Shown: piece after piece, positions 1 to 64,000 of the stretch
Layout of the letters: each line of letters begins with the position of its first letter
Position numbering within the stretch: the stretch's first letter is position 1
Source of the DNA: Akkermansia muciniphila
GTDB taxonomy: Bacteria > Verrucomicrobiota > Verrucomicrobiia > Limisphaerales > SXTU01
NCBI GenBank assembly: GCA_945874145.1
Contig: CAMCFN010000006.1
Location: 16,164-80,163, forward strand
DNA length: 64,000 nucleotides
Reading direction: 5' to 3'
The notes under the pieces: generated by a model
What the model was told of the DNA's origin: nothing
The model's database searches: none
What the model saw: the letters and a program-made list of their open reading frames with translations, nothing else
Made by a program: the position numbers and the translations under genes

Positions 1-522
1 CAGCGCCACCTCGGTCTCGGCTTGCTGGAGGCGGCGAAGTAATTGGCGCCGCGCGTCCGTCACAGGTTTGCCCGCAGCAGCTTCCACCGCATCCACGAAC
101 GCAAATGCATCCCACTTGCCTTGCGGAAGGAGTTTGGTGGCAAGCGGAGGGCCGGACGAGAGCAACGGCGCGGCGCGCTTCGCCAAGTCTGCCAAGACCG
201 GGTGCGGGCCGACGCGGCGGAACCAATACTTCGCGTTCGAGTAGTCCGGCTCGCGCCGGTGCAGGATGCCGTGGACGAGGCTGCCGTCCGGGTTCTCGAT
301 GCTCTGCGAGAGTGTGTGCGAGGCGTCGTGGTGGTCGTGCCAGAGCAGCAGCAACGCGCGGATGAGTTCGGCCTTCGCGGGCGTTCCGTGGCGGCGAAAC
401 AGGTCGTCGAGGGCGCGGTTCAAGTCGCCTTGTGCCAGCGTGCCGGGACGCGACTCGGGACCGAGCGCAGCGGGGCCGGGCTGGGTGATGAGTGCGTGGA
501 GTTCAGTGGATTGAGAAGACAT
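1..522 (-). CDS. conserved hypothetical protein, N-terminal part only (gene runs off window start)
   Basis: Absent from the ORF track because no stop lies in the window. ATG at 520-522 (minus) opens an unbroken frame to base 1: MSSQSTELHALITQPGPAALGPESRPGTLAQGDLNRALDDLFRRHGTPAKAELIRALLLLWHDHHDASHTLSQSIENPDGSLVHGILHRREPDYSNAKYWFRRVGPHPVLADL... Codon bias matches neighbours. No family recognised. Confidence 0.5.
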   Translation of the reverse strand, partial: MSSQSTELHALITQPGPAALGPESRPGTLAQGDLNRALDDLFRRHGTPAKAELIRALLLLWHDHHDASHTLSQSIENPDGSLVHGILHRREPDYSNAKYWFRRVGPHPVLADLAKRAAPLLSSGPPLATKLLPQGKWDAFAFVDAVEAAAGKPVTDARRQLLRRLQQAETEVAL

Positions 523-536
523 TATCTTGGCCCGCC

Positions 537-596
537 AAACACGCGAAAGCACACGAACCAAACCAACCTAGAGATTTCGAGTCAATTCGCGTGTTT
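537..596. repeat. REP-like intergenic hairpin: 11-bp perfect inverted repeat AAACACGCGAA (537-547) / TTCGCGTGTTT (586-596)
   Basis: Read directly. Lies between the start of the 1-522 gene and the carA stop. Same flavour (CGCGAAAG...ACA-rich arm) as the element at 55075-55139. Confidence 0.6.
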
Positions 597-632
597 CGCG
601 CGCAGACAATCAGAAACTCCTCACGTCGTCTC

Positions 633-1790
<1,158 letters not shown>

Positions 1791-1842
1791 CCAGTAGCGA
1801 ACAAATTGGGCGGACTCTAGGGGTGGGGAAAAAGCGGTCAAG

Positions 1843-1862
1843 CCCTTTGGCACCCTTTGGCA
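1843..1862. repeat. tandem 10-mer CCCTTTGGCA x2
   Basis: Read directly in the carA-lpxA spacer (agCCCTTTGGCACCCTTTGGCAccctgc). Confidence 0.5.
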
Positions 1863-1991
1863 CCCTGCGACGCCGCGCAAGATTGCAGGAGAAAAATTGG
1901 ATGGGACGAATGGTAGCCGCGTGCATGGCCGTTCGAACCCTGAAGCGTCCAGAAGCCCCAAGGGGCAGGGTCATGCTTGCGCCCGCGCTTG

Positions 1992-2780
1992 CTACTCCTC
2001 CGGATGCTGGCCACCCACATGCCCGCAGACGCCGCGTGTGCTGGCAGCAACGAAGTCGAGGAGCTGTTTTGCAGCGGGAGCGACGGCGAGTGCCCCGGCT
2101 TCCGCCAGCGCGTCGCGCCGCAGCTTGCCGCTGAGGAACAGCAGGTGATACAGCCGCTTGAGTTCCGTGCGTTGCTCCGGCGTGAAGCCCCCCCGCCGCA
2201 GGCCGATGGTGTTCAGCCCGCAGATCGAGTTGATGCCCGTCGCGATGCAGAACGGCGGCACGTCCTTGCTCACCGCCGCGCCGCCTTGCAGCAAGGCCAG
2301 TGGTCCGACGCGGCAGAACTGGTGCACCAGCGAGTTCGCCGAGAGGAACGCGCGCTCGCCGATCACCGCGAATCCAGCGATGGCGATGCCGTTGCAAAGG
2401 ATGGCGTGGTCCCGCACCTGCACGTCGTGGCCGACGTGCGCGTTGCCCATGATAAAGCAGTGCGAGCCGATAGTCGTGGCGGTGTCGGGCTTGGTCGAAC
2501 AGTGGATGGTCGCATGCTCGCGGATGACGTTGTCATCGCCGATGATGAGGCGCGTCGGCTCGCCCTTGTATTTCAAGTCCTGCGGCGTGTCGCCGATCAC
2601 CGCACCCGCGTGGATGCGGTTCCGTGCGCCGATGATCGTGCGCCCGGTGAGATGCACAAACGGCCCGACCACGCAGCCGGGGCCAAGGGTGACGTTGCCC
2701 TCGATGACGGCATAGGGGCCGACCTGCACGTCCGGCGCGAGTTGCGCGGTCGGGGCGATGATGGCGGTGGGGTGGAGCAT
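1992..2780 (-). CDS. lpxA: acyl-ACP--UDP-N-acetylglucosamine O-acyltransferase
   Basis: Left-handed beta-helix hexapeptide repeats (IHPTAIIAPTAQLAPDVQVGPYAVIEGNVTLG...) plus the LpxA C-terminal helical domain (GLNTIGLRRGGFTPEQRTELKRLYHLLF). ATG at 2778-2780. Confidence 0.92.
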   Translation of the reverse strand: MLHPTAIIAPTAQLAPDVQVGPYAVIEGNVTLGPGCVVGPFVHLTGRTIIGARNRIHAGAVIGDTPQDLKYKGEPTRLIIGDDNVIREHATIHCSTKPDTATTIGSHCFIMGNAHVGHDVQVRDHAILCNGIAIAGFAVIGERAFLSANSLVHQFCRVGPLALLQGGAAVSKDVPPFCIATGINSICGLNTIGLRRGGFTPEQRTELKRLYHLLFLSGKLRRDALAEAGALAVAPAAKQLLDFVAASTRGVCGHVGGQHPEE

Positions 2781-2784
2781 CCGA

Positions 2785-2875
2785 AGTGTTCAGTGTTCAG
2801 TCATTAGTGGCCCGCCGTCGCTCTGTGAGACTGAAAACTGAAAACTGAAAACTGAAAACTGAAAACTGAAAACTC
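2785..2875. repeat. heptamer-built hairpin element: arm AGTGTTCAGTGTTCAGTC (2785-2802), ~26-nt loop, (CTGAAAA)x6 (2831-2872)
   Basis: Six perfect tandem CTGAAAA units read directly. The left arm pairs with GACTGAAAACTGAAAACT at 16 of 18 positions. It fills the radC-stop to lpxA-start spacer. Confidence 0.8.
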
Positions 2876-3581
2876 ACGAGTAGAAGTAGCCCAACTCCCG
2901 CAACGACGCGAAGTCCCGAGCCCGCTCCGTCGTCCGCCGGCCCAAGATGACGTGGTCAACCACCTCAATCTTGAGCAACTGTCCGGCACGGATGAGGTCG
3001 CGCGTCACCTTGATGTCCGCCTCGCTGGGCGTGGGGTCGCCGCTGGGATGGTTGTGGACGAGCACGATGGAGGCGGCGTTGGCAGAGATGGCGTGCTTGA
3101 AGACCTCGCGGGCGTGAACGTGAATGGCATCGAGCGTGCCCTGCGAAATTGGCTCCACGCGAATGAGCCGGCGGCGCGTGTTGAGCAGCAACACGATGAA
3201 ATGCTCCACCTCGTAGCCACGTGCATCCTCTCGCAGCAGGTCGGCGACACGGTCGGGCGTGTCGAGCAGCGGCGACTCCACGCGAATCTCGGCGGCCATG
3301 CGGCGGGCCAGCGTGAACGCGGCCTGAAGCGTCACCGCCTTGTCGCGGCCGATGCCCTTCACAGCGCACAGTTCCTTCACCGACGCCTGCGACAGCCGGT
3401 CGAGCGTCTGGAATTTCGCGAGCAGCTCCTGCCCGATGACCAGCGCCGATTTCCCCTGCAAACCGGTGCGCAGCAGGATGGCGATGAGGTCGGAGTTGCC
3501 GAGTGTGTCTGCGCCGTTGGCCGCGAGCCGCTCGCGCGGGCGCTCACAGGCGGGAATGTCCTTGATGCGCGGACCGCTCAT
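2874..3581 (-). CDS. radC: RadC-family JAB/MPN domain protein
   Basis: N-terminal HhH region (ERPRERL...GADTLGNSDLIAILLRTG) and the JAB motif HNHPSGDPTPSEADIKVT. Its ATG overlaps the hflX stop (ATGA at 3578-3581). Confidence 0.9.
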   Translation of the reverse strand: MSGPRIKDIPACERPRERLAANGADTLGNSDLIAILLRTGLQGKSALVIGQELLAKFQTLDRLSQASVKELCAVKGIGRDKAVTLQAAFTLARRMAAEIRVESPLLDTPDRVADLLREDARGYEVEHFIVLLLNTRRRLIRVEPISQGTLDAIHVHAREVFKHAISANAASIVLVHNHPSGDPTPSEADIKVTRDLIRAGQLLKIEVVDHVILGRRTTERARDFASLRELGYFYS

Positions 3582-4939
3582 AGCTCCTTCACCACAAACT
3601 TTGCGAACTCCGCGTGCAGATGCGGCGGGATGCGGGCCTTGAAGCGCGCCAACTCACCGCTGTAATCGCGCTCCACTATCTGCGCCACCTCATGAAGCTT
3701 GGCGATGACAGCGGACTGCTCGTGCGGGATCGCGAGTTCCACGAAGTTACGGACCGGGCGGAGGGCGGTGCCCAGCTCGGCCATCAGTGCGTCGAAGCCT
3801 TCGCCGGTGCGGGCGGAAACGGCGACTGCGCGAGGATGGGCCATCCGCCAGCGCGCGACCAAATCCGGCTCGGCCTGGTCGATCTTGTTGAGCACCAGCA
3901 TGGTGGGCTTTTCAGCCGCGTGAATTTCCTCCAGCACGGCGTTCACCGCCCGGATTTGGTCCTCGGCCTGCGGGTGCGTGCAGTCCACGACGTGCAGCAA
4001 CAGGTCCGCCTCGACGACTTCCTCCAGCGTGGCCTTGAATGCCTCGACGAGCCGCGTGGGCAGCTTGCGGATGAAGCCCACGGTGTCGGAGAGCAGGACG
4101 TTTTGATTCGTCGGCAGGCGGAGGCGGCGCGTGGTAGGGTCGAGCGTGGCGAAGAGTTTGTCCTCGGCCAACACGGATGCCCCGGTGAGCTTGTTGAAGA
4201 GGGTGGATTTGCCGGCGTTCGTGTAGCCGACGATGGACGCGAGCGGCCATTGATTGCGCTGACGGCCTGCGCGTTGCGTAGCCCGCTGGCGGCGGACGAT
4301 CTCCAGTTCATCGTCGAGCTTCTCGATGCGCTCGGAGATTTTCCGCCGGTCGGCTTCCAACTGGGATTCGCCCTCGCCGCCAATCGCCCCCATGCCGCCG
4401 CGCTGACGCGACAGATGCGTCCAGTAGCGGGTAAGGCGCGGGAGCAGATACTGAAGCTGAGCGAGTTCGACCTGCAACTTGCCCTCTCGCGTGCGGGCGC
4501 GCTGCGCGAAGATGTCGAGGATTAGGGCGGTGCGGTCGAGGACGGTGCCTTCGAAAACCTTCTCCAGATTACGCGTCTGCGCGGGGGAAAGCTCGTCGTC
4601 GAAGATGATCGTGTCCACGTTGAGCTCGTGGCAATGCTTGGCAAATTCCTGTGCCTTGCCGGTGCCGATGAAGGTGGCGGGGTGGATGGATTCGAGCTTC
4701 TGCGTGCCTTCCCCGACAATGTTCGAACCGGCGGTGCGCGCGAGTTCGGCCAGCTCGGTCATCGAGTCCGTGGTCTCCCAGGGCGTGCCAGACTTGAGTT
4801 CCACGCCGACGAGGAAGACGCGTTGCGCCTTGTGATTAGGATCTGCGATGAGTGCTTTCAAATCAGGACTGGAGGCAGCGTAGCAGACGGCCGGGCGCGG
4901 CGGAAGCGTTACGTGCCGGCAGGCTGGCAGCCGGCGCAC
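3578..4939 (-). CDS. hflX: GTPase HflX
   Basis: HflX N-domain (LDRTALILDIFAQRARTREGKLQVELAQLQYLLPRL) and G-domain (GYTNAGKSTLFNKLT...DTVGFI...NKID). The track start is a GTG at 4937-4939. The true start is uncertain because there is no early ATG. Confidence 0.9.
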   Translation of the reverse strand: MRRLPACRHVTLPPRPAVCYAASSPDLKALIADPNHKAQRVFLVGVELKSGTPWETTDSMTELAELARTAGSNIVGEGTQKLESIHPATFIGTGKAQEFAKHCHELNVDTIIFDDELSPAQTRNLEKVFEGTVLDRTALILDIFAQRARTREGKLQVELAQLQYLLPRLTRYWTHLSRQRGGMGAIGGEGESQLEADRRKISERIEKLDDELEIVRRQRATQRAGRQRNQWPLASIVGYTNAGKSTLFNKLTGASVLAEDKLFATLDPTTRRLRLPTNQNVLLSDTVGFIRKLPTRLVEAFKATLEEVVEADLLLHVVDCTHPQAEDQIRAVNAVLEEIHAAEKPTMLVLNKIDQAEPDLVARWRMAHPRAVAVSARTGEGFDALMAELGTALRPVRNFVELAIPHEQSAVIAKLHEVAQIVERDYSGELARFKARIPPHLHAEFAKFVVKEL

Positions 4940-4940
4940 G

Positions 4941-5789
4941 TCATGGCTTGGCAGGAACAGGCAGGTTCAGCTCCAGCCCCACGTCCAGCCGCACTGAGGT
5001 TCCGGCGGCATCCAGCGTGGGCGTAAGGTTGATGACCGGCCCAGTCTGCGTGCCGTCAGGTTGCGCCTGCGTGACGGAAATCTGCGCGGCCTGACCATTG
5101 GCGGTGAGCACCCGGGGCGTGCTGAGGACTGAGACGCCCGTTTGCTGATGGGCCAGTTTGAGCAGTGCGGCGAGTCGGGCCGGGTCCAGACCAGCGGTGG
5201 CTTGGCTGGCAGCCTGATCGGTGCGCAAGTCTTGCAGGCCGAGCCGGTCGAGCAGCCGGTCAGGCACGGTCAACAGGTGTGTTTGAAGCAGGACTTGCCC
5301 GGGGGCATTCACATCCGTTGCGGGCGTGATGAAACCGATAATGCGCTGGCCCAGTTCGGCCCCAGCCCAGCCGCCGAGCGCCAGCGCCTGTCCGAGCGGC
5401 ACCTGCGCTGAGACAGTGCTGGTTAGTTTTGTGACGGGCGGTGACGGCGTCACCGGAGTCGGGAGGGTCGCTGGGGCGCGGCGCGCCGGAGGGGTGTTGG
5501 TGGCGAGGTCGGCGGTGCGCTGCGCGTTGCGCAGGCGCGTGACTTCGTTGCGGAGCCGGGCCAGTTCAACCAACTCGGCATCAAGGACGGCGGGTGGCTG
5601 ACTGGTTGCCCGTCTTTTGGCGGCCGATTCCAAATCGGCAACCACGGCGGCCTGCCGGGCAAACTCACGCTGGATGGCAGCCAGCTCAGCTTGGGCCTGG
5701 GTTGACTGATGGCGTGTAGCCAACAGGGCTCCGATCAGGACCACGTTTACCCCCAAAGAGATGAACAGGAGAATTCGTTCGCGACGCAT
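4941..5789 (-). CDS. hypothetical N-terminally anchored coiled-coil protein with secretin-like C-terminal motif
   Basis: ATG at 5787-5789. It has a TM helix (ILLFISLGVNVVLIGALLA), a coiled-coil stretch, a Pro/Thr linker and a C-terminal VSVLSTPRVLTANGQAAQISV that resembles the secretin core motif. The stop lies 1 nt from the hflX start. Confidence 0.55.
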   Translation of the reverse strand: MRRERILLFISLGVNVVLIGALLATRHQSTQAQAELAAIQREFARQAAVVADLESAAKRRATSQPPAVLDAELVELARLRNEVTRLRNAQRTADLATNTPPARRAPATLPTPVTPSPPVTKLTSTVSAQVPLGQALALGGWAGAELGQRIIGFITPATDVNAPGQVLLQTHLLTVPDRLLDRLGLQDLRTDQAASQATAGLDPARLAALLKLAHQQTGVSVLSTPRVLTANGQAAQISVTQAQPDGTQTGPVINLTPTLDAAGTSVRLDVGLELNLPVPAKP

Positions 5790-5882
5790 GGTTTGGTTAG
5801 GCAGAGGATGGTAACGAAACCGCCCGAAACGGGAATCCGAAATTGGGCCCGCTGAATCGCTGCTCGACTGAGCAGTTTGGAA

Positions 5883-6338
5883 TCACCGCCCCTTAAGCCG
5901 CACCATGGTTTCGCGCTGCATGTCACGCTCGGCAGCACGCTGCTTCAGATCCTCGCGCTTGTCGTATTGGGCTTTGCTGCGGCCCACGGCGAGCGCGACC
6001 TTCACCCGGTGGTTTTTCCAGTAAAGCGAGAGCGGGACAAGCGCCAGCCCTTTTACCTTGGTAGCTTCGTGGAGCTTTCGGATTTCCGACCGGTTGAGCA
6101 GCAGCTTGCGGGGGGCCTTGGGCGCGTGGTTCTGGCGGTTGCCGTGGCTGTATTCCTCGATGTGGACGTTGTGGAGCCAGACCTCGTCGCGCTCGACCCG
6201 GGCAAAGGCATCGCTGATATGCACGTGACCGGCACGGATGGCTTTCACCTCCGTGCCGCAGAGCACGATCCCCGACTCGAACGTATCCAGAACCTGATAG
6301 TCCCGACGCGCCTTAGGATTGCTGACAATCTCCGCCAT
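5883..6338 (-). CDS. smpB: SsrA-binding protein
   Basis: NPKARRDYQVLDTFESGIVLCGTEVKAIR...LHNVHIEEY...RKLLLNRSEIRKL...LVPLSLYWKNHRVKVALAVGRSK is the canonical SmpB sequence. Confidence 0.95.
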   Translation of the reverse strand: MAEIVSNPKARRDYQVLDTFESGIVLCGTEVKAIRAGHVHISDAFARVERDEVWLHNVHIEEYSHGNRQNHAPKAPRKLLLNRSEIRKLHEATKVKGLALVPLSLYWKNHRVKVALAVGRSKAQYDKREDLKQRAAERDMQRETMVRLKGR

Positions 6339-6348
6339 AAACGCAAGC

Positions 6349-6373
6349 GGCCAGAAGGTGTGACCTTCTGGCC
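6349..6373 (-). terminator. 10-bp perfect hairpin GGCCAGAAGG-tgtga-CCTTCTGGCC between rpoZ and smpB (possible attenuator/terminator, weak U-tract)
   Basis: Read directly. On the minus strand it is followed by gcttgcgttt only, so intrinsic-terminator status is doubtful. Confidence 0.3.
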
Positions 6374-6397
6374 TGCGTGCAAAGGATGAAAAGCCGA

Positions 6398-6646
6398 CTA
6401 ATGCTTGTTGCTACGGCGTTTGCGGGGTGACACATCCCCTTCTTCGGGGATTTCCGGGGTTTCCCAGTGCATCTTGTCCTCCACGATTTCCAGCAAGGCG
6501 ATATCGGCCGCCCCGAGGGTGGGCGAAGCTTCGATGAGCGGGCGATTGCCGGAGTTGAGCTGGCGCACCCGGCGCGACAGGAGGTTTACCAGGAAGTTGG
6601 GGTTACCAACTTTTTCCAACGCTTTCCGAACGAGTTCTGGATTCAT
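6398..6646 (-). CDS. rpoZ: DNA-directed RNA polymerase subunit omega
   Basis: Only the last 82 codons of the 520-aa track ORF are credible: MNPELVRKALEKVGNPNFLVNLLSRRVRQLNSGNRPLIEASPTLGAADIALLEIVEDK matches the RpoZ pattern (EKxGNxFxLVxxxxxRxRQL...IALxEI). ATG at 6644-6646. The upstream part is antisense to ald. Confidence 0.8.
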   Translation of the reverse strand: MNPELVRKALEKVGNPNFLVNLLSRRVRQLNSGNRPLIEASPTLGAADIALLEIVEDKMHWETPEIPEEGDVSPRKRRSNKH

Positions 6647-6889
6647 GTCTTTAGTAGCTCCGCACAGAGCCGCGCACAATACTGAGCAGCGACAAGCAAG
6701 CAATAGAAAAATCCGGTTCCCCACCATCCGGACACGCTCTCGACACCGCCCTTGAAGACTCAAGGAAGTCAGCCGCCCCACGATGGCAGAGCCAAGCAGC
6801 ACCCGGCATTCTCGCAGCCTCCCCACCCCCCTAAACACCCCTGGATGAGCAGCTTGTTTGGCACGCTGCAAACTGTTAGGCTCGCGGGC

Positions 6890-7990
6890 ATGACCATCGG
6901 CGTGCCCAAGGAAATCAAAGCTCAGGAAAACCGCGTCGCCCTCCTGCCCTCGGCGGCCTACCAACTCCTCCGACATGGCCACAAGGTCATCGTCGAACGC
7001 GGGGCCGGAACCGGATCCGGCTACCCGGATGCCAACTACGAACAGGCCGGGGCAACCCTTGTAGCCGAGCACTCCGCCGTCTTCGCGGAGGCCGATTTGA
7101 TTGTGAAAGTGAAGGAGCCGCTTCCCGCCGAGTATCCACTCTTGAGGCCCGGCCAGTTGCTCTTCACCTATCTGCACCTCGCCGCGAACCGCGAGCTGAC
7201 CGACGCCTTGCTCAAGTCCGGCGCGACGTGCATCGCCTACGAGACCATCGAGGTCAACCGCCGCCTGCCATTGCTCGAACCCATGAGCGAAATCGCCGGG
7301 CGCATGAGCGTGCTCGTGGGCGGTTACTTCCTCGCCAAGCACTGCGGCGGCAACGGCGTGCTTCTCGGCGGCGTGCCCGGCGTCCTGCCGGGCAAAGTAG
7401 TCGTCCTGGGCGGCGGCGCGGCAGGCGTCAATGCCGCCCGCATGGCCCAAGGCCTCGGCGCAGACGTGACCATTCTTGAAGTGGACGTGGAGCGGATGCG
7501 CTTTCTCGACATCACCCTCCACACGGCCCACACGCTCTACTCGAACGAGGCGCACCTCATGGAACTCCTTCCCACCGTGGACCTCCTCATCGGCGCGGTG
7601 CTCGTCCCCGGCGCTAAGGCCCCCAAGCTCATCCGCCGCGAGATGCTCCGCCAGATGCGCCCCGGCAGCGTGCTCGTGGACATCGCGATTGACCAGGGCG
7701 GCTGCGCCGAGACTTCCCGTCCCACCACGCACCACGACCCCGTGTTCACTGAGGAAGGCGTCCTCCACTACTGTGTCGCGAACATGCCTGCCGCCTACGC
7801 CCGCACCGCCACGCAAGCCCTCACCAACGTCACCTATCGCTACATCGAGCAACTCGCCGACCTCGGCCTTGCCGACGCCTGCGTGCGACAGCCTGCGCTC
7901 CTCGGCGGCATCAATGTTCAGGCGGGCAAACTTACGTGCCGGGCAGTGGCGGAGGCGCACGAGCTGCCCTTTGCGCCCGCAGCCGTGTAG
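6890..7990 (+). CDS. ald: alanine dehydrogenase
   Basis: MTIGVPKEIKAQENRVALLP...VKVKEP...FTYLHLA...VVVLGGGAAGVNAARMAQGLGADVTILE...LVDIAIDQGGC. Start trimmed to the ATG at 6890. Confidence 0.93.
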   Translation: MTIGVPKEIKAQENRVALLPSAAYQLLRHGHKVIVERGAGTGSGYPDANYEQAGATLVAEHSAVFAEADLIVKVKEPLPAEYPLLRPGQLLFTYLHLAANRELTDALLKSGATCIAYETIEVNRRLPLLEPMSEIAGRMSVLVGGYFLAKHCGGNGVLLGGVPGVLPGKVVVLGGGAAGVNAARMAQGLGADVTILEVDVERMRFLDITLHTAHTLYSNEAHLMELLPTVDLLIGAVLVPGAKAPKLIRREMLRQMRPGSVLVDIAIDQGGCAETSRPTTHHDPVFTEEGVLHYCVANMPAAYARTATQALTNVTYRYIEQLADLGLADACVRQPALLGGINVQAGKLTCRAVAEAHELPFAPAAV

Positions 7991-7991
7991 C

Positions 7992-8088
7992 CAGTGAGTG
8001 TTCAGGAATCAGTAGTCAGTATTCAGTCCCGAAGAGTTTGCGAGCTTCGAGCGCTGCTTCCCAACTGAACACTGATTACTGAACACTG
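7992..8088. repeat. heptamer-built hairpin element (arms 7992-8027 and 8064-8088)
   Basis: CAGTGAGTGTTCAGGAATCAGTAGTCAGTATTCAGT ... ACTGAACACTGATTACTGAACACTG. The arms are imperfect reverse complements made of (T/A)CAGT-type ~7-nt units. It starts 2 nt after the ald stop. Confidence 0.75.
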
Positions 8089-8208
8089 CCCGAGCGCCTC
8101 AAACTTGAAACTTCCCTCCCGCCGCCCGTGTCCTACCTTCCTTAGCGCAGCCCCAATTTTGTTCGTAACGACCGGCTGCCGCAAGCGTCACCTCAGCACA
8201 TCAAACTT

Positions 8209-8751
8209 ATGATAATGGCAGACGTCCTCAAATACTTCCTCTCCATCCTCGGCGGCCTCCTCATCTTCATCGCCTACTGGCTCGCGGCGGAAGCCCTCTT
8301 CCCCGCCCTCGTCGAGCGGTCTCGCGACCAATACCGCCGCCCGTGGAAGCTCACCTTTGCCGGCCTCGCGATGACCGCGCCGTTCATCGGCATCGCGCTA
8401 CTGCTGTTCACAAAGGGCAACAACCCGCTGCTGAACATCGTGGGCTTTGTCTTCCTCGCCGTCGTGTTGTTCGGCGGCCTTGCCGGGTCCGCTGGCCTAG
8501 CCAAGCGCATCGGTGCGGGCCTGCCCTCGCCGCTCGACGAAGCCCAGCCATGGCGGCGCGTCCTGCGCGGCGGAGTCGTGCTCACGCTCACGTATCTGCT
8601 GCCCTTCATCGGGTGGATGGGCCTGAGCATCTGGACGCTCGTCACCGGCTTCGCCGCGCTGGTCTTCGCCGTTCGCGAGGCTAAGAAGGAAAACACTCCA
8701 ACTCCCGCGCTGCCCTCGACTGAACCGCCTGCTGTCCCTGCCGCCGCATGA
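8209..8751 (+). CDS. hypothetical multi-pass membrane protein
   Basis: Four hydrophobic helices (ILGGLLIFIAYWLAAEALF, FAGLAMTAPFIGIALLLF, IVGFVFLAVVLFGGLAGSAGL, GWMGLSIWTLVTGFAALVFAV). The stop overlaps the DUF1800 start (ATGA 8748-8751). Confidence 0.6.
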   Translation: MIMADVLKYFLSILGGLLIFIAYWLAAEALFPALVERSRDQYRRPWKLTFAGLAMTAPFIGIALLLFTKGNNPLLNIVGFVFLAVVLFGGLAGSAGLAKRIGAGLPSPLDEAQPWRRVLRGGVVLTLTYLLPFIGWMGLSIWTLVTGFAALVFAVREAKKENTPTPALPSTEPPAVPAAA

Positions 8752-10274
8752 ACTTCTCCCGCCGCCACTTCCTCCAGACCGGTTCCGCCGCGTCGCTCGC
8801 CGCCGTCGCCGTTGGCTGCGACAAGCTCGAAGTCCCCGACGCCCTGCTCCCCGGACGCCGCGCCGCTGCGCCGCCGGACGGCCCTTACACCGTGCCCGCC
8901 GGCAAGGACATTGACCTCGTCTCGCACGCGTTGAACCGCCTCACCTTCGGCGTGCGACCGTGGGACTACCAACGCACGCGCAAGCTCGGCGTGACCGAGG
9001 AAGCCGCCTTCGCCGCCTTCCTCGACCAGCAGCTCGCGCCTGAGAGAATTGACGACCCCAACTGCGAGAACGCCACGCGCCGCTTCGAGTTGCTCAACGA
9101 GCCGCTCGGCGAACTCTTCGAGTATCAGGAGAAGCATCTCCTCGACGCCCTCGTCCGCAGCACGGTGCTGCGCGCCGTCTTCACCGAGCGCCAGCTCTAC
9201 GAGGTGATGGTCAATTTCTGGAGCGACCACTTCAACATTGACCCCTCCAAGGGCGACGCGAAGTGGCTCAAGGTCGCCGACGACCGCGATGTCATCCGCG
9301 CGCACGCGCTCGGCAAATTCCCCGCGATGCTCCGCGCCTCTGCGCTCAGCCCCGCGATGCTTTGGTATCTCGACGGCCGCGTGAACAAGAAGGCCAACGC
9401 CGCCGAAAAGCCCAACGAAAACTACGCGCGCGAACTGCTGGAGCTGCACACGCTCGGCGTCCACGGCGGCTATTCGCAGAAGGACGTTATGGAAGTCGCC
9501 CGCTGCCTCACCGGCTGGGGCGTGCAGGAAGTTGGCCGCTCGAAGCTGAACCTCGGCAGCGTCGAGTTCAAACCCTTCCAGCACGACCGCGGCGAGAAAG
9601 TCGTCCTCGGCCACGTCATCCCGGCGATTCCCAAGCGCGCCACACCCGAAGAAATCGAAATCCTCGGGCGAGGCGAGCTGGACACCGTGCTCGGCATCAT
9701 CGGCCTGCACCCCTCCACCGCGAAGTTCATCGCCACCAAGCTCTGCCAGCGCTTCATCGCGGACGCCCCGCCCGCCGCCGCCGTCAGCGCGGTCGCGGAG
9801 CAGTTCATTGCGTCCGGCGGCGACATTCCGGCCACGCTGCGCGCGCTCTTCGCCACCGACGCCTTCCTCACCACGCGCGGCAACAAGCTCAAGCGCCCGT
9901 TCCACTACATCGTCTCCACGCTGCGCGCCACGCACGCGACCACCGACGCGGGCCCCTCGATTCAGGACTACCTCCTGCGCATGGGCCACGCGCCCTTCCA
10001 CTACCCGACGCCCGATGGCTACCCGGAGGAAGCCGCGCCGTGGCTGGGCACGCTCCTCTGGCGCTGGAATTTCGCCGTCGCCCTGACCAAGAACGAACTC
10101 GGCAACGCAACCAAGCTCGAAGCCGACAAACTCCGCGCCAGCTTCGCAACCGAGGAAAACCAGATGGCGCACCTGCTAGGCCGCGCGCCCAACGCCGACG
10201 AAATCACCGCCTGCAAGGAATCCGGCGCCCCGCTCGCACTGCTGCTGGCCTCGCCGAGTTTTCAGAAGTGCTGA
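8748..10274 (+). CDS. DUF1800 domain protein with twin-arginine signal
   Basis: MNFSRRHFLQTGSAASLAAVAVGC (Tat-like). DUF1800 core: FWSDHFNI...AMLWYLDG..N......PNENYARELLELHTLGV.GGYSQKDV.EVARCLTGW. Confidence 0.85.
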   Translation: MNFSRRHFLQTGSAASLAAVAVGCDKLEVPDALLPGRRAAAPPDGPYTVPAGKDIDLVSHALNRLTFGVRPWDYQRTRKLGVTEEAAFAAFLDQQLAPERIDDPNCENATRRFELLNEPLGELFEYQEKHLLDALVRSTVLRAVFTERQLYEVMVNFWSDHFNIDPSKGDAKWLKVADDRDVIRAHALGKFPAMLRASALSPAMLWYLDGRVNKKANAAEKPNENYARELLELHTLGVHGGYSQKDVMEVARCLTGWGVQEVGRSKLNLGSVEFKPFQHDRGEKVVLGHVIPAIPKRATPEEIEILGRGELDTVLGIIGLHPSTAKFIATKLCQRFIADAPPAAAVSAVAEQFIASGGDIPATLRALFATDAFLTTRGNKLKRPFHYIVSTLRATHATTDAGPSIQDYLLRMGHAPFHYPTPDGYPEEAAPWLGTLLWRWNFAVALTKNELGNATKLEADKLRASFATEENQMAHLLGRAPNADEITACKESGAPLALLLASPSFQKC

Positions 10275-10376
10275 ACTGCGGTGAACACGGATATGCCCTC
10301 GCTCGGTGAAGCGCCGGTGCCCTTTGTTTGCCAGCTCGCCATTCCCAAGCTCCTCGCGGCGGCATAGGCTGCGCCC

Positions 10377-10961
10377 ATGTCCGAACCGGTTGCTCCGTCC
10401 GACGCCGCTGTCATCGCCGCCATGCGCCACTGGGTAGAAGCGGCGGTCATCGGCCTCAATCTCTGTCCCTTCGCCAAACCAGTTCAGCGCAAGGGACAGG
10501 TGCGCTACGTCGTCAGCAGCGCCCGCACGGAAGACCAGTTGCTGGCCGACCTGCGCACCGAGCTGGCGCATCTGCACGCCACTCCGGCGGAAGTGACGGA
10601 CAACACCCTGCTCATCCATCCGCACGTGCTGGAGGAGTTCTTTGTCTTCCAGGCTTTTCTCTCCCGTGCGGAGGCGACCGTGCGCAAGGCCGGGTTGCGC
10701 GGCGTGATCCAGATCGCCAGCTTCCATCCGCAATACCAGTTCGCCGAGTGCGAGCCGGATGACCTTGGCAATTTCACCAACCGCGCGCCCTACCCCACGC
10801 TGCACTTGCTGCGGGAGGCCAGCATCGAGCAGGCCGTTCAGTCCTATCCAGCCGCCGAGCCCATTTACGAGCGGAACATGGCCACCCTCCAGCAGCTTGG
10901 ACCGGAAGGTTGGGCCGCCTTGCAAATCAAGCCCGCGCCCTCTGGAAAGTCGGACATCTGA
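10377..10961 (+). CDS. DUF1415 family protein
   Basis: WVEAAVIGLNLCPFAKPV...IRYVVS...TLLIHPHVLEEF..F..FL...E..........GVIQIASFHPQYQFA...DD..NFTNRAPYPTLHLLRE matches the DUF1415 consensus as I recall it. Confidence 0.8.
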   Translation: MSEPVAPSDAAVIAAMRHWVEAAVIGLNLCPFAKPVQRKGQVRYVVSSARTEDQLLADLRTELAHLHATPAEVTDNTLLIHPHVLEEFFVFQAFLSRAEATVRKAGLRGVIQIASFHPQYQFAECEPDDLGNFTNRAPYPTLHLLREASIEQAVQSYPAAEPIYERNMATLQQLGPEGWAALQIKPAPSGKSDI

Positions 10962-10979
10962 GCGGGCTGCCAAGCCAGC

Positions 10980-13763
10980 TCATTTCCACGCCTCGTTGAA
11001 GTAACCTGCGCGAACGGCCTCTTCCGGGAAGGTGGACGTGCCGGGTTTCCACGCTTCAGCGCCCGCGCCGAGTTTCATCACCGCCCAGTCGCCATGACGG
11101 GGGAACAGCAGGTAGTTGAACGCGGCGAACTCCTTCTCGTGGAACGTGTGGCCGCTGTTGATGACCACGTAGTGGTCACCCGCGCCGGGAAACGGGCTCG
11201 CATTGATGAGCACGGGCGCGTGGTCCTTCGCAGCGTGGCTTTCCGGCCCGAGCTTCACCGTGTCGCGTGTCCAGGTGACGGGCAGCTTGGGCAGCGCCTT
11301 GGCGATCCATGGGTTGCTGCCGGGGTCGCCGAAGAGGATGAGGTGCTTCGTGCGCACGTCGGCCTCGGTGACCTCCGTGTCGTTCTTCACCTGCAGGTCG
11401 CCGCGCATGTAGCGGGCGAACTCGTAGGCAAAGCGCCGCAGGCTCGCGTCCGCCCACGCACCGACCGCAGGATTCCACGGCGTGCCCGTGCCGCGCACGC
11501 AGAGAAAGGGCGAATCGAAGGCATCGTCAATCGGGCCTTGGACGCCGGGGCGTTTGCCTGCGAGGGGGACGGAGATGCGCGGGCCGGCGAACTTCCATTT
11601 GCCCTGCTCCAGTGCAAAGACCAGCGCCTGGGGTTCGCCCGCTGTCCGCTTCGGCAAAGTAATTTCCGCCCCGGCGATGCGGACTTTTGCGTTGGGCGAA
11701 ACCAGCATCGGCGGGTGAATGGCAAACTGCGCGATGTTCTTCGCGAGGCTCACATCCACTGAACCGTCCTCAGCGGCTTTTGCGACGATTTCCGCCCGCT
11801 CGTAGTGCTCGCCCAGCGCGAGCAATTCCAGCCAATGGCAGCGGTTGTATTTCAACGTCCACGTCACGAAACGCAGCTCCTTGCGCGCGTGGTCCAGGCC
11901 CTTCGCGACGTGCTCGCCGATGCGCCGCATCTGTTCGCGATGCGTCACCGGGTCAATCGTGTGGCCGGTGCCGGGCGAGATGAGGTTCAACATTTCGAGG
12001 CCCTCCTTCGCCATGACCTCGCGCATGTGGACGTGCGACTGGAAGAACACATCCTTGTCTCCAATGGCTCCGATGGCGGGCACGACGCTGGCGTTCGCCG
12101 CGTAATCAATCGAGTCGAGCATGTGCAAGCCGCGCTCCTGATGCACTGGCAGCGGGCCGACCTTGATGAAGCTCGGAATCGGCGTCTCCGAGAAGCGGTG
12201 CGTGTCCACGTAGCCGCAGTAAGGCCCGAGCGCGACGAAGCGGCTGGGGTGCTTCAAGCCAAGATGCCAGGTGCCGGATGCGCCCATGCTCATGCCGCGC
12301 AGCACGATGCGGTCGCGGTCAATCTTGTAGTTCCGACACACGGCCTCGATAGCCTCGAACACATCCGTCTCGCCCGCCCAGCGATAACAATTCTCCACGC
12401 GCCCCAGCGGGTGCAGCTCGATGAAGTCCACGTCCGGCGCGGACTTCGCCGCGTCATCGCCCTCGTCGAAGCGCGCGCCAAATTTCAGCTCGCTCATGCC
12501 CACTGGCTTCGAGCTGCCGTGCAGGACCACATCAAGGCGCATCGGCTTGGAGGCGTCGTAGCGCGCGGGGATGATGACGCCGTAGGGCTGCGTGGAGCCG
12601 TCCACGGTGGAGACGAAGCCGCGAAGGACTTTGCCTTTGCGGGCGGCCCACGGCTGCGTGTTGGCCAACAAGGCGTCGGCACGCTGCTGGCCGCGCGTGA
12701 GGGCTTTCTTGAGCAATGCAACGTCGTTGGTTGCGAGCTTGGTCTCGTAACGCAGCGCCCAAGTGATGCCTTTGTGAAACATATCCGCGTCGGCGAAGCG
12801 GTCGGCCTTCGCAGGTTCAACGAGCGGATTAAAGTCCGAGCGCAGGCGGGCCAGTTTCTCCTGCAAGCGTTTCGCCTCGGAGACAATGAACGGCTGTTCA
12901 TCGCCGGCAGGCGCGGGGAGTGCGACGGAGGCATTTGCTGAACCCGGCAGCTTCACCCCGGCGGCGTTCAGCACAAACTCCAGCGCCGCCGTGGTGTCCT
13001 CGTAAGTCGTCGCGTGCCCACCCGCCTCGCGGTGCAGCAGCAGCGTCTTGCGCCGGGCCTGCTTCAGCTTATCAGCGAGCCGCAGCAGGCTCTGCGGCGG
13101 CACAGCCGTGTCCTTCCCGCCGGTGGTGAAGGACACGGGCATCGTGAATTTCTCCGGCCACAGCTCGGCACTACGCTTCTTGTATTCCTCCGGCACCTGC
13201 GCCTTCGTGCCGCCGAAGGACGCGGCGACGGCGTCCTGGAACTTGTCGTATTCCACGTGGTTCGCCGTGCCGTTCAGACTACACACGCCTGCGACCAGTT
13301 CCGCGTGCAGCGCCGCGAAAGTCAGCACCGCCGTCCCGCCCATTGAGCCGCCCACGAGGAACACGCGCCCGACTTTGTGCCGCTGCCGCAGTTCGGCGAT
13401 GATTTGCACCGTGTCCGCCTCGGCCAGCGGCCCCATCCACGAGGTCTTCGCGCGGTAGTCCGGCGAGACAAAAATCATCCCGAACCGCGCCGCGACATCG
13501 CGCGAGCCACGGCACTCCCCCCGCGCATCGCGGATGAACTGCCAGCGGTCCGACCCGTGCCCGTGAAAGGCGATGAGCACGTCGTGCGGTTCCCTCGCAT
13601 CAAATCCCGGCGGCACCACCTCGACGTAGCGCTGCGTTGTGCCATCGGCCTTCGCGATGAACGCGATGTCCTGCGGCTCACCGGGGGAAGCGGCGAAGGC
13701 CGCGCTGAGGCTCAACCCGAGGGCGAGCGTTGCGATGGCGAAGAGTTGGGATGCGCATTTCAT
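10980..13763 (-). CDS. secreted protein with two alpha/beta-hydrolase (esterase/S9-peptidase-like) domains
   Basis: Signal peptide MKCASQLFAIATLALGLSLSAAFA. Two nucleophile-elbow contexts: VFLVGGSMGGTAV and IVLRGMSMGASGTWHL, each preceded by HG..S motifs. ATG at 13761-13763 directly abuts the MFS stop. Confidence 0.8.
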   Translation of the reverse strand: MKCASQLFAIATLALGLSLSAAFAASPGEPQDIAFIAKADGTTQRYVEVVPPGFDAREPHDVLIAFHGHGSDRWQFIRDARGECRGSRDVAARFGMIFVSPDYRAKTSWMGPLAEADTVQIIAELRQRHKVGRVFLVGGSMGGTAVLTFAALHAELVAGVCSLNGTANHVEYDKFQDAVAASFGGTKAQVPEEYKKRSAELWPEKFTMPVSFTTGGKDTAVPPQSLLRLADKLKQARRKTLLLHREAGGHATTYEDTTAALEFVLNAAGVKLPGSANASVALPAPAGDEQPFIVSEAKRLQEKLARLRSDFNPLVEPAKADRFADADMFHKGITWALRYETKLATNDVALLKKALTRGQQRADALLANTQPWAARKGKVLRGFVSTVDGSTQPYGVIIPARYDASKPMRLDVVLHGSSKPVGMSELKFGARFDEGDDAAKSAPDVDFIELHPLGRVENCYRWAGETDVFEAIEAVCRNYKIDRDRIVLRGMSMGASGTWHLGLKHPSRFVALGPYCGYVDTHRFSETPIPSFIKVGPLPVHQERGLHMLDSIDYAANASVVPAIGAIGDKDVFFQSHVHMREVMAKEGLEMLNLISPGTGHTIDPVTHREQMRRIGEHVAKGLDHARKELRFVTWTLKYNRCHWLELLALGEHYERAEIVAKAAEDGSVDVSLAKNIAQFAIHPPMLVSPNAKVRIAGAEITLPKRTAGEPQALVFALEQGKWKFAGPRISVPLAGKRPGVQGPIDDAFDSPFLCVRGTGTPWNPAVGAWADASLRRFAYEFARYMRGDLQVKNDTEVTEADVRTKHLILFGDPGSNPWIAKALPKLPVTWTRDTVKLGPESHAAKDHAPVLINASPFPGAGDHYVVINSGHTFHEKEFAAFNYLLFPRHGDWAVMKLGAGAEAWKPGTSTFPEEAVRAGYFNEAWK

Positions 13764-15008
13764 TCAGTGAACCCTTTCGTAGTCGCGATGGAACAGGAAC
13801 CGGATGCCCGCGATGACCGCCAGCCCCGCCAGCACGTAGGCCAGCGCGGTGTAGGTGAGCAGATTGTTGATGCCGACGCTCTGCTTGAGTGCGCCGCCCG
13901 CGAGCGTGGCGAAGCCGGAGATGACCGCGCCAAAGAGATTCAGCACGCCCACCGCCGAGGCGCGGGCGTCGGCGGGGACGATTTCAAACGCGGACGGGAA
14001 GATGTTGCCCATGAAGAAGCCGCTGAAGAGGCCGAAGCCCATCGCGGCGATGCGCGTGGCGGCGAGCGTGTCGCTGTTGCCGAGGTAGTGGAGGAACGGC
14101 GCGCAGCCCAGCAGACTCGCGGTGAGGAGCCAGAGACGCGCGGCCTTCGTGCGGCGGTAGAGCTTGTCCGCCAGCACGCCGCCGGAGAGCATCCCGACGA
14201 GCGTTGCGCCTTGGAGGAAGACGGTGGCGTTGAAGGCGGCATCGGCGAGATTCAGCTCGAACTTTTCCTTCAAGAAGTTCGGCAGCCAGCCATAGAGCAG
14301 CCACAGGCCGAAGACGAACACGGGGAAGACCACGCAGAGCAGCCAGTAGGTTCGTGTTTGCGCCAGCCCGGCGAGCGCGCCGGAACCGCCGCTCTTCTTG
14401 GTCTCGACCTGCGCCTCTTCACTCACGCCGCGCAGGAAGGCGAAGTAAGGCAGCGCGAAGACCAGGCCCACCGCGCCGAGCACGAAGAACGCCATGCGCC
14501 ACTGGCCTTGCTGCGCCATCCAGCCGCCGAACCAGCCACCGCCCACGTTGCCGAGGATTTGCGCGGTGGTGAGCGCGGCGATGGCGCGCGAGCGGGTGGC
14601 GGGCGGAAAGGCGTTGGCCGTGAGCGCGATGGCCGCCGGCATGAAGAGAGCCTCGGAGATGCCCATGAGCGCGCGTAGCGCCAGCACCATGTTCGGCGAA
14701 TTCGCCATGCCGGTCGCGATGGTGACGAGGCTCCACAGCGCGAGACTCCACACGATGAGTCGGCGCTTGGAGAATTTGTCCCCAATCTGCCCCGCGAAGA
14801 AGCTGCCGACGCCGTAAATCCAGAGGAAAGAAGCGCCGACGAAGCCGAGCTGTTTGTCCGTGAAGCCGAGGTCGGACTTGAGCACCGGGAACATCGAGAA
14901 CACCGCCTGCCGGTCGCAGTAATTCAGGAAGTAGGCGAACCACATAAAGGCCACCAGCAGCAAAGCTTGGCGGCTGGGCGGCGGCGGAGTGGAAGGCGGT
15001 TCGCTCAC
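13764..15008 (-). CDS. MFS transporter
   Basis: About 12 hydrophobic segments. MFS loop motif GQIGDKFSKRRLI between TM2 and TM3. GTG start at 15006-15008; an alternative ATG (MWFAYF) lies 21 codons downstream. Confidence 0.88.
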   Translation of the reverse strand: MSEPPSTPPPPSRQALLLVAFMWFAYFLNYCDRQAVFSMFPVLKSDLGFTDKQLGFVGASFLWIYGVGSFFAGQIGDKFSKRRLIVWSLALWSLVTIATGMANSPNMVLALRALMGISEALFMPAAIALTANAFPPATRSRAIAALTTAQILGNVGGGWFGGWMAQQGQWRMAFFVLGAVGLVFALPYFAFLRGVSEEAQVETKKSGGSGALAGLAQTRTYWLLCVVFPVFVFGLWLLYGWLPNFLKEKFELNLADAAFNATVFLQGATLVGMLSGGVLADKLYRRTKAARLWLLTASLLGCAPFLHYLGNSDTLAATRIAAMGFGLFSGFFMGNIFPSAFEIVPADARASAVGVLNLFGAVISGFATLAGGALKQSVGINNLLTYTALAYVLAGLAVIAGIRFLFHRDYERVH

Positions 15009-15027
15009 GCGTGCACTGGGTTCACGG

Positions 15028-17640
15028 CTACTTGGACTTGGGCGTGGCTGCTGCCGCCCGGGCTATTTCAGGCGCGGCACGGCTGGTCAGAAACGCGAGC
15101 AAGTCCCGCAACTCCGTGTCCGTGACCGAGGCGACCAGGCCTGCTGGCATGAGCGAGGTTTTCAACTCGGCGCGCTTCACGATGTCGATCGGTTTGAAGC
15201 TGCGCTCCTTGCCGGTGAGGTCGCGGAAGACATCCACGCTCGACGAGCGCAGCAGGATGCCGGTGAACTCGCTGCCATCCTTCAGCTCCAGTTGCGTGGG
15301 GAAGAACTGCGGCGCGACCTCGCGGTTCGGTTCGAGCAGGGATTGCAGGATGGCCCGCTGGTCGCCCTGCTGCGCGACGAGGCTCAGGTCCGGGCCAACG
15401 ACGTTGCCGCGTCCGCTGTGACGGTGGCAGGTGGAGCACATCGCCACACGCGAGTGGAAGAAGATGCGGCGGCCGGCCTCGGCATCTGGCTTGCCCGGCA
15501 GGGCGGCGAGCCGCTTCAACCACGCGACGGTGTCCTCCACCGGCGGGCGGCCAGCCTCAATGGAAGCGGGCTCCAGCAAGGCTTTTACCAGCGACGCGGA
15601 GTCGGGGTGGCGTTTAGCGATGGCTCCGAGCGCCTGCTTGACAGAGGCGTCCAGCGTTTGCGTGCGCAGTGCCCGCAAGGCTTCGTTCCGTAGCGAGGCG
15701 TTGGCGTGCGCGGTGAGGTTTACCAGCAAAGGCAGGTGAACCGGCGTGAGCGCGGAAGCCAGCCCGGCGGTGGCATCAGCGCGAAGTTCGGTGGTGCGCT
15801 TCTCATCCGCAGCAATTTCAGCAAGCACGAGACGCGCATCGTCCGCGTCGCGGGCCGCTAGCGTGCGGACGACTTCGAGCGAGAGGACTGGGTCGTTCGC
15901 GGTGAGCAGCTCGCGCAGGAGCGGCACGGTGAGCTTGGTATGCGTGGCGGGCGCGAGGCGGAGGGCGTAGCCCTTGAGGCGCGCGGGCGTCGCGGCGTCG
16001 GTCACGCGGTCCACCAGCACGGCGGCATCGGTGACGCCGGCCTCGGGCTTGCCGCGCAGCGTGTTCCATGTGGCGAGCGCGGCCTCGAACAGGCGGTAGT
16101 CGAGGTCGGGCCGCGTGAGCATCCGCTCGACGTCGCTGCTGAAGCCGATGAGCACTGCGTCGGCAATCCAGCGCAGGCACTCGAAGCGGATTTCCGGGTC
16201 GGCATCGTTGAGCAGCAGGCGCACCCACTTCTCCTCGCTCAAGTTCACGCGACGCAACGCCACCAGCGCCCACACGCGGTCCTTGGCGGCCAGCCCGCGC
16301 ACGTGCTCAGTCGTCCAGTTCGCGCCGATGCGGGCGAGCGCGGTCAACGCGGCGTCGGCCAGATACGCGTCGCTGCCGCGCACGAGGTCGAAGAGCTGCC
16401 GTTCCGAAGGCTTCGACTTGCCGTCGCGGAGGTTCTTCGCGAGCTGGGCGTCGGGGTTGGGTGGTTCGGCGACCGGCTTGAGCCAGGTTGCCTTCGCCTT
16501 GTCCACCTCCAGCTTCCACAAACGCCCTCGGCCGTGAATGGGATACGAGCTGAACACCCAGTCGTTGAAGTAGAACGCGCCGTCCGGTCCCGTCGCGAGA
16601 CAGGTGGGCCGGAAGAAATCGCTGCCGCGCAACAGCTCGACGCGGCTGGCCGTATAGCCCGCGCCCTTGCGTGTGAGCGGGAAGTAGTCGAGGCGATGAT
16701 TGCTCCACGAGGGCACGAGCACGCCGCCACCCAGCTCGACGATGCTGCACGGCCCCTCGCCGGACGGATGCACCATGCCCAGCGTGCCGCGCAGTTCGCC
16801 GTTCCACGCGACGAACGGATGCACCGGCGCACTGCCATAGACCCATTGATAACCGTAGTCCGCTCCTTCGATGATGTTCAGCAGGCGGCACGGCGGGCGG
16901 CTGCCGGGGTCGTTGTCCACGGCGAACAGCTCGCCGTCCTGGCGCGCGAGCAGGCCGAAGGGATTCCAGAAACCGCGCGCGATGCGGCGCAGGCCCGAGC
17001 CGTCCGGGCGGCAGCGGAAGATGCCGCCTTCGCCCCGGCCCGTGAGCTTCGTGCCGTCGCGGCCCGTGAGGGTCCAGTCCTTCCCGAAGTTCTCGCCGTG
17101 CGAAAACATCAGGTCGCCATCGGGCAGCCAAGCCATCCCGGCGAGGCCGTTGTGCGGATAGTCGGCGACGGTGCCGAGCACGGCGACGTTCTCCGCCACG
17201 TCCGCCACGCCGTCGCCGTCCGAGTCCTTCACGCGCAGGATGCGGCTGCGCTCGGCGAGATACACCCAGCCGCCGGGGCCGAGCTTGAGGTTCATCGTCA
17301 TGTCCGTCTTGTTGTAGAAGACGCGGCGGTTCTTGCCGTCGCGGTCGAAGACCAGCACCTCGTCATGCTCCGGTCCGGCGTAGCCCTGCGGGCGGAAGTG
17401 CGTGTGGCACGACACCGTCCAGATGCGGCCCTGCGCATCCACGTCAATGCCCGTGGGCGTGACCAGCGCGGGATGCTCGGCGAGGAGCGTGAGCTTCACG
17501 CCCGGCTGGAGCAGCTCGATGCGCGGCGGCAACTCAGCGGGGACTTCGGGGGCCTTGGGCGGCGGGGCGGCGAGGAGGGTGAACGGGAGGGCAAGTGCGG
17601 CGAGGAGAATGGCGGCTTTCAAGTTGAGCGTCGGTTTCAT
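15028..17640 (-). CDS. membrane-bound-dehydrogenase-domain / HEAT-repeat / c-type heme-binding domain protein (Pirellula-Verrucomicrobium type)
   Basis: N-terminal beta-propeller-like dehydrogenase domain, central HEAT-like repeats, and a C-terminal CSTCHRHSGRGNVVGPDLS...ILQSLLEPNREVAPQF...MPAGL heme-binding domain. Start trimmed to the ATG at 17638-17640 (MKPTLNLKAAILLAALALPFTLLAA signal). Confidence 0.85.
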   Translation of the reverse strand: MKPTLNLKAAILLAALALPFTLLAAPPPKAPEVPAELPPRIELLQPGVKLTLLAEHPALVTPTGIDVDAQGRIWTVSCHTHFRPQGYAGPEHDEVLVFDRDGKNRRVFYNKTDMTMNLKLGPGGWVYLAERSRILRVKDSDGDGVADVAENVAVLGTVADYPHNGLAGMAWLPDGDLMFSHGENFGKDWTLTGRDGTKLTGRGEGGIFRCRPDGSGLRRIARGFWNPFGLLARQDGELFAVDNDPGSRPPCRLLNIIEGADYGYQWVYGSAPVHPFVAWNGELRGTLGMVHPSGEGPCSIVELGGGVLVPSWSNHRLDYFPLTRKGAGYTASRVELLRGSDFFRPTCLATGPDGAFYFNDWVFSSYPIHGRGRLWKLEVDKAKATWLKPVAEPPNPDAQLAKNLRDGKSKPSERQLFDLVRGSDAYLADAALTALARIGANWTTEHVRGLAAKDRVWALVALRRVNLSEEKWVRLLLNDADPEIRFECLRWIADAVLIGFSSDVERMLTRPDLDYRLFEAALATWNTLRGKPEAGVTDAAVLVDRVTDAATPARLKGYALRLAPATHTKLTVPLLRELLTANDPVLSLEVVRTLAARDADDARLVLAEIAADEKRTTELRADATAGLASALTPVHLPLLVNLTAHANASLRNEALRALRTQTLDASVKQALGAIAKRHPDSASLVKALLEPASIEAGRPPVEDTVAWLKRLAALPGKPDAEAGRRIFFHSRVAMCSTCHRHSGRGNVVGPDLSLVAQQGDQRAILQSLLEPNREVAPQFFPTQLELKDGSEFTGILLRSSSVDVFRDLTGKERSFKPIDIVKRAELKTSLMPAGLVASVTDTELRDLLAFLTSRAAPEIARAAAATPKSK

Positions 17641-17703
17641 TGCTAAACGAAAGAAGTTCACGAGCCACCGTCACGCGATGGCCTGGTCCAACACATCGCA
17701 CGA

Positions 17704-18174
17704 TTAGGCAGGTGTAATCCCAAGGTGTTCATACGCCGATGTAGTGACGGGCAATCCGTGCCTCTTTTCTTGCAGGATGTAATGCCGGAGCTGATCGGCA
17801 GAACTCATCCGGTCAAGCCACGGGATAGCCCATCGCAAAATAATCACGTCCAGCTCACTTCGACGTTGCTCCTCTGGAAGCTCCTGCACGAAGTCGGACA
17901 GTTGAATGAAACGCTTCCTGTCCGGGACAATGGCATCAAGGCGCTCTCGGATGTGACAGTGCGGCTCCGGAGGGCGATCCGAGGTGCCAAGTGCTGTGAT
18001 GTAGATACCCAGGTTGAAGTAAAAGCTACGACTCCACTGAGATCCTTGGATGTTGAAGACGTGGATTAACTCTTTCGTCGGCCGGTGCCATGTCGCACCG
18101 GTCTTCTTGAATCCGGCAGCCTTGAACGCTGGCGCGAACCAAGTCTGTAGGAGTTTGTTCTCTGGAGAGGGCAC
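17704..18174 (-). CDS. DUF4304-like protein
   Basis: FAPAFKAAGFKKTGATWHRP..ELIHVFNIQGSQWSRSFYFNLGIY fits the DUF4304 N-terminal pattern as I recall it. GTG start. The sequence here is visibly more A/T-rich than its flanks. Confidence 0.55.
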   Translation of the reverse strand: MPSPENKLLQTWFAPAFKAAGFKKTGATWHRPTKELIHVFNIQGSQWSRSFYFNLGIYITALGTSDRPPEPHCHIRERLDAIVPDRKRFIQLSDFVQELPEEQRRSELDVIILRWAIPWLDRMSSADQLRHYILQEKRHGLPVTTSAYEHLGITPA

Positions 18175-18236
18175 AGTTACAGACTCAGATTTGTATTGAG
18201 CAGCAGGGATATGGCAATCAATTCACAGCGCATCGC

Positions 18237-19256
18237 TCACGCCTTCATCACTTCCTGCTCGCTCACCTGCTGGGCGATGACGGCCACGCAGTCGCCTTGC
18301 TGGGTGAGGCAGGGGGCGCGGATGGTGATGAGGAAACCGCTGGATTGTGCGACGAGCGGCTCGGGGGCGCGGTCGGGGCGTTCGAGGTGGTGGATGTAGC
18401 CGACGGTCTGGCCGCGCTTCACCTTCGCGCCGAGGTCGAGGCAGATTTCAAAGATGCCGGACTCGGGCGCGAGCAGGTAGTCCTCGCGGTGCAGCGCCTG
18501 GGTGAGGATGACGGGCGGCAGGCCGAGCTTGGCGCGGGTTTGCTCGCGGCCTTTCAGCGCGCCGAGGTGGATGAGGACGTTGCGCAGGCCGCTCTGCGTG
18601 ATGCGGTGCACGTCGGCGGGAATGCATTCGCCGCCGCCCATTTCCGTGGTGACGACGAGCTTGCCCTGGTTCTCCGCCTCGACGGGCAGCAGGCCCGTGC
18701 CCGCGATGTCCGCGTAGAGGAAGGCGAAGTCCGAGTTCCACGCGAGCATGGCGTCGAGCATCGTGCGGCGCTGCGCGCGGTCGGCGACGAGGTGCATGGT
18801 GGAGCACGGGACAAACTCCATGCTGCGGCCGCCGGAGTGAATGTCTATTACCACGTCGCTCATGGGGAAGAGCACGGTGGTGAGGTAGTGCGCAATCTGG
18901 CTGGTGACCGCGCCCTCGGGCTGGCCGGGGAAGGCGCGGTTCATGTTCATGCCGTCCACGGGCGAGAGGCGCGTGGCGGCGCGGGCGGCGGGGAAGTTCA
19001 GCGACGGGATGAGGATGATGCGGCCGTTGACCATCTCGGGCGTCAGCTCGCGCGCGAGCTTCATGATGGCAATCTGCCCCTGATATTCGTCGCCGTGATT
19101 GCCCGCGAGGATGAGGACGGTCGGTCCCGTGCCACGCGCGACGATGGTGCAGGGGATGAAGATGTTCGCCCAGCCGCCGAGGTTGTGGGACCAGGGGACC
19201 TGAAGGAAGCCCTGCTGTTTGCCGGGGGCGGTGAAGTTGAGGGTGGTGTTTAGCAT
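18237..19256 (-). CDS. succinylglutamate desuccinylase/aspartoacylase (AstE/AspA) family zinc deacylase (DoeB-like)
   Basis: LILAGNHGDEYQG (HxxE zinc site), NMNRAFPG and DIHSGG motifs. Start trimmed to the ATG at 19254-19256 (MLNTTL), 13 nt downstream of the DUF1501 stop. Confidence 0.85.
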   Translation of the reverse strand: MLNTTLNFTAPGKQQGFLQVPWSHNLGGWANIFIPCTIVARGTGPTVLILAGNHGDEYQGQIAIMKLARELTPEMVNGRIILIPSLNFPAARAATRLSPVDGMNMNRAFPGQPEGAVTSQIAHYLTTVLFPMSDVVIDIHSGGRSMEFVPCSTMHLVADRAQRRTMLDAMLAWNSDFAFLYADIAGTGLLPVEAENQGKLVVTTEMGGGECIPADVHRITQSGLRNVLIHLGALKGREQTRAKLGLPPVILTQALHREDYLLAPESGIFEICLDLGAKVKRGQTVGYIHHLERPDRAPEPLVAQSSGFLITIRAPCLTQQGDCVAVIAQQVSEQEVMKA

Positions 19257-19269
19257 AATGGGGACGGGG

Positions 19270-20664
19270 TCACGCGATGATGGGGTGGACGACTTCACCC
19301 GCCACGTCGGTGAGGCGGAAGTCGCGGCCGGCGTAGCGGTAGGTGAGGCGCTCGTGGTCGAGACCGAGCAGGTGGAGCATCGTGGCGTGCAGGTCGTGCG
19401 TGTGGACCGCGCACTCGGCGGGGAGGATGCCGTGCTCGTCGGACTTGCCGTAGGCCAGACCGCCTTTCACGCCGCCACCGGCCATCCACGAGGAAAAGAC
19501 CAGGTTGTGATGCTCGCGGCCCAGGTGGTTCGCCTGCTGGTGGAAGGGCGTGCGGCCAAACTCCGAGGTCCACACGAGCAGCGTGCGCTCCAACATCCCG
19601 CGTTGCTTGAGGTCCGCGATGAGCGCGGCGATGGGCTGGTCAATGGCCTTCGCGAGGCGTTCGTGGTCGGCCATGTTGCCATGGGAATCCCAGTTCCCGC
19701 TGGAGCCGACATCAATGAGTTCGAGGAAGCGCACGCCGCGCTCGGCGAGCCGGCGGGCGACGAGGCATTGCCAGCCGAAGCCCGTGTTCGCGCCGCGCGT
19801 GAGGCCGTAGAGCTTGAGCGTGGCGTCGGTTTCGCGCGAGAGGTCGAAGGCGTCCGGGGCCTCGCGCTGCATGCCGAACGCGGTCTCGAACGAGCGGATG
19901 CGTGCGTCGAGCGCCTCGTCCGCCGCACGCTGTTCGAGATGCGCGCGGTTCAGCTTGCCGAGCAGGCCCAACTCCATCGCCTGCAACTCGGCGGCGGGCG
20001 TGTTGGGCTTGAGGTTGGGCAGCGGTTCCTTGCCGGGGATGACGTGCGTGCCCTGATGGCAGGCGGGGAGGAAATCACTGCCCCAGGTCTGCGCGCCGGC
20101 GTAGGGCGCGGCGGGGGCGAGCACCATGAAGGACGGCAGGTTGCGGTTCTCCGTGCCGAGGCCGTAGCTGACCCACGCGCCTGCGCTGGGGCGAATGGCC
20201 TGAGCGGTGCCGACGTGCGCGGCGAGCGTGGCTTTGTCGTGGCCATCGCTGTCGCAGTGCATCGCGTTGAGCACGCAGACATCGTCAATGACGCCGCCGA
20301 TGTGGGGAAAGAGGTCGCTGACCCAGGTGCCGCTTTGGCCGTATTGCTTGAAGCCCCAGCGCGACTTGATGAGGAAGCGGTCGAACTTGCCGGGCTTGTT
20401 GAGCCAGCGCGACGCGGTGACGGCCTTGCCGTGGTCACGGATGAGCTGGGGCTTGTAGTCGAAGGTGTCCACCTGCGAAACGCCGCCGGTGGAGTAGAGG
20501 AAGATGACGCGGTCGGCCTTCGCGGGGAAATGGCCGGAACGCGGGGCGAGCGGGTCGGTGGAGGCGGCCTGGGTCTCGTGGCACAAGCCGGCGAAGGCGA
20601 GCGCGCCGAAGCCGCCGGAGGCGCGGCGGAGGAATTCGCGGCGGGAGGAGAAAGCGGAGTTCAT
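19270..20664 (-). CDS. DUF1501 domain protein (sulfatase-fold, Tat signal)
   Basis: MNSAFSSRREFLRRASGGFGALAFAGL. DUF1501 motifs: GGVSQVDTFDYKP...WDSHGN...EFGRTP...GREHH. ATG at 20662-20664. Confidence 0.9.
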   Translation of the reverse strand: MNSAFSSRREFLRRASGGFGALAFAGLCHETQAASTDPLAPRSGHFPAKADRVIFLYSTGGVSQVDTFDYKPQLIRDHGKAVTASRWLNKPGKFDRFLIKSRWGFKQYGQSGTWVSDLFPHIGGVIDDVCVLNAMHCDSDGHDKATLAAHVGTAQAIRPSAGAWVSYGLGTENRNLPSFMVLAPAAPYAGAQTWGSDFLPACHQGTHVIPGKEPLPNLKPNTPAAELQAMELGLLGKLNRAHLEQRAADEALDARIRSFETAFGMQREAPDAFDLSRETDATLKLYGLTRGANTGFGWQCLVARRLAERGVRFLELIDVGSSGNWDSHGNMADHERLAKAIDQPIAALIADLKQRGMLERTLLVWTSEFGRTPFHQQANHLGREHHNLVFSSWMAGGGVKGGLAYGKSDEHGILPAECAVHTHDLHATMLHLLGLDHERLTYRYAGRDFRLTDVAGEVVHPIIA

Positions 20665-20683
20665 GCGTGGAGAACGAAGGGGA

Positions 20684-20800
20684 AACGTTCAACGTTCAAC
20701 GTACAACTTCCAACGCTCAACGTTCAGAGCCTTGCGCTCGTGTGTCACGGCGCGTTCGTTGAGGGCTTTGGACGTTGAGCGTTGAGCGTTGGACGTTGAA
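20684..20800. repeat. heptamer-built hairpin element (arms 20684-20726 and 20769-20800)
   Basis: AACGTTCAACGTTCAACGTACAACTTCCAACGCTCAACGTTCA ... TGGACGTTGAGCGTTGAGCGTTGGACGTTGAA. Arms are (CAACGTT)n / (GAGCGTT)n and are reverse complementary. It lies between the PSCyt-DUF1553 stop and the DUF1501 start. Confidence 0.8.
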
Positions 20801-20838
20801 AGTTTCATTCCTAAAGAAGCGGTGTGTGCCGTTGGCTT

Positions 20839-23800
20839 TCAATCCACATACAGAAACGCATTGCTCGTCAGCAGCACGCGGGCGAGGCCGGACCAGGCGA
20901 GTTCGGCGTCATTGGTCGGGGGCTTTTCGAGGGCGGTGAGCTTGGTGCGGTAGGCGGTGAGGAAGGCGAGGGCGTCACTGACTTCCGCGTTGCTCGGCAC
21001 GCGACCGTGGGCCAGGGCGAAGGCGAGGCGGATGCGCTGGGTGTCGTCGGCGGACTCGGCGAGCAGGCGGCGGGCGAAGGACTCGGCCTGTTGCTGCACG
21101 AAGGGCGAATTCATCAGGTAGAGCGTCTGCGTGGGCGTGGTGGTGGGCAGGCGCTGTGCGATGCTGAGGTTCGGGTCGGCGGCGTCGAAGAGCGCGAGGA
21201 AGGGATGGCGGCGATTGCGCTGCTGCATCAGGTAAAGGCTTCGGTGGTCGCTGTCGTAAACGGCGAAGAACGGATTGTGGATGGTGAAGCGCCAGGTCGC
21301 CATGTCGGGGAACGGATGCGGGCCGGGCACGGCGCGATTAAGCCGGCCGCTCACGGCGAGCATGGAGTCGCGGATGGACTCGGCGTCGAGCGGACGGCGC
21401 GCGTGCCGCCAGAGCCAGACATTGGCGGGGTCCTGCTTGAGATTCGCAGCGTGGTCGTCGCTCGCGAGCTGGTAAGTCTGCGAGCGCATGATGAGCCGGT
21501 GCAGCGCCTTCACAGACCAGCCGGACGCGATGAATTCGGACGTGAGCCAGTCGAGCAACTCCGGGTGCGTGGGCGGCTCGCCGCGCAGGCCGAAGTCGCT
21601 GGGCGTCGGCACGAGGCCCTGGCCGAAATGCCATTGCCAGACGCGGTTCACGAAGACGCGCGCGGTGAGCGGGTTGCTCGGGCGCGTGAGCCAGTTCGCG
21701 AGTTCGAGTCGGCCGCTGTTGGTCGAGCCGGCGGGGAGCTTGTCGCCGCCGAGCACTTCGAGGAAACGGCGCGGCGCTTCGTCGCCGAGTTTCTCCGGCT
21801 CGCCACGGAGCTGGATGCGCGCGTTGACGGGCTTGTCCTCGCTGACGCCATAGGCCACGGGATACAACGCTTTCGCCGCCTCGGCGTCGCGCAGTTTGGT
21901 CGCGGCGACGATGTCCGCATCAAGCTGCTTCAGCCGCTCGGCGAGGTCGGCGGGTGGGGCGGTGGGCACGTCGACGGGGCCGGTGCCCGGTTCGGCGAAG
22001 GGAGTTTCCTGCAAGCCGAGGTTGTCGAGGTCGCGCTCGGGAGCGGGGCCGCTGACGTGGCCGATGGCGTCGCAGATGAAGGTATCGGCCACGCCATCCC
22101 AGTTCGCGCCGAGCGGTTTGCCTGCGAACGTGGTGAGGTCGCCGGTCACGCCGACCGCGCCGGAGTAGGTCTTCTTCGCGGGGTCGAGCGTGAGGCGGAG
22201 GGTGTGCCAGGAGCCGGGCTGAAGCTGGCGGAGGACTTCCCACTTGGTGCCGTTGCGGAGCGCGATCTCCGTGGCGGTCACACTCACCTCGACCGCGAGC
22301 GACGCGATGACGCCGCGCCCGAGGTAGAAACGATACGCGCCGGACTTGTCCGTGGGAGCGACGGTGCGGAAATCCACGGTGAAGTGCATTTGCTTGCCGG
22401 GCGCGGCCTTGAGCGGGCGGGCGAAGACGTAGCGGACGCCGTTGTTGGCCTTGCCGGTGCCCACGCGCACGCCGCGCGTGCCCACGGGGTGAATGTGCGC
22501 GAAGGGGCTTTGGGCCTCGGCCAGCACTTTGTTCGGCCCTTCGGACAGCCAGGGCGCGGTGGGCGGCTGACCGATGGTTTGCAGCTCGAAGCCTAGGTCT
22601 GGTCCACCGGCGATGGACTTGTTGTCGAGCGCGACGCGGTCGGCTTTGAGTTTCGCGAGCGCGGCGTCGAGACGAGCGAGTTCGGCGGACTTCAGCTTGT
22701 CGAGGCGCGCGGCTTCCTCGCGCGAGACGAGCGGGGGAAAGTCGGACGGGCGTTTCTGCTCTTCGCCGCCGGGGAACGCCCACTTCGTGCTCTGGAAGAT
22801 GCCGTAGAGCGAGTAGTAATCCGCCGCGCTGACCGGGTCATACTTGTGGTCGTGGCAGCGCGCGCAGCCGAGCGAGAGGCCGAGGAGCGAGCGCCCCACG
22901 GAGTCAATCGCATCGGCGAAGTCGAGGTGCTGGTAGTCGGGCGAGGGCTTGTAGCCGTAGCGCTTGCCAACGGCGAGGAAGCCGGTGGCGGTGATGCGGC
23001 GGGCGTATTGGTCCGCCGGCCCTTGTGCGGCGAGAATGTCCCCGGCGATTTGATCACGGATGAACTCGTTGAACGGCTGGTCGGCGTTGAAGGCATTCAC
23101 CACCCAATCGCGATACTTCACGGCCTCGCGCACGGGGTAGTCCGCGCCATCGCCGGCGGTGTCGGCGTAGCGGGCGACGTCGAGCCAGTGGCGGCCCCAG
23201 CGTTCGCCGTAGGCTGGGCTGGCGAGGAGGCGGTCAATGGCATTGGCGATTGCCGATTGCCGATTGCCGATTGGGGAGTAGGCGCGCTCGAAAGCTTCGA
23301 TTTCCTCGGGCGGCGGCGGGAGGCCGGTGAGGTCGAAGGTCATGCGGCGGATGAGGGCGCGCGGGTCGGCGGGGGGATTGGGCGCAAGACCTTGCTGCTG
23401 GAGGCGAGTGAACACGAAGCGGTCGAGGGGTTGCTGGCTCCAGGCGTTGGGCTTGGGGGCGGGTGGCTGTGGGTGGGTGAGGGGCTGGAAGGCCCAGTGC
23501 TTCCGCACGGCGGCGGGGTCCACGCCGGCAGTGACGGCGGGGGTGCCTTCGCGCGGGTCAGGCGCGCCGAGCTTCACCCATTGTTCGAGCGCGGCGACTT
23601 CCTCGGAGCCGAGCGCGCGCTTGGGGGGCATCTGCAGGTCCTTGTCCTTCCGGCGCACGGCTTGGATGAGGCGGCTCTTGTCAGGGTCGCCGGGGACGAT
23701 GACGGGGCCGTGGTCGCCGCCTTTTTGCCAGCCGGCTTTCGTGTCGAGGCGGAGACCGCCTTCCTGTTTCTTTTCGCCGTGGCACTTCTGGCAGTGCTCG

Positions 23801-23994
23801 ATGAAGAGGGGGCGAATCTTCGCCTCGAAGAAAGCAGGTCCGTCAGGGTTGGCAGCCTTGATTGCTACGGAGCCACTGAGCAGCACGGCTAGAATTGTTG
23901 AGCCACGGATGAAACACAGACGAAACACGGATGGAATTGAAGAGGCACGTCTATCGCGCTTCCCACTGATAACTGTGTTCAATCTGTGTTTCAT
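20839..23994 (-). CDS. PSCyt1 / DUF1549 / PSCyt2 / DUF1553 multidomain protein
   Basis: CQKCHGEKKQEGGLRLD...MPP (planctomycete cytochrome c). DRFVFTRLQQQGLAPNPPADPRALIRRMTFDLTGLPP (DUF1549). CARCHDHKYDP (PSCyt2). C-terminal LANWLTRPSNPLTARVFVNRVWQWHFGQGLV...THPELLDWL (DUF1553). The ATG at 23992-23994 lies inside a hairpin repeat, so the start is uncertain. Confidence 0.9.
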   Translation of the reverse strand: MKHRLNTVISGKRDRRASSIPSVFRLCFIRGSTILAVLLSGSVAIKAANPDGPAFFEAKIRPLFIEHCQKCHGEKKQEGGLRLDTKAGWQKGGDHGPVIVPGDPDKSRLIQAVRRKDKDLQMPPKRALGSEEVAALEQWVKLGAPDPREGTPAVTAGVDPAAVRKHWAFQPLTHPQPPAPKPNAWSQQPLDRFVFTRLQQQGLAPNPPADPRALIRRMTFDLTGLPPPPEEIEAFERAYSPIGNRQSAIANAIDRLLASPAYGERWGRHWLDVARYADTAGDGADYPVREAVKYRDWVVNAFNADQPFNEFIRDQIAGDILAAQGPADQYARRITATGFLAVGKRYGYKPSPDYQHLDFADAIDSVGRSLLGLSLGCARCHDHKYDPVSAADYYSLYGIFQSTKWAFPGGEEQKRPSDFPPLVSREEAARLDKLKSAELARLDAALAKLKADRVALDNKSIAGGPDLGFELQTIGQPPTAPWLSEGPNKVLAEAQSPFAHIHPVGTRGVRVGTGKANNGVRYVFARPLKAAPGKQMHFTVDFRTVAPTDKSGAYRFYLGRGVIASLAVEVSVTATEIALRNGTKWEVLRQLQPGSWHTLRLTLDPAKKTYSGAVGVTGDLTTFAGKPLGANWDGVADTFICDAIGHVSGPAPERDLDNLGLQETPFAEPGTGPVDVPTAPPADLAERLKQLDADIVAATKLRDAEAAKALYPVAYGVSEDKPVNARIQLRGEPEKLGDEAPRRFLEVLGGDKLPAGSTNSGRLELANWLTRPSNPLTARVFVNRVWQWHFGQGLVPTPSDFGLRGEPPTHPELLDWLTSEFIASGWSVKALHRLIMRSQTYQLASDDHAANLKQDPANVWLWRHARRPLDAESIRDSMLAVSGRLNRAVPGPHPFPDMATWRFTIHNPFFAVYDSDHRSLYLMQQRNRRHPFLALFDAADPNLSIAQRLPTTTPTQTLYLMNSPFVQQQAESFARRLLAESADDTQRIRLAFALAHGRVPSNAEVSDALAFLTAYRTKLTALEKPPTNDAELAWSGLARVLLTSNAFLYVD
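23241..23275. repeat. five-unit heptamer tract (GATTGCC-type) inside the DUF1553-family CDS
   Basis: cATTGGC GATTGCC GATTGCC GATTGCC GATTGGG. It encodes SPIGNRQSAIANA on the minus strand. A near-identical tract lies at 58976-59010 in a paralogue. Confidence 0.8.
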
Positions 23995-24000
23995 CTGTGG
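23903..24000. repeat. hairpin element (arms 23903-23934 and 23971-24000) overlapping the 5' end of the 20839-23994 gene
   Basis: CCACGGATGAAACACAGACGAAACACGGATGG versus the reverse complement of AACTGTGTTCAATCTGTGTTTCATCTGTGG (= CCACAGATGAAACACAGATTGAACACAGTT). The arms are near-identical. Confidence 0.75.
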
Positions 24001-24017
24001 CTAGAGGAAAGTTCCGC

Positions 24018-25136
24018 TCAGGCGACGCGGTGCTTCCGCACTTGCTCATCGTCCAGTTCCAAGCCCAGCCCCGGCGCATCCGGCACGGGGAGGAAGCCGT
24101 CCTTCATTCGCACGTGGCCCTTGGTGAGAAACTCGCGGAGGCTGGTGTTTTCCTGCACGACGAACTCGGCGATGAGGGCGTTGGGAATCGCGTTGAGCCA
24201 GTGCAGGGCGGCGTGGACGTTGATGTAGGTGCTGAAACCGTGGTTGGCCACCTTGAGGCCGCGGTCGGCGGCGAGGCTCGCGATTTTCATCGCCTCGGTG
24301 AAGCCGCCGCAGCGGGTGAGGTCCACTTGCGCGATGTCCACGCGGCCCTTGTCCATCAGGTCGAGGAAGGACTGCCGGCCGCTCTCCTGTTCGCCGGCGG
24401 CGATATGGACGGGGCTGGCGGCGGTGAGCTTGGCGTAGCCTTCGTAGTCGTCGGGCGGGAGCGGCTCCTCGAGCCAGAAGATGCCGAACTCGGCGAAGGC
24501 CTGCGCGCGCTGGATGGCGGTGCGCGCGTCCCACACAAGGCCCGCGTCAATCATCACGTCGCCGTCCGCGCCGAAGCTTTTGCGCGCCTGCCGGACGAGA
24601 TCCACGTCGGTCTTCGCGTTCTCGCCCATCGGGGCCCAGCCGAACTTCACGGCGGAAAAACCTTTTGCGCGGATGCGCTTGGCGAGTTCGCCGGTAGCCT
24701 TGGGCGTCGCGCCGAAAAGCGAACTGGCGTAACAGCGGATTTGCTTTTGGAAACCGCCGCCGAGGAGTTTCCAGACGGGAAGGCCAAGGGCCTTGCCCTT
24801 GATGTCCCAGAGCGCGAGGTCAATGCCGCTCATCGCGTGCAGGCCGATGCCACGCCGGCCCGAGTAGATGGTGCGGTGATACATCTGATGCCAGAGCCGC
24901 TCGGTCTCGAAGGGGTCCTGGCCGATGAGCAGGTGCTTCAGACCGGTGCTGATGGTGTGGCTGAACGGCCCCTCGATGACCGCCTTGGCCGCGAGCGGCG
25001 CGGAGTCCACCTCGCCGATGCCGGTGATGCCGGCGTCGGTCGTGACCTTGACGATGAGCGCGTCCTGCCCGCTGTCGCACTGGGCGCGGACAAGTTTTTG
25101 AGAGACGTAAATCGCTTCGACGTTCGTGATTTTCAT
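24018..25136 (-). CDS. enolase-superfamily (mandelate racemase/muconate lactonizing enzyme) protein, acid-sugar dehydratase-like
   Basis: MKITNVEAIYV...GITGIGE...LWDIKGKALGLPVWKLLGG...KFG...IDAG...WLEEP...IAAGE... is the typical MR/MLE layout. ATG at 25134-25136. Confidence 0.9.
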   Translation of the reverse strand: MKITNVEAIYVSQKLVRAQCDSGQDALIVKVTTDAGITGIGEVDSAPLAAKAVIEGPFSHTISTGLKHLLIGQDPFETERLWHQMYHRTIYSGRRGIGLHAMSGIDLALWDIKGKALGLPVWKLLGGGFQKQIRCYASSLFGATPKATGELAKRIRAKGFSAVKFGWAPMGENAKTDVDLVRQARKSFGADGDVMIDAGLVWDARTAIQRAQAFAEFGIFWLEEPLPPDDYEGYAKLTAASPVHIAAGEQESGRQSFLDLMDKGRVDIAQVDLTRCGGFTEAMKIASLAADRGLKVANHGFSTYINVHAALHWLNAIPNALIAEFVVQENTSLREFLTKGHVRMKDGFLPVPDAPGLGLELDDEQVRKHRVA

Positions 25137-25174
25137 GTGGGACTGCTGGCGGATGACTCGACGCGATGCACGGG

Positions 25175-26071
25175 TCAGGGATTCGCTTTGATTCCCCGCA
25201 AATGCAGGTCGAACCAGTCGGCGAAGAGCTGCAGGTCAGTGACCATCTCGGGCCAGCCGTGGACCTTGCCGGGGCGGTTGATCAGTTTCGCGGTGGCGCC
25301 GGCCTCCGTGGCCTTTTCCACGAACGACTCGGCTTGCTGGTAGGGCACAAGCTTGTCCGCGTCACCGTGAATGATGAGCGTTGGGGCCGTCTTCGCACTC
25401 GCGAAGTAAATCGGCGAAATCTCACGCCCCAGCGCCCTGCGGCCCTCCTCGGTATCGGAGCGTGAACCAAAAGCGGCCTTGAAATTCTTCAGTGTGCCCA
25501 CGCCCACCGCGTCCTCACCGGGCTGGCCGTAGTTCAGGAAATCCGTTGGTGGAAAGAAGCACGCGACCGCCTGCACGGCGCTGCTCGCGCGGTCCACGGG
25601 TTCTTTCGCGTCGCTTTTCCCGGGCCCGCCCTGCGTGCCCATCGTGAGCGAAAGGTGGCCGCCCGCGCTGCCGCCGGAGATGCCGAACTTGTCCGGCTTC
25701 ACCCCCCACTTCGCCGCGTTGGTGCGGATGAATCGGATGGCGCGGTGGATGTCCTGCGTCACCTCGGGGATGGTGAACTTGGGCTGCGACCCATGCACCA
25801 CGGCAAACACCGTGTAGCCACGGTCGAGGAACGCCTTGTAGTAGGCGGGCCGGATGTTCTCCTTCGCGGAGAACCAGCCGCCGCTCACCATGTAAATCAC
25901 CGCGCAGCCGTTGTTGGTCGTATTCGACTGGAAGACATCCAGGGTCAGGGCGGTGCCGAATTTGCGGCCGTAGATGACATCCTCGGTGTGCCTGTAGCCG
26001 GGGTCCTGGGCCGGGGCAGCAAGAACGGTGAAACTGAACAGGAGCAGGGCAAGTGCGAGGCGTTGAGGCAT
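25175..26071 (-). CDS. secreted alpha/beta hydrolase (carboxylesterase-like)
   Basis: Signal MPQRLALALLLFSFTVLAAPAQ. VIYMVSGGW... and the nucleophile elbow GISGGSAGGHLS. C-terminal IIHGDADKLVP. Start trimmed to the ATG at 26069-26071. Confidence 0.8.
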   Translation of the reverse strand: MPQRLALALLLFSFTVLAAPAQDPGYRHTEDVIYGRKFGTALTLDVFQSNTTNNGCAVIYMVSGGWFSAKENIRPAYYKAFLDRGYTVFAVVHGSQPKFTIPEVTQDIHRAIRFIRTNAAKWGVKPDKFGISGGSAGGHLSLTMGTQGGPGKSDAKEPVDRASSAVQAVACFFPPTDFLNYGQPGEDAVGVGTLKNFKAAFGSRSDTEEGRRALGREISPIYFASAKTAPTLIIHGDADKLVPYQQAESFVEKATEAGATAKLINRPGKVHGWPEMVTDLQLFADWFDLHLRGIKANP

Positions 26072-26190
26072 GGCCGAAGTGTAGCGGACGAAGTCCGCCC
26101 GAGAAGCCGTTTTTCCCCGTGACTGGACGCTGCTGGCTTCCACCCGAATTTCGCCTCGCCAAAGCCCGCGCGGCACAGTCGAATCCGCGC

Positions 26191-27216
26191 ATGGCGTTCG
26201 TCGATTTCCCCGCCCAGCAACAGGCCGTCACGTTGCTCCAACGCAGTCTGGAGCGCGGCCGGCTGGCGCACGCATATCTTTTCACGGGAGATGATCTGGA
26301 TGAGCTGGAGGCCATGGCCCGCACGCTGGCCAAGACGCTGAACTGCCAGCAACCCGGGCTCGGCGTGGCCAGTGACTGCTGCGATGACTGCCTGGCCTGC
26401 CGGAAGATTGACCACGGCAACCATGCCGACGTGCAGTGGATTCGGCCCGAGATGAAGTCCCGACAAATCTCCGTGGACCAAATTCGGGAGCTGATTCATA
26501 CCGTCAATCTCAAGCCCACCGAGGCCGAGTGGAAAGTCGCCGTCATTGTCGCCGCCGACCGCTTGAACACGCAGGCGGCCAACGCATTCCTCAAGACCCT
26601 CGAAGAGCCACCGGCTCGCAGCATCCTCATTCTCCTCACTGTAGAACCACAGCAACTGCTGGAGACGATTCTTTCGCGCTGCCTGCGCTTGAACTTCGCC
26701 GGTGGCGCGGGCGGGCGGAAATTCGCCCCTGAACACGTCGCGTGGCTGCGGGAATTCGGCACTCAACTCGCGGAGCCAAAACAGAACCTGCTGGGCCGCT
26801 ACCGCGTGCTGGGCCAGATGCTGGCCCGGCTGGCCGCTTTGAAGGACGAACTCAAGGACACCCTCACCGCACGCTCGCCGCTCCAAAACTACCCGGATGC
26901 CGAACCGAAGCTCGTGGAGAAATGGGAAGAAGAACTTACCGCCGCCATCGAGGCCGAATACCGTCGCCAGCGCGGCGAACTGCTGCTCACCCTGCAATGG
27001 TGGTTACGCGACATCTGGCTGCGGAAGCTCGGCACGGACGCGGAACTGGTGACATTTCCCGAACTCGCCGCGCCCGTGGACGTCATCAGCGCCCGGGTCT
27101 CGTTGCCCGAGGCGTTGGAAAACCTGCGCGTGGTTGATCAAACGCAGCGGCTGCTGCGCACCAACGTCCAGGAGGCCCTTGCGCTGGAAGTCGGCCTGAT
27201 CAAGCTCCGGTTGTAG
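26191..27216 (+). CDS. holB: DNA polymerase III subunit delta'
   Basis: LERGRLAHAYLFTGDDLDELEAMARTLAKTLNC...C..C..C..I..GNHADV...AANAFLKTLEEPP. Start trimmed to the ATG at 26191. Confidence 0.85.
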   Translation: MAFVDFPAQQQAVTLLQRSLERGRLAHAYLFTGDDLDELEAMARTLAKTLNCQQPGLGVASDCCDDCLACRKIDHGNHADVQWIRPEMKSRQISVDQIRELIHTVNLKPTEAEWKVAVIVAADRLNTQAANAFLKTLEEPPARSILILLTVEPQQLLETILSRCLRLNFAGGAGGRKFAPEHVAWLREFGTQLAEPKQNLLGRYRVLGQMLARLAALKDELKDTLTARSPLQNYPDAEPKLVEKWEEELTAAIEAEYRRQRGELLLTLQWWLRDIWLRKLGTDAELVTFPELAAPVDVISARVSLPEALENLRVVDQTQRLLRTNVQEALALEVGLIKLRL

Positions 27217-27265
27217 GCGGCAAATCCCGCTTGCCGGCCTGCCGTCGGACAAGGATGTTTCGGGC

Positions 27266-27868
27266 ATGAGTTCGTCCTGCGCTTTGAGTCGATGGTTCGT
27301 CCGGCGCATTGCCTCCGCCACGCTCGCCCTGCTGCTGGCCACCCCGGTTTCCCCGCGGGCCGCTGGTGACTTCATGCTGACGCCGGGGCAAACACAGGCA
27401 CTGGAGGCGACTCGGAAGGGTTTTGGCAAGGGAAAGAAACTCCAAGCCGAAATGGAAAAACTTCTCGGCCAGACCGCCGAAACCGACCGCGTCCAGCTAG
27501 CCTTGAGACTCGCCGCGTTCACGGCCGAGAAGTGGCCCGCAGAAGCGCCCGACGCATTGGGCAAACTGGTGCAACTGCTCCCCGCGCACGCGGTGCCCCT
27601 GTTGCACGCGGCGCTCAAGGTCGCCCCGAAGGAGGCACGCCCCCTCGCCTCAGCGGCGATGTCCGCCTCGCCCACCAACACCGTGCGTCTGGCCGGCGCG
27701 GCGATTCAGATCGTCCCGATGGAGGTCAACGCCATCCTCGAAGCCGCCTCGTGGCGTGTGCCGAAGGAATTGAAAACCCAGTTTGAGCAGCTCAAGGCCA
27801 GCCTGCCGTCTGCCGTGGTCGCCCCGCCCCTGAAGCTGAAGCCCGTTGAGAACCCAATGGCGAGGTAA
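27266..27868 (+). CDS. hypothetical secreted protein
   Basis: ATG start and a signal-like N-terminus (VRRIASATLALLLATPVSPRAAG). Codon bias is consistent. No family recognised. Confidence 0.5.
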   Translation: MSSSCALSRWFVRRIASATLALLLATPVSPRAAGDFMLTPGQTQALEATRKGFGKGKKLQAEMEKLLGQTAETDRVQLALRLAAFTAEKWPAEAPDALGKLVQLLPAHAVPLLHAALKVAPKEARPLASAAMSASPTNTVRLAGAAIQIVPMEVNAILEAASWRVPKELKTQFEQLKASLPSAVVAPPLKLKPVENPMAR

Positions 27869-27890
27869 GTTTGAGTGGCGGCCTTTTTCC

Positions 27891-29339
27891 TCAACCCCGT
27901 AGAATCTCGTTCACCAGCCGCGCGTTCTGGCCGTCCACGAGGGACATCTCCGTGGCGTTGCGCTTGAAGACGAGCTTCTTGTAGTCGAGGCCGAAGAGGT
28001 GCAGCAGCGTGGCGTGGTAGTCGTAGTGGTTCACGATATCCTTCACCGCGTGGTGGCCGAACTCGTCGGTCTCGCCGTAGGTGATGCCATTCTTGAACCC
28101 GCCGCCCGCCACCCACATCGAGAAGCCGTAGGTGTTGTGGTCTCGGCCCACTCGGGCGGGACCAACATCATTCTGAATGACCGGCAGCCGCCCCATCTCG
28201 CCGCCCCAGTGGACGACCGTTGAGTCGAGCAGGCCGCGCGCCTTCAAGTCCGTGACCAAACCCGCCGAGCCTTTATCAATGTATTTGCACGCCGCCGGCA
28301 GGCCGGTGCGGATGCTGCCGTGATGGTCCCACGTCTGGTTGCCCGTGTAGAGCTGCACAAAGCGCACGCCACGCTCCACGAGCCGCCGTGCGATGAGGCA
28401 GCGCGTGCCGAACTCCGCCGTGGCCGGCACATCGATGCCGTAGAGCGCCTTCGTTGCCGCGCTCTCGCCGGTGATGTCCATGGCCTCCTTCGCGGCGGTC
28501 TGCATCTTCGCGGCCAGCTCGTAGCTGGCGATTCGCGCCTGCAAATCCGTCTCGCCCGGATGGTCGCGGAGATGGTCGCGGTTCAGCTTGTCGAGGAACG
28601 AAAGGTAATTCTCCTGCGCCGGGCCGCGCAGGTGCGTTGGTGGGTCGAGGTTCGGGATGCGCGGCTCTTTCGAGCGGACGGCCGTGCCTTGGAAGAGCGA
28701 CGGCAGCCAACCGTTCTCCCAATTCGCCACGCCCAGCACCGGCAAGCCGCGCGGGTCCGTGAGCGCCATGAACGCCGGCAGGTTGCTCGTCTCCGCGCCG
28801 AGAGCGTAAGTGAGCCAGCTCCCAAGCGTGGGGCGACCGCCGAGCACGCGGCCGTTTTGCAGGGCGTAGATGGACTGGCCGTGGTTGTTCACGCCCGTGT
28901 GCATCCCGCGCAGCAGACACACGTCGTCCACGATGCCCGCGAAGTGGGGCAGCAGCTCGCTGACATCCATGCCGCACTGGCCGTGCTTCTGGAATTTCCA
29001 CGGGCTGGCGAGGACCTTGGGGCTGGCCTGCGCGGCGTTGTCGAACTTGATCTCGCCGGGGAACTTCTGGCCGTCCAGCTTGTCGAGCGCAGGCTTGGGG
29101 TCGAACAAGTCCATGTGGCTCGGACCGCCCTGCATGAACATGGAAATCATCGCCTTCGCGCGCGGCTCGAAGTGCGGGCGCCGAGGCAGGAGGTCGAAGC
29201 TCTTCGGGTCGAGGTCGGGCTTGGGCGGGCTGGCGAGCAGGTTGTCCTGCTTCAGCAACCACGCGAGCGCGACCGAGCCGAGGCCAAAGCCGGATTGTGC
29301 CAAGAAGTGGCGTCGGGAATTGCAGGTGGTGCTGGTCAT
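27891..29339 (-). CDS. DUF1501 domain protein (sulfatase-fold, Tat signal)
   Basis: MTSTTCNSRRHFLAQSGFGLGSVALAWLL. GGPSHMDLFDPKP...WDHHG...GEMGRLP...GRDHN. Start trimmed to the ATG at 29337-29339, 6 nt downstream of the partner stop. Confidence 0.9.
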   Translation of the reverse strand: MTSTTCNSRRHFLAQSGFGLGSVALAWLLKQDNLLASPPKPDLDPKSFDLLPRRPHFEPRAKAMISMFMQGGPSHMDLFDPKPALDKLDGQKFPGEIKFDNAAQASPKVLASPWKFQKHGQCGMDVSELLPHFAGIVDDVCLLRGMHTGVNNHGQSIYALQNGRVLGGRPTLGSWLTYALGAETSNLPAFMALTDPRGLPVLGVANWENGWLPSLFQGTAVRSKEPRIPNLDPPTHLRGPAQENYLSFLDKLNRDHLRDHPGETDLQARIASYELAAKMQTAAKEAMDITGESAATKALYGIDVPATAEFGTRCLIARRLVERGVRFVQLYTGNQTWDHHGSIRTGLPAACKYIDKGSAGLVTDLKARGLLDSTVVHWGGEMGRLPVIQNDVGPARVGRDHNTYGFSMWVAGGGFKNGITYGETDEFGHHAVKDIVNHYDYHATLLHLFGLDYKKLVFKRNATEMSLVDGQNARLVNEILRG

Positions 29340-29345
29340 GGTCAA

Positions 29346-32120
29346 TTACTCGACGTAAAGGAACCGGTTCGCAGTCAACAAGGCCTGACAAAGTCCCGTG
29401 AGCGCGTGTTCCTCCGCATTCGTCGGCGGGGGTTCCTTGCCCTTGGCCACCTTGGCTTCTTTCGGGGCGTTCGCAGTGAAGTGGGCGCGTTGCTTGCTGA
29501 GGAAACCGAGGGCGTCGGACATCTCCGTGCTGTTCGGACGTCGGCTGAAGGCGAGCTGCCAAGCGCGCGAAACCTTGGATTCGTCGGTCGAGTCGCCGGC
29601 TTCCTTTGCCACGCGCTCAGCGAAGAACTTGGCCTGTGCGAGCGCGAACTCGCCGTTCATCAGCGCGAGCGACTGCGGGGCGACGGTCGAGGCGTTGCGC
29701 AGCTCGCAGTTTGGTTCCATGCGCGGCGCGTCGAACGTCTCCATCAGGCCGAGCGGCTTGCTGCGGCGCATTTGCACGTAAAGGCTGCGGCGGAATTCCT
29801 CGCCGTTCAGCCCCACAAACTTCCCGCTGGGCCGGCCTGCCGTGTCGTCGGTGTTCACGCCCACGACGACTTGGCCGGTTTCGTCGGTCATGATGGGCAC
29901 CGGCGCGCCGCCGGGCTTTGGGTTAAGTCTGCCGCTTACGAAGAGCTGCGCGTCGCGAAGCTGCTCGGCGTCAAGCCGGCGGATGGGGTGGCGCCAGAGG
30001 AGCTTGTTGTCCGGGTCCTTGGAATTCGAGATGCGGAATTCGGCGTTCGAGAGCTGCGAGGCCTGTCTATACGCCGCGCTGGTCATGATGACCTTGTGCA
30101 ACTTCTTCAAGCTCCACCCCTGTGCGACGAACTCGCTCGCCAGCCAGTCGAGCAGCTCCGGGTGCGTCGGGCGTTCGCCCAGCGTGCCGAAGTCCGAGGG
30201 CGACGCCACGATGCCGCGGCCGAAGTGGTGCATCCAGATGCGGTTCACGAGCACGCGCGACGTGAGCGGGTGCTGGCCGTCGGTGAGCGCGCGCGCGTAG
30301 GCGAGGCGGCGTCCGCTCGTCGGCAGTGCCGCATCCTTCTCCGGCAAATCCACCGGCCGCAGCGCCGCGAGGATGGTCAAGTCACCGGGCTTGAGCTGCT
30401 GCTTGGGCTGGTCGGGGTCGCCGCGATGGAAGAGAAACGTCGGCGCAGGGCCGTCCTTCGCCGCCGTCTCGTTGAAGACAGGGATGAACTCCTCCGCTGG
30501 TTTCTTCTCGCGAATCTTCGCCGCCTCGTCCGTCTGCTTCTTCAGTTCGTCGGCCTTCTTCTGCTCGTAAAGATACAGCGAGCCGGGGCTGAGCTGCATC
30601 ACGGTCGGATGCTCCTTGAGCAGTTTCACCTGCGCGGGCGTGCGCTTGGCAACGACGGTCTTGTAGGCTTCGCGGAGCGGGGTGCGCAATTCCTCGGGCC
30701 GCTTCAACAACTCTTTCTCCAGCACCTCGTCGATGAACTCGTTCTGTTTCTTGAGGCGCGCGTCCTCAATGATCTTCGCCTCTTTCTCCACTTCGGCGGC
30801 CTTCGCGCGGGCTTCGTCTGACATGAGGGAGACGAGCCGGGCATTGGGCGTGCGCCAGGTGCGCAGGTCGAAGCCCGGCTCGAACACCGCACGCATTCGG
30901 TAGTAATCCGCCTGCGGAATCGGGTCGTGCTTGTGATTGTGGCACTGCGCGCAGCCGACCGTCACGCCGAGCAGCGAACTGGACACGACTTTGATGGTGT
31001 CCGCCACCACCGCGTTGCGCGCGACCTTCTGCTCGACGCCTGCGTTCGCCGTGCCGTCCGGGGCCATGCGGAGGAAGCCGGTGGCCGTGAGCTTGTCCAC
31101 GTCGGCGGGCGGAAGGTTCTTGTGCGGCGGCTTGACCAGTTCGTCGCCGGCGATCTGCTCAACGATGAACTCCCTGAACGGCTTGTCCGCGTTGAGCGAG
31201 CGGATGACGTAGTCGCGATACTTCCACGCCCACTTGCGCTCGGTGTCGGTATCCGTGTAGCCGTCCGAGTCCGCGTAGCCAGCGATGTCGAGCCAGTGCC
31301 GCCCCCAACGCTCGCCGTAATGTGGCGACGCGAGAAGGCGGTCGAGCAGCTTCTCGTATGCATCGGGCGAAGTGTCCTTCTCGAAGGCCTCGACCTCCGC
31401 CGGCGACGGCGGCAAGCCCAGGAGGTCAAAGTTCGCGCGGCGGATGAGCGTGGCGCGGTCGGCAGGCGGGGAGAAGCTGAGCTTGGCGGCGGCCAGTTTT
31501 TGGCCAATGAACGCGTCAATGGGGTGCGGCTTGGAACCAGTTTTCAGTGGCCAGTTTTCAGTGTTCAGTTGGGAGCCGCTGCGTTCCTTACCCGACTGAT
31601 TACTGAACACTGAAGACTGAATACTTGGAACTTCCGGCCGCTTCACTGGCTGAAACGCCCAATGCGCGCGCTCCTCCGGGGTAAACTCGTCCGCCGCGCC
31701 GGGCTTGGCTGGCTCCGCCCGCGCGACCTTAGCACCGCCCGCAATCCATTGGCGGAGCAGCTCGATCTTCTCCGGCGGCAGCTTCTTGCCCTGACCTTTC
31801 GGCATCTCGCCATCGCGGACCATGGTGAACAGCAGACTCTTCTCCGCTTTGCCGGGGACGATGGCCGCGCCCTGTTCGCCGCCTTTGGCAATGAGATGCC
31901 GCAGCCGCACGTCGAGGCCGCCCTTGGTCTTCCCCTCCTCGCCATGGCAGTGGAAGCAGTTCGCCTTGAGGATGGGCCGGATGTCCTTCTCGAACGTCAG
32001 CGGGCCGGTCGCGGCGGTCTTCGCGGCGGGGGCCGCCATGAGTGAACTCGCAGCCACAACGGCTACGACGGAAAGCACGCCCCGGAGACAATCACGCGAT
32101 ATTTTTGCGACGCTGAACAC
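29346..32120 (-). CDS. PSCyt1 / DUF1549 / PSCyt2 / DUF1553 multidomain protein
   Basis: CFHCHGEEGKTKGGLDVRL...MPK. IDAFIGQKLAAAKLSFSPPADRATLIRRANFDLLGLPP. CAQCHNHKHDP. RVLVNRIWMHHFGRGIVASPSDFGTLGERPTHPELLDWL. GTG start at 32118-32120. Confidence 0.9.
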   Translation of the reverse strand: MFSVAKISRDCLRGVLSVVAVVAASSLMAAPAAKTAATGPLTFEKDIRPILKANCFHCHGEEGKTKGGLDVRLRHLIAKGGEQGAAIVPGKAEKSLLFTMVRDGEMPKGQGKKLPPEKIELLRQWIAGGAKVARAEPAKPGAADEFTPEERAHWAFQPVKRPEVPSIQSSVFSNQSGKERSGSQLNTENWPLKTGSKPHPIDAFIGQKLAAAKLSFSPPADRATLIRRANFDLLGLPPSPAEVEAFEKDTSPDAYEKLLDRLLASPHYGERWGRHWLDIAGYADSDGYTDTDTERKWAWKYRDYVIRSLNADKPFREFIVEQIAGDELVKPPHKNLPPADVDKLTATGFLRMAPDGTANAGVEQKVARNAVVADTIKVVSSSLLGVTVGCAQCHNHKHDPIPQADYYRMRAVFEPGFDLRTWRTPNARLVSLMSDEARAKAAEVEKEAKIIEDARLKKQNEFIDEVLEKELLKRPEELRTPLREAYKTVVAKRTPAQVKLLKEHPTVMQLSPGSLYLYEQKKADELKKQTDEAAKIREKKPAEEFIPVFNETAAKDGPAPTFLFHRGDPDQPKQQLKPGDLTILAALRPVDLPEKDAALPTSGRRLAYARALTDGQHPLTSRVLVNRIWMHHFGRGIVASPSDFGTLGERPTHPELLDWLASEFVAQGWSLKKLHKVIMTSAAYRQASQLSNAEFRISNSKDPDNKLLWRHPIRRLDAEQLRDAQLFVSGRLNPKPGGAPVPIMTDETGQVVVGVNTDDTAGRPSGKFVGLNGEEFRRSLYVQMRRSKPLGLMETFDAPRMEPNCELRNASTVAPQSLALMNGEFALAQAKFFAERVAKEAGDSTDESKVSRAWQLAFSRRPNSTEMSDALGFLSKQRAHFTANAPKEAKVAKGKEPPPTNAEEHALTGLCQALLTANRFLYVE
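31537..31628. repeat. heptamer-built hairpin element inserted in frame in the 29346-32120 CDS
   Basis: CCAGTTTTCAGTGGCCAGTTTTCAGTGTTCAGT (31537-31569) ... GACTGATTACTGAACACTGAAGACTGAATACTTGG (31594-31628). Translated as ...SIQSSVFSNQSGKERSGSQLNTENWPLKTGS... Confidence 0.8.
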
Positions 32121-32198
32121 GCTTTAGCAGACTGCCCGTTTGATTAGTCAATTCACCCGGCCGCTTGACACGCCAGCCTTCCGGGACAACCTCCCTCC

Positions 32199-33158
32199 GT
32201 GCGCTTCAGTCGCCGCAAAGCTCTGATAGCCGGGGGCGTCGCCACCACCGGTGTCGCGGGCGGCTGGTGGTGGCTACGCAGCTCAAATGTCTGGGCCGCA
32301 AGGTTCTTACGCGAACGCGTGCGCGAAGCGGACCGGGACATCGCGCCCGCACCGCACAAGCCCATGCCCGCCAGCTGGGACGCTAACGCCGTCACGGTCG
32401 CGTGGCTCGGGCACACCACTGTCCTGCTCAACTTCCACGGCCTCACCATCCTCACGGACCCGGCGCTGGGCAACCGCATCGGCCTTGGCCTCGGGCTGGG
32501 CACGCTCGGGCCGAAGCGCTTCATCGCACCCGCGCTGCGGTTAAACGAACTGCCACCGATTGATGTGGTGCTGCTCTCGCACGCGCACCTCGACCACATG
32601 GACATGCCGACCTTGAGCCGTCTGCCCGGCGCGCCGCTCGTCGTCTCCGCGCACGCAACAGCCGACATCTTCGGGCCGAAGCGCTTTGCCGCGACTCACG
32701 AACTACGCTGGGGCGAACGCGCCACGCTGCGGACGGCGAAGGGCGAATTGCGCGTCGAGGCCATCGAAGTGAAACACTGGGGCGCGCGTTGGCGCAGCGA
32801 CACGCATCGCGGCTACAACGGCTACATCCTCCGCCGCGAGGGCCGCGCGCTGCTCTTCGGCGGCGACACGGCGAACACGGACGGTTTCGCGGCGTTGCGG
32901 AGTCGCGGGCCGTTCGATCTCGCCATCATGCCCATCGGCGCCTACCGCCCGTGGGTGCGCAGTCATTGCACGCCAGAGGAAGCGCTCAAGATGGCGGACA
33001 CAGCGGGGGCGCGACACATCGTCCCCGTGCACCACGCGACGTTCAAACTCAGCGACGAGCCGATGAACGAACCCATCGAGCGCATGCAAGCCGCGTTGGC
33101 GAAAGAGGCGGATCGGTTGGCCTTAAAGGAAGTAGGGCAGACGTTCCGGTTGACGTGA
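32199..33158 (+). CDS. MBL-fold metallo-hydrolase
   Basis: VTVAWLGHTTVLLNFHGLTILTDP...VVLLSHAHLDHMD (HxHxDH)...GGDT...PVHH. Tat-like N-terminus RRKALIAGGVATTGVAGG. GTG start at 32199. Confidence 0.85.
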   Translation: MRFSRRKALIAGGVATTGVAGGWWWLRSSNVWAARFLRERVREADRDIAPAPHKPMPASWDANAVTVAWLGHTTVLLNFHGLTILTDPALGNRIGLGLGLGTLGPKRFIAPALRLNELPPIDVVLLSHAHLDHMDMPTLSRLPGAPLVVSAHATADIFGPKRFAATHELRWGERATLRTAKGELRVEAIEVKHWGARWRSDTHRGYNGYILRREGRALLFGGDTANTDGFAALRSRGPFDLAIMPIGAYRPWVRSHCTPEEALKMADTAGARHIVPVHHATFKLSDEPMNEPIERMQAALAKEADRLALKEVGQTFRLT

Positions 33159-33159
33159 A

Positions 33160-33183
33160 CCGTGCCGGCGATTTGCAGTCGCC
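33160..33183 (+). repeat. stop-proximal hairpin motif CCGTGCCGGCGATTTGCAGTCGCC
   Basis: Begins 2 nt after the MBL stop. A near-identical copy, CCGTGCCGGCGACTTCCAGTCGCC, lies at 56172-56195, 2 nt after the PfkB stop. Stem GGCGA(Y)/GTCGCC. Confidence 0.7.
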
Positions 33184-33263
33184 TATTTCAGCCAGCCAGA
33201 ACGAAGGCTGAAGCGAAGTTGTCCGGGCGGGCGAAAGCTGAAGCGGCCTGAAGGCCACGCGCC

Positions 33264-34403
33264 TCACGCCGCGTGGGCGTAGGTGAGGTCGCGCTTCGGG
33301 TCCACACCCCAGCGCTTCGCAACGGCTTCCAACTCGGGCGTCAGCGGCCACTGATCGGGCTGTGCCTCCCCGGTGAATTCGGGATGGCCGCCCTTGAGGT
33401 TCATGCAGCCCTTGTTATCGCCGATGCGCCGGAGGGTCTCGCACTCTTCCGCAGTCAGCTTGATATCCGGCAGCGCGGCGAGTTCATCGATCTTTGTTTC
33501 GATGGGCTTGCTGCTCGCGCCGACTTCCTGGATGTGCGTGGGGATGACGCTCTGCACGGCCGTCTGGCTGAGGGTCCAGAGGCAGGCGAGTTGCAGCATC
33601 GTAATAAGATATTTCTCCGCAATGGGGCGCATCTGCTCAACCTTCGCGTTGCCCGCCTCGACCCATCCCGCCGGGCGAAACGTGCGGTGGTCGCCGTGGC
33701 CGAACTCGTGGCCGGGCTTCACGTCGTCGTGAAACAACCCGCCGTAATCCACCACGCGCGCGATGAGTTTCACGCCGTTCTTCTCCGCCGCCGGCAGCAC
33801 GTAACCGCCGGGCCATGGCTCCATCGGACCGAGAATAATCATCGCCTCGTCCACGAGCCCGCTGAAGCGCTCGAAACACTGGATGATGTCGAGTGAGAAG
33901 CCGTTCGCCGGCCCGGGCGCGATGCCGAGGCGGCTGGTGAGCTTGGCGTCCTTGAGCGCAGCCATGCCCTTCCACGCGGTGTCGTCCGAGTAGCCGATGG
34001 AGTCGGGGTTGTGCAGGAGCAGCGAATCGAAGCGGTCGGTGCCGATGCGCTCCAGCGACTTCTCGGCGGCCATGCGGAGGTAGCTAGCGTATTGGTCGGG
34101 CTTGCGGAGGCGCGGGTCGGTGAAGCGCAGGAAGCCTTTCGCACCGTCGCGTTTGCCGGGGTAAATGTCGTGGCCAATGATGCCGATGAGGCAGTAGCTG
34201 TCGCGGGGAATTCCCTGCAACGCGCGGCCCAGCATCGTGTCCGCCTCGCCGTTGCTGTAAACGTCCGCCGTCATGAAGGTGCGGATGCCCTTCTCGTAGG
34301 CGCGGCGGATGCAGGCGAGGTAGCGCTCCTCGCTGAGGGCTTCGCCGAAATGCATGTAGCGTCCGCCACTCCAAGTGCCGTAGGCAGTGCGTGTCAGTTC
34401 CAT
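33264..34403 (-). CDS. aldo/keto reductase
   Basis: YLACIRRAYEKGIRTFMTADVYSNGEADTMLGRAL...DSLLLHNPD... is the AKR fold pattern. ATG at 34401-34403. Confidence 0.88.
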   Translation of the reverse strand: MELTRTAYGTWSGGRYMHFGEALSEERYLACIRRAYEKGIRTFMTADVYSNGEADTMLGRALQGIPRDSYCLIGIIGHDIYPGKRDGAKGFLRFTDPRLRKPDQYASYLRMAAEKSLERIGTDRFDSLLLHNPDSIGYSDDTAWKGMAALKDAKLTSRLGIAPGPANGFSLDIIQCFERFSGLVDEAMIILGPMEPWPGGYVLPAAEKNGVKLIARVVDYGGLFHDDVKPGHEFGHGDHRTFRPAGWVEAGNAKVEQMRPIAEKYLITMLQLACLWTLSQTAVQSVIPTHIQEVGASSKPIETKIDELAALPDIKLTAEECETLRRIGDNKGCMNLKGGHPEFTGEAQPDQWPLTPELEAVAKRWGVDPKRDLTYAHAA

Positions 34404-34655
34404 AGTCTAAAGGTGTTTATTTTGCGTTCATCGCGACGGTTTGCCGCCGGCTGAAATTCGCACGGCGAAACTGTCTGCCGGGAATGGACGCGAAAGCAAG
34501 GCGCAAGGCACAGCGGGAATTGGCGCGGAGTGGGCGCGAATTGACGCGCCAACCACGTAGGTCAACGCAGTTTGCCTGACCTCCGTTTGAAATGAACCGC
34601 TCAAGCGGAATCGGGAGAGTCAGAAGGGCCAGGCGGGCCGCGCTCTCCTACTCGG

Positions 34656-36023
34656 CTATCGGCCCCAACTGCGCCCGGACGGCCTGCTGCTGGGACGCAG
34701 GATGGGAGGAATGTTTCCACCAGCACGATTTCCACTCGAACTCGACCCGCCGCCTTGCGAACCGCGCTGCCCGCCCGAGCCGCCCCGGCGACCCTGTCCC
34801 CCACCGCCACCGCCGTGGCCTCCACCCCGCGATTGCTGCCGATGCTGACCGCGCTGCTGGCCTACATCACCCGCCGTGCGGACTTCCGGCCGATCCGTGT
34901 AATCAAAACCCTCCGCCTTCTTGCGCACCAAGCCACGCCCGATGAAGCGTTCCAGCGAGCGCAACTCGCCATGGTCCTCCGGCGTCACGAAGCTTATGGC
35001 GTCGCCCACTGCGTGCGCCCGGCCCGTGCGTCCGATGCGGTGAACGTAATCCTCCGAGTGCATCGGGAAGTCGAAGTTCACGACATGCGAAATGCCGTCT
35101 ACGTCAATGCCGCGGGCCGCGATGTCCGTCGCCACCAGCACACGCACCACGCCGGACTTGAAATCTCGCAACGCCCGGAGCCGCTGGGCCTGCGAACGGT
35201 TCGAGTGCAGCGTCGCCGTGGTGATGCCGTGCGTTTCCAACTGGCGCGCCAGTCGGTCCGCAGAGTGCTTCATACGCAGGAAGATGAGCACCATGTTCAT
35301 CGTTGGCTCGCCGAGGAGATGGACGAGCAGGGCCACCTTCCGCGAGCGCGGCACTTCGTAGGCCCACTGCGTGACGGTTTCGGCGGGGTTCGAGCGCCGG
35401 CCAATTTGCACGAGCTTCGGCGCGTGCTGGAATTCATGCGTCAGCGCCTCGATTTCGCGCGACAGCGTGGCGGAGAAGAGCAGCGTCTGTCGCTGCTTCG
35501 GCAGGGAGCGGACGATCTGCCGGATGGACGGGAGGAAACCCATGTCCAGCATCCGGTCGGCCTCATCCAGCACGAGGAATTGCAGGCCGGTGAAATCCGC
35601 GCACCGCCGGCCCATCAGGTCCATGAGGCGCCCGGGGGTGGCGACAATGATCTCCAAACCATCGCGCAACGCGCGGATTTGTGGGGTTTCACCGACGCCG
35701 CCGAAGACGGTCGCCATGCGCAACGAAAGATGCTTCCCGTAGGCGCGGATGTTCTCCTCGATCTGGACCACCAGTTCACGTGTCGGGGCCAACACCAGCA
35801 CCCGCGTGCCCCGGCCCCGGCCGGCGACTGCCGCGAGCTTGGTCAGGATGGGCAGCGTGAAGGCCGCCGTCTTGCCCGTGCCCGTCTGGGCGATGCCGAT
35901 GAGGTCATGCCCCGCGAGGATTTGCGGGATGGCTTGCGACTGAATGGGGGTAGGCTCGGTGTAGCCGGCGTCCGCGATGGCGCGGAGGATGTTGGGGTCG
36001 AGGTTTAATGCGCTAAACGACAT
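34656..36023 (-). CDS. rhlE: DEAD-box ATP-dependent RNA helicase (RhlE-like) with RGG-rich tail
   Basis: Q-motif GYTEPTPIQ, AQTGTGKT, PTRELV, VLDEAD, SAT, HRIGRTGR. The C-terminal ~70 aa are Gly/Arg/Gln-rich. Confidence 0.92.
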   Translation of the reverse strand: MSFSALNLDPNILRAIADAGYTEPTPIQSQAIPQILAGHDLIGIAQTGTGKTAAFTLPILTKLAAVAGRGRGTRVLVLAPTRELVVQIEENIRAYGKHLSLRMATVFGGVGETPQIRALRDGLEIIVATPGRLMDLMGRRCADFTGLQFLVLDEADRMLDMGFLPSIRQIVRSLPKQRQTLLFSATLSREIEALTHEFQHAPKLVQIGRRSNPAETVTQWAYEVPRSRKVALLVHLLGEPTMNMVLIFLRMKHSADRLARQLETHGITTATLHSNRSQAQRLRALRDFKSGVVRVLVATDIAARGIDVDGISHVVNFDFPMHSEDYVHRIGRTGRAHAVGDAISFVTPEDHGELRSLERFIGRGLVRKKAEGFDYTDRPEVRTAGDVGQQRGQHRQQSRGGGHGGGGGGQGRRGGSGGQRGSQGGGSSSSGNRAGGNIPPILRPSSRPSGRSWGR

Positions 36024-36133
36024 AGAGCTTGGCAGTGTGCGTCAAAGCGGTGCGCTGATGCGAACTAAATTTACAGGCTGCAAGGAGGTGCAGTGAACCC
36101 GTGCCCACCATAGCGCGACATTGGAATGTCGAG

Positions 36134-37012
36134 CTACGCCCCCCACCGCGCCAGCCGTTGCCGCAGCTTCTTCACGTGCGAAAACTTCGGCGTGATGGGC
36201 GGAAAATCCTTAAGCATCTGCTCGACCGTCGGCACCGCGCCCCACGCCGTCACGGTAAACATCTCGAACGCGTGCTGCGACTTGAAGCCGAGTTCCTGAT
36301 TCTGCCGCAGGAAGCGTGCGCGCAGCACCGCTTTCCACTCCTCGCGGTTCTGCGGCGCGGCCATCTTGTGCCGGCCCACCCAAGGAATCCACTCGACGAT
36401 TTGTGACTGGTGGCACCACGTCATGTCGCAGATGGCTTCGAACGCCGCCTCCACGTCCACCGCGAGGTCGTGTGCGTTCTCACCGAACTGGTAGGTGTCG
36501 TAGGTGTTCAGGATGACCGGCACCTTCACTTGCGTGGACTTCGTCTCGTCCGCCGGATACTCAGGCGTGAAGGCGTGCGGGACGTTAATCATGTAAGCCA
36601 CCTCGCGCACCGCTGTGGCGACGGCGACATGGTCCACATGAATGCCCGCGCGCGGATCACTCGCAACGGGCGGGCAGAAAAGGTAGTCCGGCTCGAAGTC
36701 GCGAATCGCCTTCCACAGCGCCGCGAGCAAATCCGTCGTCACCCGCAAGCACGCCTCGCGGGGAATCTGGCCGTTCGGCAAACGCAGCGGCTCGAACTGA
36801 AACTCGCCAATCGCCGCCGCTGCCGCCTGTTCGCGCAATCGCAGCGCGCCCGTTTCCTCGCGCGTGCGGAAGTGATGCCCCGCCTTGCCGTCCGTGCAGA
36901 CGACCACCTTCGCCGTGAAGTCCGCGCCGAGCTTGCGCCGCCACAGTTCGAACGTCCCGGCGGCGGTGAACTCGTAGTCGTCGTGGTGCGCGTGTAAGAA
37001 GAGAACTTTCAT
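36134..37012 (-). CDS. PIG-L/LmbE family deacetylase
   Basis: MKVLFLHAHHDDYEFTAAGT (AHPDDE-like metal site) and an internal HVDH motif. Confidence 0.8.
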   Translation of the reverse strand: MKVLFLHAHHDDYEFTAAGTFELWRRKLGADFTAKVVVCTDGKAGHHFRTREETGALRLREQAAAAAIGEFQFEPLRLPNGQIPREACLRVTTDLLAALWKAIRDFEPDYLFCPPVASDPRAGIHVDHVAVATAVREVAYMINVPHAFTPEYPADETKSTQVKVPVILNTYDTYQFGENAHDLAVDVEAAFEAICDMTWCHQSQIVEWIPWVGRHKMAAPQNREEWKAVLRARFLRQNQELGFKSQHAFEMFTVTAWGAVPTVEQMLKDFPPITPKFSHVKKLRQRLARWGA

Positions 37013-37132
37013 GATGAACCCGGACTGCGGGTGGCGAAGCTTGGGCTAGGCTCGCATAACTGGAAAGCCCCGACCGTTGGCCACGCGGACTTTTCCTCGC
37101 CTTGCGCCAGCGGCTCCCGTATCCAGACCCCC

Positions 37133-38377
37133 ATGCACCTGCTCGTGCGGATTGCCGCCCTGAACCTCCTCCTCGTCCCCCCTGCCCTGCCCGCCGCCGA
37201 CTGGCCCCAATACCTCGGCCCCACTCGCAACGCCGCCTACGCCGGCAACGACCTCGCCGACACTTGGCCCAAGGAAGGCCCACCCGTCGCGTGGCAGAAA
37301 AAACTCGGCACCGGCTGGGCTGGGCCCGTGGCAGCGAGCGGCAAGGCCATCCTCTTCCATCGCGTCGCAAACGAGGAGGTCGTCGAATGCCTCGACGCCA
37401 AGACCGGCAAGGAACTCTGGAAGCAACCCTTCCCCACCCGCTACACCGACAACTTCGGCTTCGACAACGGCCCCCGCGCCACGCCGTGCATCGCCGACGG
37501 ACGCGTCTTCGTCTTCGGCGCGAACGGCAACTTGCACGCCCTCGACTTCGCCACCGGCAAGCCCCTGTGGAGCGTGGACACACAAAAGGACTTCGGTGCC
37601 GACAAAGGCTTCTTCGGCTTCGCGTGCTCCCCGCTCGTGGAGGGGAAAATGTTGCTCGTGAACGTCGGCGGGAAAAGCGGCGCGGGCATCGTCGCCTTCG
37701 ACACCGGCACCGGGAAAGTTCTCTGGCAAGCCCCCGACGACGAGGCCAGCTACTCCTCGCCCATCGCCGCAAACATTTCCGGCCAGCGCCACGCCCTCTT
37801 CTTCGCGCGGCACAAGCTCGTCTCCCTCGATCCCGTGAATGGCAAGGTGCGCTTCACCTTCCCGTGGGGGCCGAAGATGCAGGCGTCCGTCAGCGCCGCC
37901 GTGCCCGTGGTGAGTGGCGATACCGTGTTCATCTCGGCAGGCTACGGCGCGGGCGCGGCGTTGCTGCGCGTGAAGGCCGGCGGTGTGGAGAAAGTCTGGT
38001 CCGGGGAGGAACAACTCACCGCCCAATACGTCACCCCCGTCCTGCGCGATGGCTTCCTCTACGGCTTCGAGGGCCGCGTGGACACCGGCCCCCGGCCCGA
38101 GCTGCGCTGCGTGGAACTCGCCACCGGCCAAGTGCGCTGGAGCACCGACAAAGTCGCGCACGGCGGCATCGTCCTCGCGGCCGGCGACCTCCTCATCACC
38201 GCCGACAGCGGCGAACTCCTGCGCGTGGCCGCCGACCCGAAAGCCTTCGTGGAAAAAGCCCGCGCCCAAATCCTCGGTCGCGAAGGCCGCGCCCAGCCCG
38301 CCCTCGCCGACGGCCTGCTCCTCGCGCGCGATAAGACCAAGCTCGTGGCGGTGGACCTGCGTAAACGCCCCGAATGA
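37133..38377 (+). CDS. PQQ-like (BamB-type) beta-propeller repeat protein, secreted
   Basis: Signal MHLLVRIAALNLLLVPPALPAA followed by DWPQYLGPTRNA and repeated G.VF..G..G.L.ALD..TGK..W blades. Start trimmed to the ATG at 37133. Confidence 0.8.
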   Translation: MHLLVRIAALNLLLVPPALPAADWPQYLGPTRNAAYAGNDLADTWPKEGPPVAWQKKLGTGWAGPVAASGKAILFHRVANEEVVECLDAKTGKELWKQPFPTRYTDNFGFDNGPRATPCIADGRVFVFGANGNLHALDFATGKPLWSVDTQKDFGADKGFFGFACSPLVEGKMLLVNVGGKSGAGIVAFDTGTGKVLWQAPDDEASYSSPIAANISGQRHALFFARHKLVSLDPVNGKVRFTFPWGPKMQASVSAAVPVVSGDTVFISAGYGAGAALLRVKAGGVEKVWSGEEQLTAQYVTPVLRDGFLYGFEGRVDTGPRPELRCVELATGQVRWSTDKVAHGGIVLAAGDLLITADSGELLRVAADPKAFVEKARAQILGREGRAQPALADGLLLARDKTKLVAVDLRKRPE

Positions 38378-38394
38378 AGGCACGGGCGGCGAAG

Positions 38395-38426
38395 CCTCCC
38401 CTTCTCCCTCCGAGGGAGAGGGAGGG
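38395..38426. repeat. CT/GA-rich hairpin CCTCCCCTTCTCCCTC-cg-AGGGAGAGGGAGGG between convergent genes
   Basis: Read directly, 18 nt after the 37133-38377 stop. Related GGGGAGAAGG/CCCTCTCCCC arms occur at 46899-46982. Confidence 0.65.
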
Positions 38427-38458
38427 CGCTCCGCGGCTCGTTCGTATATCCGCAAGGC

Positions 38459-39856
38459 TCACTTCGCCGCCGCCACATCGGTCACGGCGTGCCAGATGAA
38501 CTCCATGAACTGGCCCAGGCCCTTCACGTTGATGCGCTCGTCGTTGCCGTGCATGCCGGTGACTTCCTTGTCCGAGTAAACGGTCCCGACGCCGTAGGCT
38601 TGCACGCCCTTGGCGCGGAGTTGCGCGGAGTCGGTCGCGCCCACGACCATCATGGGCATGGTGATGGCGCCGGGGAACTGCCGCTTCTGCGAGCGTTCGA
38701 GCGCGCCGAACATCTCGTTGTCGTGCCTAGAGGGCACGGCGGTGGGGCGGCCACCCACGGGCGGGACGACCTCGATTTGCGGGTCGTTGATGACTTTGCG
38801 CAGCGCGGCGGCGAGGCGCTCGACGTCTTCATCGGGTAGCGCGCGGACGTCAATTTGCGCGAGGGCGTCGCCGGGGATGACGTTGATGCGGAAGCCGCCC
38901 TTGATGATGGTGGGCACGAGCGTGGTGCGGGTCATGGCGTGGTAGGTGCCGAAGTTCAGGCGCAACTTTTCTTGGACCAAGCTGCCCACGGTGGGGTCGT
39001 CGAGGTGCGTGAAGAGAAAGGCGTCGGGCGCGGGGCTGATGGTGGCGAGGCGTTTGAAGAACTCGCGGGTGGTGTCGTTGAGGCGCATGGGGGCCTGCCA
39101 CTCGCCGACCTTCGCGACGGCGGCGCAGAGGTGAACGATGGCGTTGTCGGGGCGCGGGCGGGAGCCGTGGCCGCTGGTGCCGCGAGCCGAGATGAGGAAG
39201 GGGCGCGGGACTTTCTCCGTGGTGGAGACGCCGACGTAGGTGACCTTGCCGCCGACTTCGTGGATGCGCCCGCCTTCGTTGAGGGCGTATTCGCAGGCAA
39301 TCTTGTCCCAGTGCTTGGCGACCAGGAAATCAATACCGACGTGCGTGGTGCCCTCCTCGCCGGACTCCGCGAGGAAGATGATGTCGCGGTCGAGGGGGAC
39401 TTTGTGCCGGTGGAGGAGGAGGAAGATTTCGAGGAAGGCGCTGGTCATGCCCTTGTCGTCGAGCGCGCCGCGGCCATAGACCCAGCCGTCCTTCACCATC
39501 CCAGCGAACGGCTCGACGGTCCACTTCTCGCGCTCGACGCCGACTACGTCCGTGTGGCCCATGAGCAGGAGTGGCTTTTTCTTGCCGTTGCCCTTGATGC
39601 GCGCGACGAGGCTGCCGCGCGCGGGTTCGAGCGCGAGGATTTCGCTGGGGATACCCTCGCGGTCGAGGAGGGCTTTGAGGAACTGCGCGCCGCGCGTCTC
39701 GTTGCCGGGTGGGTTGACCGTGTCCACGCGGATGAAGGCGGAGAGATTAGTGATGGTTTCGTTGAGCGCGGCGGGGAAGTTCGGCTGCGGCAGCGGCGCG
39801 GCGGACAGATGGGTGGCAAGCGCGATGCCCAGAACGAGGAGAAGCAAGCGTTTCAT
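38459..39856 (-). CDS. M20-family metallopeptidase, secreted
   Basis: Signal MKRLLLLVLGIALATHLSAA. LLLMGHTDVV, GRGALDDKG and ESGEE motifs. Start trimmed to the ATG at 39854-39856. Confidence 0.88.
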   Translation of the reverse strand: MKRLLLLVLGIALATHLSAAPLPQPNFPAALNETITNLSAFIRVDTVNPPGNETRGAQFLKALLDREGIPSEILALEPARGSLVARIKGNGKKKPLLLMGHTDVVGVEREKWTVEPFAGMVKDGWVYGRGALDDKGMTSAFLEIFLLLHRHKVPLDRDIIFLAESGEEGTTHVGIDFLVAKHWDKIACEYALNEGGRIHEVGGKVTYVGVSTTEKVPRPFLISARGTSGHGSRPRPDNAIVHLCAAVAKVGEWQAPMRLNDTTREFFKRLATISPAPDAFLFTHLDDPTVGSLVQEKLRLNFGTYHAMTRTTLVPTIIKGGFRINVIPGDALAQIDVRALPDEDVERLAAALRKVINDPQIEVVPPVGGRPTAVPSRHDNEMFGALERSQKRQFPGAITMPMMVVGATDSAQLRAKGVQAYGVGTVYSDKEVTGMHGNDERINVKGLGQFMEFIWHAVTDVAAAK

Positions 39857-39946
39857 GTGTGGAAGCTGGCGGAGGTGGTAGCCCAGCAGACCGAGCGGGG
39901 CAAGCGGAGGATTGGTGGACAAGAGTGTCCACCTCACAGCCTCGCG

Positions 39947-41287
39947 CTACTGCCGCAAGTCGGCACAGAGGAGTTCGCGGTCGTTGCGGGCGAAGATGTG
40001 GCCGTTGGCGTAGGCGGGATGGGCCCACACGACGTCGCGTCCCTGATACGAAAGCGTCGGCGCAAGGAGTTTGCAGCGGCTGATCTCCTGCGGGCCGGCG
40101 GGACTGAGGCGCACGATGAGGAGATCGCCGTTCTCGTGGCTGAGGAAGAAGCGGTCACCTTGCTTCACGAGGTGGGCGGTGGCGCATTCGAGTTCCTCGC
40201 CGCGCGTGAGGAGGGCGGTGTTTTCCCAGACGCGCGCGCCGGTGTCAGCGCGGAGGGCACGGAACTGGCCGTGGTTGCAGACGCCGTAGATGTGGCCGGC
40301 TTCGAGGAAGGGCGTGGTCATCAGGGCGTTCAGGTGCGTGGTGTCTTTCTCGCTGATCTTGAGGGTTTGCCACAGGACGGAGGCCCCGGGTGGCTGGGCC
40401 TCGAGGCGGACCATCAAGGAGCCGTTGTAGAAGGAGGAGACGTAGAGCAGGTCGCCGAGCTGGCGGGGCATGGTGATGGAGACGGCCTGGCGGATGGGCG
40501 CGGGAATGGTCCAGAGAAGTTTGCCGGTCTCGGGGTCGAGGGCGTTGAGCGCCTCGGCGTGCCAGATGATGAGCTGGCGGCGGCCGGCGTGCTCGATGAT
40601 GACGGGCGGGGCGTAGCCGGGTTCCTTCGCGGAGAGCGCGCGCCAAAGTTCCTTGCCGGTGTCCTTGTGGAAGGCGACGGCCACGGAACCTTTGCCACCG
40701 ACGAGGCAGATGAGTTTGTCGCCGTCGAGCAACGGATGCGCGGCGAAGCCCCACAGCGGGGTCTTCGCGCCGAAGTCCTTTTTCAGTTCGCGCGACCAGA
40801 TGACTTTCCCCTCGCTGGCGCTGAGGCAATGCAGATGTCCCTCGGTGCCGAGCGTGAAGACCTTGCCGTCTGCGGCGACGGGTGTGGCGCGGGGGCCGGA
40901 GTTATAGCTGACGCCGTAGGCAGCGGCGTAGCGGTGCTGCCAGCGGACCGCGCCGGTCTGCTCGTCGAGGCAGAGCACGCGCTCGGTGCCCGGGACCATG
41001 CTGCGGTCGAAGGGATCGTCGTCGTTGACCTTGGCGTTCTTTGCCAATTGCCGGTCGGTGACAAACACGCGGCCACCCGCGACGGCGGGACCGGAGAAAC
41101 CGGGGTCCACCGGCACCCGCCAGCGAACCTTCGGTCCGCCGGCGGGAAACTTCTCCACGATGCCAGCTTCACGCCAAACCGCGTCCCGACGAGGGCCAAG
41201 CCACTGCGGCCAGTCATCCGCACGGAGCACAGACAGGGAAAGGGCAAAGAGCGGAAGCCCGAGCCAAAGCCGTGAAAGGGAGGCCAT
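39947..41287 (-). CDS. PQQ-like (BamB-type) beta-propeller repeat protein, secreted
   Basis: Signal MASLSRLWLGLPLFALSLSVLRA followed by DDWPQWLGPRRDA. Paralogous to 37133-38377. Confidence 0.8.
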   Translation of the reverse strand: MASLSRLWLGLPLFALSLSVLRADDWPQWLGPRRDAVWREAGIVEKFPAGGPKVRWRVPVDPGFSGPAVAGGRVFVTDRQLAKNAKVNDDDPFDRSMVPGTERVLCLDEQTGAVRWQHRYAAAYGVSYNSGPRATPVAADGKVFTLGTEGHLHCLSASEGKVIWSRELKKDFGAKTPLWGFAAHPLLDGDKLICLVGGKGSVAVAFHKDTGKELWRALSAKEPGYAPPVIIEHAGRRQLIIWHAEALNALDPETGKLLWTIPAPIRQAVSITMPRQLGDLLYVSSFYNGSLMVRLEAQPPGASVLWQTLKISEKDTTHLNALMTTPFLEAGHIYGVCNHGQFRALRADTGARVWENTALLTRGEELECATAHLVKQGDRFFLSHENGDLLIVRLSPAGPQEISRCKLLAPTLSYQGRDVVWAHPAYANGHIFARNDRELLCADLRQ

Positions 41288-41435
41288 GCCCGTGTGATAA
41301 AGGAACGGCGCGCGGGAGGCAATGCCGTGTGCAACCCCGGGCAGCAGCCGCCCTGCGAAACTTCCGCTTGTTTCGGTGCGGGGGCCTACCTACCTTCCGC
41401 GCACGCGAGATGATGAAGCTGCCAGCCCAGGCTGA

Positions 41436-42104
41436 ATGATCGAACTAATCCAGTTTCCTTGGAGTCCGTTTTGCATCGTGCAACGACGCATCCTGGAGTT
41501 CTCAGGCACGCGTTTCAAAACCACGAACATTCCGAACACGGATCGTTCGCTCGTGTGGAAACTCACCCGCGGGCAATCCTACCAAGTGCCGGTTCTCCGC
41601 GATGGCCGGCACGTGGTGTTTGAGGCGGCGGAAGATTCACAGGCGATTGCCGAACATCTCGATCAGAAGCTGGAGCTGGGGCTTTTCCCAGCCCAATGGC
41701 GCGGCTTGCAGACGGTTCTCTGGCGGCATATCGAGGATGAAATCGAAGGCCTCGGCTTCAAGCTCAACGACATTTATTTCGAGGAGTTCATCCCCGCCAA
41801 GGAACGGTTGGCCTTCGTGCGGCACAAGGAACGGAAGTTCGGGCGCGGCTGCCTGGCGCACTGGCGAGCCGGACAAGCCGAGCTGCTCCAGCAGTTGGCG
41901 GCGAGCCTCGGCCCCTACGAGCAGATGCTTCTGAACCGGTCCTTCCTGTTGGATGAGCGCCCGCGTTTTGTGGACTTCGACCTCTACGGGGTGCTGGGAA
42001 ATTTCATGGCGTCCGGCCACTACGAATTTCCCGCTGCCCACGCGGAGATGCGCAAATGGTATTCCCGCATGACCACGGTGCGGGCCGGTGACTTTTCTAG
42101 CTGA
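41436..42104 (+). CDS. glutathione S-transferase-like protein
   Basis: Thioredoxin-like N-domain (IELIQFPWSPFCIVQRRILE...QVPVLRDG) and a helical C-domain. Family-level call only. Confidence 0.6.
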   Translation: MIELIQFPWSPFCIVQRRILEFSGTRFKTTNIPNTDRSLVWKLTRGQSYQVPVLRDGRHVVFEAAEDSQAIAEHLDQKLELGLFPAQWRGLQTVLWRHIEDEIEGLGFKLNDIYFEEFIPAKERLAFVRHKERKFGRGCLAHWRAGQAELLQQLAASLGPYEQMLLNRSFLLDERPRFVDFDLYGVLGNFMASGHYEFPAAHAEMRKWYSRMTTVRAGDFSS

Positions 42105-42192
42105 TGCTGCCCTCCACTTTCGCCGCCACCCGCCCGATTCCGGCAGCGCCACCGGTTGAAGGTGTGGTGGCCCAACGCTTTGTTACAACCCT

Positions 42193-43500
42193 GTGAAAAA
42201 CTACATCCTCGACACCAACGTCCTCCTCCACGACCCCAACTCGCTCCTTAATTTCAAGGAGAACCAAGTCCTCCTGCCGATTGAAGTCGTGGAGGAAATC
42301 GACCGATTCAAACGCGACCCCAGCGAGCTGGGCCAGAACGCACGCACCGTCTCCCGCATGCTGGACAGCCTGCGCGGCACCGGGCGTTTGAGCGAAGGCG
42401 TCGTGCTCTCGAACGGCGGCCATCTGCGCATCTTGTTGCAAGAAGGAAAGCATGACCAGGCCGTCGTCCACAGCAGCGTGCAGAATGTGGACAACCGAAT
42501 CCTCGCGCAGGCCCTGCTGGTGAAGCAGGCCAGTCCCGAGCGCGCTACGGTGCTGGTCAGCAAGGACATCAACCTCCGCATCAAGGCCGACGCGCACGGC
42601 CTCGCCGCCGAGGACTATGAAACCGACCGCGTGCGCCTACAGGATTTGTATTCGGGCAAGGTGGACCTACCGGTGACGCCCGAGCAGGTGGCGCAGTTCC
42701 GCACGCACGGAGAACTGGCCTTGCCGACCGACCGCCAGTATTTCCCCAATGAGTATTGCACTTTGGTGGAGGCGAACCCCAAGCGCACCATCCTCGCCAA
42801 AGTGGATCCCACCGGCAAGAAACTGGTGCCGCTCATCGACACGCGGGAAGGCGTCTGGGGCATCAAACCTCGCAACCGCGAGCAGCACTTCGCCCTCGAC
42901 GCGCTGCTGGACGACCGCATCAAACTCGTCACGCTGATGGGCAAGGCCGGCACGGGCAAGACGCTGATGGCCATGGCGGCGGGCTTGCAGCGCACCGTGG
43001 TGGACCGTGAGTTCCGTCGGCTCGTGGTCGCCCGACCGACCATCTCGATGGGCAAGGAGCTGGGTTTCCTGCCGGGTTCGCTAGAGGAAAAACTCGGTCC
43101 GTGGATGCAGCCAATCCACGACGCTTTGGAGTTGCTCAGCGACCTCAACATGGGCAACGAGCACCGCCGCAGCAGCGACCTACTCCGCTCCGGCACCATC
43201 GTCGTCGAAGCCCTCAGCTACATCCGCGGGCGCAGCATCACCAACCAGTTCCTGATCATTGACGAAGCGCAGAACCTCACGCCGCTGGAGGTGAAGACCA
43301 TCATCACCCGGGTGGGCAACGGCACGAAGATCATCCTCGCCGGTGACCCCTACCAGATCGACAATCCCTACGTGGATAGCTCGTCCAACGGCTTCAACTA
43401 TATCGTGAGCAAGTTCCGGGATCATGCCATCGCGGCGCACGCCGAGCTTCAGCGCGGCGAACGCTCGGAACTCGCGGAACTGGCGGCCAATATCCTGTGA
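42193..43500 (+). CDS. PhoH-like ATPase with N-terminal PIN domain (PhoH2/YlaK type)
   Basis: PIN: YILDTNVLLHDP...VLLPIEVVEEID. PhoH: LMGKAGTGKTLMA...IIDEAQNLTP...KIILAGDPYQID. GTG start at 42193. Confidence 0.9.
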   Translation: MKNYILDTNVLLHDPNSLLNFKENQVLLPIEVVEEIDRFKRDPSELGQNARTVSRMLDSLRGTGRLSEGVVLSNGGHLRILLQEGKHDQAVVHSSVQNVDNRILAQALLVKQASPERATVLVSKDINLRIKADAHGLAAEDYETDRVRLQDLYSGKVDLPVTPEQVAQFRTHGELALPTDRQYFPNEYCTLVEANPKRTILAKVDPTGKKLVPLIDTREGVWGIKPRNREQHFALDALLDDRIKLVTLMGKAGTGKTLMAMAAGLQRTVVDREFRRLVVARPTISMGKELGFLPGSLEEKLGPWMQPIHDALELLSDLNMGNEHRRSSDLLRSGTIVVEALSYIRGRSITNQFLIIDEAQNLTPLEVKTIITRVGNGTKIILAGDPYQIDNPYVDSSSNGFNYIVSKFRDHAIAAHAELQRGERSELAELAANIL

Positions 43501-43750
43501 ACGGCCCAATTGACGCTCCCACCAAGCCCCTCAAGCAACGGCCGTTGCCGGCAATTCCTCGGCGGTCAAGGGTTGCCGGGAAGAGGAGTTGTGACCTCCT
43601 TTTTGCGCCGCCAAACATCGCTCAATATTTTTGTGGCGCAAAAAGTCGCCTTTGCTACATTCGCGCACTCTTTTGCGGGCGGGCGGATTCCGCAGCGTTG
43701 GTGGGCGGTGAACCCCGCGCAATGTAGTCGGACCCGCACAGCAGGCATTT

Positions 43751-44377
43751 GTGACCAAAACGAACATGACAAAGTCGAAACCGGCGGCTCCGAGAAAGCC
43801 GACCAAGCCCACCGGCAAGGCCGTTGGGTCGGCCACCCTTGCGGCCATCCTAGGCAAAGCATCGTCCCAGAAGCAGCCACAGACCATGGTGTGGACCCCG
43901 AGTGGAAAGATGAAAATCAAGCCGGAGTGGCAGGGCTACTACAACACTTTGATTTCCCTGCGCGAGCGGTTACAGCTCCAGATGAGCGGGTTGGCGAAGG
44001 AATCCGCCACCCAGATGGAAAGCTACAGCCTGCACATGGGTGATTCAGGCACGGACAACTTCGACCGGGACTTCGCCTTGAGCCTGCTGTCTTCCGATCA
44101 GGATGCCATCTACGAGATTGAGGAAGCCCTCAAGCGCATCGAGAAGGACACCTTCGGCGTTTGCGAACTGACCTCCAAGCCGATCCCCAAAGCCCGGCTT
44201 GAGGCCATTCCGTGGACCCGGTTCACCTTGGAAGCCCAAGCCCAGCTCGAACGCGAAGGCGCTCTCCGTCAGAAGCGTTTGGGAGCCCTCGGCACCATGG
44301 AAGCCACCAGCACAGCAGAAATTGACGACAGCGATGTCGAGGAATCCGACGAGAAGCCCGCAAAGGAAAAGGAATAA
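43751..44377 (+). CDS. DksA/TraR-family protein with degenerate (C-x2-T ... T-x2-A) zinc finger
   Basis: GDSGTDNFDRDFALSLLSSDQDAIYEIEEALKRIEKDTFGVCELTSKPIPKARLEAIPWTRFTLEAQ aligns to the DksA/TraR C-terminal half, but three of four Cys are replaced. Basic ~60-aa N-extension. Start is GTG 43751 or ATG 43766. Confidence 0.75.
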   Translation: MTKTNMTKSKPAAPRKPTKPTGKAVGSATLAAILGKASSQKQPQTMVWTPSGKMKIKPEWQGYYNTLISLRERLQLQMSGLAKESATQMESYSLHMGDSGTDNFDRDFALSLLSSDQDAIYEIEEALKRIEKDTFGVCELTSKPIPKARLEAIPWTRFTLEAQAQLEREGALRQKRLGALGTMEATSTAEIDDSDVEESDEKPAKEKE

Positions 44378-44384
44378 GTAATTT

Positions 44385-44552
44385 ATGGCCCGTGAAATTG
44401 TAACCATCGAATGCACCGAAGCGCGTAAGGAAGGCAAATCCCCTTCCCGCTATCAAACCTCGCGCAACAAGAAGCTCCAGCAGGAAAAGGTGGAGAAAAA
44501 GAAATACAACCCCGCCCTCCGCCGCCACACTGTGCACCGCGAAATCAAATAA
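44385..44552 (+). CDS. rpmG: 50S ribosomal protein L33 (Cys-less, non-zinc-ribbon form)
   Basis: Below the ORF-track size cutoff; translated by hand: [55 protein letters not shown]. The L33 pattern (Y.T.KNK......K.E.KKY.P..R.H..H.E.K) is present. Only one Cys. Confidence 0.85.
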
Positions 44553-44558
44553 CCATCT

Positions 44559-44810
44559 ATGCCCCGCAAGACCCACACCGACAAGAAAGACGCCAAAGGC
44601 CGCACCACCGAGCGCCGAGCGCCCCGCCCGAAGCCGAAAATCGACTTCACCGTGGACGCCTTGGACTACAAGAACGTCAACCTGCTCAAGCAGTTCATCA
44701 CCGACAACGGTCGCATCCTGCCGCGCAAATACACCAATCTGCCGGCGCATTATCAGCGCCGCATGACCACCGCCATCAAGCGGGCGCGTCAGATGCTGCT
44801 GATGAAGTAG
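44559..44810 (+). CDS. rpsR: 30S ribosomal protein S18
   Basis: IDYKNVNLLKQFITDNGRILPRKYTNLPAHYQRRMTTAIKRARQMLLM is the canonical S18 core. Confidence 0.93.
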   Translation: MPRKTHTDKKDAKGRTTERRAPRPKPKIDFTVDALDYKNVNLLKQFITDNGRILPRKYTNLPAHYQRRMTTAIKRARQMLLMK

Positions 44811-44826
44811 CCCCACCGATCTATCC

Positions 44827-44864
44827 GCCCGCCCGCCCTGAAGCCGGGCGGGCTTTTTCTTTTC
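44827..44864 (+). terminator. rho-independent terminator after rpsR
   Basis: GCCCGCCCG (44827-35) - ccctgaagc - CGGGCGGGC (44845-53), followed by TTTTTCTTTT. Confidence 0.75.
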
Positions 44865-44870
44865 CTGGTC

Positions 44871-44885
44871 TGCAAATCGTTTGCA
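44871..44885. promoter_or_regulatory. perfect 6-3-6 palindrome TGCAAAtcgTTTGCA upstream of znuA; candidate Fur/Zur-family operator overlapping a putative -35
   Basis: Read directly. TTGCAC (44881-86) - 17 nt - TATTGC (44904-09) could be a sigma70-like promoter ending 7 nt before the znuA ATG at 44917. Function is inferred only. Confidence 0.35.
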
Positions 44886-44916
44886 CGAAGGCTCTCAGCG
44901 CGCTATTGCTCTGCAC

Positions 44917-45876
44917 ATGAACTTGCTCCCGCACTGGCCTTGGCAGCCGCCCAGCCACCGCTTGCTCATTCTCTTGGTGGCCGCTTGGGGCATTTTTTCC
45001 ACGCCACTCTCTTCGGCTGAACCTGCCCCCAAGCTAAAGGTTTTGACCAGTTTTCTGCCGATGTATTGCCTGACCGCGCAAGTCGCCGGCGACCTAGCTG
45101 AGGTCGAAAATCTCCTCCCCGCCAATGTAGGTCCGCACGACTACCAATTTGCCCCGCGCGATGTCCGCAAGCTCAGCAGTGCCCAAATCTTCGTAGTCAA
45201 CGGCCTGGGCATCGAAGACTGGCTGGCCAAAGCCTTGAAAGCAGCCAAAGGAACCAAGCCCATGACCGTGGTGGAAGCCACCGCTGGCCTGACCAAAGCC
45301 GACCTCATCACCTCGGTGCCCCACATCCACCTGCCCGGCGAACGCGGTCATGACCACGGCACCGGCCCCAACCCGCACACCTGGCTCGATCCTCGGCTGG
45401 CGGCTCATGCGGTCACCAACATCCTTGTCGCCTTGCAAAAGGCTGACCAAAAAAATGCCGCCGCCTATGCCATGAACGCCGCGCAAGCCGTCGCCCGTCT
45501 CCACCAGCTCGACGAAGAGATCGGCCTTGCCTTGGGCCCTTACCACGGCAGCCGCATCGTCACCTACCATCACGCCTTTCCCTACTTCACGCGCCGCTAC
45601 GGCCTTGCCTTGATCGGAGTCATCGAGGAAGTCCCCAACGTGGAACCTTCGCCCAAATATCTGGCTGCCCTGCTCAAAGTCATTCGCGAGAAAGAAGTGA
45701 AGGCCATTTTCACCGAGCCCCAATTCTCCGCCAAGCTCGCCCAGCGCATCTCCCGCGACACCAAAGTCCCCGTCGCCGAACTCGACACCCTCGAAACCGG
45801 CCCGCTCAAACCCACCGCCTACGAGGAAGGCCTGCGGCGGAACCTGAACATGCTTCTGAAGCATTTGGGAAAGTAA
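44917..45876 (+). CDS. znuA: zinc ABC transporter substrate-binding protein
   Basis: Cluster-9 SBP pattern (KVLTSFLPMYCLT...GPHDYQF.P.D...A.IFVVNG...). His-rich loop HIHLPGERGHDHGTGPNPHTWLDP, typical of ZnuA. Start trimmed to the ATG at 44917. Confidence 0.85.
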   Translation: MNLLPHWPWQPPSHRLLILLVAAWGIFSTPLSSAEPAPKLKVLTSFLPMYCLTAQVAGDLAEVENLLPANVGPHDYQFAPRDVRKLSSAQIFVVNGLGIEDWLAKALKAAKGTKPMTVVEATAGLTKADLITSVPHIHLPGERGHDHGTGPNPHTWLDPRLAAHAVTNILVALQKADQKNAAAYAMNAAQAVARLHQLDEEIGLALGPYHGSRIVTYHHAFPYFTRRYGLALIGVIEEVPNVEPSPKYLAALLKVIREKEVKAIFTEPQFSAKLAQRISRDTKVPVAELDTLETGPLKPTAYEEGLRRNLNMLLKHLGK

Positions 45877-45877
45877 C

Positions 45878-46678
45878 GTGAACGAACGACCAATGAACCT
45901 CGGGCATCCAAGTCGTTCGCCTCTCCCAACTTTTCGCCAAGATCTGAAAGCCCGTCATTCGTCAGCCTGGAGTGAAGCCCCAGGTTTTCAGCCAACCAAC
46001 GACACAAGCCCTACAGGGGCAAAACCTCCCTCCCGCCACCTCCACGCATTCACGATGGTTGAGCTGTGCGTAATACTCAGCCTGCTGGGGATTCTCGCCC
46101 TTGGGTTCGTGGCCAGGCAGCAAGAAGCAAAGGCTAAATCGGGCCGCGTCAAATGCGCAGGCAACCACAAGCACGTCGCGCTCGCGCACAGGGTGTTCGG
46201 AAACGACCACGGAGACCGTTTCACCATGAGCCTCTCCACGAATAAGGGTGGCACGCTGGAGCTGGTCGGCACTGGCAGCGTGATCAGCCACTACCTGAAC
46301 ATGACGAATGAACTCGGGGCACCTCAGATCCTGATATGTCCCGACGACCGAACTCGCACCATGCGAAGGGACTTTCTACCTCTACTCAGCAACACCAACG
46401 TGAGCTTCACCGTCGGCTTGGATTCGGATGAGACGCTGCCAAATTCGTTTCTGGCCAGCGATAACCACATGACTTCGTCCCTGCCGCGCGTGCGGGGCAT
46501 TGCCGGGCTGTCCACCACCGATCTCGCAGGCTGGTCGCAGAGGTTGCACGGTGGCGGGGGAAACTTCGCCTTGGCCGATGGCAGCATTCAGATGTCCACC
46601 AGCGCTACACTTTGGCAGCAGGTCACCCAGGCGCTCGCCTCCACTCGCACCAACAGCCACCGTCTCGAATTTCCATGA
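45878..46678 (+). CDS. prepilin-type N-terminal domain protein with DUF1559-like (H-X9-DG) C-terminus
   Basis: AFTMVELCVILSLLGILALG resembles the G/A-FTLIEL class-III signal. C-terminal RLHGGGGNFALADGSIQ is the H-x9-DG motif of PVC pseudopilins. The start is ambiguous (GTG 45878, ATG 45893, or the internal ATG at MVEL). Confidence 0.65.
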   Translation: MNERPMNLGHPSRSPLPTFRQDLKARHSSAWSEAPGFQPTNDTSPTGAKPPSRHLHAFTMVELCVILSLLGILALGFVARQQEAKAKSGRVKCAGNHKHVALAHRVFGNDHGDRFTMSLSTNKGGTLELVGTGSVISHYLNMTNELGAPQILICPDDRTRTMRRDFLPLLSNTNVSFTVGLDSDETLPNSFLASDNHMTSSLPRVRGIAGLSTTDLAGWSQRLHGGGGNFALADGSIQMSTSATLWQQVTQALASTRTNSHRLEFP

Positions 46679-46717
46679 GCTGCCGGACTGAGTCATCGCC
46701 GCTGCGTAGCACGCGCC

Positions 46718-46875
46718 CTTTGGAGTGCGGTGACTCGTCACCGCTTTCTGCAGGCGACTTGTCGCCGTCTTGCGCAAGGACGCGCCTGAACCTCGACGAG
46801 CCGCTTCCGCGCGGCTCTGCTTGGCGGACAAGTCCGCCCAGCGCCCAAAGCGGTGACAAGTCACCGCACTCCACA
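46718..46875. repeat. ~158-bp nested imperfect palindrome (REP/MITE-like)
   Basis: Outer arms TGGAGTGCGGTGACTCGTCACCGCTTT (46721-47) and AAAGCGGTGACAAGTCACCGCACTCCA (46847-73) are reverse complements with 1 mismatch. Inner hairpins GGCGACttGTCGCC (46753-66) and GGCGGACaaGTCCGCC (46823-38). Confidence 0.8.
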
Positions 46876-46898
46876 ACGGAGCCTTCTTCCTTCGCGCA

Positions 46899-46982
46899 GC
46901 GAGGGGAGAAGGTGGCCGCAGGCCGGATAAGGGGTGCGGCCACTTGCACAGTCGCGGCCAACCCACGACCCTCTCCCCTTGC
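46899..46982. repeat. second structured element: GCGAGGGGAGAAGG ... CCCTCTCCCCTTGC with inner TGGCCGCA/TGCGGCCA stem
   Basis: Read directly. Arms at 46899-46912 and 46969-46982, inner stem at 46913-20 / 46935-42. Confidence 0.65.
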
Positions 46983-47030
46983 TCCGCAAAGGAAAAGGGA
47001 GTCGAAGCGCGTGCGGCTTTCCACCCGCTT

Positions 47031-47066
47031 CTCCCCCATCTCCCATCTCCCATTCCCCATTCCCTC
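47031..47066. repeat. degenerate heptamer tract CTCCCCCAT CTCCCAT CTCCCAT TCCCCAT TCCCTCG abutting the znuC GTG
   Basis: Read directly. Confidence 0.7.
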
Positions 47067-47876
47067 GTGAGCGTTACGCACACCACCTGCAGCCACTCCG
47101 CCGCCGACATTGCCGTCTCCGTGCGCGACCTGCGCGTCACGCTCGGCGGGCAGGCCATCTTGCGCGGCGTGAACATGCACCTGCATCGCGGGCAGCTCGT
47201 CGCGCTCATCGGCCCGAACGGCTCGGGCAAGACCACGCTGCTGCGCGCCATGGTCGGCCTGCAAAAGCCCGACTCCGGCGAGGTCCGCCTCTTCGGCGAG
47301 AGCAACTTGAAGAAGGCCCTGCCGCGCGTCGGCTACGTCCCGCAACGCCTCGCGCTGGACCGCAGCTTCATCCTCAGCGTCCGCGAATTCCTCGCCCTGC
47401 GCCTGCGCGAGACGCAGCATTGGTTCTGGCACCGCCACCGCGACACCGACGACCGCCTCCACGCCGCGATGGCCGAGTTGGGCGCCGAGTCGCTGCTGGA
47501 CCGCCCCATCGCCGCGCTTTCCGGCGGCCAGCTCCAGCGCGTGCTCATCGTCTTCGCTCTGCTGAAACAACCCGACCTCCTGCTCCTCGACGAACCCACC
47601 GCCGGCGTGGACTCGCCCGGCGAACAGGACTTCTACGAAACCATCGCCGAGGTTCACCGCAAGCATAAGCTCACTGTCGTCCTCGTCTCCCACGACCTCT
47701 CGATGGTCTATCGCCACGCCTCGTGGGTCTATGCGCTCAACGGCGTCGTCTGCTGCGAAGGCTCGCCCGAGCACGTGATGAACGCCGACTCGCTCAAGGA
47801 AGCCTACGGCCTGAACGTCACGCCGTATCACCACCACAACCATTCACACGGACCCGGTGGAGGGCACGCGCAATGA
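47067..47876 (+). CDS. znuC: zinc ABC transporter ATP-binding protein
   Basis: Walker A GPNGSGKTTLLR, signature LSGGQLQRV, Walker B LLLLDEP. The track ORF start (46944) runs through the repeats. GTG at 47067 chosen, giving ...IAVSVRDLRVTLGG about 16 aa in. The start is uncertain. Confidence 0.85.
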   Translation: MSVTHTTCSHSAADIAVSVRDLRVTLGGQAILRGVNMHLHRGQLVALIGPNGSGKTTLLRAMVGLQKPDSGEVRLFGESNLKKALPRVGYVPQRLALDRSFILSVREFLALRLRETQHWFWHRHRDTDDRLHAAMAELGAESLLDRPIAALSGGQLQRVLIVFALLKQPDLLLLDEPTAGVDSPGEQDFYETIAEVHRKHKLTVVLVSHDLSMVYRHASWVYALNGVVCCEGSPEHVMNADSLKEAYGLNVTPYHHHNHSHGPGGGHAQ

Positions 47877-48709
47877 GCATCTTCTCCGACATCGAACCCT
47901 TCATGCTCCGCGCCTTCGCGGTGGCCGTTGTCATGGGACCGTTGTGCGCGTTGCTCGGCGTGTTCGTCACCGCGCGACGGATGGCCTTCTTCAGCGACAC
48001 CATCGCGCACGGCGCGTTGGCGGGCATCGGCTTGGGCTTCCTGCTCGGCTTCGAAGACCCCACCTGGCCGATGGTCCTCTTCAGCCTGCTCGTGGCGGCG
48101 GCGATTCTCTGGCTCAAGGAGCACACTGACCTGCTCACCGACACCATCATGGCGCTGCTGCTCTCCGGCTCGGTGGCGTTCGGCATCATCGTGCTGAGCA
48201 TGCTGAAGAACAAACGCGGCGAACTGCACCGCTACCTCTTCGGCGACATCCTCAGCGTCGGCCCGGACGACGTATGGCTCGCGGTGGTGCTGTGCGCGGC
48301 CATCGGCGCGTGGCTCTTCGCGAAGCTGAGTCCGCTGGCGCTGCTCACGGCGAGCGAAGACCTCGCCCACGTCTGCGGCGTGCGCACGCGCTGGTTGAAC
48401 TACGCCTTCGTGCTCGTGCTGACCGTGGTCATCTCCTTGAGCATCCGGCTGCTGGGCATCATCCTCGTCACCTCGCTCGTGGTCATTCCACCCGCCGCTG
48501 CGCGCAACCTCGCGCGCAACCTCCGGCAGCAGCTCATCCTCAGCCTCATCATCGGCCTGTTCGGCGGCGCGGTCGGCACGGTGGCGAGCTACCACTGGGA
48601 CATCCCGTGCGGCCCGGCCATCGTGATGGCGTGCATTGCGGTGTTCATCGGCTCCCTGCTGGCAAGCAAACTCTGGCTGAACCGGCCGGTGAAGGCGAAA
48701 GCGGTTTGA
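47873..48709 (+). CDS. znuB: zinc ABC transporter permease
   Basis: ABC-3 permease pattern (FMLRAF...FFSDTIAHGALAGIGLG...). ATG at 47873 overlaps the znuC stop (ATGA). Confidence 0.9.
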   Translation: MSIFSDIEPFMLRAFAVAVVMGPLCALLGVFVTARRMAFFSDTIAHGALAGIGLGFLLGFEDPTWPMVLFSLLVAAAILWLKEHTDLLTDTIMALLLSGSVAFGIIVLSMLKNKRGELHRYLFGDILSVGPDDVWLAVVLCAAIGAWLFAKLSPLALLTASEDLAHVCGVRTRWLNYAFVLVLTVVISLSIRLLGIILVTSLVVIPPAAARNLARNLRQQLILSLIIGLFGGAVGTVASYHWDIPCGPAIVMACIAVFIGSLLASKLWLNRPVKAKAV

Positions 48710-48814
48710 CGCAAGGGCGCAGAGACGCGAGGAGAACATGACTTCAAACCAACCAAGCGCTATGACTGCCACCAGTTTTCTTCTTTGCGTGCCCGCGTCT
48801 TTGCGCCTGTGCGT
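48709..48814. repeat. REP-like inverted repeat ACGCAAGGGCGCAGAGACGCGAGG ... CTTTGCGTGCCCGCGTCTTTGCGCCTGTGCGT
   Basis: Arms at 48709-48732 and 48783-48814 are imperfect reverse complements. It lies between the znuB stop and the zur start. Confidence 0.7.
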
Positions 48815-48829
48815 TAAATCTTCTCGCCC

Positions 48830-49342
48830 ATGAAGAAGGCCGCCCACGCGCACGCCCACGCCGCCGCGCCGTTGTCTGACCTGACTTCCCGGCTGCGGGA
48901 CAAGTCACAGCGCGTCACCGGGCCGCGTCAAGCCATCCTCGCCCTGCTGCGCGAGCACCGGCACCCGATGACGAACAAGGAAATCCACGCCGCGCTCGCA
49001 AAAGGCGACTGCGACCTCGCGACCATCTATCGCTCCATGCACTTGCTGGAGGAGATGGGAATGGTGAAGCGCTTCGACTTCGGCGATGGCGTGGCGCGGT
49101 TCGAGTTGGTCACAGGCGACGAGCACGCGCATCACCATCACCTCGTCTGCACCTGCTGTGCGGACATCGTGGAGATTGACGACTGCTTCGCGGACGAGCT
49201 GGAGAAGCGCGTCGCCGCTGCGCACGGCTTCAAGAGCGTCACACACAGGCTGGAATTCTTCGGCGTCTGTCCCGATTGCCAGCGGGAAGGTCATTCACAT
49301 GACGAGACGAAACGAGCGCGGCGGAAGCCTTGCGGTTGCTGA
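48830..49342 (+). CDS. zur: Fur-family metalloregulator, Zur-like by context
   Basis: Winged-helix (RVTGPRQAILALLREHRHPMTNKEIHAAL...ATIYRSMHLLEEMGMV). HHHHLVCTCC...CPDC metal sites. Zinc specificity is inferred from znuABC linkage only. Confidence 0.75.
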   Translation: MKKAAHAHAHAAAPLSDLTSRLRDKSQRVTGPRQAILALLREHRHPMTNKEIHAALAKGDCDLATIYRSMHLLEEMGMVKRFDFGDGVARFELVTGDEHAHHHHLVCTCCADIVEIDDCFADELEKRVAAAHGFKSVTHRLEFFGVCPDCQREGHSHDETKRARRKPCGC

Positions 49343-49431
49343 GTTTGGAGCCGCAGATGGAGCCCCGACCTGAACGAGCGCCCACCTAGTTTACGGCCTC
49401 TCTGCGACTGAACCGCCGCCAAAAACCCCAA

Positions 49432-51135
49432 CTATTGCAGCGCGAACGGTAGGCGAGACAACCGCGTGTTCAATTCCAGCAGCCGGTTGCGCAGCATGTC
49501 CGTCGTGGTTTTCTCATCGAGGGTGTAGCCCGGCAGCGTCTCGAAACTCTTGATCACGGCGCAGTAGTCTGAGTTGGCCATCACGCCGAGGAACTCGCCG
49601 GTCTTGCTCAGGACGATGTCGCCCGTTGACGGCGAGAACTCACCCTGAAACACGCGGCTGATGATCCGGTTCTTCATCTTCACGTAATCGGGAGTGCGGG
49701 CGTCGAGCTTGAACTCCACTTCGCCGTAGTGCTTTCCACCGCGATTCACCAGCACGGCTTCCGTGAACTTGAAGGGATTCCTGGCCACCGGGTAAAGTTT
49801 CACGCCCATCGCCATGGCCTGCTGTGCGTTCACCGGGATGACAGCAAGCCGAGGATCGGCGGTGATGAAGGTCAGCGCACCACTGCCGATCACCTGCGAC
49901 CCCCTGGACACCCGCGCACCCACATGCTCCATGCCCTGTGGGTTGATGAGTGAAAACGGGGTGTCGCCCACATGGACAATGGCATAGACGCCCCGCCCAT
50001 CATGCACGAGGACGCTCTTTGCTTCCCTGAGGCGCGCACCGGAACCAAGGAGCACCGCTTGATGCGCCGAAATCGCCACATCCACGCGGTTGCTGAGAAA
50101 CTCGCTGAACATGAGGTTCATGTTGATGGGCGTGTTCTCGCGAATCTCCTTGGCGAGTTCGCCGGATTTCGCCGCAAGCTGGCCGACGCCGTCCGTGAGC
50201 CGGGTGGTCTGTGTCTGTAGCAGATCCTTTTCCTGCCGCACCAGGGCCACTTCCTTCTTCAAGTCGGTCAGGTTCTCGCGGAGCAAGTTGCGCTCGGACT
50301 CGGCGACCTTGGCGGCGGTTGATGCCTGGGCGGCCTGGGCGGCGGCGGCTTGCCGTTGTTTCTCCAAGTCGGCCAGCGCGGCCTGCTGCTTCTCCAACTC
50401 GGCCTGCTTCGCGGCAAGAGCGGTTTGCATCTGCTTCTCCAACTGCTCGCGGATCAAGTCGCGCTCGGCCTGGGCAACGCGGACGGCGGTGGCCAAGCCG
50501 ACTGCCTGCTGGGCGGAAGCATTCTGCTGCTTGCTCAATTCATTGAGTGCGGTCTGTTGCTTCTGGATCTCGGCCTGCTTGGTGGCGACAGCCTGCTGCA
50601 TCTCCTGAGCAAGCCGGGCTTTCTCGCTCTCCGCCCTAGCCTTGTCCGCCTCCAACCGGACCTTCTCGGCCTCAACATTCTTGATGGCGGCAGTGAGCGC
50701 GTCCTGCTGCTGCTTGGCGGCCGCAGTAAGAGCTTCCTGTTGCTGCTTGGCCTTTTGCTTCACATCCACCGCCTCCTGGGCCACGGCGGCGTAGCGTTGG
50801 GAAAGCACCTGGGCGGCGGTCTGCGACTGCTTGAGCGTCTGCTCCAACTGGCTGCGCTGGGCCTGAATCTGGGCCAGGGTCTGCTCGCGGGTCTTCACGT
50901 CCGACTCGGCAAATTGCAGCCGCTGCTGGAGTTGATCCCGCGCGGCCTTCTCCTGTTCGAGCGCCACCTTCATCATGTCCACGAGATCCTGGTTCTTGGG
51001 ACGGGCGGCGTTGGCCTGCACCTCCGGCACCGGAGCGCTGGTGTTGCGCACGGGCTCCGCCTCATCCCAGCGGGTCAAGGCCAGCAGGTTCAGCAGGAGG
51101 AAGTCGCAAATGATGAGAAGCAACGTCTTGTTCAT
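49432..51135 (-). CDS. single-pass membrane protein: TM helix with buried Asp, long coiled coil, beta-rich C-domain
   Basis: MNKTLLLIICDFLLLNLLAL, then ~300 aa Q/A/E/K heptad-like sequence with an internal duplication, then a C-terminal domain ending GDIVLSKTGEFLGVMAN. The ATG overlaps the upstream stop (ATGA 51132-51135). Confidence 0.7.
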   Translation of the reverse strand: MNKTLLLIICDFLLLNLLALTRWDEAEPVRNTSAPVPEVQANAARPKNQDLVDMMKVALEQEKAARDQLQQRLQFAESDVKTREQTLAQIQAQRSQLEQTLKQSQTAAQVLSQRYAAVAQEAVDVKQKAKQQQEALTAAAKQQQDALTAAIKNVEAEKVRLEADKARAESEKARLAQEMQQAVATKQAEIQKQQTALNELSKQQNASAQQAVGLATAVRVAQAERDLIREQLEKQMQTALAAKQAELEKQQAALADLEKQRQAAAAQAAQASTAAKVAESERNLLRENLTDLKKEVALVRQEKDLLQTQTTRLTDGVGQLAAKSGELAKEIRENTPINMNLMFSEFLSNRVDVAISAHQAVLLGSGARLREAKSVLVHDGRGVYAIVHVGDTPFSLINPQGMEHVGARVSRGSQVIGSGALTFITADPRLAVIPVNAQQAMAMGVKLYPVARNPFKFTEAVLVNRGGKHYGEVEFKLDARTPDYVKMKNRIISRVFQGEFSPSTGDIVLSKTGEFLGVMANSDYCAVIKSFETLPGYTLDEKTTTDMLRNRLLELNTRLSRLPFALQ

Positions 51136-52889
51136 GCAAGCGGCAGGACGGGTTGCGGGGCGGGCTCAGGCTGGCTTTCCAAAATCAGCCGGTGCTTGGC
51201 GGCGCGCACATGGCGAATCTTGATAAGGGCGACGCAGACGATGCCGAAGAGGTTAGAGGCATAGGCCGCCAGCAAATCGGCCTTGATGACGCCGACGACC
51301 TGGAGCACCAGCGCCGTCGCCGTGCCGGCGATGCCGATGTAGAGCCCGGAGTCGAACAGGTTTTCCTCGTTCTCCATGAGCCGGAGTTTGAGCTGGGGCG
51401 ATCCGGGCGACATCTCGATCTCGCGGATCTTCATCAGGCAGACGGAATACACGCCGACTTGGAGGGCGGCGAAGATTAGCACGCTGAGGATGGTGGACAG
51501 TTCCATACTTGGTTTCGTTACGGTTGTATTCTTACTGGTCGGGACAGGCGAATTCGTCAACACCGGTAGTTTCAGCCGCAGCCGGAATTCCGACGAGCCC
51601 AGCGGCTTGAACAACAGCGGCTCCCCCGCTGCAAGCAGCAGCAGCGCCAGACAGCCGGCCGCCACCGCACGCTGGAAATAAATCATCCGCACCCCGGCTG
51701 CACCGCGACCGGGCGATTGGACGGGAGAGAGCTCGCGCCACACCAAAAAGAATACCAGCCCGGCCAGCAGGAAGAGCAGCACTTTCCCGGCGAGCATCAC
51801 GCGCGGAACCTTGAGTGTCCAGGCCGCGAGAAAGCCCGGCACCCAACCTCGCGCCGGGCCCACCGGCAGTTGCTGTGCCACGAGCAACCGCACCGCGCCC
51901 TCGCCTTGGGCAAGCGCCTTGGTCAAATCCGCGAGCCCCGCCTTGCCAAACCGCAGCAGATAGGTGGCGACCCGATCCGGAGATTGCGCCAGCAAGGCGG
52001 CGGAAAAGAACAGGGGCAAATCGTCCGGCGTGACCTGAACCAACTGGGCGAAGTCGTTCAGCGCCTTCGCGGTTGGCATCAATCGCAGCAGCTCGGAAAG
52101 CTGCGTCCAATCCAGCCGCCGGCCCAAGGCCAGCAGGTCGAAGCAAAAACTTTCCCACTCGGTCGCCAGCCGCGTCTCACTCGTCCGCTCGGCGAGCAGC
52201 CGAATGTCTTGCGCGAGCGTCGGAGCGAACCGCTCGCCTTCATAGAGCAAGGCCGCCAGCAGGATCGTGGCCTCGAAGGGCTGGCCGCCGGGCTGGTTCA
52301 CCGGAATGAACTCCACCGTCGTGGACAGATCCCGGGTGGCCAGAATCGCCCGCCCCCCGGGCGACCGCGAGCTGGCGAGGTGCTCGCGCAAGGCAGCGCG
52401 GTTGGCCTCGATCAACAGAAACGGCAGCATGGCCTCGGCGGTGGGACTCGCATTGTTGGTGTTCCGGCGGAAAATCCCGTCGATATACGAATCACGCCCA
52501 CCTGTGCCCGCAGCGCCGGACTTGACCTGTCCAGCCACCAAGGCCGCCCTCAGCTTGGCCACTTGCTCATCCTTGAGGGATTGCGCCGCTGTTAGCGCGA
52601 GGTTCGCCACGCCCGGTTTTTGCGCAGCGACCGCAGCTAGGCCCAAATCGATCACCGCTGGAGTCCCCTGCCCCGCCCGCTCCAGCAGCGCGGGATGGAG
52701 GGATTTCCAGTTTGCCGGCAACAGCATGCCCAGCCCAACCAGCAAGGCGGAGAGCCCGGCAAACAGGATGACCCGCTTCAAATCCGGAGGCGTGCCGGCA
52801 AGGCTTCCTTGCTCCTCAGCAGGATTCCCGCGTGCCGTGCGCGAGGCGCGCCAGCGGGCTGCATCCAAGGAATTTTCGTCGCCGTTCAC
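51132..52889 (-). CDS. polytopic membrane protein, C-terminal MotA/TolQ/ExbB-like helices (tentative)
   Basis: About 6 hydrophobic segments. Last three: ELSTILSVLIFAALQVGVYSV, LYIGIAGTATALVLQVVGV, LLAAYASNLFGIVCVALI. GTG start at 52887-52889; the start is uncertain. Confidence 0.65.
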   Translation of the reverse strand: MNGDENSLDAARWRASRTARGNPAEEQGSLAGTPPDLKRVILFAGLSALLVGLGMLLPANWKSLHPALLERAGQGTPAVIDLGLAAVAAQKPGVANLALTAAQSLKDEQVAKLRAALVAGQVKSGAAGTGGRDSYIDGIFRRNTNNASPTAEAMLPFLLIEANRAALREHLASSRSPGGRAILATRDLSTTVEFIPVNQPGGQPFEATILLAALLYEGERFAPTLAQDIRLLAERTSETRLATEWESFCFDLLALGRRLDWTQLSELLRLMPTAKALNDFAQLVQVTPDDLPLFFSAALLAQSPDRVATYLLRFGKAGLADLTKALAQGEGAVRLLVAQQLPVGPARGWVPGFLAAWTLKVPRVMLAGKVLLFLLAGLVFFLVWRELSPVQSPGRGAAGVRMIYFQRAVAAGCLALLLLAAGEPLLFKPLGSSEFRLRLKLPVLTNSPVPTSKNTTVTKPSMELSTILSVLIFAALQVGVYSVCLMKIREIEMSPGSPQLKLRLMENEENLFDSGLYIGIAGTATALVLQVVGVIKADLLAAYASNLFGIVCVALIKIRHVRAAKHRLILESQPEPAPQPVLPLA

Positions 52890-53039
52890 GATGCTAAAAT
52901 TGGCCGGGCAGGGCCAGTTAAAGCCTTGTTTGCTGCCCGACGGCTCAAGCGTGCCCCGACTGACTCAGCCCCGCGAGGCGAAATTCACCAAGGCCCCACC
53001 ATTGCCAATTATTCCTGGCTGCCATTAACTCCCTCCGTG

Positions 53040-53870
53040 ATGACTGCCGTCCAGCCCGTCGATATCGAAATTTGCCCCGGCTACTCGCCCCGTCCCAAAC
53101 TGACGCACGCGGTCTTCGACTTTGACGGCACGCTCTCCCTGCTGCGCCACGGCTGGCCGGACACGATGCTGGCCATGTTTTTGGAAATGCTGCCGCCTCT
53201 TCCAGACGCGGTTCCGGCCTCGCTGCGGGCGGAGCTGATGGAGGAAATCCTTGCCTTCAACGGTCAGCAAACCATCCACCAGATGACCCGCTTTGCCGAA
53301 CGGGTGGCGGAACGCGGCGGCCAGCCACGCGAGCCGCAGTGCTACCTCGCCGAATACACCTTGCGCCTTGAGCGCGCCATCGCTGCCCGCACCCAACGCA
53401 TTCGCGATGGAGCCAGCCCGGACACCTACGTGGTGCTCGGCGCGCGCGCCCTGCTGGGACGTCTGCGTGACCGGGGAGTGAAACTCTTCATCCTCAGCGG
53501 CACGCTGGAACCCTTCGTCCGCCAGGAGGCAGCACTGCTGGACTTGGCCCAATTCTTTGAGGACCGCATCCACGGCGGGCACGAGGACCACACACGTTTC
53601 TCCAAGCAGATGGTTTTCGACCGCATCCTCCGCGAGGAAGGCATCTCCGGCGCACGCCTGCTTTCCTTCGGTGACGGCCCGGTGGAACTGCGGCACACCA
53701 AGGAGCTGGGCGGCATCGCGGTCGCCGTGGCCAGCGATGAGACGGAAATCGGCTCCGGCAAAATCCACGAGCAGAAGCGCACGCAGCTCATCGCGGCGGG
53801 GGCGGACTTGGTGATTCCGGATTACCAGTGTCGCGAACCGCTGGTGAAGCTGCTGCTGGGCGACCGTTAA
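53040..53870 (+). CDS. HAD-superfamily hydrolase
   Basis: Motif I AVFDFDGTL, motif II LFILSGT, motif IV SFGDGPVE. Start trimmed to the ATG at 53040 (GTG at 53037 is also in frame). Confidence 0.8.
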   Translation: MTAVQPVDIEICPGYSPRPKLTHAVFDFDGTLSLLRHGWPDTMLAMFLEMLPPLPDAVPASLRAELMEEILAFNGQQTIHQMTRFAERVAERGGQPREPQCYLAEYTLRLERAIAARTQRIRDGASPDTYVVLGARALLGRLRDRGVKLFILSGTLEPFVRQEAALLDLAQFFEDRIHGGHEDHTRFSKQMVFDRILREEGISGARLLSFGDGPVELRHTKELGGIAVAVASDETEIGSGKIHEQKRTQLIAAGADLVIPDYQCREPLVKLLLGDR

Positions 53871-53883
53871 TTCTTCGACCGCG

Positions 53884-55065
53884 ATGCAACCTCCCGTCCC
53901 CCTCGATCTCTCGAAAATCCGCGTCTTCCCGCTCGCGCAGCGCAAGAGCATGAGCACCGTGGACGAGGTGCTCATCGAGCCGACCAACACGCCGCCGCCC
54001 GTCAGCGACTTCAACGCCGCGCTCATCGAGCGTTGCGCCCGCGACATCAAGGCCGCGTTGGAGCGGGGTGCCTCCGTGATGTTCATCTACGGCGCGCATC
54101 TCGTGAAGAACGGTGGCCAGCTCCTGCTCGGCCAGATGCTCGACCGCGGCTTCCTGACCCATCTCGCGACGAATGGCGCAGGGACGATTCACGATTGGGA
54201 GTTCTCCTGGCTGGGCCGCTCCACCGAAAGCGTTCGCGACAACGTCGCCACCGGCAGCTTCGGCACCTGGGACGAGACGGGGCGCTACATCCACCTCGCG
54301 CTGCTCACGGGTGCTGTGCGTGGCTGGGGCTACGGCAGGTCGCTTGGCAAGTTCATCTACGAAGACGGCACGTTTATCCCGACCGAAGCCGAGCTGACGA
54401 AACAGATTCAAGCCGAGCCGGGCCACCCGCTCACGTCTGCGCGCGCAGACCTGCTCCAGGCCATCCAACGCTTCGGCCTCAAGCCCGGCCAGCACATCGT
54501 CCCCCACCCGCACCGCAACAGCAGCGTGCTCGCGCAGGCCGCGCGCCACGACGTGCCCTTCACCGTCCACCCCGGCATCGGCTACGACATCATCTCAAAT
54601 CATCCGTGGTTCAACGGTGGCGTCATCGGGCGCGCGGCGGGCGTGGACTTCGCGCTGTTCGGCGGGTCCGTGGAGAAGCTGGATGGCGGCGTGGTCCTGA
54701 GCGTCGGCTCGGCCATCATGGGGCCACAGGTCTTCGAGAAGAGCATCAGTTGCGTGAACAACCTGCGCCTGCAAGCGAACCGCCCCATCGTCAGCGGCCA
54801 CAGCATCTACGTGGTGGATTTGCAGGACGGCGGCAACTGGGACTGGACCCAAGGCGAACCACCCAAGGACAACCCGGCCTACTACCTGCGCTTCTGCAAG
54901 AGCTTCTCCCGCATGGGCGGTGCGATGCACTACGCGCAGTGCGACAACGTGGCCTTCCTGCATCACCTCTTCCACAAGCTGGAAAGCCTCCACGGTCGCA
55001 CGGCGGCGAAGGCGAACATTCCGGACATTGGCGACCCGAACCCCGAACCGCGCTACAAGTGGTGA
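53884..55065 (+). CDS. conserved protein, deoxyhypusine-synthase-like fold suspected
   Basis: YGAHLVKNGGQLLLGQMLDRGFLTHLATNGAGTIHDW, VPFTVHPGIGYDII and VVLSVGSAIMGPQV parallel the DHS segments (...VDVLVTTAGGVEED..., ...IPVF.PALTDGS..., ...ILGGGV.KH) as I recall them. The CDS itself is solid; the family call is tentative. Confidence 0.55.
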   Translation: MQPPVPLDLSKIRVFPLAQRKSMSTVDEVLIEPTNTPPPVSDFNAALIERCARDIKAALERGASVMFIYGAHLVKNGGQLLLGQMLDRGFLTHLATNGAGTIHDWEFSWLGRSTESVRDNVATGSFGTWDETGRYIHLALLTGAVRGWGYGRSLGKFIYEDGTFIPTEAELTKQIQAEPGHPLTSARADLLQAIQRFGLKPGQHIVPHPHRNSSVLAQAARHDVPFTVHPGIGYDIISNHPWFNGGVIGRAAGVDFALFGGSVEKLDGGVVLSVGSAIMGPQVFEKSISCVNNLRLQANRPIVSGHSIYVVDLQDGGNWDWTQGEPPKDNPAYYLRFCKSFSRMGGAMHYAQCDNVAFLHHLFHKLESLHGRTAAKANIPDIGDPNPEPRYKW

Positions 55066-55074
55066 AACATTTTT

Positions 55075-55139
55075 GCCGCGAAAGAACACAAAGAGCACAA
55101 AGGGAGTTCATCTTTGGGAACTCTGCGCCCTTTCGCGGC
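55075..55139. repeat. REP-like hairpin: GCCGCGAAAG (55075-84) / CTTTCGCGGC (55130-39) closing an ACA/AAG-rich arm
   Basis: Perfect 10-bp closing stem read directly. Interior aacacaaagagcacaaaggg...gaactctgcgcc. Same flavour as 537-596. Confidence 0.65.
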
Positions 55140-55150
55140 TAATCCCCTCC

Positions 55151-56170
55151 ATGACACCGGCCCGCTTCGCTGAAATCACCGACCGCTACGCCTCGCTGCG
55201 CCTCGCGCTCGTGGGCGATTTCTGCCTCGACCGCTATCTGGAGATTGACCCGGCGCGCGCCGAGACCTCCATCGAAACCGGCCTGCCCGTCCACAACGTC
55301 GTGCGCGTGCGCTCGCAACCGGGGGGAGCGGGGACGATTCTCAACAACCTCGTCGCGCTGGGCGTGGGGCATGTGATTCCAATTGGTTTCTATGGGGAGG
55401 ATGGCGAGGGCTACGAACTACAGGCGAGCATGGCGAAATCGCCACGCGTGTGGATGATGTGCTTTAGGCGGACACCGTTGCGCCGCACTTTCACATACTG
55501 CAAGCCGCTCGTGCTCCATCCCGGGCAACCACCGGTGGAATTAAATCGCTTGGACAGCAAGAACTGGACACCAACGCCTGCTTTGATCGAGGGCACGCTC
55601 ATGGCCTCGCTGGAATCTGTCGCCCGCGAGCTGCAGGCCGTCGTAGTGCTCGATCAGGTGGATATTCCCGACACGGGTGTCGTCACCCATCGCATGCTGC
55701 AAGCTCTGGATCAGTTGCGACGGGTGCGACCAGAACTGCCCATCGTCGGTGACAGTCGGCGCGGCTTGCGTGGTTGGCCGCCCATCATCTTCAAGATGAA
55801 CGCAGCGGAACTCAGCGCGCTCACCAGCCTGCCCGCCGATGCAGAGCTCCGCCTAATCAGTGAGGCCGCGTGTGCCCTCGCAAAGCAGAACGGCAGCGAA
55901 GTTTTCATCACCCTCTCCGAACGTGGGATCCTCGGCGCGGCTCCGAACGGCGAGGTGGAACACGTCCCCTGCCATCCGTTACGCGGGCCGATTGACATCG
56001 TCGGTGCCGGGGATTCCGTCACCGCCAACCTTACTGCTGCGCTCGCCGCCGGAGCGACTTTGCGGGAGGCAATCGAACTCGCCAATGCCGCCGCCTCCAT
56101 CGTCATTCGCCAACTCGGCACAACCGGCACCGCCAGCGTGCCGCAAATTCGCGAACTGCTGCTGCCTTGA
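55151..56170 (+). CDS. PfkB-family carbohydrate kinase (RfaE/HldE kinase-domain-like)
   Basis: LALVGDFCLDRYLEID...ETG.PV......R.QPGGAGTILNNLVALG...DIVGAGDSVTA (PfkB signature 2). Start trimmed to the ATG at 55151. Confidence 0.85.
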   Translation: MTPARFAEITDRYASLRLALVGDFCLDRYLEIDPARAETSIETGLPVHNVVRVRSQPGGAGTILNNLVALGVGHVIPIGFYGEDGEGYELQASMAKSPRVWMMCFRRTPLRRTFTYCKPLVLHPGQPPVELNRLDSKNWTPTPALIEGTLMASLESVARELQAVVVLDQVDIPDTGVVTHRMLQALDQLRRVRPELPIVGDSRRGLRGWPPIIFKMNAAELSALTSLPADAELRLISEAACALAKQNGSEVFITLSERGILGAAPNGEVEHVPCHPLRGPIDIVGAGDSVTANLTAALAAGATLREAIELANAAASIVIRQLGTTGTASVPQIRELLLP

Positions 56171-56195
56171 CCCGTGCCGGCGACTTCCAGTCGCC
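56171..56195 (+). repeat. stop-proximal hairpin motif CCCGTGCCGGCGACTTCCAGTCGCC (copy 2)
   Basis: See 33160-33183. It starts 1 nt after the PfkB TGA. Confidence 0.7.
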
Positions 56196-56271
56196 GTCCG
56201 AATTGGACCCAGTGCCAAGACCAGACTTCCACCGCAGCCCACTGACGGCGGTTGGAAACCGTGAGCACAGG

Positions 56272-57126
56272 TCACGCCGCCCGCATCGTCGAAGGCTCGC
56301 CCGCGTTGAGCACGCGGATCTCCCGCTGCGGGAAGGGAATCTCGATGCCTTGCTTGCGAAACTCCTCCGCAATGGCCTGGTTCACCGCCGCCGCAGCCGG
56401 ACCGTAGTCGCCCACTCTCGACCACGGTTTGATCGCGATGTTCACGGCGGAATCGCCAAACGAGGCGACGCCCACTACCGGGACCGGGTCTTTGAGCACC
56501 GTCGGCGTGCGCGCCAGCACGGCGTTGACCGCGTTGAGCGCTTTGTTCAAGTCCGTCGAGTAAGCCACCCCCACGCTGAGGTCGAGCTGGCGGATGGAGC
56601 CGTAGTTATGCAGAATCTCACCGATGATCTTGCGGTTGGGGATGACCACGCGCGACCGGTCGGCGTGGACAAGGATGACCGAGAACAGCTCGATAGCGTG
56701 AACCTGCCCCTGAACGCCGTGAATCTCGATGTATTCGCCGACACGGAAGGGTTTGGTGAAGATGATGAGCAAGCCAGCCATGAGATTGCCCAGCACGCCC
56801 TGCAACGCGAGGCCCACCCCCACACCCGCCACGCCGAGACCGGCGATGATGGGCGCAATGGCCACGCCGACCTTCTCCAACACGAGCATCATCGTCAGGC
56901 CCATCACCATCAGGCGCGCTACTCGCACGATCAGAATGCGGACGGGTGGCTCCAGATCTTTCTTGCCCAACCAGCGCTGGAGCACCTTGCCCACCTGCAT
57001 GGCAATCACCAGGCCGATGACCAGAATGATGGCGGCCCCGAGCAGCTTCGGACCGTAGTCGAAAAGAAAGGTGATGCCTTGCTCTGTGACTTTGTTCAGC
57101 AACTCGGTATCAATGACGGCGAACAT
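56272..57126 (-). CDS. mscS: small-conductance mechanosensitive channel (MscS family)
   Basis: GLGVAGVGVGLALQGVLGNLMAGLLIIFTKPFRVGEYIEIHGVQGQV..I.LFSV.L...D...V.IPN is the canonical MscS TM3/beta-domain. Start trimmed to the ATG at 57124-57126. Confidence 0.9.
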   Translation of the reverse strand: MFAVIDTELLNKVTEQGITFLFDYGPKLLGAAIILVIGLVIAMQVGKVLQRWLGKKDLEPPVRILIVRVARLMVMGLTMMLVLEKVGVAIAPIIAGLGVAGVGVGLALQGVLGNLMAGLLIIFTKPFRVGEYIEIHGVQGQVHAIELFSVILVHADRSRVVIPNRKIIGEILHNYGSIRQLDLSVGVAYSTDLNKALNAVNAVLARTPTVLKDPVPVVGVASFGDSAVNIAIKPWSRVGDYGPAAAAVNQAIAEEFRKQGIEIPFPQREIRVLNAGEPSTMRAA

Positions 57127-57151
57127 AAGCGTGAAACGTGATGTGTGTGTG

Positions 57152-58234
57152 ATGCAACTGAGCCCCGATACTACCAAGCGGGCCTCCGCAGGCCAACGTG
57201 ATTTCGCGGACGTGAGCCGCCGGACTGCGCTCAGCGGCCTGCTCGTGCTCGGCGCTGGTGGCTGTGCCAGCCGACCGACAGCAACCCTGTCGCAACGCTT
57301 CGAGTTTGAGCAGGCGCAGATGGGCCTGCCCTTCCGCATCGTGCTTTATGCGGACAGCCAGCCCGTTGCTGACACCGCCGCCAGTGCGGCCTTCGCTCGC
57401 GTCGCGGAACTGAACCAAATCTTCAGCGACTACGAGGACAACAGCGAGTTGACCCTGCTCTCCCGCAGCTCCGGCAGTGGTCGCGCCGTGCCCGTGAGCG
57501 ACGAACTCTGGCGGCTGCTCAAGGTCGCGGAAGCCACCTCACGTCGCTCGGACGGCGCATTCGACATCACCGTCGGCCCACTCGTGCAAGTCTGGCGACG
57601 CGCCCGGCGGCAACGCGAGTTGCCCACGTCCGAAGTCATCGCTGAAGCCAAGGCCCGCGTCGGCTGGCAGAAAGTCGTCCTCGACCCACATGGGCGCACC
57701 GCGAAGCTGCTTGTGCCCGGAATGCGTCTCGACCTCGGCTCCATCGCGAAGGGCCGCGCGCTCGACGAAGTGCTCCGCGTCCTGCGCACGCATGGCATCA
57801 ACCGCGCGCTCGTCACCGGCAGCGGAGACATGGCCATCGGCGACCCACCGCCGGGTCGCGTCGGCTGGCGTATCGAACTCGCGCCGCTCGATGCGCCCGG
57901 CGCTCCGCCCACGCGCTTCCTCGCGCTGCGCAACTGCGGCTTCGCCACCTCCGGCGACCTCTTTCAACACGTCGAGTTGGGCGGCAAACGCTACTCGCAC
58001 ATCGTGGACCTGCGCACCGGCTTGGGCATGACCGACCACAGCCTCGTCGTCGTCATCGCGCCGGACTGCGTCACCGCGAACAGCCTCTCGACGACAACTT
58101 GCGTGGTCGGCCCCGAGCGCGGGCTGGCACTCGTAAAAGCCACTCCCGGCGCATCCGCACGAGTTGTGCGCAAGCCCGGGGAGCAAGTCGAAGCCACAGA
58201 GACTCGGGGCTTCGCGCGCTACTCCGAAAAGTAG
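57152..58234 (+). CDS. apbE: FAD:protein FMN transferase (ApbE family)
   Basis: GAFDITVGPLVQVW, LDLGSIAKGRALD, GDMAIG and RYSHIVDLRTG motifs. Tat-like SRRTALSGLLVLGAGGC. Start trimmed to the ATG at 57152. Confidence 0.88.
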   Translation: MQLSPDTTKRASAGQRDFADVSRRTALSGLLVLGAGGCASRPTATLSQRFEFEQAQMGLPFRIVLYADSQPVADTAASAAFARVAELNQIFSDYEDNSELTLLSRSSGSGRAVPVSDELWRLLKVAEATSRRSDGAFDITVGPLVQVWRRARRQRELPTSEVIAEAKARVGWQKVVLDPHGRTAKLLVPGMRLDLGSIAKGRALDEVLRVLRTHGINRALVTGSGDMAIGDPPPGRVGWRIELAPLDAPGAPPTRFLALRNCGFATSGDLFQHVELGGKRYSHIVDLRTGLGMTDHSLVVVIAPDCVTANSLSTTTCVVGPERGLALVKATPGASARVVRKPGEQVEATETRGFARYSEK

Positions 58235-58367
58235 GTCAGCGCGTTCCGCCTGACACTCCATTCAATCCGACCCGCCCAGCGGTATCTTCAAGTCAGTGGG
58301 ACAGGCGGGACGCACGGTCCTACTTTCACGCATTCCCAACCCCATCGCCGCCGTCTATCCTCTCGCC

Positions 58368-61300
58368 GTGACCAGTCGTTTCCTTCAACCTGTTGCCCCC
58401 TTCATCGCGTTGCTGGCGTTGGCCTTTCCCGCTGCTGCTGCACCCGCGCCGGACTTTCAACGCGAGGTTCGCCCCATCCTGTCCCGCCAGTGCTTCGCCT
58501 GCCACGGGCCGGACGAACACGCGCGCAAGGCCAATCTCCGCCTCGACCTCCGCGACGCCGCGCTCGCCCCCGCCAAGTCCGGCCAGCGCGCCGTCGTCCC
58601 TGGCAAGCCTGAGCAAAGCGAACTCGTCCGCCGCATCACGAGCACGGACCACAACAAGCTCATGCCGCCGCCGGAGACGAAGAAGCAGCTCACCGCTGCC
58701 GAGGCGGACACGCTCCGCCGCTGGGTCACCGGTGGCGCGGATTACCAGCCGCACTGGGCCTTCATCAAGCCGCAGCAGGCCGCGCTGCCGAAGGTGAAGC
58801 AAACGACTTGGCCGCAGAACGCCATTGACCTCTTCATCCTCGCGCGGCTGGAGCAGGAGGGCTTGAAGCCATCCGCGCCTGCCGATGACTACTCGTTGGT
58901 CCGCCGCCTTTACCTCGACTTGATTGGCCTTCCACCGACACCCGAAGAGGCCGACGCGTTCGTGAAGTCCGTTCAAATCGGCAATCGCCAATCGGCAATC
59001 GCCAATCTCGCCGACAAACTGCTCGCCTCCCCGCACTACGGCGAGCGTTGGGCGCGCAAGTGGCTCGACCTCGCCCGCTACGCCGACACCAACGGCTACG
59101 AGAAGGACCGCCCGCGCAACATCTGGCCCTGGCGCGACTGGGTCATCCGCGCGTTGAACGAGGATTTGCCCTTCGACCAGTTCACCCTCCAGCAGCTCGC
59201 TGGCGACCTGCTGCCAAACAACTCAAAACCCAAAACTCCCAACTCAGAACTCAGCCACCTCGTGGCGACCGGCTTCCATCGCAACACCATGCTCAACGAG
59301 GAAGGCGGCATTGACCCGCTGGAGTTCCGCTTCTACGCGATGGTGGACCGCGTCGCCACCACCGGCACGACCTGGCTCGGCCTCACCGTCGGCTGCGCGC
59401 AATGCCACACGCACAAGTTCGACCCCATCCCGCACACCGACTACTACGCGATGATGGCCTTCCTCAACAACGCCGACGAACCCGACCTCGACCTGCCGGA
59501 CGCCGCGTTGGATGAACAGCATCGCAAGAACCTAGAGCGCGCCGCCACCCTGCTGGCTGAGTTACCGAAGAAGTTTCCCGCGGACACAAACTCCACCCCG
59601 CCAACGCCCGGAGCCGAACATCTGGAGCGGAAGTTCGCTGCGTGGCGCAACGCCGAACGCGCCCGCGTCGTGCCGTGGACGACGCTGCGCCCGCATGAGG
59701 CCAAGTCCACCCTCCCGCTCCTCACCGTGCAGCCCGACGCCTCTGTCTTCGCCAGCGGCGACATCAGCAAGAACGACACTTACACGCTCAAGTTCCGCAA
59801 CGTCCCCGCCGGCACCACTGCGTTGCGCCTCGAAGCCTTGCCTGATGACCGCCTGCCCGCCCACGGCCCCGGCATGGCCTACTACGAAGGGCCAAAGGGC
59901 GACTTCTTCCTCGGCGAGTTCCGCGTCAAGTCCGGCGGCCAGCCGCTGAAGCTTGCGCGCGCATACCAAACCTACGCGAAGCTCTGGCTCGGCGGCGACC
60001 GTGCTTCCGCTGCATTGGCCATTGATGGCAATCCCGAGACGGGCTGGGGCGTCTTCGAGCGCTTCGGCGAACGGCACGTCGCGGTCTTCCACTTCGCCCA
60101 GCCACTCGCCGCTGCTGGCGAACTCGAAGTGCAGCTTCAGTTCGGCCGCCACTACGCCTGTTCGCTGGGCCGGTTCCGCATCTCGGCCACCGGCGATGCA
60201 CAGGCCACCGCGAGCGAACTGCCCGAAGCAGCCGACGCCTTGCTCCGCGTGCCGGAGGCGCAACTCACCGCCGCCCAACTCGCCCAATTGCGCGAGCAAT
60301 TCCTCCTTGTCGCACCTGAGCTGAAAGCCGCCCGCGCTGAGATTGAGAAGTTGCGCAAGCCGCCCGCGCATCAAACGACGCTCGTGCTGCGCGAGCGCCC
60401 GCCGGAGAACCCGCGCCCCACGCACCGGCATCATCGCGGCGAGTTTCTGTCGCCGAAGGAAGCCGTCGCGCCTGCCGTGCTCGGCGTGTTGAACCCGCTG
60501 CCACCTGGCGCACCGACGAACCGACTCGGCTTCGCGCAGTGGCTCGTCTCGCCGGAAAATCCGCTCACCGCCCGCGTGACCGTGAACCGCCAGTGGGCCG
60601 CGTTCTTCGGGAGCGGCATCGTGCGGACGACCGAGGACTTCGGCCTGCAAGGCGACGCGCCCACGCACCCGGAGTTGCTCGACTGGCTGGCGGTGGAGTT
60701 TACGAAGCAGGGCTGGTCACTGAAGCAGTTGCACAAGCTCATCGTGACCAGCGCCTCTTACCAACAGAGCAGCAAGTTTTCAGTGTTCGGTGCTCAGTCT
60801 TCAGTTGCGACCAGCGCACCGAAGCCCACTGAAAACTGGAAACAGAATACTGAACACTCCTCCCGCCTCGACCCGGATAACCGGCTGTTGAGTCGTTTCC
60901 CCCGCTCCCGCCTCGATGCCGAGCTCATCCGCGATTCCGTCCTGCGCGCCAGCGGCCAGCTCTCGCCGAAGATTGGCGGGCCGAGCGTCTATCCGCCGCA
61001 GCCCGCGAGCGTGACCTCGGAAGGCGTCTATGGCGGAAAGTCATGGAACGAAAGCCAGGGCGAAGACCGCTACCGTCGCGGCCTCTACACGTTCGCCAAG
61101 CGCTCCGCCCCCTACGCGATGTTCAACACCTTCGACGGCCCCAGCGGCGAAGCCTGCGTCGCCCGCCGCGACAGCTCGAACACGCCGCTCCAGGCCCTCA
61201 CGCTCCTCAACGACACCGTCATCCTCGAAGCCGCCCAAGCCCTCGGTCGCCAGCTCGCTGCGGAGCCCGGCACCATCGAGAGCCGCGTGGAAAACCTCTT

Positions 61301-61508
61301 CCGCCGCTGCCTCACCCGCCCGCCGTCCGCCGAGGAACGCACGCAGCTCGTGAAGTTCTTCGCGACCCAGCGCGCCCGCTTCGCCAGCGGCGAACTCAGG
61401 GCCGCCACCTTCGCCGGCAAAGGGGACGGGGACGCGAACGACCGCGCCGCCTGGACCGCCCTCGCCCGCGCGCTCCTGAACCTCGACGAGATGATTGCGA
61501 AGAGCTAG
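58368..61508 (+). CDS. PSCyt1 / DUF1549 / PSCyt2 / DUF1553 multidomain protein
   Basis: CFACHGPDEHARKANLRLD...MPP. IDLFILARLEQEGLKPSAPADDYSLVRRLYLDLIGLPP. CAQCHTHKFDP. RVTVNRQWAAFFGSGIVRTTEDFGLQGDAPTHPELLDWL. The track start is GTG 58296. GTG 58368 is preferred because it gives a signal peptide (VTSRFLQPVAPFIALLALAFPAAAAP). Confidence 0.9.
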   Translation: MTSRFLQPVAPFIALLALAFPAAAAPAPDFQREVRPILSRQCFACHGPDEHARKANLRLDLRDAALAPAKSGQRAVVPGKPEQSELVRRITSTDHNKLMPPPETKKQLTAAEADTLRRWVTGGADYQPHWAFIKPQQAALPKVKQTTWPQNAIDLFILARLEQEGLKPSAPADDYSLVRRLYLDLIGLPPTPEEADAFVKSVQIGNRQSAIANLADKLLASPHYGERWARKWLDLARYADTNGYEKDRPRNIWPWRDWVIRALNEDLPFDQFTLQQLAGDLLPNNSKPKTPNSELSHLVATGFHRNTMLNEEGGIDPLEFRFYAMVDRVATTGTTWLGLTVGCAQCHTHKFDPIPHTDYYAMMAFLNNADEPDLDLPDAALDEQHRKNLERAATLLAELPKKFPADTNSTPPTPGAEHLERKFAAWRNAERARVVPWTTLRPHEAKSTLPLLTVQPDASVFASGDISKNDTYTLKFRNVPAGTTALRLEALPDDRLPAHGPGMAYYEGPKGDFFLGEFRVKSGGQPLKLARAYQTYAKLWLGGDRASAALAIDGNPETGWGVFERFGERHVAVFHFAQPLAAAGELEVQLQFGRHYACSLGRFRISATGDAQATASELPEAADALLRVPEAQLTAAQLAQLREQFLLVAPELKAARAEIEKLRKPPAHQTTLVLRERPPENPRPTHRHHRGEFLSPKEAVAPAVLGVLNPLPPGAPTNRLGFAQWLVSPENPLTARVTVNRQWAAFFGSGIVRTTEDFGLQGDAPTHPELLDWLAVEFTKQGWSLKQLHKLIVTSASYQQSSKFSVFGAQSSVATSAPKPTENWKQNTEHSSRLDPDNRLLSRFPRSRLDAELIRDSVLRASGQLSPKIGGPSVYPPQPASVTSEGVYGGKSWNESQGEDRYRRGLYTFAKRSAPYAMFNTFDGPSGEACVARRDSSNTPLQALTLLNDTVILEAAQALGRQLAAEPGTIESRVENLFRRCLTRPPSAEERTQLVKFFATQRARFASGELRAATFAGKGDGDANDRAAWTALARALLNLDEMIAKS
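58976..59010. repeat. five-unit heptamer tract AATCGGC AATCGCC AATCGGC AATCGCC AATCTCG inside CDS
   Basis: Read directly. Encodes QIGNRQSAIANLA. Paralogous tract at 23241-23275. Confidence 0.8.
59220..59254. repeat. five-unit heptamer tract AACTCAA AACCCAA AACTCCC AACTCAG AACTCAG inside CDS
   Basis: Read directly. Encodes NNSKPKTPNSELS in a loop that differs among the three paralogues. Confidence 0.75.
60775..60858. repeat. heptamer-built hairpin element inserted in frame in the 58368-61508 CDS
   Basis: AGTTTTCAGTGTTCGGTGCTCAGTCTTCAGT (60775-60805) ... ACTGAAAACTGGAAACAGAATACTGAACACT (60828-60858). Translated as SKFSVFGAQSSVATSAPKPTENWKQNTEHS. Absent at this position from both paralogues. 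Confidence 0.8.
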
Positions 61509-61517
61509 CCTCACTTC

Positions 61518-62027
61518 ATGCCGATGCCACCCACAGCTTGGAGTAACCAGGACTTGGTGCTGTTTCATGGCACCACGGAAGGCTGCGCCCGGCGCATCAT
61601 GGCGGAAGGTGTTAGGCTCTCTGAAAGTAAGGTATGGACGGATTTCGGTCCGGGCTTCTACGCCTGCACCTACCGCCCGCAAGCGGCGGCTTGGGCGACG
61701 AGCCGCGCCCTGCGTTCCAACACGCCGGAGCGTCCGGCCGTGCTGGCCTTTCAGGTCAGCCGGGATGAACTGGCCACCCTCGAATCGCTAGTGTTCGTCC
61801 GCGCCGCATTGGACGCGGGGGATTATTGGAACTTCGTTGCCGCGTGTCGGTCTGGGTTGGGCCATCACGGACGCACCGGGACCAGCGCGTTTTACGATGT
61901 TGTCTTCGGCCCGGTCGTGGCTGACAACTATCTGCGCCGCAAGACGCACCTGACCTTTGACCAAGTCAGCTTTCACACAGAACGCGCAGTGCAAACCCTC
62001 ACGAGCCAACGATTCAGCATCCTATGA
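61518..62027 (+). CDS. DUF3990-like protein (possible ADP-ribosyltransferase-fold effector)
   Basis: LVLFHGT..., DFGPGFYAC...QAAAWA, YDVVFGPVVADNY and DQVSFHTERAVQTL follow the DUF3990 motif order as I recall it. The ATG lies 9 nt after the upstream stop. Confidence 0.7.
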   Translation: MPMPPTAWSNQDLVLFHGTTEGCARRIMAEGVRLSESKVWTDFGPGFYACTYRPQAAAWATSRALRSNTPERPAVLAFQVSRDELATLESLVFVRAALDAGDYWNFVAACRSGLGHHGRTGTSAFYDVVFGPVVADNYLRRKTHLTFDQVSFHTERAVQTLTSQRFSIL

Positions 62028-62428
62028 ACACCGAACAGAGCGCCTACTGGCATACCGTTCAGGAGACCATGGTCACCTTCCACGGCATCGATCGGGATGC
62101 AGCCAAGGCGAAAATCGAGCGCTATCGAGTGGCCTTGCTGGAGACAGGCGACGTGCTCGCGTTGGAGTTGGCCACGCACGAGGAGCCATTCTACCTAGCC
62201 ACCCAACTGGCTGGACGAAAGGTCGTCGAGCCCACCGCTTCACAGGCTAAGGTTTATGCCCAAATCATGAAGCGTTGCACGGAGGAGGCCGTTGCGTTCG
62301 GCGCGATGGATGAGCTCTTCCAGGAGACAAAGCAGCGACTGATACAAATCGAATCCAAGGCCAAAGGCGTGTTGCGGCGGAAACAGTCTGCCGAATCCCG
62401 ACGGCAAAAGCTGGCTGTTAGCGCATGA
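62024..62428 (+). CDS. hypothetical small helical protein (candidate partner/antitoxin of the DUF3990-like gene)
   Basis: 134 aa. ATGA overlaps at both ends (62024-27 and 62425-28). Sequence is predicted helical by eye (…KAKIERYRVALLETGDVLALELATHEEPFYLATQLAG…, lysine/arginine-rich tail). No family recognised. Confidence 0.6.
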   Translation: MNTEQSAYWHTVQETMVTFHGIDRDAAKAKIERYRVALLETGDVLALELATHEEPFYLATQLAGRKVVEPTASQAKVYAQIMKRCTEEAVAFGAMDELFQETKQRLIQIESKAKGVLRRKQSAESRRQKLAVSA

Positions 62429-63861
62429 CTAATTCACTCGCCACCGCCGCCAGCCGCCGCTGGTTCCTCGAACGCTGTGGCGTCGGCATCGGCAAAGTCG
62501 CGCTCGCCGGTTTGCTCACGGACGCCTTCGCCCGCCGTGCCAGTGCCGCGCCGGCAAGTCCCTTCCCCATCAAGCCGCCGCACTTCGCGCCGAAGGCCAA
62601 GCGCGTCATTCACATGTTCATGGCGGGCGCGCCGAGCCAGTTGGAGCTGTTCGACTACAAGCCCAAGCTCGCGGAACTGGAGGGCAAGCCCATCCCGCCC
62701 GAAGTCATCGGCGGGCAGCGCTACGCGTTCATCCGGTCGGACGCGGCGGTGCTGGGGCCACGCTTCAAGTTCGCCAAACACGGGCAGTGCGGCGCGGAGC
62801 TGGGCGAGACGTTGCCGCACCTCGCGAAGATTGTGGACGACATCGCCATCGTGAAGTCCATGCGCACGGACCAGTTCAACCACGCTCCGGCGCAGATTTT
62901 CTTCAACACCGGCTTCGGCCAGCCGGGGCGGCCCAGCATGGGCTCGTGGGTGCTCTACGGCCTCGGCGCGGAGACGAGCGACCTGCCGGCGTTCGTCGTG
63001 ATGAGCACGGGCAGCGGCATCAGCGGCGGCCCAGCGTGCTGGAGCAGCGGCGTGTTACCGGGCGTTTACACCGGCGTGCGCTTCCGCAATCAGGGCGACC
63101 CGATTCTCAACGTCTCAAGCCCGCCCGGTGCGGACGCGCAGTTGCAACGCGACTCGCTGGACTTGATTGGCAGCCTGAACCAGCGCCGCCTCACGCTCGA
63201 CGGCGACCCGGAAATCGCCACGCGCATCGCTGCCTATGAAATGGCCTTTCGCCTCCAGACCAGCGCACCGGACCTGATGGACTTGCGCGGCGAAACCAAG
63301 GCCACGCTCGACCTCTACGGCTGTGACCCCGCCAAGCCGTCCTTCGCACGCTCGTGCCTGCTAGCGCGGCGGATGGTCGAGCGCGGCGTGCGCTTCATCA
63401 ACATCTACAACGAAGGCTGGGACGCGCACTCGAACGTCGAGGGCAACGTCCGCAACAACTGCAAAACCACCGACCAGGCGAGCGCCGCGCTCGTCATGGA
63501 CCTCAAGCAGCGCGGCTTGCTCGACGACACGCTGGTCATCTGGGGCGGCGAGTTCGGTCGCACGCCGATGGTGGAGTCCAACGCCGCGCTGGGCCGCAGC
63601 CTCGGGCGCGACCATCACCCGCAGGCGTTCTCGATGTGGCTGGCCGGGGGCGGTGTAAAGCCCGGCCTTACCTACGGCCAGACCGACGAACTTGGCTTCC
63701 ACATCGTCGAGAACCCCGTCCACGTCCGCGACCTGCAAGCCACCATCCTCCACCAACTCGGCCTGGACCATGAACGCCTCTCCATCCGCTTCCAAGGCTT
63801 GGACTTGAAGCTCACCGGCGTGGAGCCGTGCGAGGTGGTGAAGGGCATTCTGGCCGCCTGA
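62425..63861 (+). CDS. DUF1501 domain protein (sulfatase-fold, Tat signal)
   Basis: SRRWFLERCGVGIGKVALAGLL. GAPSQLELFDYKP...WDAHSN...GEFGRTP...GRDHH. Confidence 0.9.
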   Translation: MTNSLATAASRRWFLERCGVGIGKVALAGLLTDAFARRASAAPASPFPIKPPHFAPKAKRVIHMFMAGAPSQLELFDYKPKLAELEGKPIPPEVIGGQRYAFIRSDAAVLGPRFKFAKHGQCGAELGETLPHLAKIVDDIAIVKSMRTDQFNHAPAQIFFNTGFGQPGRPSMGSWVLYGLGAETSDLPAFVVMSTGSGISGGPACWSSGVLPGVYTGVRFRNQGDPILNVSSPPGADAQLQRDSLDLIGSLNQRRLTLDGDPEIATRIAAYEMAFRLQTSAPDLMDLRGETKATLDLYGCDPAKPSFARSCLLARRMVERGVRFINIYNEGWDAHSNVEGNVRNNCKTTDQASAALVMDLKQRGLLDDTLVIWGGEFGRTPMVESNAALGRSLGRDHHPQAFSMWLAGGGVKPGLTYGQTDELGFHIVENPVHVRDLQATILHQLGLDHERLSIRFQGLDLKLTGVEPCEVVKGILAA

Positions 63862-63920
63862 TTTCAATTGCTTGAGTCCTGCCTGTCTGCATAGTGCGAG
63901 CCCAGTAACCACGTGTTTCC

Positions 63921-64000
63921 ATGAAAACATCATTCTTCTCATCCTTGAGGCCTGTCGTTGCTTTGCTCATCGCGTCGCTAATCGCGGTCGGGCTGCCGTT
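63921..64000 (+). CDS. possible start of a secreted protein (runs off window end)
   Basis: ATG at 63921 gives MKTSFFSSLRPVVALLIASLIAVGLP..., which is signal-peptide-like. Only 26 codons are visible. Confidence 0.3.
   Translation, partial: MKTSFFSSLRPVVALLIASLIAVGLP

What the first reader, a model, noticed from the sequence alone, without database searches (positions are those of the whole stretch)
31537..31628. Heptamer-hairpin element inserted in frame inside a PSCyt/DUF1553 coding sequence
Seen: a full two-arm element (CCAGTTTTCAGTGGCCAGTTTTCAGTGTTCAGT … GACTGATTACTGAACACTGAAGACTGAATACTTGG) lies within the 29346-32120 CDS without breaking the frame. It adds about 30 residues (…SIQSSVFSNQSGKERSGSQLNTENWPLKTGS…) in the linker between the cytochrome-c-like module and DUF1549. 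Established precedent: Rickettsia palindromic elements are known to insert in frame into protein genes. Inference: an analogous phenomenon occurs here in a PVC bacterium, with the elements tolerated in surface loops or linkers.
Basis: partly seen in the sequence, partly recalled or inferred. Interest (0 to 1): 0.6.

Follow-up and report, generated by a model that had tools for sequence, protein, structure and literature searches.

The report
In-frame heptamer-armed hairpin repeat
A working gene of a freshwater Verrucomicrobia bacterium carries, in frame, a small hairpin-shaped repeat built from 7-base units. The repeat is read through as a floppy 31-residue linker, and it belongs to a genus-wide family that also sits in frame inside essential genes, much like the palindromic elements of Rickettsia.

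Summary
Window 31537-31628 is a two-arm hairpin, (NNTCAGT)x4-5, a 25-nt loop, then (ACTGANN)x4-5. It lies in frame in the intact 924-aa PSCyt1/DUF1549/DUF1553 gene (29346-32120, minus strand).

Syntenic orthologues show three states at this exact site: this hairpin, a second hairpin with TTAGT/ACTAA arms, or a plain 4-5-unit heptamer array. Our allele is 23 residues longer than the array state. AlphaFold2 gives pLDDT below 50 for residues 174-195, with confident flanks.

The genome holds 48 such hairpins. Their loops are unrelated and there are no target-site duplications. Thirty-two are non-coding, and 28 of those abut a gene's 3' end. Sixteen are in frame in genes: 11 in DUF1553 paralogues, the rest including DnaE and MnmG. 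UvrA and PheT carry looser copies.

In related species the same spots (this linker, an MnmG loop, the ald 3' spacer) carry hairpins built from different heptamers. In sister genomes, arms of our type flank small PF05635 ("23S rRNA intervening-sequence protein") genes.

Best reading: a translated, cargo-less member of an RPE-like, IVS-like selfish hairpin family, tolerated in a disordered linker. How it spreads is unknown. I rate it a new variant of a known kind, of moderate interest.

The parts
31537..31569 (.). Arm 1 of the hairpin. On the + strand it reads CCAGT TTTCAGT GGCCAGT TTTCAGT GTTCAGT. On the coding (minus) strand it is the distal arm ACTGAAC ACTGAAA ACTGGCC ACTGAAA ACTGG, which encodes LNTENWPLKTG.
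   Evidence: TGG (Trp) stands where the canonical ACTGA unit would place an in-frame TGA. 4 of 5 a-type alleles have TGG there and one has GGG.
31570..31594 (.). The 25-nt G+C-rich loop, which encodes part of SGKERSGSQ. It is homologous only to the loops of the orthologous a-type alleles, not to loops of other copies in this genome.
   Evidence: Loop identity among the 5 a-type alleles is 0.71. Loop-to-loop scores among the 48 genome copies equal the shuffled null.
31595..31628 (.). Arm 2 of the hairpin. On the + strand it reads ACTGATT ACTGAAC ACTGAAG ACTGAAT ACTTGG. On the coding strand it is the proximal arm CCAAGT ATTCAGT CTTCAGT GTTCAGT AATCAGT, which encodes PSIQSSVFSNQS.
29346..32120 (-). 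Host gene: a 924-aa PSCyt1 / PSCyt2 (DUF1549) / PSD1 (DUF1553) protein. It is intact, followed directly by a DUF1501 gene (27891-29345) and preceded by a divergent Lactamase_B gene.
   Evidence: Synteny is shown. The codon model separates this sense frame from the 833-aa antisense shadow ORF.
31797..31958 (-). PSCyt1 (planctomycete cytochrome c) domain, residues 55-108, containing the CxxCH motif. It lies upstream of the insert.
   Evidence: C55, C58 and H59 are invariant in 49 homologues.
30879..31523 (-). PSCyt2/DUF1549 domain, residues 200-414. It starts at the conserved (N/H)PIDAF motif a few codons after the insert.
2785..2875 (.). Another copy of the same family in the window. It has a (CTGAAAA)x6 arm and is non-coding, abutting a gene's 3' end.
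7992..8090 (.). Another copy of the same family, placed 2 nt after the ald stop codon. Orthologous copies with a homologous loop exist in G012 and G016. Other species carry hairpins with other units at the same spot.
60775..60858 (+). Another in-frame copy, in a second DUF1553 paralogue (encoding SKFSVFGAQSSVATSAPKPTENWKQNTEHSS). It lies between 'YxQSS' and 'DPDNRLL' of the PSD1 domain, which I call site C.

Best explanation
The segment is a cargo-less (miniature) member of a genus-wide family of palindromic repeats. Their arms are tandem heptamers, (NNTCAGT)n facing (ACTGANN)n, and each copy has its own unique loop. This copy lies in frame in the inter-domain linker just before the DUF1549 domain.

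The copy is transcribed and translated with the gene as a disordered stretch of about 31 residues, a net gain of 23 aa. It is tolerated rather than needed. Orthologues do without it, and its stem is the weakest among the alleles of its type.

It behaves as selfish or neutral DNA of the kind known from Rickettsia palindromic elements (RPE). Selection has kept only variants that preserve the frame and lack stops, for example TGA changed to TGG in the arm.

Shown here:
- the anatomy of the element and that the frame is kept;
- presence and absence among syntenic orthologues;
- membership of a dispersed family;
- in-frame copies in essential genes;
- the disordered-linker prediction;
- that arms of the same type flank PF05635 four-helix-bundle genes in sister genomes.

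Inferred, not shown:
- that the short hairpins are non-autonomous relatives of those PF05635 cassettes, which have the design of 23S rRNA intervening sequences (IVS);
- that the family spreads by a mechanism that leaves no target-site duplication and prefers spots that already hold hairpins or heptamer arrays, usually right after stop codons.

The spreading machinery is unknown.
For: Anatomy and fold.

Host gene intact.

Three allelic states at one site:
- Syntenic orthologues carry an a-type hairpin, a b-type hairpin or a plain array at the same position.
- The a-type alleles from G000, G006, G008, G011 and contig L003 are all 159 nt between anchors and share a homologous loop. This points to one old origin with the frame kept open ever since.

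Family census:
- 48 hairpins: 16 in coding sequence and 32 outside it.
- Non-coding copies are closed in all six frames in 18 of 32 cases. Only about 8% of frames are open.
- The family is depleted in coding sequence (16 of 48 against about 85% coding; P = 8e-16).
- 11 of the 16 coding copies lie in DUF1553 paralogues, which make up 3.3% of the genome (P = 2e-13).

Hosts outside the DUF1553 family, confirmed by Pfam: MnmG, DnaE, UvrA, PheT, LarC, peptidase U32, a GT1 glycosyltransferase, an AcrB-family pump and a DUF7133 protein.

Structure: AlphaFold2 gives pLDDT below 50 for residues 174-195, against 75-87 in the flanking blocks.

Folding by allele: a-type alleles fold at -37 to -50 kcal/mol, with G000 the weakest; b-type alleles fold at -20 to -32; plain arrays are unstructured.

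Link to cassettes:
- PF05635 genes are present at 2-16 copies in 19 of 20 genus genomes.
- 20 of 52 inspected copies lie between heptamer arrays, and in 15 of them both arrays have the same unit in inverted orientation.
- Some have CAGT-type arms (L092, L097, L110, L111, L120) and some have b-type TTAGT arms (L121, L124).

Presence/absence of cassettes:
- The livK-livH spacer is filled in relatives and is an empty 33-nt spacer in the own genome.
- At the orthologous DUF1553-DUF1501 junction, a GxxExxY cassette is present in L001 and L004, while the window, L003 and L007 are empty.
Against: - Copies share only their arms. Loops are no more alike than shuffled sequence. The family therefore lacks the whole-length consensus expected of recently transposed MITEs or RPEs.
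- There is no target-site duplication signal. Flanking direct repeats are 2-3 nt, as in the null. The 6-8-nt TGGAAC repeat at this copy is the only exception among 48.
- The own genome holds no PF05635 gene and no Y1 transposase. The genome is only 82% complete.
- The a-type loop shows no significant similarity to the inner flanks of CAGT-armed PF05635 cassettes (z at most 1.8). Descent by internal deletion is therefore not shown.
- Plain arrays at this site look home-grown, because their last unit is the host's own AAT CCC ATC GAC (NPID) codons. An in-situ route to the hairpin cannot be excluded.
- No expression or peptide evidence was available.
Confidence: 0.68

Rival explanations
1. The hairpin arose in place with no mobile element involved. 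A heptamer array native to this linker grew by replication slippage, since 7-nt units are the slippage-favoured size in many bacteria. It then became a hairpin by strand-switch (quasi-palindrome) copying, and the arms have since been homogenised in concert.
For: - Period-7 tandem repeats are strongly over-represented in the genome: 46 perfect arrays of at least 3 copies, against 1 for period 8; 89 lag-7 arrays against 2 for lag 8.
- The excess of heptanucleotide repeats and the slippage idea are published (Mrazek 2007, as cited in PMC4679880 and PMC4692102).
- Plain arrays at the same site in orthologues end in the host's own NPID codons. Distant orthologues have 7-aa periodic peptides there.
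- Arms are homogenised in G011, where the arm is (TTTCAGT)x4. Unit number differs between species (6 against 4 units at the ald copy).
- There is no target-site duplication and no shared loop.
Against: - Forty-eight loci in this genome, and many more across 20 genus genomes, use the same NNTCAGT unit and often the same GAAGT...ACTTC ends. Independent local slippage would give unrelated units.
- The same two arm types (TCAGT and TTAGT) flank PF05635 genes at unrelated loci in sister genomes.
- Cassettes with such arms show clean presence/absence between close relatives.
- The a-type and b-type alleles each have their own conserved loop and are scattered on the gene tree. This fits exchange or re-insertion better than gradual change.
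Confidence: 0.2
2. The hairpin is a functional cis-element of this gene. Candidates are an RNase III or other processing site that uncouples the cytochrome module from the rest, a translational pause site, or a frame-switching contingency repeat that turns the protein on and off.
For: - The arms are better conserved among a-type alleles (0.86-0.87) than the loop (0.71) or the flanks (0.71-0.80).
- The stems are long enough to be RNase III substrates. Intervening sequences with similar stems are cut by RNase III (PMC4990558).
- A 7-nt unit inside a coding sequence could in principle shift the frame.
Against: - Sister species, including the closest relative G007 and contig L004, carry a different and weaker hairpin or an unstructured array at the same site in an otherwise 91-95% identical gene.
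- All 16 genus alleles recovered, and all contig alleles, are in frame. Length differences are multiples of 3.
- No Rfam family matches. The best hits score 13-19 bits (E 0.46-0.63), far below their gathering scores.
- The same element type sits in unrelated genes and after stop codons.
- Arm conservation can equally come from concerted evolution within a repeat family.
Confidence: 0.08
3. The segment is an ancestral, protein-level conserved linker, or the gene is a decaying pseudogene, so the repeat is incidental.
For: Several orthologues share the same roughly 43-residue linker.
Against: - Orthologues at about 60% identity, and many at 82-92%, have a 20-residue linker instead.
- The shared peptide is explained by a shared DNA hairpin.
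- The ORF is complete, with Pfam scores of 266-280 bits for DUF1549 and DUF1553 and an invariant CxxCH motif.
- Codon log-likelihood is positive on both flanks of the element (15.6 and 44.7).
Confidence: 0.02

Closest known systems
Rickettsia palindromic elements (RPE; Ogata et al. 2000 and 2002, as summarised in PMC10969869)
   Same: - Both are short palindromic repeats dispersed in the genome.
- A large share of copies is inserted in frame in unrelated, working protein genes, including housekeeping ones.
- Copies are read through as extra peptide segments in places the fold tolerates.
- No transposase is associated.
   Different: - RPE families are conserved over their whole ~150-bp length and encode a conserved peptide. 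Here only the heptamer-built arms are shared and every loop is unique.
- The host is a free-living, G+C-rich Verrucomicrobiota bacterium rather than an obligate intracellular alphaproteobacterium.
- Insertion sites recur across paralogues and species.
- Relatives with the same arms carry a small gene.
S23p-type intervening sequences of 23S rRNA (e.g. Coxiella burnetii IVS, PMC4990558; Pfam PF05635 / TIGR02436 'four helix bundle protein')
   Same: - Both have the design of a long terminal stem enclosing a loop that may hold a PF05635 gene.
- In sister genomes, arms of exactly this element's type (TCAGT heptamers) enclose PF05635 genes.
- Both are regarded as selfish elements with sporadic distribution.
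   Different: - This copy has a 25-nt loop and no gene.
- It sits in an mRNA coding region, not in helix 25 or 45 of 23S rRNA.
- Excision by RNase III would destroy the message and was not tested.
- The tandem-heptamer make-up of the arms is not part of the IVS description I read.
Heptanucleotide simple-sequence repeats: cyanobacterial STRR (from my own knowledge), TAACTGA repeats of Beggiatoaceae, Cyanobacteria and Bacteroidetes (PMC4679880), and GGGAATC repeats of Xanthomonas (PMC4692102)
   Same: - All use 7-nt tandem units, typically about 4 per array, with a genome-wide period-7 excess.
- The ACTGA/TCAGT core is shared with TAACTGA. As there, one orientation carries stops in all three frames and the other is translatable (LSVISYQ-like peptides there, compared with SVFSVQS here).
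- The same sites are occupied in related species, with variation in length and sequence.
- Some Xanthomonas arrays occur as inverted pairs.
   Different: - Those families are mostly direct arrays in intergenic DNA. Here the dominant form is a two-arm hairpin.
- One third of copies here are in frame in genes, mostly internal rather than at protein ends.
- No cargo genes are reported for those families in the papers read.
REP/BIME elements with RAYT (Y1) transposases, and classical MITEs
   Same: - All are small hairpin-forming dispersed repeats.
- Non-coding copies sit right after stop codons, as REPs do (28 of 32 abut a gene's 3' end).
- Like REPs, they make no target-site duplication.
   Different: - There is no GTAG-type REP head and no RAYT in the own genome. 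Y1 genes of the genus are not flanked by heptamer arms.
- Unlike MITEs, they have no target-site duplication and no transposase-bearing parent.

Membership tests
Rickettsia palindromic elements (RPE-like in-frame palindromes) | Dispersed family of short palindromic repeats in one genome | tested here: met
   There are 48 hairpins of 52-119 nt in the 4.58-Mb assembly. Copies occur in all 20 genus genomes.
Rickettsia palindromic elements (RPE-like in-frame palindromes) | Many copies lie in frame inside functional protein genes, with the host ORF kept open | tested here: met
   16 of 48 copies are in coding sequence with positive codon scores on both flanks. Hosts include MnmG and DnaE, with looser copies in UvrA and PheT. 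This copy is kept open in at least 5 assemblies.
Rickettsia palindromic elements (RPE-like in-frame palindromes) | Copies of a family are alike over their whole length and encode a conserved peptide | tested here: not met
   Loops are unrelated: the loop-to-loop score distribution equals the shuffled null. Only the arm-encoded peptides recur (SVFSVQS... and ...LNTEHW).
Rickettsia palindromic elements (RPE-like in-frame palindromes) | Sequence homology to the Rickettsia RPE families | not tested
   No RPE sequences were fetched. The unit structure and G+C context make homology unlikely, but that is an inference.
IVS-type hairpin cassette (PF05635 / S23p) | Terminal inverted repeats that form a long stem | tested here: met
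   The arms are 35 nt and 77% complementary, and the fold is -47.9 kcal/mol with z = -4.6.
IVS-type hairpin cassette (PF05635 / S23p) | A PF05635 ORF in the loop | tested here: not met
   The loop is 25 nt and the own genome has no PF05635 gene. The feature is met only in sister genomes, where the same arm type encloses PF05635 genes (L092, L097, L110, L111, L120).
IVS-type hairpin cassette (PF05635 / S23p) | Located in 23S rRNA helix 25 or 45 | tested here: not met
   The element lies in a protein-coding gene.
IVS-type hairpin cassette (PF05635 / S23p) | Removed from the transcript by RNase III | not testable with these tools
Heptanucleotide SSR / STRR-type repeats | Tandem 7-nt units, with a period-7 excess in the genome | tested here: met
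   Perfect arrays of at least 3 copies: 46 for period 7 against 1 for period 8. Lag-7 arrays number 89 against 2 for lag 8.
Heptanucleotide SSR / STRR-type repeats | Unit number or sequence varies between related genomes at the same locus | tested here: met
   The ald copy has 4 units in G000 against 6 in G012. The site A arm in G011 is homogenised to (TTTCAGT)x4. Plain arrays use AATCGCC, AATTCGC or GGTCAGC in different species.
Heptanucleotide SSR / STRR-type repeats | The named unit sequences (STRR CCCCAGT, TTGGTCA, CAACAGT; TAACTGA; GGGAATC) | tested here: not met
   The units here are NNTCAGT / ACTGANN. Only the CAGT / ACTGA core is shared (PMC4679880).
REP / RAYT (REPtron) | An associated Y1 (RAYT) transposase gene flanked by the repeats | tested here: not met
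   PF01797 is absent from the own genome. It is present in 18 of 20 genus genomes, but the 6 inspected copies have no heptamer arms nearby.
Classical MITE | Target-site duplication flanking the terminal inverted repeats | tested here: not met
   Flanking direct repeats at the 48 copies are 2-3 nt long, which equals the random expectation.
Phase-variable contingency repeat | Close strains differ by unit numbers that shift the reading frame | tested here: inconclusive
   All alleles recovered are in frame.

The most novel reading that the evidence does not exclude
Heptamer-armed hairpins may be the miniature form of a widespread, undescribed class of mobile cassette that lacks any transposase. 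The full-size members would carry PF05635 (Avd/S23p-like four-helix-bundle) or GxxExxY genes, and the classical 23S rRNA intervening sequences would be one special case. These elements would enter, or replace one another at, spots that already form hairpins or hold heptamer arrays. That would explain why one loop of MnmG, one linker of a DUF1553 protein and one 3' spacer each carry differently built hairpins in sister species, and why the elements end up translated inside essential genes.
Probability: 0.35. Interest if true: 0.8.

Novelty: new variant of a known kind. Interest (0 to 1): 0.6.

Why it matters
- It extends "selfish DNA inside protein genes", so far a textbook oddity of Rickettsia, to a free-living, G+C-rich Verrucomicrobiota lineage. 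Here it reaches DnaE, UvrA, PheT and MnmG.
- It ties three literatures that have been separate: in-frame palindromic elements, the unexplained excess of heptanucleotide repeats in bacteria, and rRNA intervening sequences with their orphan PF05635 proteins.
- The genus offers natural filled and empty sites at several loci: livK-livH, the DUF1553-DUF1501 junction, the MnmG loop and this linker. These make the spreading mechanism experimentally approachable.
- For annotation, such segments inflate protein length, create spurious low-complexity "linkers" and break assemblies.

Tried and rejected
- Rfam scan of 31300-31900 with permissive thresholds: only chance hits of 13-19 bits (E 0.46-0.63), far below their gathering scores.
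- RAYT/REP link: there is no PF01797 gene in the own genome, and six genus copies lack heptamer arms. Rejected.
- Target-site duplication: the 8-nt CTTGGAAC direct repeat at this copy looked promising. Across the 48 copies, however, flanking repeats are no longer than chance. I treat it as coincidence or as part of degenerate end units.
- Shared element body: all-against-all comparison of loops gave no similarity above shuffles.
- Descent of the a-type loop from the inner flanks of CAGT-armed PF05635 cassettes: not significant.
- Covariation between a-type and b-type alleles as proof of a selected structure: RNAalifold found only a 10-bp shared helix with 2 compensated pairs. This was later explained better by two distinct arm families, both seen around PF05635 genes.
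- Orthologue of the ald-downstream copy in the sister genome G007: the locus is rearranged or paralogous there, so it was uninformative.
- Strict pattern search in 301 genomes of the phylum: 3 genomes hit (the own genome plus two others with one locus each). The CAGT hairpin form is therefore largely confined to this genus.


Full report
**1. The observation**

Window 31537-31628 reads CCAGTTTTCAGTGGCCAGTTTTCAGTGTTCAGT, then a 25-nt loop, then ACTGATTACTGAACACTGAAGACTGAATACTTGG.
- The repeat finder gives 35-nt arms that are 77% complementary.
- As RNA the segment folds at -47.9 kcal/mol, with z = -4.6 against 200 dinucleotide shuffles.
- The arm word, allowing up to 2 mismatches, occurs 20 times in the window against 0.6 expected. 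The hits cluster at four loci: about 2789-2870, 8015-8090, 31543-31621 and 60779-60854 (sequences).

The element lies in the minus-strand ORF 29346-32120 (924 aa).
- Pfam finds PSCyt1 at residues 55-108, PSCyt2/DUF1549 at 200-414 and PSD1/DUF1553 at 604-873.
- The element covers residues 165-195 and has no stop.
- A codon-usage model trained on 49 paralogues scores this frame positive on both sides of the element (15.6 and 44.7). It rejects the 833-aa antisense ORF (-325).

**2. Orthologues**

The protein has many close relatives in Limisphaerales/Pedosphaera-type Verrucomicrobiota. Seven contigs were fetched. Five of them (L001-L004 and L007) share the upstream Lactamase_B and glycosyltransferase neighbours, so these are true orthologues.

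Between the anchors HWAFQ and (I/V)DAF(I/L) there are three states:
- **State a:** our hairpin, 159 nt. Found in G000, G006, G008, G011 and contig L003, and at the protein level in P0004, P0005, P0007, P0012, P0017, P0020 and P0022.
- **State b:** a second hairpin of 135-165 nt whose arms are built from TTAGT/ACTAA units. Found in G007, G010, G014, G015 and contigs L002 and L004.
- **State s:** a plain array of 4-5 heptamers, always 90 nt. Examples are (AATCGCC)4 in L001, (AATTCGC)4 in L006 and G009, and (GGTCAGC)4 in L007 and G017.

One allele (P0023 / G013, 84 nt) keeps two left-arm units and looks like a deletion remnant. Orthologues at about 60% identity have the short form, with peptides of 7-residue period such as VQSPKSKVQN.

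The segment is therefore not an ancestral linker. The a state adds 23 residues over the s state.

The five a-type alleles share a homologous loop (consensus C[AG]GGCAACGGACGCAGCGGCTCC), so they have one origin.
- Mean pairwise identity is 0.86-0.87 in the arms, 0.71 in the loop and 0.71-0.80 in the flanks.
- In 4 of the 5 alleles the arm unit that would put TGA in frame reads TGG; in the fifth it reads GGG.

On a tree built without the linker, the states are scattered, needing at least 12 changes on 37 leaves.
- Our a-type allele is sister (SH-aLRT 97) to the b-type allele of P0002, and next (SH-aLRT 99) to the s-type allele of P0006.
- Because a and b each keep their own loop, this looks like exchange or re-occupation of one site rather than repeated fresh invention.

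**3. Structure**

AlphaFold2 was run on a 49-sequence alignment (mean pLDDT 68.5, pTM 0.60).
- It gives pLDDT below 50 for residues 174-195.
- Blocks 151-170 score 75-79, and block 201-210 scores 87.
- This fits a disordered inter-domain linker.

**4. The family in this genome**

The window lies in a 4.58-Mb, 157-contig assembly with 63.6% G+C.

Period-7 repeats are far in excess:
- 46 perfect arrays of at least 3 copies, against 1 for period 8;
- 89 lag-7 arrays, against 2 for lag 8.

A strict census finds 48 CAGT-type hairpins.
- Their loops are no more alike than shuffled loops.
- Their flanks carry no target-site duplication.

Thirty-two copies are non-coding.
- 28 of them abut the 3' end of a gene, usually within 0-10 nt of the stop.
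- 18 are closed in all six frames, and only about 8% of frames are open.

Sixteen copies are in frame in genes.
- This is a strong depletion against a roughly 85% coding genome (P = 8e-16).
- Eleven of the 16 lie in PSCyt/DUF1549/DUF1553 paralogues, which make up 3.3% of the genome (P = 2e-13).
- Within those paralogues they occupy two recurrent sites: before NPIDAF (ours and C114:1315), and in PSD1 between YxQSS and DPxNRLL.
- The other hosts, confirmed by Pfam, are DnaE, MnmG, peptidase U32, a GT1 glycosyltransferase and a DUF7133/HEAT protein.
- Looser copies sit in UvrA, PheT, LarC and an AcrB-family pump.

This is the habit described for Rickettsia palindromic elements (PMC10969869).

**5. 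Same spot, different hairpin**

In MnmG, the loop between LFH(V/M)EQ and YPPGSIL differs between species of the genus:
- a CAGT hairpin in G000, G007, G008 and G014;
- hairpins built from AGGTTCA/CTGAAAC in G011 and G002;
- GAGTTTC/CGAAACT in G015;
- AACGCGG/TTCCGCG in G004;
- AATCGCA-type units in G012;
- GGGAATA-type arms that bracket the host's own palindrome TTGTTCCAyrTGGAACAA in five genomes;
- no repeat in G016, G003 and other families.

The 3' spacer of ald shows the same pattern.

The strict CAGT hairpin pattern is found in 3 of 301 genomes sampled across the phylum (the own genome and two others with one locus each). Matches to the hairpin occur in all 20 genomes of the genus.

**6. 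Link to gene-bearing cassettes**

Earlier notes of this scan suggested that such hairpins are gene-less forms of elements carrying a PF05635 gene. I tested this here.
- The own genome has no PF05635 gene.
- 19 of 20 genus genomes have 2-16 copies.
- Of 52 loci read, 20 have heptamer arrays on both sides of the ORF, and 15 of those have the same unit in inverted orientation. Another 12 have an array on one side.

Several cassettes have exactly our arm type:
- (TTTCAGT)n...(ACTGAAA)n between the metK stop and the ahcY start, in G005 and G002;
- GGGAGTATTCAGTGAACAGTGTTCAGTATTCAGT ... GCTGAATACTGAAAACTGAACACTGAACACTTCCCC between the stop of a gene I read from its C-terminal sequence as DUF1553-type (not scanned) and the DUF1501 start, in G007, G016 and G006.

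Others have the b-type arms, AGTGATTAGTAATTAG...CTAATTACTAATCACT, in G005 and G008. NCBIfam names the cargo "four helix bundle protein" (TIGR02436).

A PF05635 cassette with GTTGAGA arms fills the livK-livH spacer in many genus genomes. In the own genome that spacer is an empty 33 nt.

At the orthologous locus of our own gene, contigs L001 and L004 (the closest relative) carry a GxxExxY gene (TIGR04256).
- It lies between inverted tandem 10-mers, inserted between the DUF1553 stop and the DUF1501 start.
- In the window, L003 and L007 the two genes are adjacent.

The design of a long terminal stem with a small ORF in the loop is that of the 23S rRNA intervening sequence of Coxiella. That element is treated as selfish and is cut out of the RNA by RNase III (PMC4990558).

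The a-type loop shows no significant similarity to the inner flanks of the CAGT cassettes. The link therefore rests on shared arms and shared siting, not on proven descent.

**7. What it most likely is**

The segment is a translated, cargo-less member of this hairpin family, tolerated in a disordered linker.

Function for the gene is unlikely.
- The closest relatives carry a weaker b-type hairpin or an unstructured array in an otherwise 91-95% identical gene.
- Our allele has the weakest stem of the a type.
- No Rfam family matches.

The main rival is home-grown origin by slippage and strand switching.
- It fits the plain arrays, whose last unit is the host's NPID codons.
- It also fits the published view that heptanucleotide repeats arise by polymerase slippage (PMC4679880 and PMC4692102).
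- It does not explain why dozens of unrelated loci, and PF05635 cassettes in other genomes, use the same units and ends.

A REP/RAYT mechanism is not supported, and neither is a classical MITE mechanism.

**8. Limits**

- No transcript, read-level or peptide evidence was available.
- The assembly is 82% complete, so the absence of PF05635 and Y1 genes is provisional.
- The census uses my own detector and a codon model rather than curated gene calls.
- The gene tree comes from a quick search, with several unresolved forks.

Noticed in passing
L001:1501-4170, L006:1501-4134, L007:1501-4173 (orthologues); window 31537-31628 is the matching site: Orthologues without the hairpin carry perfect 4-unit heptamer arrays with different units at the same site: AATCGCC, AATTCGC and GGTCAGC. 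All are exactly 90 nt between anchors. The last unit merges into the conserved NPID codons.
   Followed up: yes
window 23239-23279 and 58976-59009; also G000 C2:42793, C4:34391, C11:75593, C36:24603, C93:6234: AATCGGC/AATCGCC arrays encoding IGNRQSAIAN sit in frame inside the DUF1549 domain of at least 7 paralogues. They lie between 'EEVEAFxxx' and 'LLASPxYGERW', where our gene has DTSPDAYEKLL.
   Followed up: partly
L012-L030 (MnmG loci of 19 genomes); own copy at G000 C117:5110-5179: One MnmG loop carries hairpins built from at least six different heptamer units in species of one genus, and is empty in others. In five genomes the arms bracket the host's own 16-18-nt palindrome that encodes LFHVEQ.
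   Followed up: partly
L073-L124 (PF05635 loci of the genus); own genome C28 about 7560-7650 (empty livK-livH spacer): PF05635 'four helix bundle / 23S rRNA IVS protein' genes occur at 2-16 copies in 19 of 20 genus genomes and not at all in the own assembly. About 40% lie between inverted heptamer arms, typically right after a stop codon (livK-livH, metK-ahcY, DUF1553-DUF1501).
   Followed up: partly
L001:4170-4672 and L004:4170-4672; window 29339-29352 is the empty junction: In the closest relatives a GxxExxY (PDDEXK_3, TIGR04256) gene is inserted between the DUF1553 stop and the DUF1501 start. It is flanked by inverted tandem 10-mers, (CGCGAAAnnn)x3 ... (nnTTTCGCG)x3. In L002 the same junction holds a PIN_3 gene plus a small ORF, and I saw no obvious arms there.
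   Followed up: partly
window 8100-8120: The motif CAAACTTGAAACTTCCCTCCC, just downstream of the ald hairpin, is conserved in most genus genomes even where the hairpin itself is replaced. It may be a promoter or operator of the next gene.
   Followed up: no
G004:C15:5154-5498 (within L035): A Y1 (IS200/RAYT-like) transposase gene lies about 490 nt upstream of the G004 orthologue of our gene. Y1 genes are common in the genus (up to 14 per genome) but absent from the own assembly.
   Followed up: no
window 30021-30053: The same gene encodes LSNAEFRISNS at site C of its PSD1 domain. This is the spot where the paralogue at 60775-60858 carries a full hairpin. The peptide looks like a short GAATTYN heptamer remnant. 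I saw it only in the translation.
   Followed up: no
window 28320-30821 (+): An 833-aa open frame runs antisense to the DUF1501 and DUF1553 genes. The codon model scores it -325, so it is a G+C-rich shadow ORF and not a gene.
   Followed up: yes
G000 C8:22705-22840 (UvrA) and C109:605-780 (AcrB-family): In-frame hairpins with mixed TCAGT/TTAGT arms and long loops (VISNQS...LFTNHS and VISNQSSV...ALITNHSSV). The strict census missed these, so the in-coding count of 16 is a lower bound.
   Followed up: partly

Follow-up and report, generated by a model that had tools for sequence, protein, structure and literature searches.

A cluster of genes in a Limisphaerales (Verrucomicrobiota) genome sets cysteine-poor forms of DksA, L33 and S18 directly in front of zinc-uptake genes and a Fur-family regulator, which raises the question of whether the cluster is one zinc-starvation module, as an earlier note on this DNA had proposed, or a set of independently controlled genes. 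The cluster occupies positions 43751–49342 of the window, by which we mean the whole stretch of 64,000 nucleotides that was analysed. Pfam and NCBIfam searches agree with the gene identities and coordinates given in that note, with every listed feature present, and all genes from dksA to zur lie on the + strand. We conclude that they very probably form two independent transcription units arranged head to tail, a constitutive housekeeping unit (dksA–rpmG–rpsR) followed by a separately Zur-controlled unit (znuA–(pilin-like gene)–znuC–znuB–zur).

The dksA–rpmG–rpsR operon

The DksA/TraR-family gene (43751..44377, +; PF01258, 28.1 bits, above cut-off), for which ATG 43766 is an alternative start, encodes a protein with a single cysteine, located in a finger that reads GVCELTS...RFTLEAQ (C-x2-T...T-x2-A). 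The protein is extended at its N terminus by ~60 residues rich in Lys and Pro and ends in an acidic tail. Chlamydia trachomatis DksA (6PTG, E 6.8e-17) ranks first among its PDB sequence matches and DksA2 (4IJJ) second, and the top eight Foldseek matches to an AF2 model are all DksA-family structures (8/8). Residues D102 and D105 align with D71 and D74 of the E. coli protein. From its sequence, we predict that the product is a C1-type (zinc-free) RNA-polymerase secondary-channel factor, a type whose motif (CxxS/T-x17-C/S/TxxA) and zinc-free structure (6PTG) have been described (PMC9126822).

The two ribosomal protein genes follow with intergenic gaps of 6–7 nt. Both encode C- forms, L33 (rpmG, 44385..44552, +; PF00471, 53 bits; NF001860, 66.8 bits, above cut-off) having 55 residues and one cysteine and S18 (rpsR, 44559..44810, +; PF01084, 81 bits) having 83 residues and none. 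The non-zinc character previously assigned to the three proteins is thus borne out.

A conserved block upstream of dksA (43623..43686, +) is a candidate for the promoter and the start of the leader. It comprises an A/T-rich tract, TTGTGG...TACATT and a GC-rich stretch, and is almost unchanged in 12 close relatives in which the flanking sequences are unalignable; the left arm of an inverted repeat at 43600–43644 is not conserved. Since a sigma-70 consensus scan returned no promoter in either intergenic region, this one included, we infer the promoter role from conservation. The block contains no TGCAA-N5-TTGCA palindrome and a Zur-type palindrome is present 5' of dksA at none of 72 loci, in agreement with the earlier observation that the palindrome found near znuA has no counterpart there. 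At its other end, the unit is closed by an intrinsic terminator (44831..44863, +), consisting of a stem-loop (44831–44853) with 8 G-C pairs and a 7-nt loop followed by the T-run TTTTTCTTTT, which separates rpsR from the znuA palindrome. The dksA–rpmG–rpsR genes are very probably under control separate from that of the zinc-uptake unit.

Sole copies and class-wide loss of zinc sites

If the three genes were paralogues, zinc-binding originals should be found elsewhere in the genome. Tblastn and Pfam searches of the assembly, which is 82% complete, detected a single gene each for L33, S18 and the DksA family, and no second, cysteine-containing copy of any of them. The canonical L33 site (tuf-tRNA-secE-nusG, contig C2) contains no rpmG and the canonical S18 operon (rpsF-ssb-rplI, contig C113) contains no rpsR. 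Given this completeness, the assembly by itself would allow a second copy on missing DNA, but relatives assembled as single chromosomes speak against one. L33 and S18 are single in 5/5 and DksA in 3/5 of a set of related genomes that includes three such assemblies. Across a class set of 121 genomes, those with a match carry a single L33 (116/117), a single S18 (119/119) and a single DksA of this type (116/119).

Cysteine depletion is likewise not peculiar to this genome. The finger reads C..T/S...T..A/S in 80/80 related loci, L33 has one cysteine in 80/80 and S18 has none in 76/77, and neither a Cys4 DksA nor a C+ L33 was found across the order in these 80 loci. The order Limisphaerales is fixed for the C-x2-T...T-x2-A finger, the one-cysteine L33 and the cysteine-less S18, so that the cysteine loss, which had been read as an adaptive feature of paralogues, is instead an order-wide trait. 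The dksA–rpmG–rpsR operon is ancient, as the gene order recurs in 80/80 related loci, in 17/17 genomes of the order and in 49/116 of the class, with dksA adjoining one of rpmG or rpsR in a further 24 class genomes.

Our survey revealed a pattern that is new to our account of this locus. Verrucomicrobiae families with a Cys4 DksA retain C+ L33 and C+ S18 in canonical operons, as in families f19, f27 and f45, which combine a CCCC DksA, a Cys4 L33 and a three-cysteine S18 with both ribosomal genes at canonical sites. In families with a cysteine-depleted DksA, L33 and S18 exist solely as C- forms, whose genes lie off the canonical operons and are mostly fused to dksA, and every displaced L33 or S18 copy sequenced is C-. 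In family f26, DksA reads CCCC, CCTC or CSTC and shows no linkage to the ribosomal genes. Zinc-site loss in DksA, L33 and S18 goes with their joining into one operon, class-wide.

The zinc-free trio looks like a permanent replacement rather than an inducible one, and 'zinc-sparing' is apt in an evolutionary sense, as the trio replaces zinc-binding versions still present in other families of the class. These survive in only a few families, as a Cys4 DksA, a C+ L33 at tuf-rpmG-secE-nusG and a C+ S18 at rpsF-ssb-rpsR-rplI. For L33 and S18, the likeliest course is that a C- copy appeared elsewhere in the genome and its C+ counterpart at the canonical site disappeared afterwards.

The zinc-uptake unit and its candidate operator

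A perfect palindrome, TGCAAAtcgTTTGCA (44871..44885), begins 7 nt past the T-tract of the terminator and has a 7-1-7-like Fur-family architecture (TGCAAA-TCG-TTTGCA). Its TGCAAA-N3-TTTGCA pattern has no other exact match in the 4.58-Mb genome, where 0.056 would be expected, so that its occurrence exceeds chance, and to our knowledge it matches no consensus Zur box. In relatives, it lies ~50–65 nt 3' of the rpsR stop and is found at 47/50 loci that have zur or znu genes 3' of it, matching exactly at 41 and with one mismatch at 6, and at 2/26 loci without such genes. As the palindrome tracks the downstream zur and zinc-uptake genes, it is a candidate Zur operator of znuA–pilin–znuCB–zur, a role that the earlier note had suggested for znuA and that the distribution supports. 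The Fur-family metalloregulator gene (48830..49342, +; PF01475, 96 bits) follows znuACB or a ZIP-type permease in relatives and travels with the palindrome; we assign it as Zur from this context, its sequence being equally near Fur, PerR and Zur and not separable from Fur or PerR on that basis.

The znuA gene (44917..45876, +; PF01297, 237 bits), for the metal-binding periplasmic component of an ABC importer of cluster A-I, was listed as an open reading frame from TTG 44881, and ATG 44917 is the likelier start. The protein scores below the cut-offs of the NCBIfam AztC, MntC and ZnuA models; its His-rich loop, HIHLPGERGHDHGTGPNPH, together with a YHHAF motif and the gene context, points to zinc specificity. 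The ATPase gene znuC (47067..47876, +; PF00005, 111 bits) probably starts at GTG 47067, within a listed frame of 46944–47876, and its best NCBIfam matches, ZnuC and AztA, are both below cut-off. The ABC-3 family permease gene znuB (47873..48709, +; PF00950, 212 bits) overlaps znuC by ATGA, as seen in both the sequence and the ORF table.

Two elements stand between znuA and znuC. The first is a prepilin-type/H-X9-DG-CTERM gene (45878..46678, +; TIGR04294, 20.1 bits, cut-off 19), of which a weak homologue (31–37% identity) occupies the same position in only 2/80 relatives (L011 and L015), znuC directly following znuA in most. The second is a non-coding hairpin-repeat spacer (46679..47066) with inverted repeats I1–I4 of the GGTGAC-NN-GTCACC type, hairpins of this type numbering ~10 in the genome and three in the spacer; Rfam returned no family for the spacer at gathering threshold.

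Two units and their alternatives

We propose that dksA–rpmG–rpsR would serve as the everyday operon for the only DksA, L33 and S18 of this bacterium, with a promoter-like conserved block in front and a strong intrinsic terminator behind, and that znuA–(pilin-like gene)–znuC–znuB–zur would be an operon for zinc uptake that includes the gene of its regulator. Zinc-loaded Zur would bind TGCAAA-N3-TTTGCA, overlapping the promoter of the second unit, and repress it. If this is correct, zinc starvation should induce the second unit and not the first.

The juxtaposition of the units is real and conserved, as a zinc-uptake and/or zur locus lies directly 3' of rpsR at 39/56 related loci with enough flanking DNA (~70%), and likewise in 8/16 sampled families of the order. 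This co-location exceeds chance. Plain inherited synteny may explain it, and a functional reason is possible.

Another reading, which we consider unlikely, is that the neighbourhood is a relic: a Zur-repressed dksA2–rpmG2–rpsR2 operon beside zur and zinc uptake would have become constitutive once the zinc-binding originals were lost. The confinement of C+ copies to canonical sites and of C- copies to displaced ones fits such a duplicate-then-lose history, the rpmG–rpsR pair recalls the Zur-regulated alternative operons of actinobacteria, and what persists beside the trio is zur with its operator, the intervening uptake genes differing among loci (znuACB, a ZIP permease or nothing). However, neither zur nor znuA lies within 7 kb of ten dksA–rpmG–rpsR loci outside the order, and on a weakly resolved DksA+L33+S18 tree zur adjacency is concentrated in one subclade of the order (8/11 members) and in family f17, with basal families lacking it. 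Adjacency thus looks derived, which suggests that it arose later than the operon, inside the order. For the DksA fingers of f26, which vary without linkage to the ribosomal genes, in situ cysteine loss is no worse an explanation than a separate paralogue.

Selection could instead have favoured read-through, in which a leaky terminator lets the strongly transcribed ribosomal operon feed basal znu and zur transcription and zinc-loaded Zur at the palindrome forms a roadblock; the conserved juxtaposition would then reflect that selection. The shared strand, the 7-nt spacing and the conserved position of the operator behind rpsR accord with this scheme, but the terminator is of textbook strength, with its G-C stem and long T-run, and ~30% of related loci have no zinc gene 3' of rpsR, and we regard read-through coupling as less probable still.

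Finally, the single inducible module, in which Zur-controlled zinc-independent paralogues come on with ZnuABC and free zinc from the originals, has all its typical parts side by side, a conserved co-location and precedents in Zur regulons with rpmG2/rpsR2 (actinobacteria) or zinc-free dksA (Pseudomonas, Cupriavidus) (PMC6103462), but fails on the sole copies here and across relatives and class, the order-wide cysteine loss, the lack of an operator 5' of dksA and the terminator between rpsR and the operator, and since repression at zinc sufficiency is not an option for L33 and S18, which are essential and have no other copy, we deem it highly improbable.

Comparison with known systems

The best solved-structure match to the window protein, the C1-type DksA of C. 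trachomatis (CT407, 6PTG), comes from the same PVC superphylum. Both have a single finger cysteine (C..S...T..S in the chlamydial protein, C..T...T..A here) and a D-x-x-D-R tip motif; only the window protein has the N-terminal extension and the acidic tail. The window gene lies in a predicted operon with rpmG and rpsR, unlike the chlamydial gene, which we take to adjoin lspA. Neither genome has a second DksA, and the chlamydial protein is zinc-free and does not complement E. coli dksA (PMC9126822).

Pseudomonas aeruginosa DksA2 (PA5536, 4IJJ; finger CxxT-x17-CxxA) shares the motif class and the fold, and is the top Foldseek match to the window protein model (TM 0.61 on target). Both genes lie near zinc-homeostasis genes. 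In P. aeruginosa, DksA2 accompanies the Cys4 DksA1 as a second copy whose expression is restricted to zinc limitation (PMC9213440, PMC6103462), whereas the window gene has neither a Cys4 partner nor an upstream operator.

The Zur-regulated rpmB2–rpmG2–rpsN2–rpsR2 operon of mycobacteria and streptomycetes also brings C- L33 and C- S18 genes together, and here too the zinc ribbon is gone from proteins that keep it in other members of the same class. The genes in the window are sole copies, fused to dksA rather than to rpmB and rpsN, and in all likelihood stand outside Zur control. A C- form as sole copy is the end state of many lineages, as for E. coli L33. The actinobacterial C- genes, in contrast, are extra copies under Zur repression (PMC6103462).

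The second unit resembles the Zur-box znuABC–zur loci of E. coli, Bacillus and actinobacteria in its cluster A-I ABC importer, His-rich ZnuA loop and Fur-family regulator, and its short A/T-rich promoter palindrome resembles the 7-1-7 boxes described in PMC6103462. Unlike those loci, it has zur as the last gene of the uptake operon, which is broken up here by the pilin-like gene and the hairpin-repeat spacer, and a single operator is detectable genome-wide.

Organization of the locus

The dksA–rpmG–rpsR operon occupies the plus strand and comprises a DksA/TraR-family gene (43751–44377, PF01258) followed by the L33 gene rpmG (44385–44552) and the S18 gene rpsR (44559–44810), both recognized by profile searches, with intergenic gaps of 6–7 nt. 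An intrinsic terminator with eight G–C pairs and a T-run lies after rpsR (44831–44853), and the perfect palindrome TGCAAAtcgTTTGCA (44871–44885) is found 7 bases past the terminator T-tract. The znu operon then begins with a ZnuA-family binding-protein gene (likely ATG 44917 to 45876), which encodes the loop HIHLPGERGHDHGTGPNPH, and an H-X9-DG prepilin-type gene (45878–46678) starting 2 nt past the znuA stop. After 388 nt of spacer filled with nested GGTGAC-NN-GTCACC-type hairpin repeats (46679–47066), it resumes with an ABC ATPase gene (likely GTG 47067 to 47876) that overlaps an ABC-3 permease gene (47873–48709) by ATGA, and closes with a Fur-family regulator gene (48830–49342, PF01475). ORF listing and profile searches confirmed every gene call made at the locus in the earlier note, and the terminator, the palindrome and the repeat cluster that it described are all present. 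An Rfam scan of 42000–50000 returned no family at gathering score.

In most relatives znuA is followed directly by znuC, and it is the znu operon of the window's own genome that is interrupted by the pilin-type gene and the hairpin spacer; such hairpins number about 10 genome-wide. Two related loci (L011 and L015) carry a weakly similar pilin-like gene between znuA and znuC, and three others (L013, L014 and L019) have different inserts of 0.5–1 kb. The variety of these inserts identifies the znuA–znuC junction as an insertion hot spot. Directly upstream of the dksA operon lies a PIN-PhoH (PhoH2-type) gene (42193–43500), whose position is kept in the closest relatives only (L006–L019).

dksA, rpmG and rpsR are sole housekeeping copies

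The earlier note interpreted the block as an inducible zinc-sparing island of Cys-depleted paralogues. This interpretation is refuted by the note's own criteria, since the three genes are sole copies and their Cys loss is phylogenetic; dksA also has no candidate operator upstream. Searches of the window's own genome by tblastn and Pfam (4.58 Mb, 157 contigs, 82% complete) retrieved one L33, one S18 and one DksA-family gene, all at this locus, and no Cys-containing second copy of dksA, rpmG or rpsR. Because this assembly is incomplete, we examined the genomes of five relatives, of which three are assembled into one chromosome; each carries one L33 and one S18 gene above cut-off, both dksA-linked, and the DksA gene is single copy in 3/5. 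The same holds class-wide in a survey of 121 Verrucomicrobiae genomes (each at least 90% complete, except the window's own), in which L33 is single copy in 116 of the 117 genomes with a match, S18 in 119/119 and this DksA in 116/119.

The classical homes of both ribosomal protein genes are empty. On contig C113 (5676–7122), rpsF-ssb-rplI has 46 nt in the rpsR position and no rpsR, and on contig C2 (9088–11915) tuf-tRNA-secE-nusG-rplK is found without rpmG. Both operons are otherwise intact, and the absent gene is exactly the one that resides in the dksA operon. Together, the empty classical sites and the single copies in the own genome, its relatives and the class indicate that dksA, rpmG and rpsR are here the essential, sole housekeeping copies. 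Cys-less DksA, L33 and S18 genes beside znuABC/zur should consequently not be annotated as Zur-regulated alternatives unless copy number has been checked.

A DksA of the C1 type

The PF01258 match of the window DksA covers residues 134–168 and scores 28.1 bits against a curated cut-off of 24.9 bits; the NCBIfam equivalog models dksA and yteA match below their cut-offs. The AF2 model (mean pLDDT 64, core 75–89) contains helices at residues 58–92, 102–131 and 160–179 and has the topology of DksA, that is, a two-helix coiled coil, a globular finger domain and a C-terminal helix. The top 8 Foldseek matches in the PDB are all DksA, DksA2 or Chlamydia trachomatis (Ct) DksA with a probability of at least 0.97. 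By sequence, the best match among solved structures is C. trachomatis DksA (6PTG, E 6.8e-17), which has no metal (PMC9126822). The tip motif D102-N-F-D105-R aligns with E. coli D71-P-V-D74-R, which includes the functional residues D71 and D74, and D102, D105, R106 and D107 are invariant across 50 homologues. Asp occupies the position of E. coli A76, yielding a DxxDxD motif instead of DxxDxA.

The finger reads C138-E-L-T141...T159-L-E-A162, contains the only Cys of the protein and fits exactly the CxxS/T-x17-C/S/TxxA motif that defines the C1 zinc-independent class of DksA (PMC9126822). Based on the PF01258 match, the topology of the model, the Foldseek matches and the alignment of D102 and D105, the window protein is a bona fide DksA, of the C1 type and predicted from its sequence to be zinc-independent.

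A second DksA-family gene is present in a minority of Limisphaerales genomes (L158 in G020, L159 in G009, L088 in G002 and L091 in G005). The two copies that were read, L158 and L159, are 37–48% identical to the window protein and are C1-type, not Cys4, so they are duplicates rather than zinc-binding partners of the operon copy. Verrucomicrobial DksA also bears lineage-specific tails. The basic N-terminal one (residues 1–57, window 43751–43920; orthologues L098–L107) is long, of low confidence and dominated by Lys, Pro and Ala; in Akkermansia-sized genomes it reaches up to about 100 residues, with AKKPA-like repeats that recall histone-H1-like DNA-binding tails. The C-terminal one is acidic. 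In contrast, the E. coli, Pseudomonas and Chlamydia proteins are devoid of either tail.

Ribosomal proteins without zinc sites

L33 is recognized by PF00471 (53 bits) and NF001860 (66.8 bits, cut-off 50 bits) and S18 by PF01084 (81 bits) and TIGR00165 (61.9 bits, above cut-off). The window L33 has a single Cys and thus no CxxC...CxxC ribbon, which reads CTEC...CRWC in ribbon-bearing relatives of the class; S18 has no Cys at all and lacks the cluster of its Cys-bearing relatives (CKLC...C). The depletion reported in the earlier note (one Cys in DksA, one in L33 and none in S18) is therefore real, but it is a property of the lineage instead of an adaptive trait of paralogues: among the related loci, all from the order Limisphaerales, the DksA finger follows the pattern C..T/S...T..A/S in 80/80, L33 has one Cys in 80/80 and S18 has none in 76/77.

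Other zinc-ribbon ribosomal proteins were searched in the own genome by tblastn with E. coli and B. subtilis queries. L31 is single and retains its Cys (CxC...CxxC), with no Cys-less paralogue found by tblastn, and zinc has thus not been removed from every ribosomal protein of the lineage. L36, S14 and L32 gave no tblastn match, which is uninformative on their presence given the short queries and the 82% completeness of the genome. The L28 gene matches two contigs (C116:9017–9235 and C81:10–117). The C81 copy lies at a contig end, and where the two overlap their residues are identical, so that the double match probably reflects strain variation or duplication in the assembly rather than a paralogue.

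Two probable neighbouring regulatory units

A block upstream of dksA (43623–43686) is almost invariant in twelve close relatives, with unalignable flanks, and on this conservation we take it as the putative promoter and leader of the dksA operon; a scan for the sigma-70 consensus called no promoter at the block. We rejected the inverted repeat at 43600–43644 as a conserved regulatory hairpin, as its right arm alone is conserved and falls within the promoter-like block. In agreement with the earlier note, which saw no znuA-type palindrome upstream of dksA, TGCAA-N5-TTGCA occurs within 350 nt upstream of the gene in 0/72 loci, and a one-mismatch match in 1/72.

The sole candidate operator of the locus sits downstream of the rpsR terminator. 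Across related loci the palindrome co-occurs with the Fur-family gene, being found downstream of rpsR in 47 of the 50 loci with zur or znu there versus 2 of the 26 without. The genome scan for TGCAAA-N3-TTTGCA proposed earlier singled out the znuA site as the unique exact match in the own genome (0.056 expected), and added one match with one mismatch (2.5 expected), so that no wider Zur regulon can be defined. Both the 6-3-6 / 7-1-7 architecture of the palindrome and its location at the znuA promoter are consistent with operators of the Fur family (reviewed in PMC6103462). TGCAAA-N3-TTTGCA is accordingly put forward as a candidate Zur operator for Limisphaerales, a result of modest novelty. 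To our knowledge, a Zur regulon has not been described in this order.

The regulator matches PF01475 with 96 bits, and its translation contains the C-T-C-C and C-P-D-C motifs of the structural Cys4 site. Its NCBIfam matches are all below cut-offs (Fur 110 bits, PerR 73, Zur 29), and comparison with the PDB yields Fur at 88 bits, PerR at 82, Streptomyces coelicolor Zur at 71 and Mycobacterium tuberculosis Zur at 64. We designate it Zur from its genomic context, since sequence alone does not assign Zur over Fur or PerR. The znu components lie together in one locus (binding protein PF01297 237 bits, ABC-3 permease 212, ATPase 111). The binding protein falls below the cut-offs of the AztC, MntC and ZnuA equivalog models, and its His-rich loop and YHHAF motif would favour zinc as the substrate. 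Outside the window, the genome encodes another ZnuA-family binding protein (C8:12104–12841, 31% identity) and another Fur-family regulator (C52:19743–20165, 26% identity), probably the organism's Mn/Fe importer and Fur/PerR.

On the simplest reading of these sequence features, the locus would be an ordinary pair, a housekeeping operon beside a Zur-controlled uptake operon: dksA-rpmG-rpsR would be constitutive and closed by the terminator, and znuA-pilin-znuCB-zur would be repressed by Zur.

The zur adjacency is probably younger than the operon

In the 56 related loci whose sequence extends 6 kb or more past rpsR, the operon is followed by znuA..zur in 28, a ZIP-type permease plus zur in 7, zur alone in 2, an uptake gene without zur in 2 and nothing zinc-related in 17. 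A Fur-family gene therefore stands behind znuACB or the ZIP permease in 35/56 loci and alone after rpsR in 2 more, and zur follows rpsR in half of the Limisphaerales families sampled (8 of 16). The constant neighbour is zur with its operator, and the uptake genes between are exchangeable.

Neither zur nor znuA lies within 7 kb of the three-gene operon at ten loci from other orders. In a rough DksA+L33+S18 tree with many unresolved forks, zur adjacency is concentrated in a single supported subclade, where 8 of 11 members show it, and recurs in one other family; the basal families are without it. From the outside loci and this distribution, the juxtaposition most likely arose inside Limisphaerales; it would be younger than the operon and not its birthplace. 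We accordingly down-weighted a reading of the adjacency as a relic, as it looks derived within the order on the outside loci and the weakly resolved tree.

Zinc-site loss accompanies operon formation in Verrucomicrobiae

The arrangement of the three genes was surveyed in 116 genomes of the class: dksA-rpmG-rpsR in 49, dksA-rpsR in 21, dksA-rpmG in 3 and all three apart in 43. Three families (f19, f27 and f45) combine a Cys4 DksA (for example CESC...CVRC) with a Cys4 L33 at tuf-rpmG-secE-nusG and an S18 with three Cys at rpsF-ssb-rpsR-rplI. In family f26 the DksA finger is mixed across genomes (CCCC, CCTC or CSTC), and the two genomes sequenced for all three proteins have a Cys4 L33 (canonical site confirmed in one) and a displaced S18 without zinc-site Cys. 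In all other families DksA is Cys-depleted (CSTC, CCTC, CTSG, CTTA and others), and L33 and S18 both lack their zinc-site Cys and lie away from the canonical sites, usually fused to dksA. This Cys/arrangement correlation is one of raw, phylogenetically uncorrected counts and may reflect few independent events.

In the sequenced loci the association is strict: Cys-bearing genes never occur outside the canonical operons and Cys-less genes never inside. This exclusivity suggests that L33 and S18 most likely each gained a Cys-less copy at a new locus, after which the original disappeared. Such a duplicate-and-lose history has long been proposed for Cys-bearing and Cys-less ribosomal proteins. The graded series of DksA fingers in f26 is explained at least equally well by loss of Cys in place.

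One f27 genome (G075) has an extra Cys-less L33 (L154, contig C101, about position 4050) beside the canonical Cys-bearing rpmG, and could be a rare genome with both forms or a case of bin contamination. We set it aside as a both-forms intermediate, given its 8.6-kb contig in a 91%-complete MAG, the lack of a dksA nearby and possible contamination.

Our analysis describes a conserved operon, previously undescribed, in which DksA is encoded together with two ribosomal proteins in most Verrucomicrobiae, Akkermansia-sized genomes included, and whose formation accompanies zinc-site loss in all three proteins, a finding of modest novelty. The class pattern also offers a natural series for comparing zinc-binding and zinc-free forms of the three proteins between sister families.

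A further reading, which we regard as tentative and somewhat less probable than its negation, is that the correlated loss of zinc sites in three unrelated proteins gathered in one operon represents a 'frozen' zinc-sparing response of Verrucomicrobiae. The f26 genomes, with their varied DksA fingers and a Cys-bearing L33 alongside a displaced Cys-less S18, would then represent intermediate stages, and the stringent-response factor DksA would have become physically tied to ribosomal-protein synthesis. On this view, what other phyla keep as an inducible module would have turned in Verrucomicrobiae into the permanent and sole version.

Follow-up and report, generated by a model that had tools for sequence, protein, structure and literature searches.

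Two overlapping genes, here called A and B, lie on the minus strand of the window, i.e. the whole 64-kb stretch of DNA that was analysed (Table 1). The 4-bp ATGA overlap, at a junction reading ...CTT GCA TGA with the ATG of B inside it, implies translational coupling. The original prediction had described a pair of overlapping genes for products of 585 and 567 amino acids, placed between a convergent zur gene and a divergent HAD gene; the open reading frames, the junction sequence and the flanking genes showed that its observation was correct in all details. No homologue of TolQ, ExbB, MotA, TolR, ExbD or MotB was detected by tblastn anywhere in the window.

Table 1. Genes and protein features of the A-B locus.
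Feature	Residues	Position	Strand	Basis or remark
Fur-family gene, convergent to the pair		48830-49342	+	
Gene B	567 aa	49432..51135	-	ORF, ATG start; single-pass membrane protein
B, C-terminal helix	545-560	49456..49503	-	AF2
B, beta-rich HtrA/DegS-fold double beta-barrel domain	350-540	49516..50088	-	AF2 pLDDT about 90, Foldseek
B, coiled coil (helices 50-181 and 190-316)	50-316	50188..50988	-	AF2 model
B, Pro-rich disordered linker	22-49	50989..51072	-	AF2 pLDDT <50 for 23-48
B, N-terminal TM helix MNKTLLLIICDFLLLNLLALT	1-21	51073..51135	-	mean top-residue frequency 0.96
B, Asp11 codon GAC (intramembrane Asp)	11	51103..51105	-	sequence
ATGA, A stop codon / B start codon		51132..51135	-	junction sequence
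Gene A	585 aa	51132..52889	-	ORF, GTG start
A, C-terminal module, long helices TM4/TM5/TM6	464-572	51174..51500	-	AF2 helices 464-493, 498-531, 539-572
A, TM6, motif A-A-Y-x-S-(T/N)-L-F-G-I	540-558	51216..51272	-	extended hhalign, conservation
A, TM5, motif Y-I/V-G-I/L-x-G-T-A/V	517-535	51285..51341	-	hhalign, conservation
A, acidic motif K-L-R-L-M-E-N-E-E-N-L-F-D-x-G-L, cytoplasmic extension of TM5	501-516	51342..51389	-	conservation
A, TM2-TM3, weakly conserved, near-invariant E423-P424 at end	364-427	51609..51800	-	hydropathy, conservation
A, all-helical soluble domain, ~305 aa	59-363	51801..52715	-	AF2 pLDDT mostly 85-95
A, TM1, last residue the invariant P58	40-58	52716..52772	-	hydropathy, conservation
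HAD hydrolase gene, divergent from the pair		about 53070-53870	+	

Protein A was present in 546 species-representative genomes, every named one of which belongs to the Verrucomicrobiota, and an exhaustive search retrieved 753 representative clusters. When 80 genome loci were scanned, the N-terminus of B was found 3' of A in 77; in the other three, the contig ends at A or just past it. Co-occurrence of the genes elsewhere, on which the original prediction had made its reading depend, was observed in every locus with enough downstream sequence, A being followed by B, adjacent and on the same strand. This order is also kept in pairs at only 27-30% identity, among different neighbours. As each protein has hundreds of homologues and synteny holds wherever the locus sequence suffices, the gene pair is real and beyond chance. 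It carries no annotation in any library searched.

Architecture and conserved core of protein A

Hydropathy analysis located six TM segments in A (residues 40-58, 364-382, 405-427, 467-485, 517-535 and 540-558), in agreement with the polytopic product and the three hydrophobic helices announced for its last ~120 residues. A is thus predicted to be a polytopic inner-membrane protein with six TM helices (AF2 model, pLDDT 78). The soluble domain between TM1 and TM2 is predicted to be periplasmic from the positive-inside count, and had no fold match in the PDB (Foldseek, best E 0.66). In the AF2 model, the TM4, TM5 and TM6 helices each run ~8-19 residues into the predicted cytoplasm, and the predicted topology of TM4-6 is that of ExbB TM1-3, with a periplasmic N-side, a cytoplasmic loop, a hairpin and a basic cytoplasmic tail.

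This C-terminal module (TM4-TM6) forms the family's conserved core. It holds 12 of the 13 residues that are invariant among 129 diverse members, including Q477, G519, G522, S545 and G549, and mean conservation is 0.78 in TM6, 0.66 in the cytoplasmic loop and 0.63 in TM5, against 0.40-0.45 in TM1-3. Within the acidic motif, N507, E508, F512 and L516 are invariant and K501, L504, D513 and G515 are at least 90% conserved. TM5 combines the invariant G519 and G522 with T523 (at least 90% conserved), and in TM6 the invariant S545 and G549 flank position 546, which is occupied by T across the wider family and by N in the clade of this A.

Membrane helix, hairpin and HtrA-like domain of protein B

A single TM segment was obtained by hydropathy in B (residues 3-21), with D11 inside, which confirmed the proposed N-terminal helix with a buried Asp. 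This helix is the best-conserved part of the protein (0.96 vs 0.63 for the globular domain); it is near-identical across 77 species and still present in pairs that share 27-30% identity. Conservation of the Asp among orthologues, a further point on which the original prediction hung, was found in 77/77 orthologues of the genome scan and in five more distant pairs (L001, L003, L005, L171 and L172), and position 16 (N16) is N, T or S. Only three residues precede the helix; in E. coli MotB, ExbD and TolR, the N-terminal stretch ahead of the TM Asp is longer. No similarity of the B N-terminus to TolR/ExbD was detectable, but the MotB control was likewise undetected, so this comparison lacks power.

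The AF2 model also confirmed the expected coiled coil of ~300 aa followed by a beta-rich C-domain. In this model, the coiled coil is most likely an antiparallel hairpin. Indels among orthologues fall only within residues 134-238, around the predicted hairpin tip (182-189), and the coiled coil is 156 to 313 aa long, depending on the lineage. A tandem duplication (33-bp x2, 50686-50751) lies inside the coiled-coil region.

The order of a TM anchor, an alpha-hairpin of 12-23 nm and a beta-rich domain recalls periplasmic adaptor proteins; in membrane-fusion proteins, an N-terminal TM anchor is likewise combined with an alpha-hairpin and beta domains. A could then be a six-TM transporter or flippase with a periplasmic domain, and B its periplasmic adaptor with the hairpin directed toward the outer membrane. 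We consider this improbable. The weak top Foldseek matches of A are indeed secondary transporters, but they are noise (E at least 0.66, TM-score about 0.1), and the beta domain of B has a trypsin fold, unlike the lipoyl, beta-barrel or membrane-proximal domains of adaptors. In addition, there is no HlyD/MFP Pfam match, the surroundings of the pair show no conserved gene for an outer-membrane factor or pump, and TM1-3 of A are poorly conserved, unlike a substrate pathway.

Comparison of the B C-domain with the PDB by Foldseek gave 92 matches at E<=1e-3 (best 2.6e-6, probability 1.0), and all 50 matches listed are Deg/HtrA-type serine proteases. The catalytic Ser201 of DegS aligns to position 504 of B, which is T, A, R or P across orthologues, and B lacks a GNSGG-type motif, a PDZ domain and any Pfam Trypsin/Trypsin_2 match. 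Judged by its sequence, the C-domain is a pseudoprotease without a conserved catalytic triad, and the original remark on a trypsin-fold-like strand lacking a GxSGG serine was fully confirmed. Like members of the HtrA/DegS family (MEROPS S1C), especially DegS, B joins an N-terminal membrane anchor to a periplasmic chymotrypsin-fold domain; unlike them, it lacks the conserved Ser nucleophile and carries a ~270-aa coiled coil between anchor and domain. It might be argued from this fold, from the invariant D427 and from H388 and S503, which are at least 90% conserved among closer orthologues, that B is a functioning, atypical serine protease, anchored in the membrane and using these three residues, with A serving it as substrate, regulator or partner in DegS-like regulated intramembrane signalling. 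However, S503 is replaced by N or A in some orthologues and H388 by Q or E in others; with the variable position 504 and the missing protease motif, PDZ domain and Pfam matches, such an activity is very improbable.

Possible relation of A to the MotA/TolQ/ExbB channel core

The last helices of A had been likened to the MotA/TolQ/ExbB channel core. For A and seven homologues, searches gave no Pfam or NCBIfam match and no PADLOC match, ZorA/ZorB included. None of 85 divergent A members matched Pfam MotA_ExbB (PF01618) even at E<=10, HMM searches against all PDB sequences found no solved stator chain, and no stator protein was among the 50 PDB matches listed by Foldseek for the full A model (best E 0.66). 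Thus, the profile or fold match anticipated for the C-terminal helices was not obtained at standard thresholds.

When profiles of diverse A members were aligned by hhalign to a TolQ/ExbB profile, scores of 31.2-31.8 (E 2.4-2.9e-3) were obtained. The match falls exactly on the TolQ/ExbB TM2 signature P-Y-I-G-L-F-G-T-V, opposite the A motif Y-V-G-L-x-G-T-V, and pairs G519, G522 and T523 of TM5 with G141, G144 and T145, respectively. In the extended alignment TM6 is also in register, position 546 corresponding to TolQ T178 and G549 to TolQ G181; the Thr positions concerned are those ringing the Asp in known motors (PMC12204202). The A hairpin alone scored 27.0 (E 7e-4) against the same profile, and a genuine MotA control, at 28.8-29.9, was on a par with A. 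As a null, 150 column shuffles gave 12.7±2.4 (maximum 19.7) and the reversed profile 14.8, and none of 11 real TM-family control profiles taken from the same genomes exceeded 18.0. The match is confident over only 10-13 columns (probability 11-26%) and the reference profile is shallow (Neff 2.8). Single A sequences scored no better than other TM ORFs, and 2/66 unrelated multi-TM ORFs reached a score of at least 27. Since a specific but short profile-profile match was obtained without any match at standard thresholds, a stator-like function of A is plausible, and somewhat strengthened, and membership of the MotA/ExbB family is not established. The channel core first proposed is thereby partly supported, through the short motif with TM5 and TM6 in register.

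A possible divergent ion-driven machine

We tentatively propose that A and B constitute a dedicated inner-membrane complex working like a very divergent proton-driven machine of the TolQ/ExbB-TolR type, a reading that we hold to be quite possible, if somewhat short of probable. TM4-6 of A would form a channel-lining ring around the N-terminal helix of B, in which Asp11, at the depth of Thr523 and Ser545/Thr(Asn)546 of A, would be the protonatable residue, and the flow of protons would displace B relative to A. In this scheme, B would combine two roles that are split between proteins in Tol/Ton, the Asp 'transpore' helix or axle (TolR/ExbD/MotB) and the periplasmic force transducer (TolA/TonB). 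Its periplasmic part would comprise the flexible linker, the 12-23 nm coiled-coil hairpin and the catalytically dead HtrA-like domain, which may serve as a binding or output module; the 305-aa helical domain of A would lie in the periplasm beside the base of B. Complex formation, topology, ion coupling, stoichiometry and output target are all what we infer for this pair.

The 4-bp overlap, the synteny, the conservation of the B helix and of TM5, TM6 and the loop of A, the TolQ/ExbB motif match and the TM4-6 topology argue for this proposal. Against it, A is extended by a module combining three TM helices with a periplasmic domain, and its cytoplasmic domain is almost absent; neither trait is known from stator A subunits. 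Moreover, HtrA-fold domains usually trimerise, which fits poorly with a B dimer. The short B N-terminus, the failed family and fold searches, the few confident hhalign columns and the shallow reference profile also count against it. For the motor or force-transducing pair originally put forward, the invariant Asp, the synteny and the motif match are thus favourable, and a standard profile or fold match is missing. A precedent exists in TM-Asp 'transpore helices' fused to a periplasmic output domain and paired with tolQ-like genes without tolR, including in Verrucomicrobia (PMC12204202).

The build of B, a coiled-coil hairpin with a catalytically dead hydrolase-fold domain, would also suit a static or allosteric envelope complex without an ion-driven motor, which we regard as rather unlikely. 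B would then be a membrane-anchored pseudoprotease adaptor, its hairpin and dead domain binding or regulating a periplasmic or outer-membrane partner, and A a membrane receptor or sensor, whose large, well-folded helical domain, predicted to be periplasmic, could dock B. Asp11 would be only a polar 'zipper' (Asp/Asn to Gln/Thr/Ser/Asn) locking the B helix to A; polar residues are a common driver of association between TM helices. The failure of all standard tests of stator-family membership agrees with such an adaptor. EnvC, in which a coiled coil is joined to a degenerate LytM domain and which works with FtsX, resembles it. Like FtsX-EnvC, A-B joins a polytopic protein with a periplasmic domain to a coiled-coil hairpin/dead hydrolase-fold partner; no sequence relationship between the two pairs was detected, the dead domain of B has the trypsin fold and not that of LytM, and B itself is anchored by the Asp-bearing helix. 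However, neither an FtsE-like ATPase nor any other energy source for an EnvC/FtsEX-like switch is encoded beside the pair. An adaptor also leaves unexplained why the best-conserved motifs of A match the TolQ/ExbB channel signature in both sequence and register, and why the entire B helix is near-invariant throughout the phylum.

With the proton-driven 5:2 motors TolQ-TolR(-TolA) and ExbB-ExbD(-TonB) (PF01618, PF02472), the A-B pair shares a polytopic-subunit gene followed by a single-pass-subunit gene, an invariant Asp in the partner TM helix, a C-terminal TM hairpin whose G-L-x-G-T-V and x-(T)-x-x-G-(L/I) motifs agree in register, and the predicted topology of TM4-6. As in TolA, a periplasm-spanning helical element carries a globular binding domain at its end. 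Unlike these motors, the pair has no PF01618, PF02472 or fold match; A adds TM1, its periplasmic domain and TM2-3; B starts only 3 residues ahead of its TM helix, holds the 'TolR' and 'TolA' roles in a single chain and ends in a pseudo-HtrA domain instead of a TolR, TolA or TonB C-terminal domain; and genes for Pal, TolB or TonB-dependent receptors are not linked to it.

In GldL-GldM and PorL-PorM (type IX secretion, gliding), the A-type subunit is likewise not recognisably homologous in sequence to MotA/ExbB, and it took structures to reveal them as motors. GldM/PorM resemble B in that a very short N-terminus is followed by a single TM helix and a long periplasm-spanning extension. However, the key acidic residue is on GldL, with an Arg on GldM, the periplasmic part of GldM is a chain of beta-rich domains and not a coiled coil with a trypsin fold, and GldLM belong to Bacteroidota and are linked to T9SS genes.

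Two-gene modules of TPH-vWA and tolQ-like genes have been predicted, and so far only predicted, to be 'monomeric force transducers' (Mol Biol Evol 2025, PMC12204202). Their A subunit is a recognisable TolQ homologue, unlike the A described here, which is invisible to family HMMs, and their output is a vWA domain, often in heterologous pairs, in place of one B gene with a coiled-coil hairpin and a pseudo-HtrA domain. They share with A-B the two-gene layout without a separate tolR/exbD, a report from Verrucomicrobia too, and the union of an Asp 'transpore helix' with a periplasmic output domain in one single-pass protein.

The gene pair and its distribution

The ORF call located the two minus-strand genes exactly as the original prediction had described them: gene A, with a GTG start, and gene B, whose ATG start overlaps the end of gene A in the junction sequence CTT GCA TGA to form an ATGA. 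The flanks also agreed with that description, with a convergent zur-type gene on one side and a divergent HAD hydrolase gene on the other. The Fur-family gene is preceded by znuC- and znuB-like genes. This metal-uptake cluster is convergent with the 3' end of gene B, about 90 bp separating the stop codons, and no convincing intrinsic terminator was found between the regulator gene and gene B. Further out, the HAD hydrolase and a PfkB-family kinase flank an ORF without Pfam match. Another ORF, for which the Pfam scan was also empty, begins with a motif of prepilin type (FTMVELCVILSLLGILA) and has ...ALADGS... in its C-terminal part, a combination typical of the large PVC-lineage pseudopilin-like family.

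Coordinates of the gene pair, its neighbours and the predicted protein segments (nucleotide positions are those of the window unless a locus is named)
Feature	Position	Strand	Remark
266-aa ORF	45878-46678	+	prepilin-type motif
Metal-uptake cluster	46944-49342	+	znuC-like ABC ATPase, znuB-like ABC-3 permease, Fur/Zur-family regulator
Fur-family gene	48830-49342	+	convergent with gene B
Gene B	49432-51135	-	567 aa, ATG start
33-bp x2 tandem duplication	50686-50751		in the coiled coil of B
ATGA overlap of A and B	51132-51135	-	
Gene A	51132-52889	-	585 aa, GTG start
393-aa ORF	53884-55065	+	
B orthologue in locus L001	9778-11967		729 aa
Canonical HtrA protease gene in L005/L006	12483-13493	-	
B TM segment	residues 3-21		hydropathy
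B TM helix	residues 2-21		AF2, pLDDT 74 overall
B Pro-rich disordered linker	residues 22-49		AF2
B two long helices	residues 50-181 and 190-316		AF2
B beta-rich domain	residues 350-540		AF2, pLDDT about 90
B final helix	residues 545-560		AF2; alone after the beta-rich domain
A TM segments 1 to 6	residues 40-58, 364-382, 405-427, 467-485, 517-535, 540-558		hydropathy
A helices around TM5 and TM6	residues 498-531 and 539-572		AF2, model pLDDT 78

When gene A was used as query, a word-indexed search returned 98 matches with identities down to 36%, and an exhaustive HMM search at E<=1e-3 returned 753 clusters, each by its representative (50% identity), 336 of them at E<=1e-30. The 150 clusters listed contained mostly full-length proteins of about 530-610 aa, together with some shorter fragments. 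In a scan of one genome per species, 546 genomes encoded an A relative, and the best 80 of these fell in Limisphaerales/Pedosphaera, Opitutaceae, Nibricoccus and Rariglobus and included the cultured Opitutaceae strain EW11. Some MAG records carrying the pair (L011, L012, L018, L019, L023, L013, L015) bear the title 'uncultured Klebsiella sp.', 'Klebsiella pneumoniae' or 'Proteobacteria bacterium', evidently through taxonomic mislabelling.

A B orthologue followed A on the same strand in every locus with downstream sequence, the exceptions being contig ends, and this order was kept in two pairs at only 27-30% identity, as the synteny expected for the two genes would require. The surrounding genes varied from lineage to lineage. 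In 34 of the 42 long loci, mostly from Opitutaceae, a peptide deformylase gene was found no more than 6 kb from the pair, often divergently adjacent. It is absent from the window, and its proximity is probably a matter of inherited gene order and not of function. Since the neighbours vary while the A-B adjacency holds, the pair is a self-contained two-gene unit.

Two functional associations were considered and rejected. The zur/znu and HAD neighbours are not conserved with the pair: out of 85 loci, only 1 has the Zur gene of the window and 12 have the window's HAD gene. A defence-system reading was discarded for want of a PADLOC family match and of an island context, the neighbours being housekeeping genes. 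Fur-family and HAD genes were seen to recur beside pairs even at 27-30% identity (L171, L172).

No match to gene A was found in Pfam, NCBIfam or PADLOC (ZorA included), and the Pfam scan of seven homologues of the pair was likewise empty. The matches of B to SMC, LmuB, JetC and ZorA3 (E 0.33, inside the coiled coil) were of a generic coiled-coil type and were rejected as compositional, and the precomputed tags PF24161 and PF28019 attached to some B homologues were not reproduced by direct scan. Throughout, the homologues of A and B bear the database name 'hypothetical protein' or a coiled-coil mis-annotation. Both families are today without a Pfam or NCBIfam model and, judged from these searches, neither protein belongs to a described family. 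It was concluded that the A-B pair is a real module across Verrucomicrobiota and is entirely unannotated.

Gene B: coiled coil, HtrA-like domain and N-terminal helix

The architecture proposed for B, a single N-terminal TM helix followed by a coiled coil and a trypsin-fold-like domain, was recovered in the hydropathy profile and in the AF2 model. The coiled-coil region varied from 156 to 313 aa across orthologues, and the length differences all fell within residues 134-238, with the predicted helix break (182-189) at their centre. Such a distribution of indels is expected of an antiparallel hairpin, whose arms would measure about 12-23 nm. The tandem duplication encodes AKQQQEALTAA / AKQQQDALTAA; this 11-residue unit is present in one copy in the close orthologue P0125 and in three in the orthologue P0122, and duplications of this kind seem to be what makes the hairpin vary in length. 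In the B orthologue of the distant pair at locus L001, the coiled coil and the HtrA-like domain are set apart by about 110 additional residues of (V/I)-x-Q-(L/V)-type repeats. Growth of the stalk is therefore possible at its base too and not only at the hairpin tip.

Foldseek comparison of the beta-rich domain with the PDB gave 92 matches at E<=1e-3 (best 2.6e-6, probability 1.00), and the 50 listed were all Deg/HtrA-type serine proteases (Deg1, Deg2, Deg9, DegQ, DegS, DegP, HtrA1). Against targets consisting of the protease domain only, the target-normalised TM-score was about 0.5. On this structural model, the predicted fold of residues 350-540 is the chymotrypsin-like double beta-barrel. 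By sequence, hhalign showed no significant similarity of the C-domain to DegS, DegQ or a verrucomicrobial HtrA (0.3%); this comparison served only for strand anchoring, the alignment with DegS being anchored on the conserved G-E-(L/F)-x-G-(I/V) strand. The verrucomicrobial gene in this comparison encodes a canonical HtrA protease (Trypsin_2 and PDZ, intact GNSGG) located at a distance of about 3 kb in a single Opitutaceae lineage; no conserved linkage of it with the pair was seen.

In the anchored alignment, the nucleophile Ser201 of DegS corresponds to position 504 of B, where orthologues have T, A, R or P, in line with the predicted lack of a GxSGG serine. Furthermore, S503 turns to N or A and H388 to Q or E in some orthologues, no conserved His-Asp-Ser triad with a G-N-S-G-G motif was found, and Pfam detected neither a PDZ domain nor a Trypsin_2 match. 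Because the serine position and the triad are not kept and both Pfam matches are missing, the domain was classed as a pseudoprotease. To the reading of B as an atypical active protease we give very little credence. As a pseudo-HtrA domain, the modelled structure is most likely a binding module.

The TM helix is by far the best conserved part of B: its mean top-residue frequency is 0.96, whereas the HtrA-like domain has 0.63 and the coiled coil 0.42-0.50. In 77 species, the N-terminus reads M-N-(K/R)-T-L-L-L-(I/V/F)-(I/L/V)-(C/V/I)-D-F-L-(L/F)-L-N-L-(L/I)-A-L-T. The Asp predicted within the membrane, D11, was kept in 77/77 species and N16 in 75/77, and the C-D-F-L core was retained in the pairs at 27-30% identity. 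D11 stands 7 residues into the 18-residue helix, which is preceded by merely 3 residues, and the flanking charges leave the orientation unfixed; an N-in orientation, like that of a signal-anchor protein, was assumed. With this assumption, our own count from the sequences placed D11 about 7 residues from the cytoplasmic face, the same depth as T523 of A, and N16 about 12 residues from it, the same depth as S545/546 of A. The 7/12 relation was also found by the same count in TolQ T145 and T178.

Pfam and NCBIfam gave no match of B to ExbD (PF02472), MotB_plug (PF13677) or an OmpA-like C-domain, only generic coiled-coil matches being returned. No hhalign signal was obtained for the B N-terminus against a TolR/ExbD profile; the MotB control fails in the same comparison, which therefore lacks power.

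Gene A and the MotA/TolQ/ExbB family

The polytopic character of A was upheld by six hydropathy segments, TM4-6 lying at its end. The positive-inside count favours an N-in/C-in placement. In this placement the helical domain of 305 aa and the loop at 428-466 are predicted to be periplasmic, and the acidic loop ENEENLFD and the basic tail K-I-R-H-V-R cytoplasmic. The AF2 helices exceed the hydrophobic spans: those of TM5 and TM6 reach about 15-19 residues further, into the predicted cytoplasm. The predicted topology of TM4-6 (a cytoplasmic loop, a TM hairpin and a cytoplasmic C-tail) is that of ExbB TM1-3.

Conservation was highest in TM6 (mean 0.78), the cytoplasmic loop before TM5 (0.66) and TM5 (0.63), and only 0.40-0.45 in TM1-3. 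In 129 diverse representatives of 26-57% identity, P58, F473, Q477, N507, E508, F512, L516, G519, G522, S545, G549, K557 and R562 were invariant, T523, Y517, D513 and Y543 were kept at >=90%, and the C-terminal consensus is LKLxLLENEENLFDxGLYVGLxGTVxSLIL...AAYxSTLFGIxFVAxLKIxHVRP. The pair might also be read as a transporter plus a periplasmic adaptor, which we hold to be improbable.

The MotA_ExbB-like profile or fold match anticipated for A was not obtained. PF01618 gave no match to A at E<=1, and none to 3 A homologues. Of the 60 families that matched any of 85 divergent members at E<=10, the 25 most frequent were listed, and PF01618 was not one of these. No stator chain (ExbB, TolQ, MotA, PomA, ZorA) was found by hmmsearch of two family profiles (A1 and A6) against all PDB sequences. 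Foldseek of the full-length AF2 model against the PDB gave a best E of 0.66, with no stator protein among the 50 matches listed; three helices embedded in a model of 585 aa are a weak target for this search. By tblastn, no TolQ, ExbB, MotA, TolR, ExbD or MotB homologue was detected in the window, and no homologue of TolQ, ExbB or MotA was present in the first 86 loci.

Profile-profile comparison was performed with a TolQ/ExbB reference built from E. coli TolQ and ExbB, database homologues and 80 environmental TolQ relatives (Neff 2.8). A first, shallow A alignment gave nothing (E 0.06-0.23 by hhalign). Diverse A alignments scored 31.2-31.8 (E 2.4-2.9e-3) and the hairpin alone 27.0 (E 7e-4), A 516-525, L-Y-(I/V)-G-(I/L)-x-G-T-(A/V), being aligned on the family signature P-Y-I-G-L-F-G-T-V-W of TolQ 138-147. 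In the extended alignment TM6 was in register, position 546 of A (T in most family members, N in the window's A) corresponding to TolQ T178 and G549 to TolQ G181. The channel-hairpin signature of the MotA/TolQ/ExbB family consists of G-L-x-G-T-V in TM2 and A-L-x-x-T-x-x-G-L in TM3, each with a conserved Thr.

These scores are on a level with the 28.8-29.9 of E. coli MotA, a true family member, and exceed the 12.7+-2.4 for 150 column shuffles of the A hairpin (maximum 19.7), the 14.8 for the reversed profile and the 11.4-18.0 for eleven real TM-family profiles from the same verrucomicrobial loci. The match comprised only 10-13 confident columns with a probability of 11-26%, single-sequence A proteins were indistinguishable from other TM ORFs, and 2/66 unrelated multi-TM ORFs scored >=27. 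With HMMER, a TolQ/ExbB hairpin HMM barely detected MotA (6.5 bits), and A-family ORFs were enriched near the top at noise-level scores. Global-mode hhalign of A with TolQ/ExbB failed (score 2.6), and nothing could be learnt from comparison with single E. coli TolQ, ExbB or MotA or with an enterobacterial profile of little depth (Neff 1.5), in which even the MotA control reached only 6.6%. The sequence link to TolQ/ExbB is suggestive: it is specific, but no proof of homology. The channel-core resemblance first noticed in the helices of A has suggestive support at the level of a motif, on the family signature, and none from the standard family and fold tests.

Readings of the pair

The proposal of an ion-motor pair is partly supported: the pair has the operon logic, the conservation pattern and the motif-level features of a stator, and fails every standard MotA/ExbB and MotB/ExbD membership test. 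Beside A stands a single-pass partner gene with an invariant intramembrane Asp. A 5:2 (A5B2) assembly with ion-driven movement would be expected of a member of the MotA/TolQ/ExbB family. That A and B make up a divergent TolQ/ExbB-like proton-driven complex we judge to be nearly an even proposition. In such a complex, the Asp helix of B would sit within an oligomer of the A C-terminal module, and movement would pass from this helix through the linker and hairpin to the pseudo-HtrA binding domain.

The same failed tests leave room for a complex without motor function, a scaffold or an allosteric device of EnvC/FtsX type. The Asp would then do no more than zip helices together. Set beside the signature match in TM5, this reading seems to us unlikely, if well ahead of a transporter.

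Somewhat more tentative than the TolQ/ExbB-like complex itself is its fuller form, an unrecognised, sequence-divergent 5:2-type proton-driven rotary or ratchet motor. B would serve as axle and force transducer in one, with a pseudo-protease binding domain at its end, and A would have a large periplasmic domain replacing a cytoplasmic one. The Verrucomicrobiota-wide presence of the pair would make a core envelope function probable for such a motor.

If ion-driven, the pair would be a new architectural class among the few 5:2-type motors (MotAB, ExbBD, TolQR, GldLM, ZorAB, AglRQS), and it would show that a coiled-coil stalk and a dead protease domain can be direct fusion partners of the Asp-helix 'axle'. 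Little is known of the envelope biology of Verrucomicrobiota, a phylum abundant in soil, freshwater and gut, which would in that case gain a candidate system coupling the inner membrane to the outer envelope.

An all-in-one B subunit has a published precedent in TM-Asp transpore-helix proteins fused to vWA domains, which have been predicted to pair with tolQ-like genes, without tolR, in Verrucomicrobia among others (PMC12204202, section 8). The A-B pair resembles these TPH-vWA/TolQ-like pairs in its Asp helix and absent tolR, but differs from them in that A is not a recognisable TolQ and the C-domain of B is HtrA-like instead of vWA. A broad 2025 survey of MotAB homologues covered only sequence-detectable families (PMC12505986).

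At a minimum, the analysis defines two unannotated families, present in at least 546 species-level genomes, and gives a pseudo-HtrA assignment for B, both of use for annotation. The invariant D11 of B and the highly conserved T523 of A are direct genetic handles in cultured Opitutaceae.
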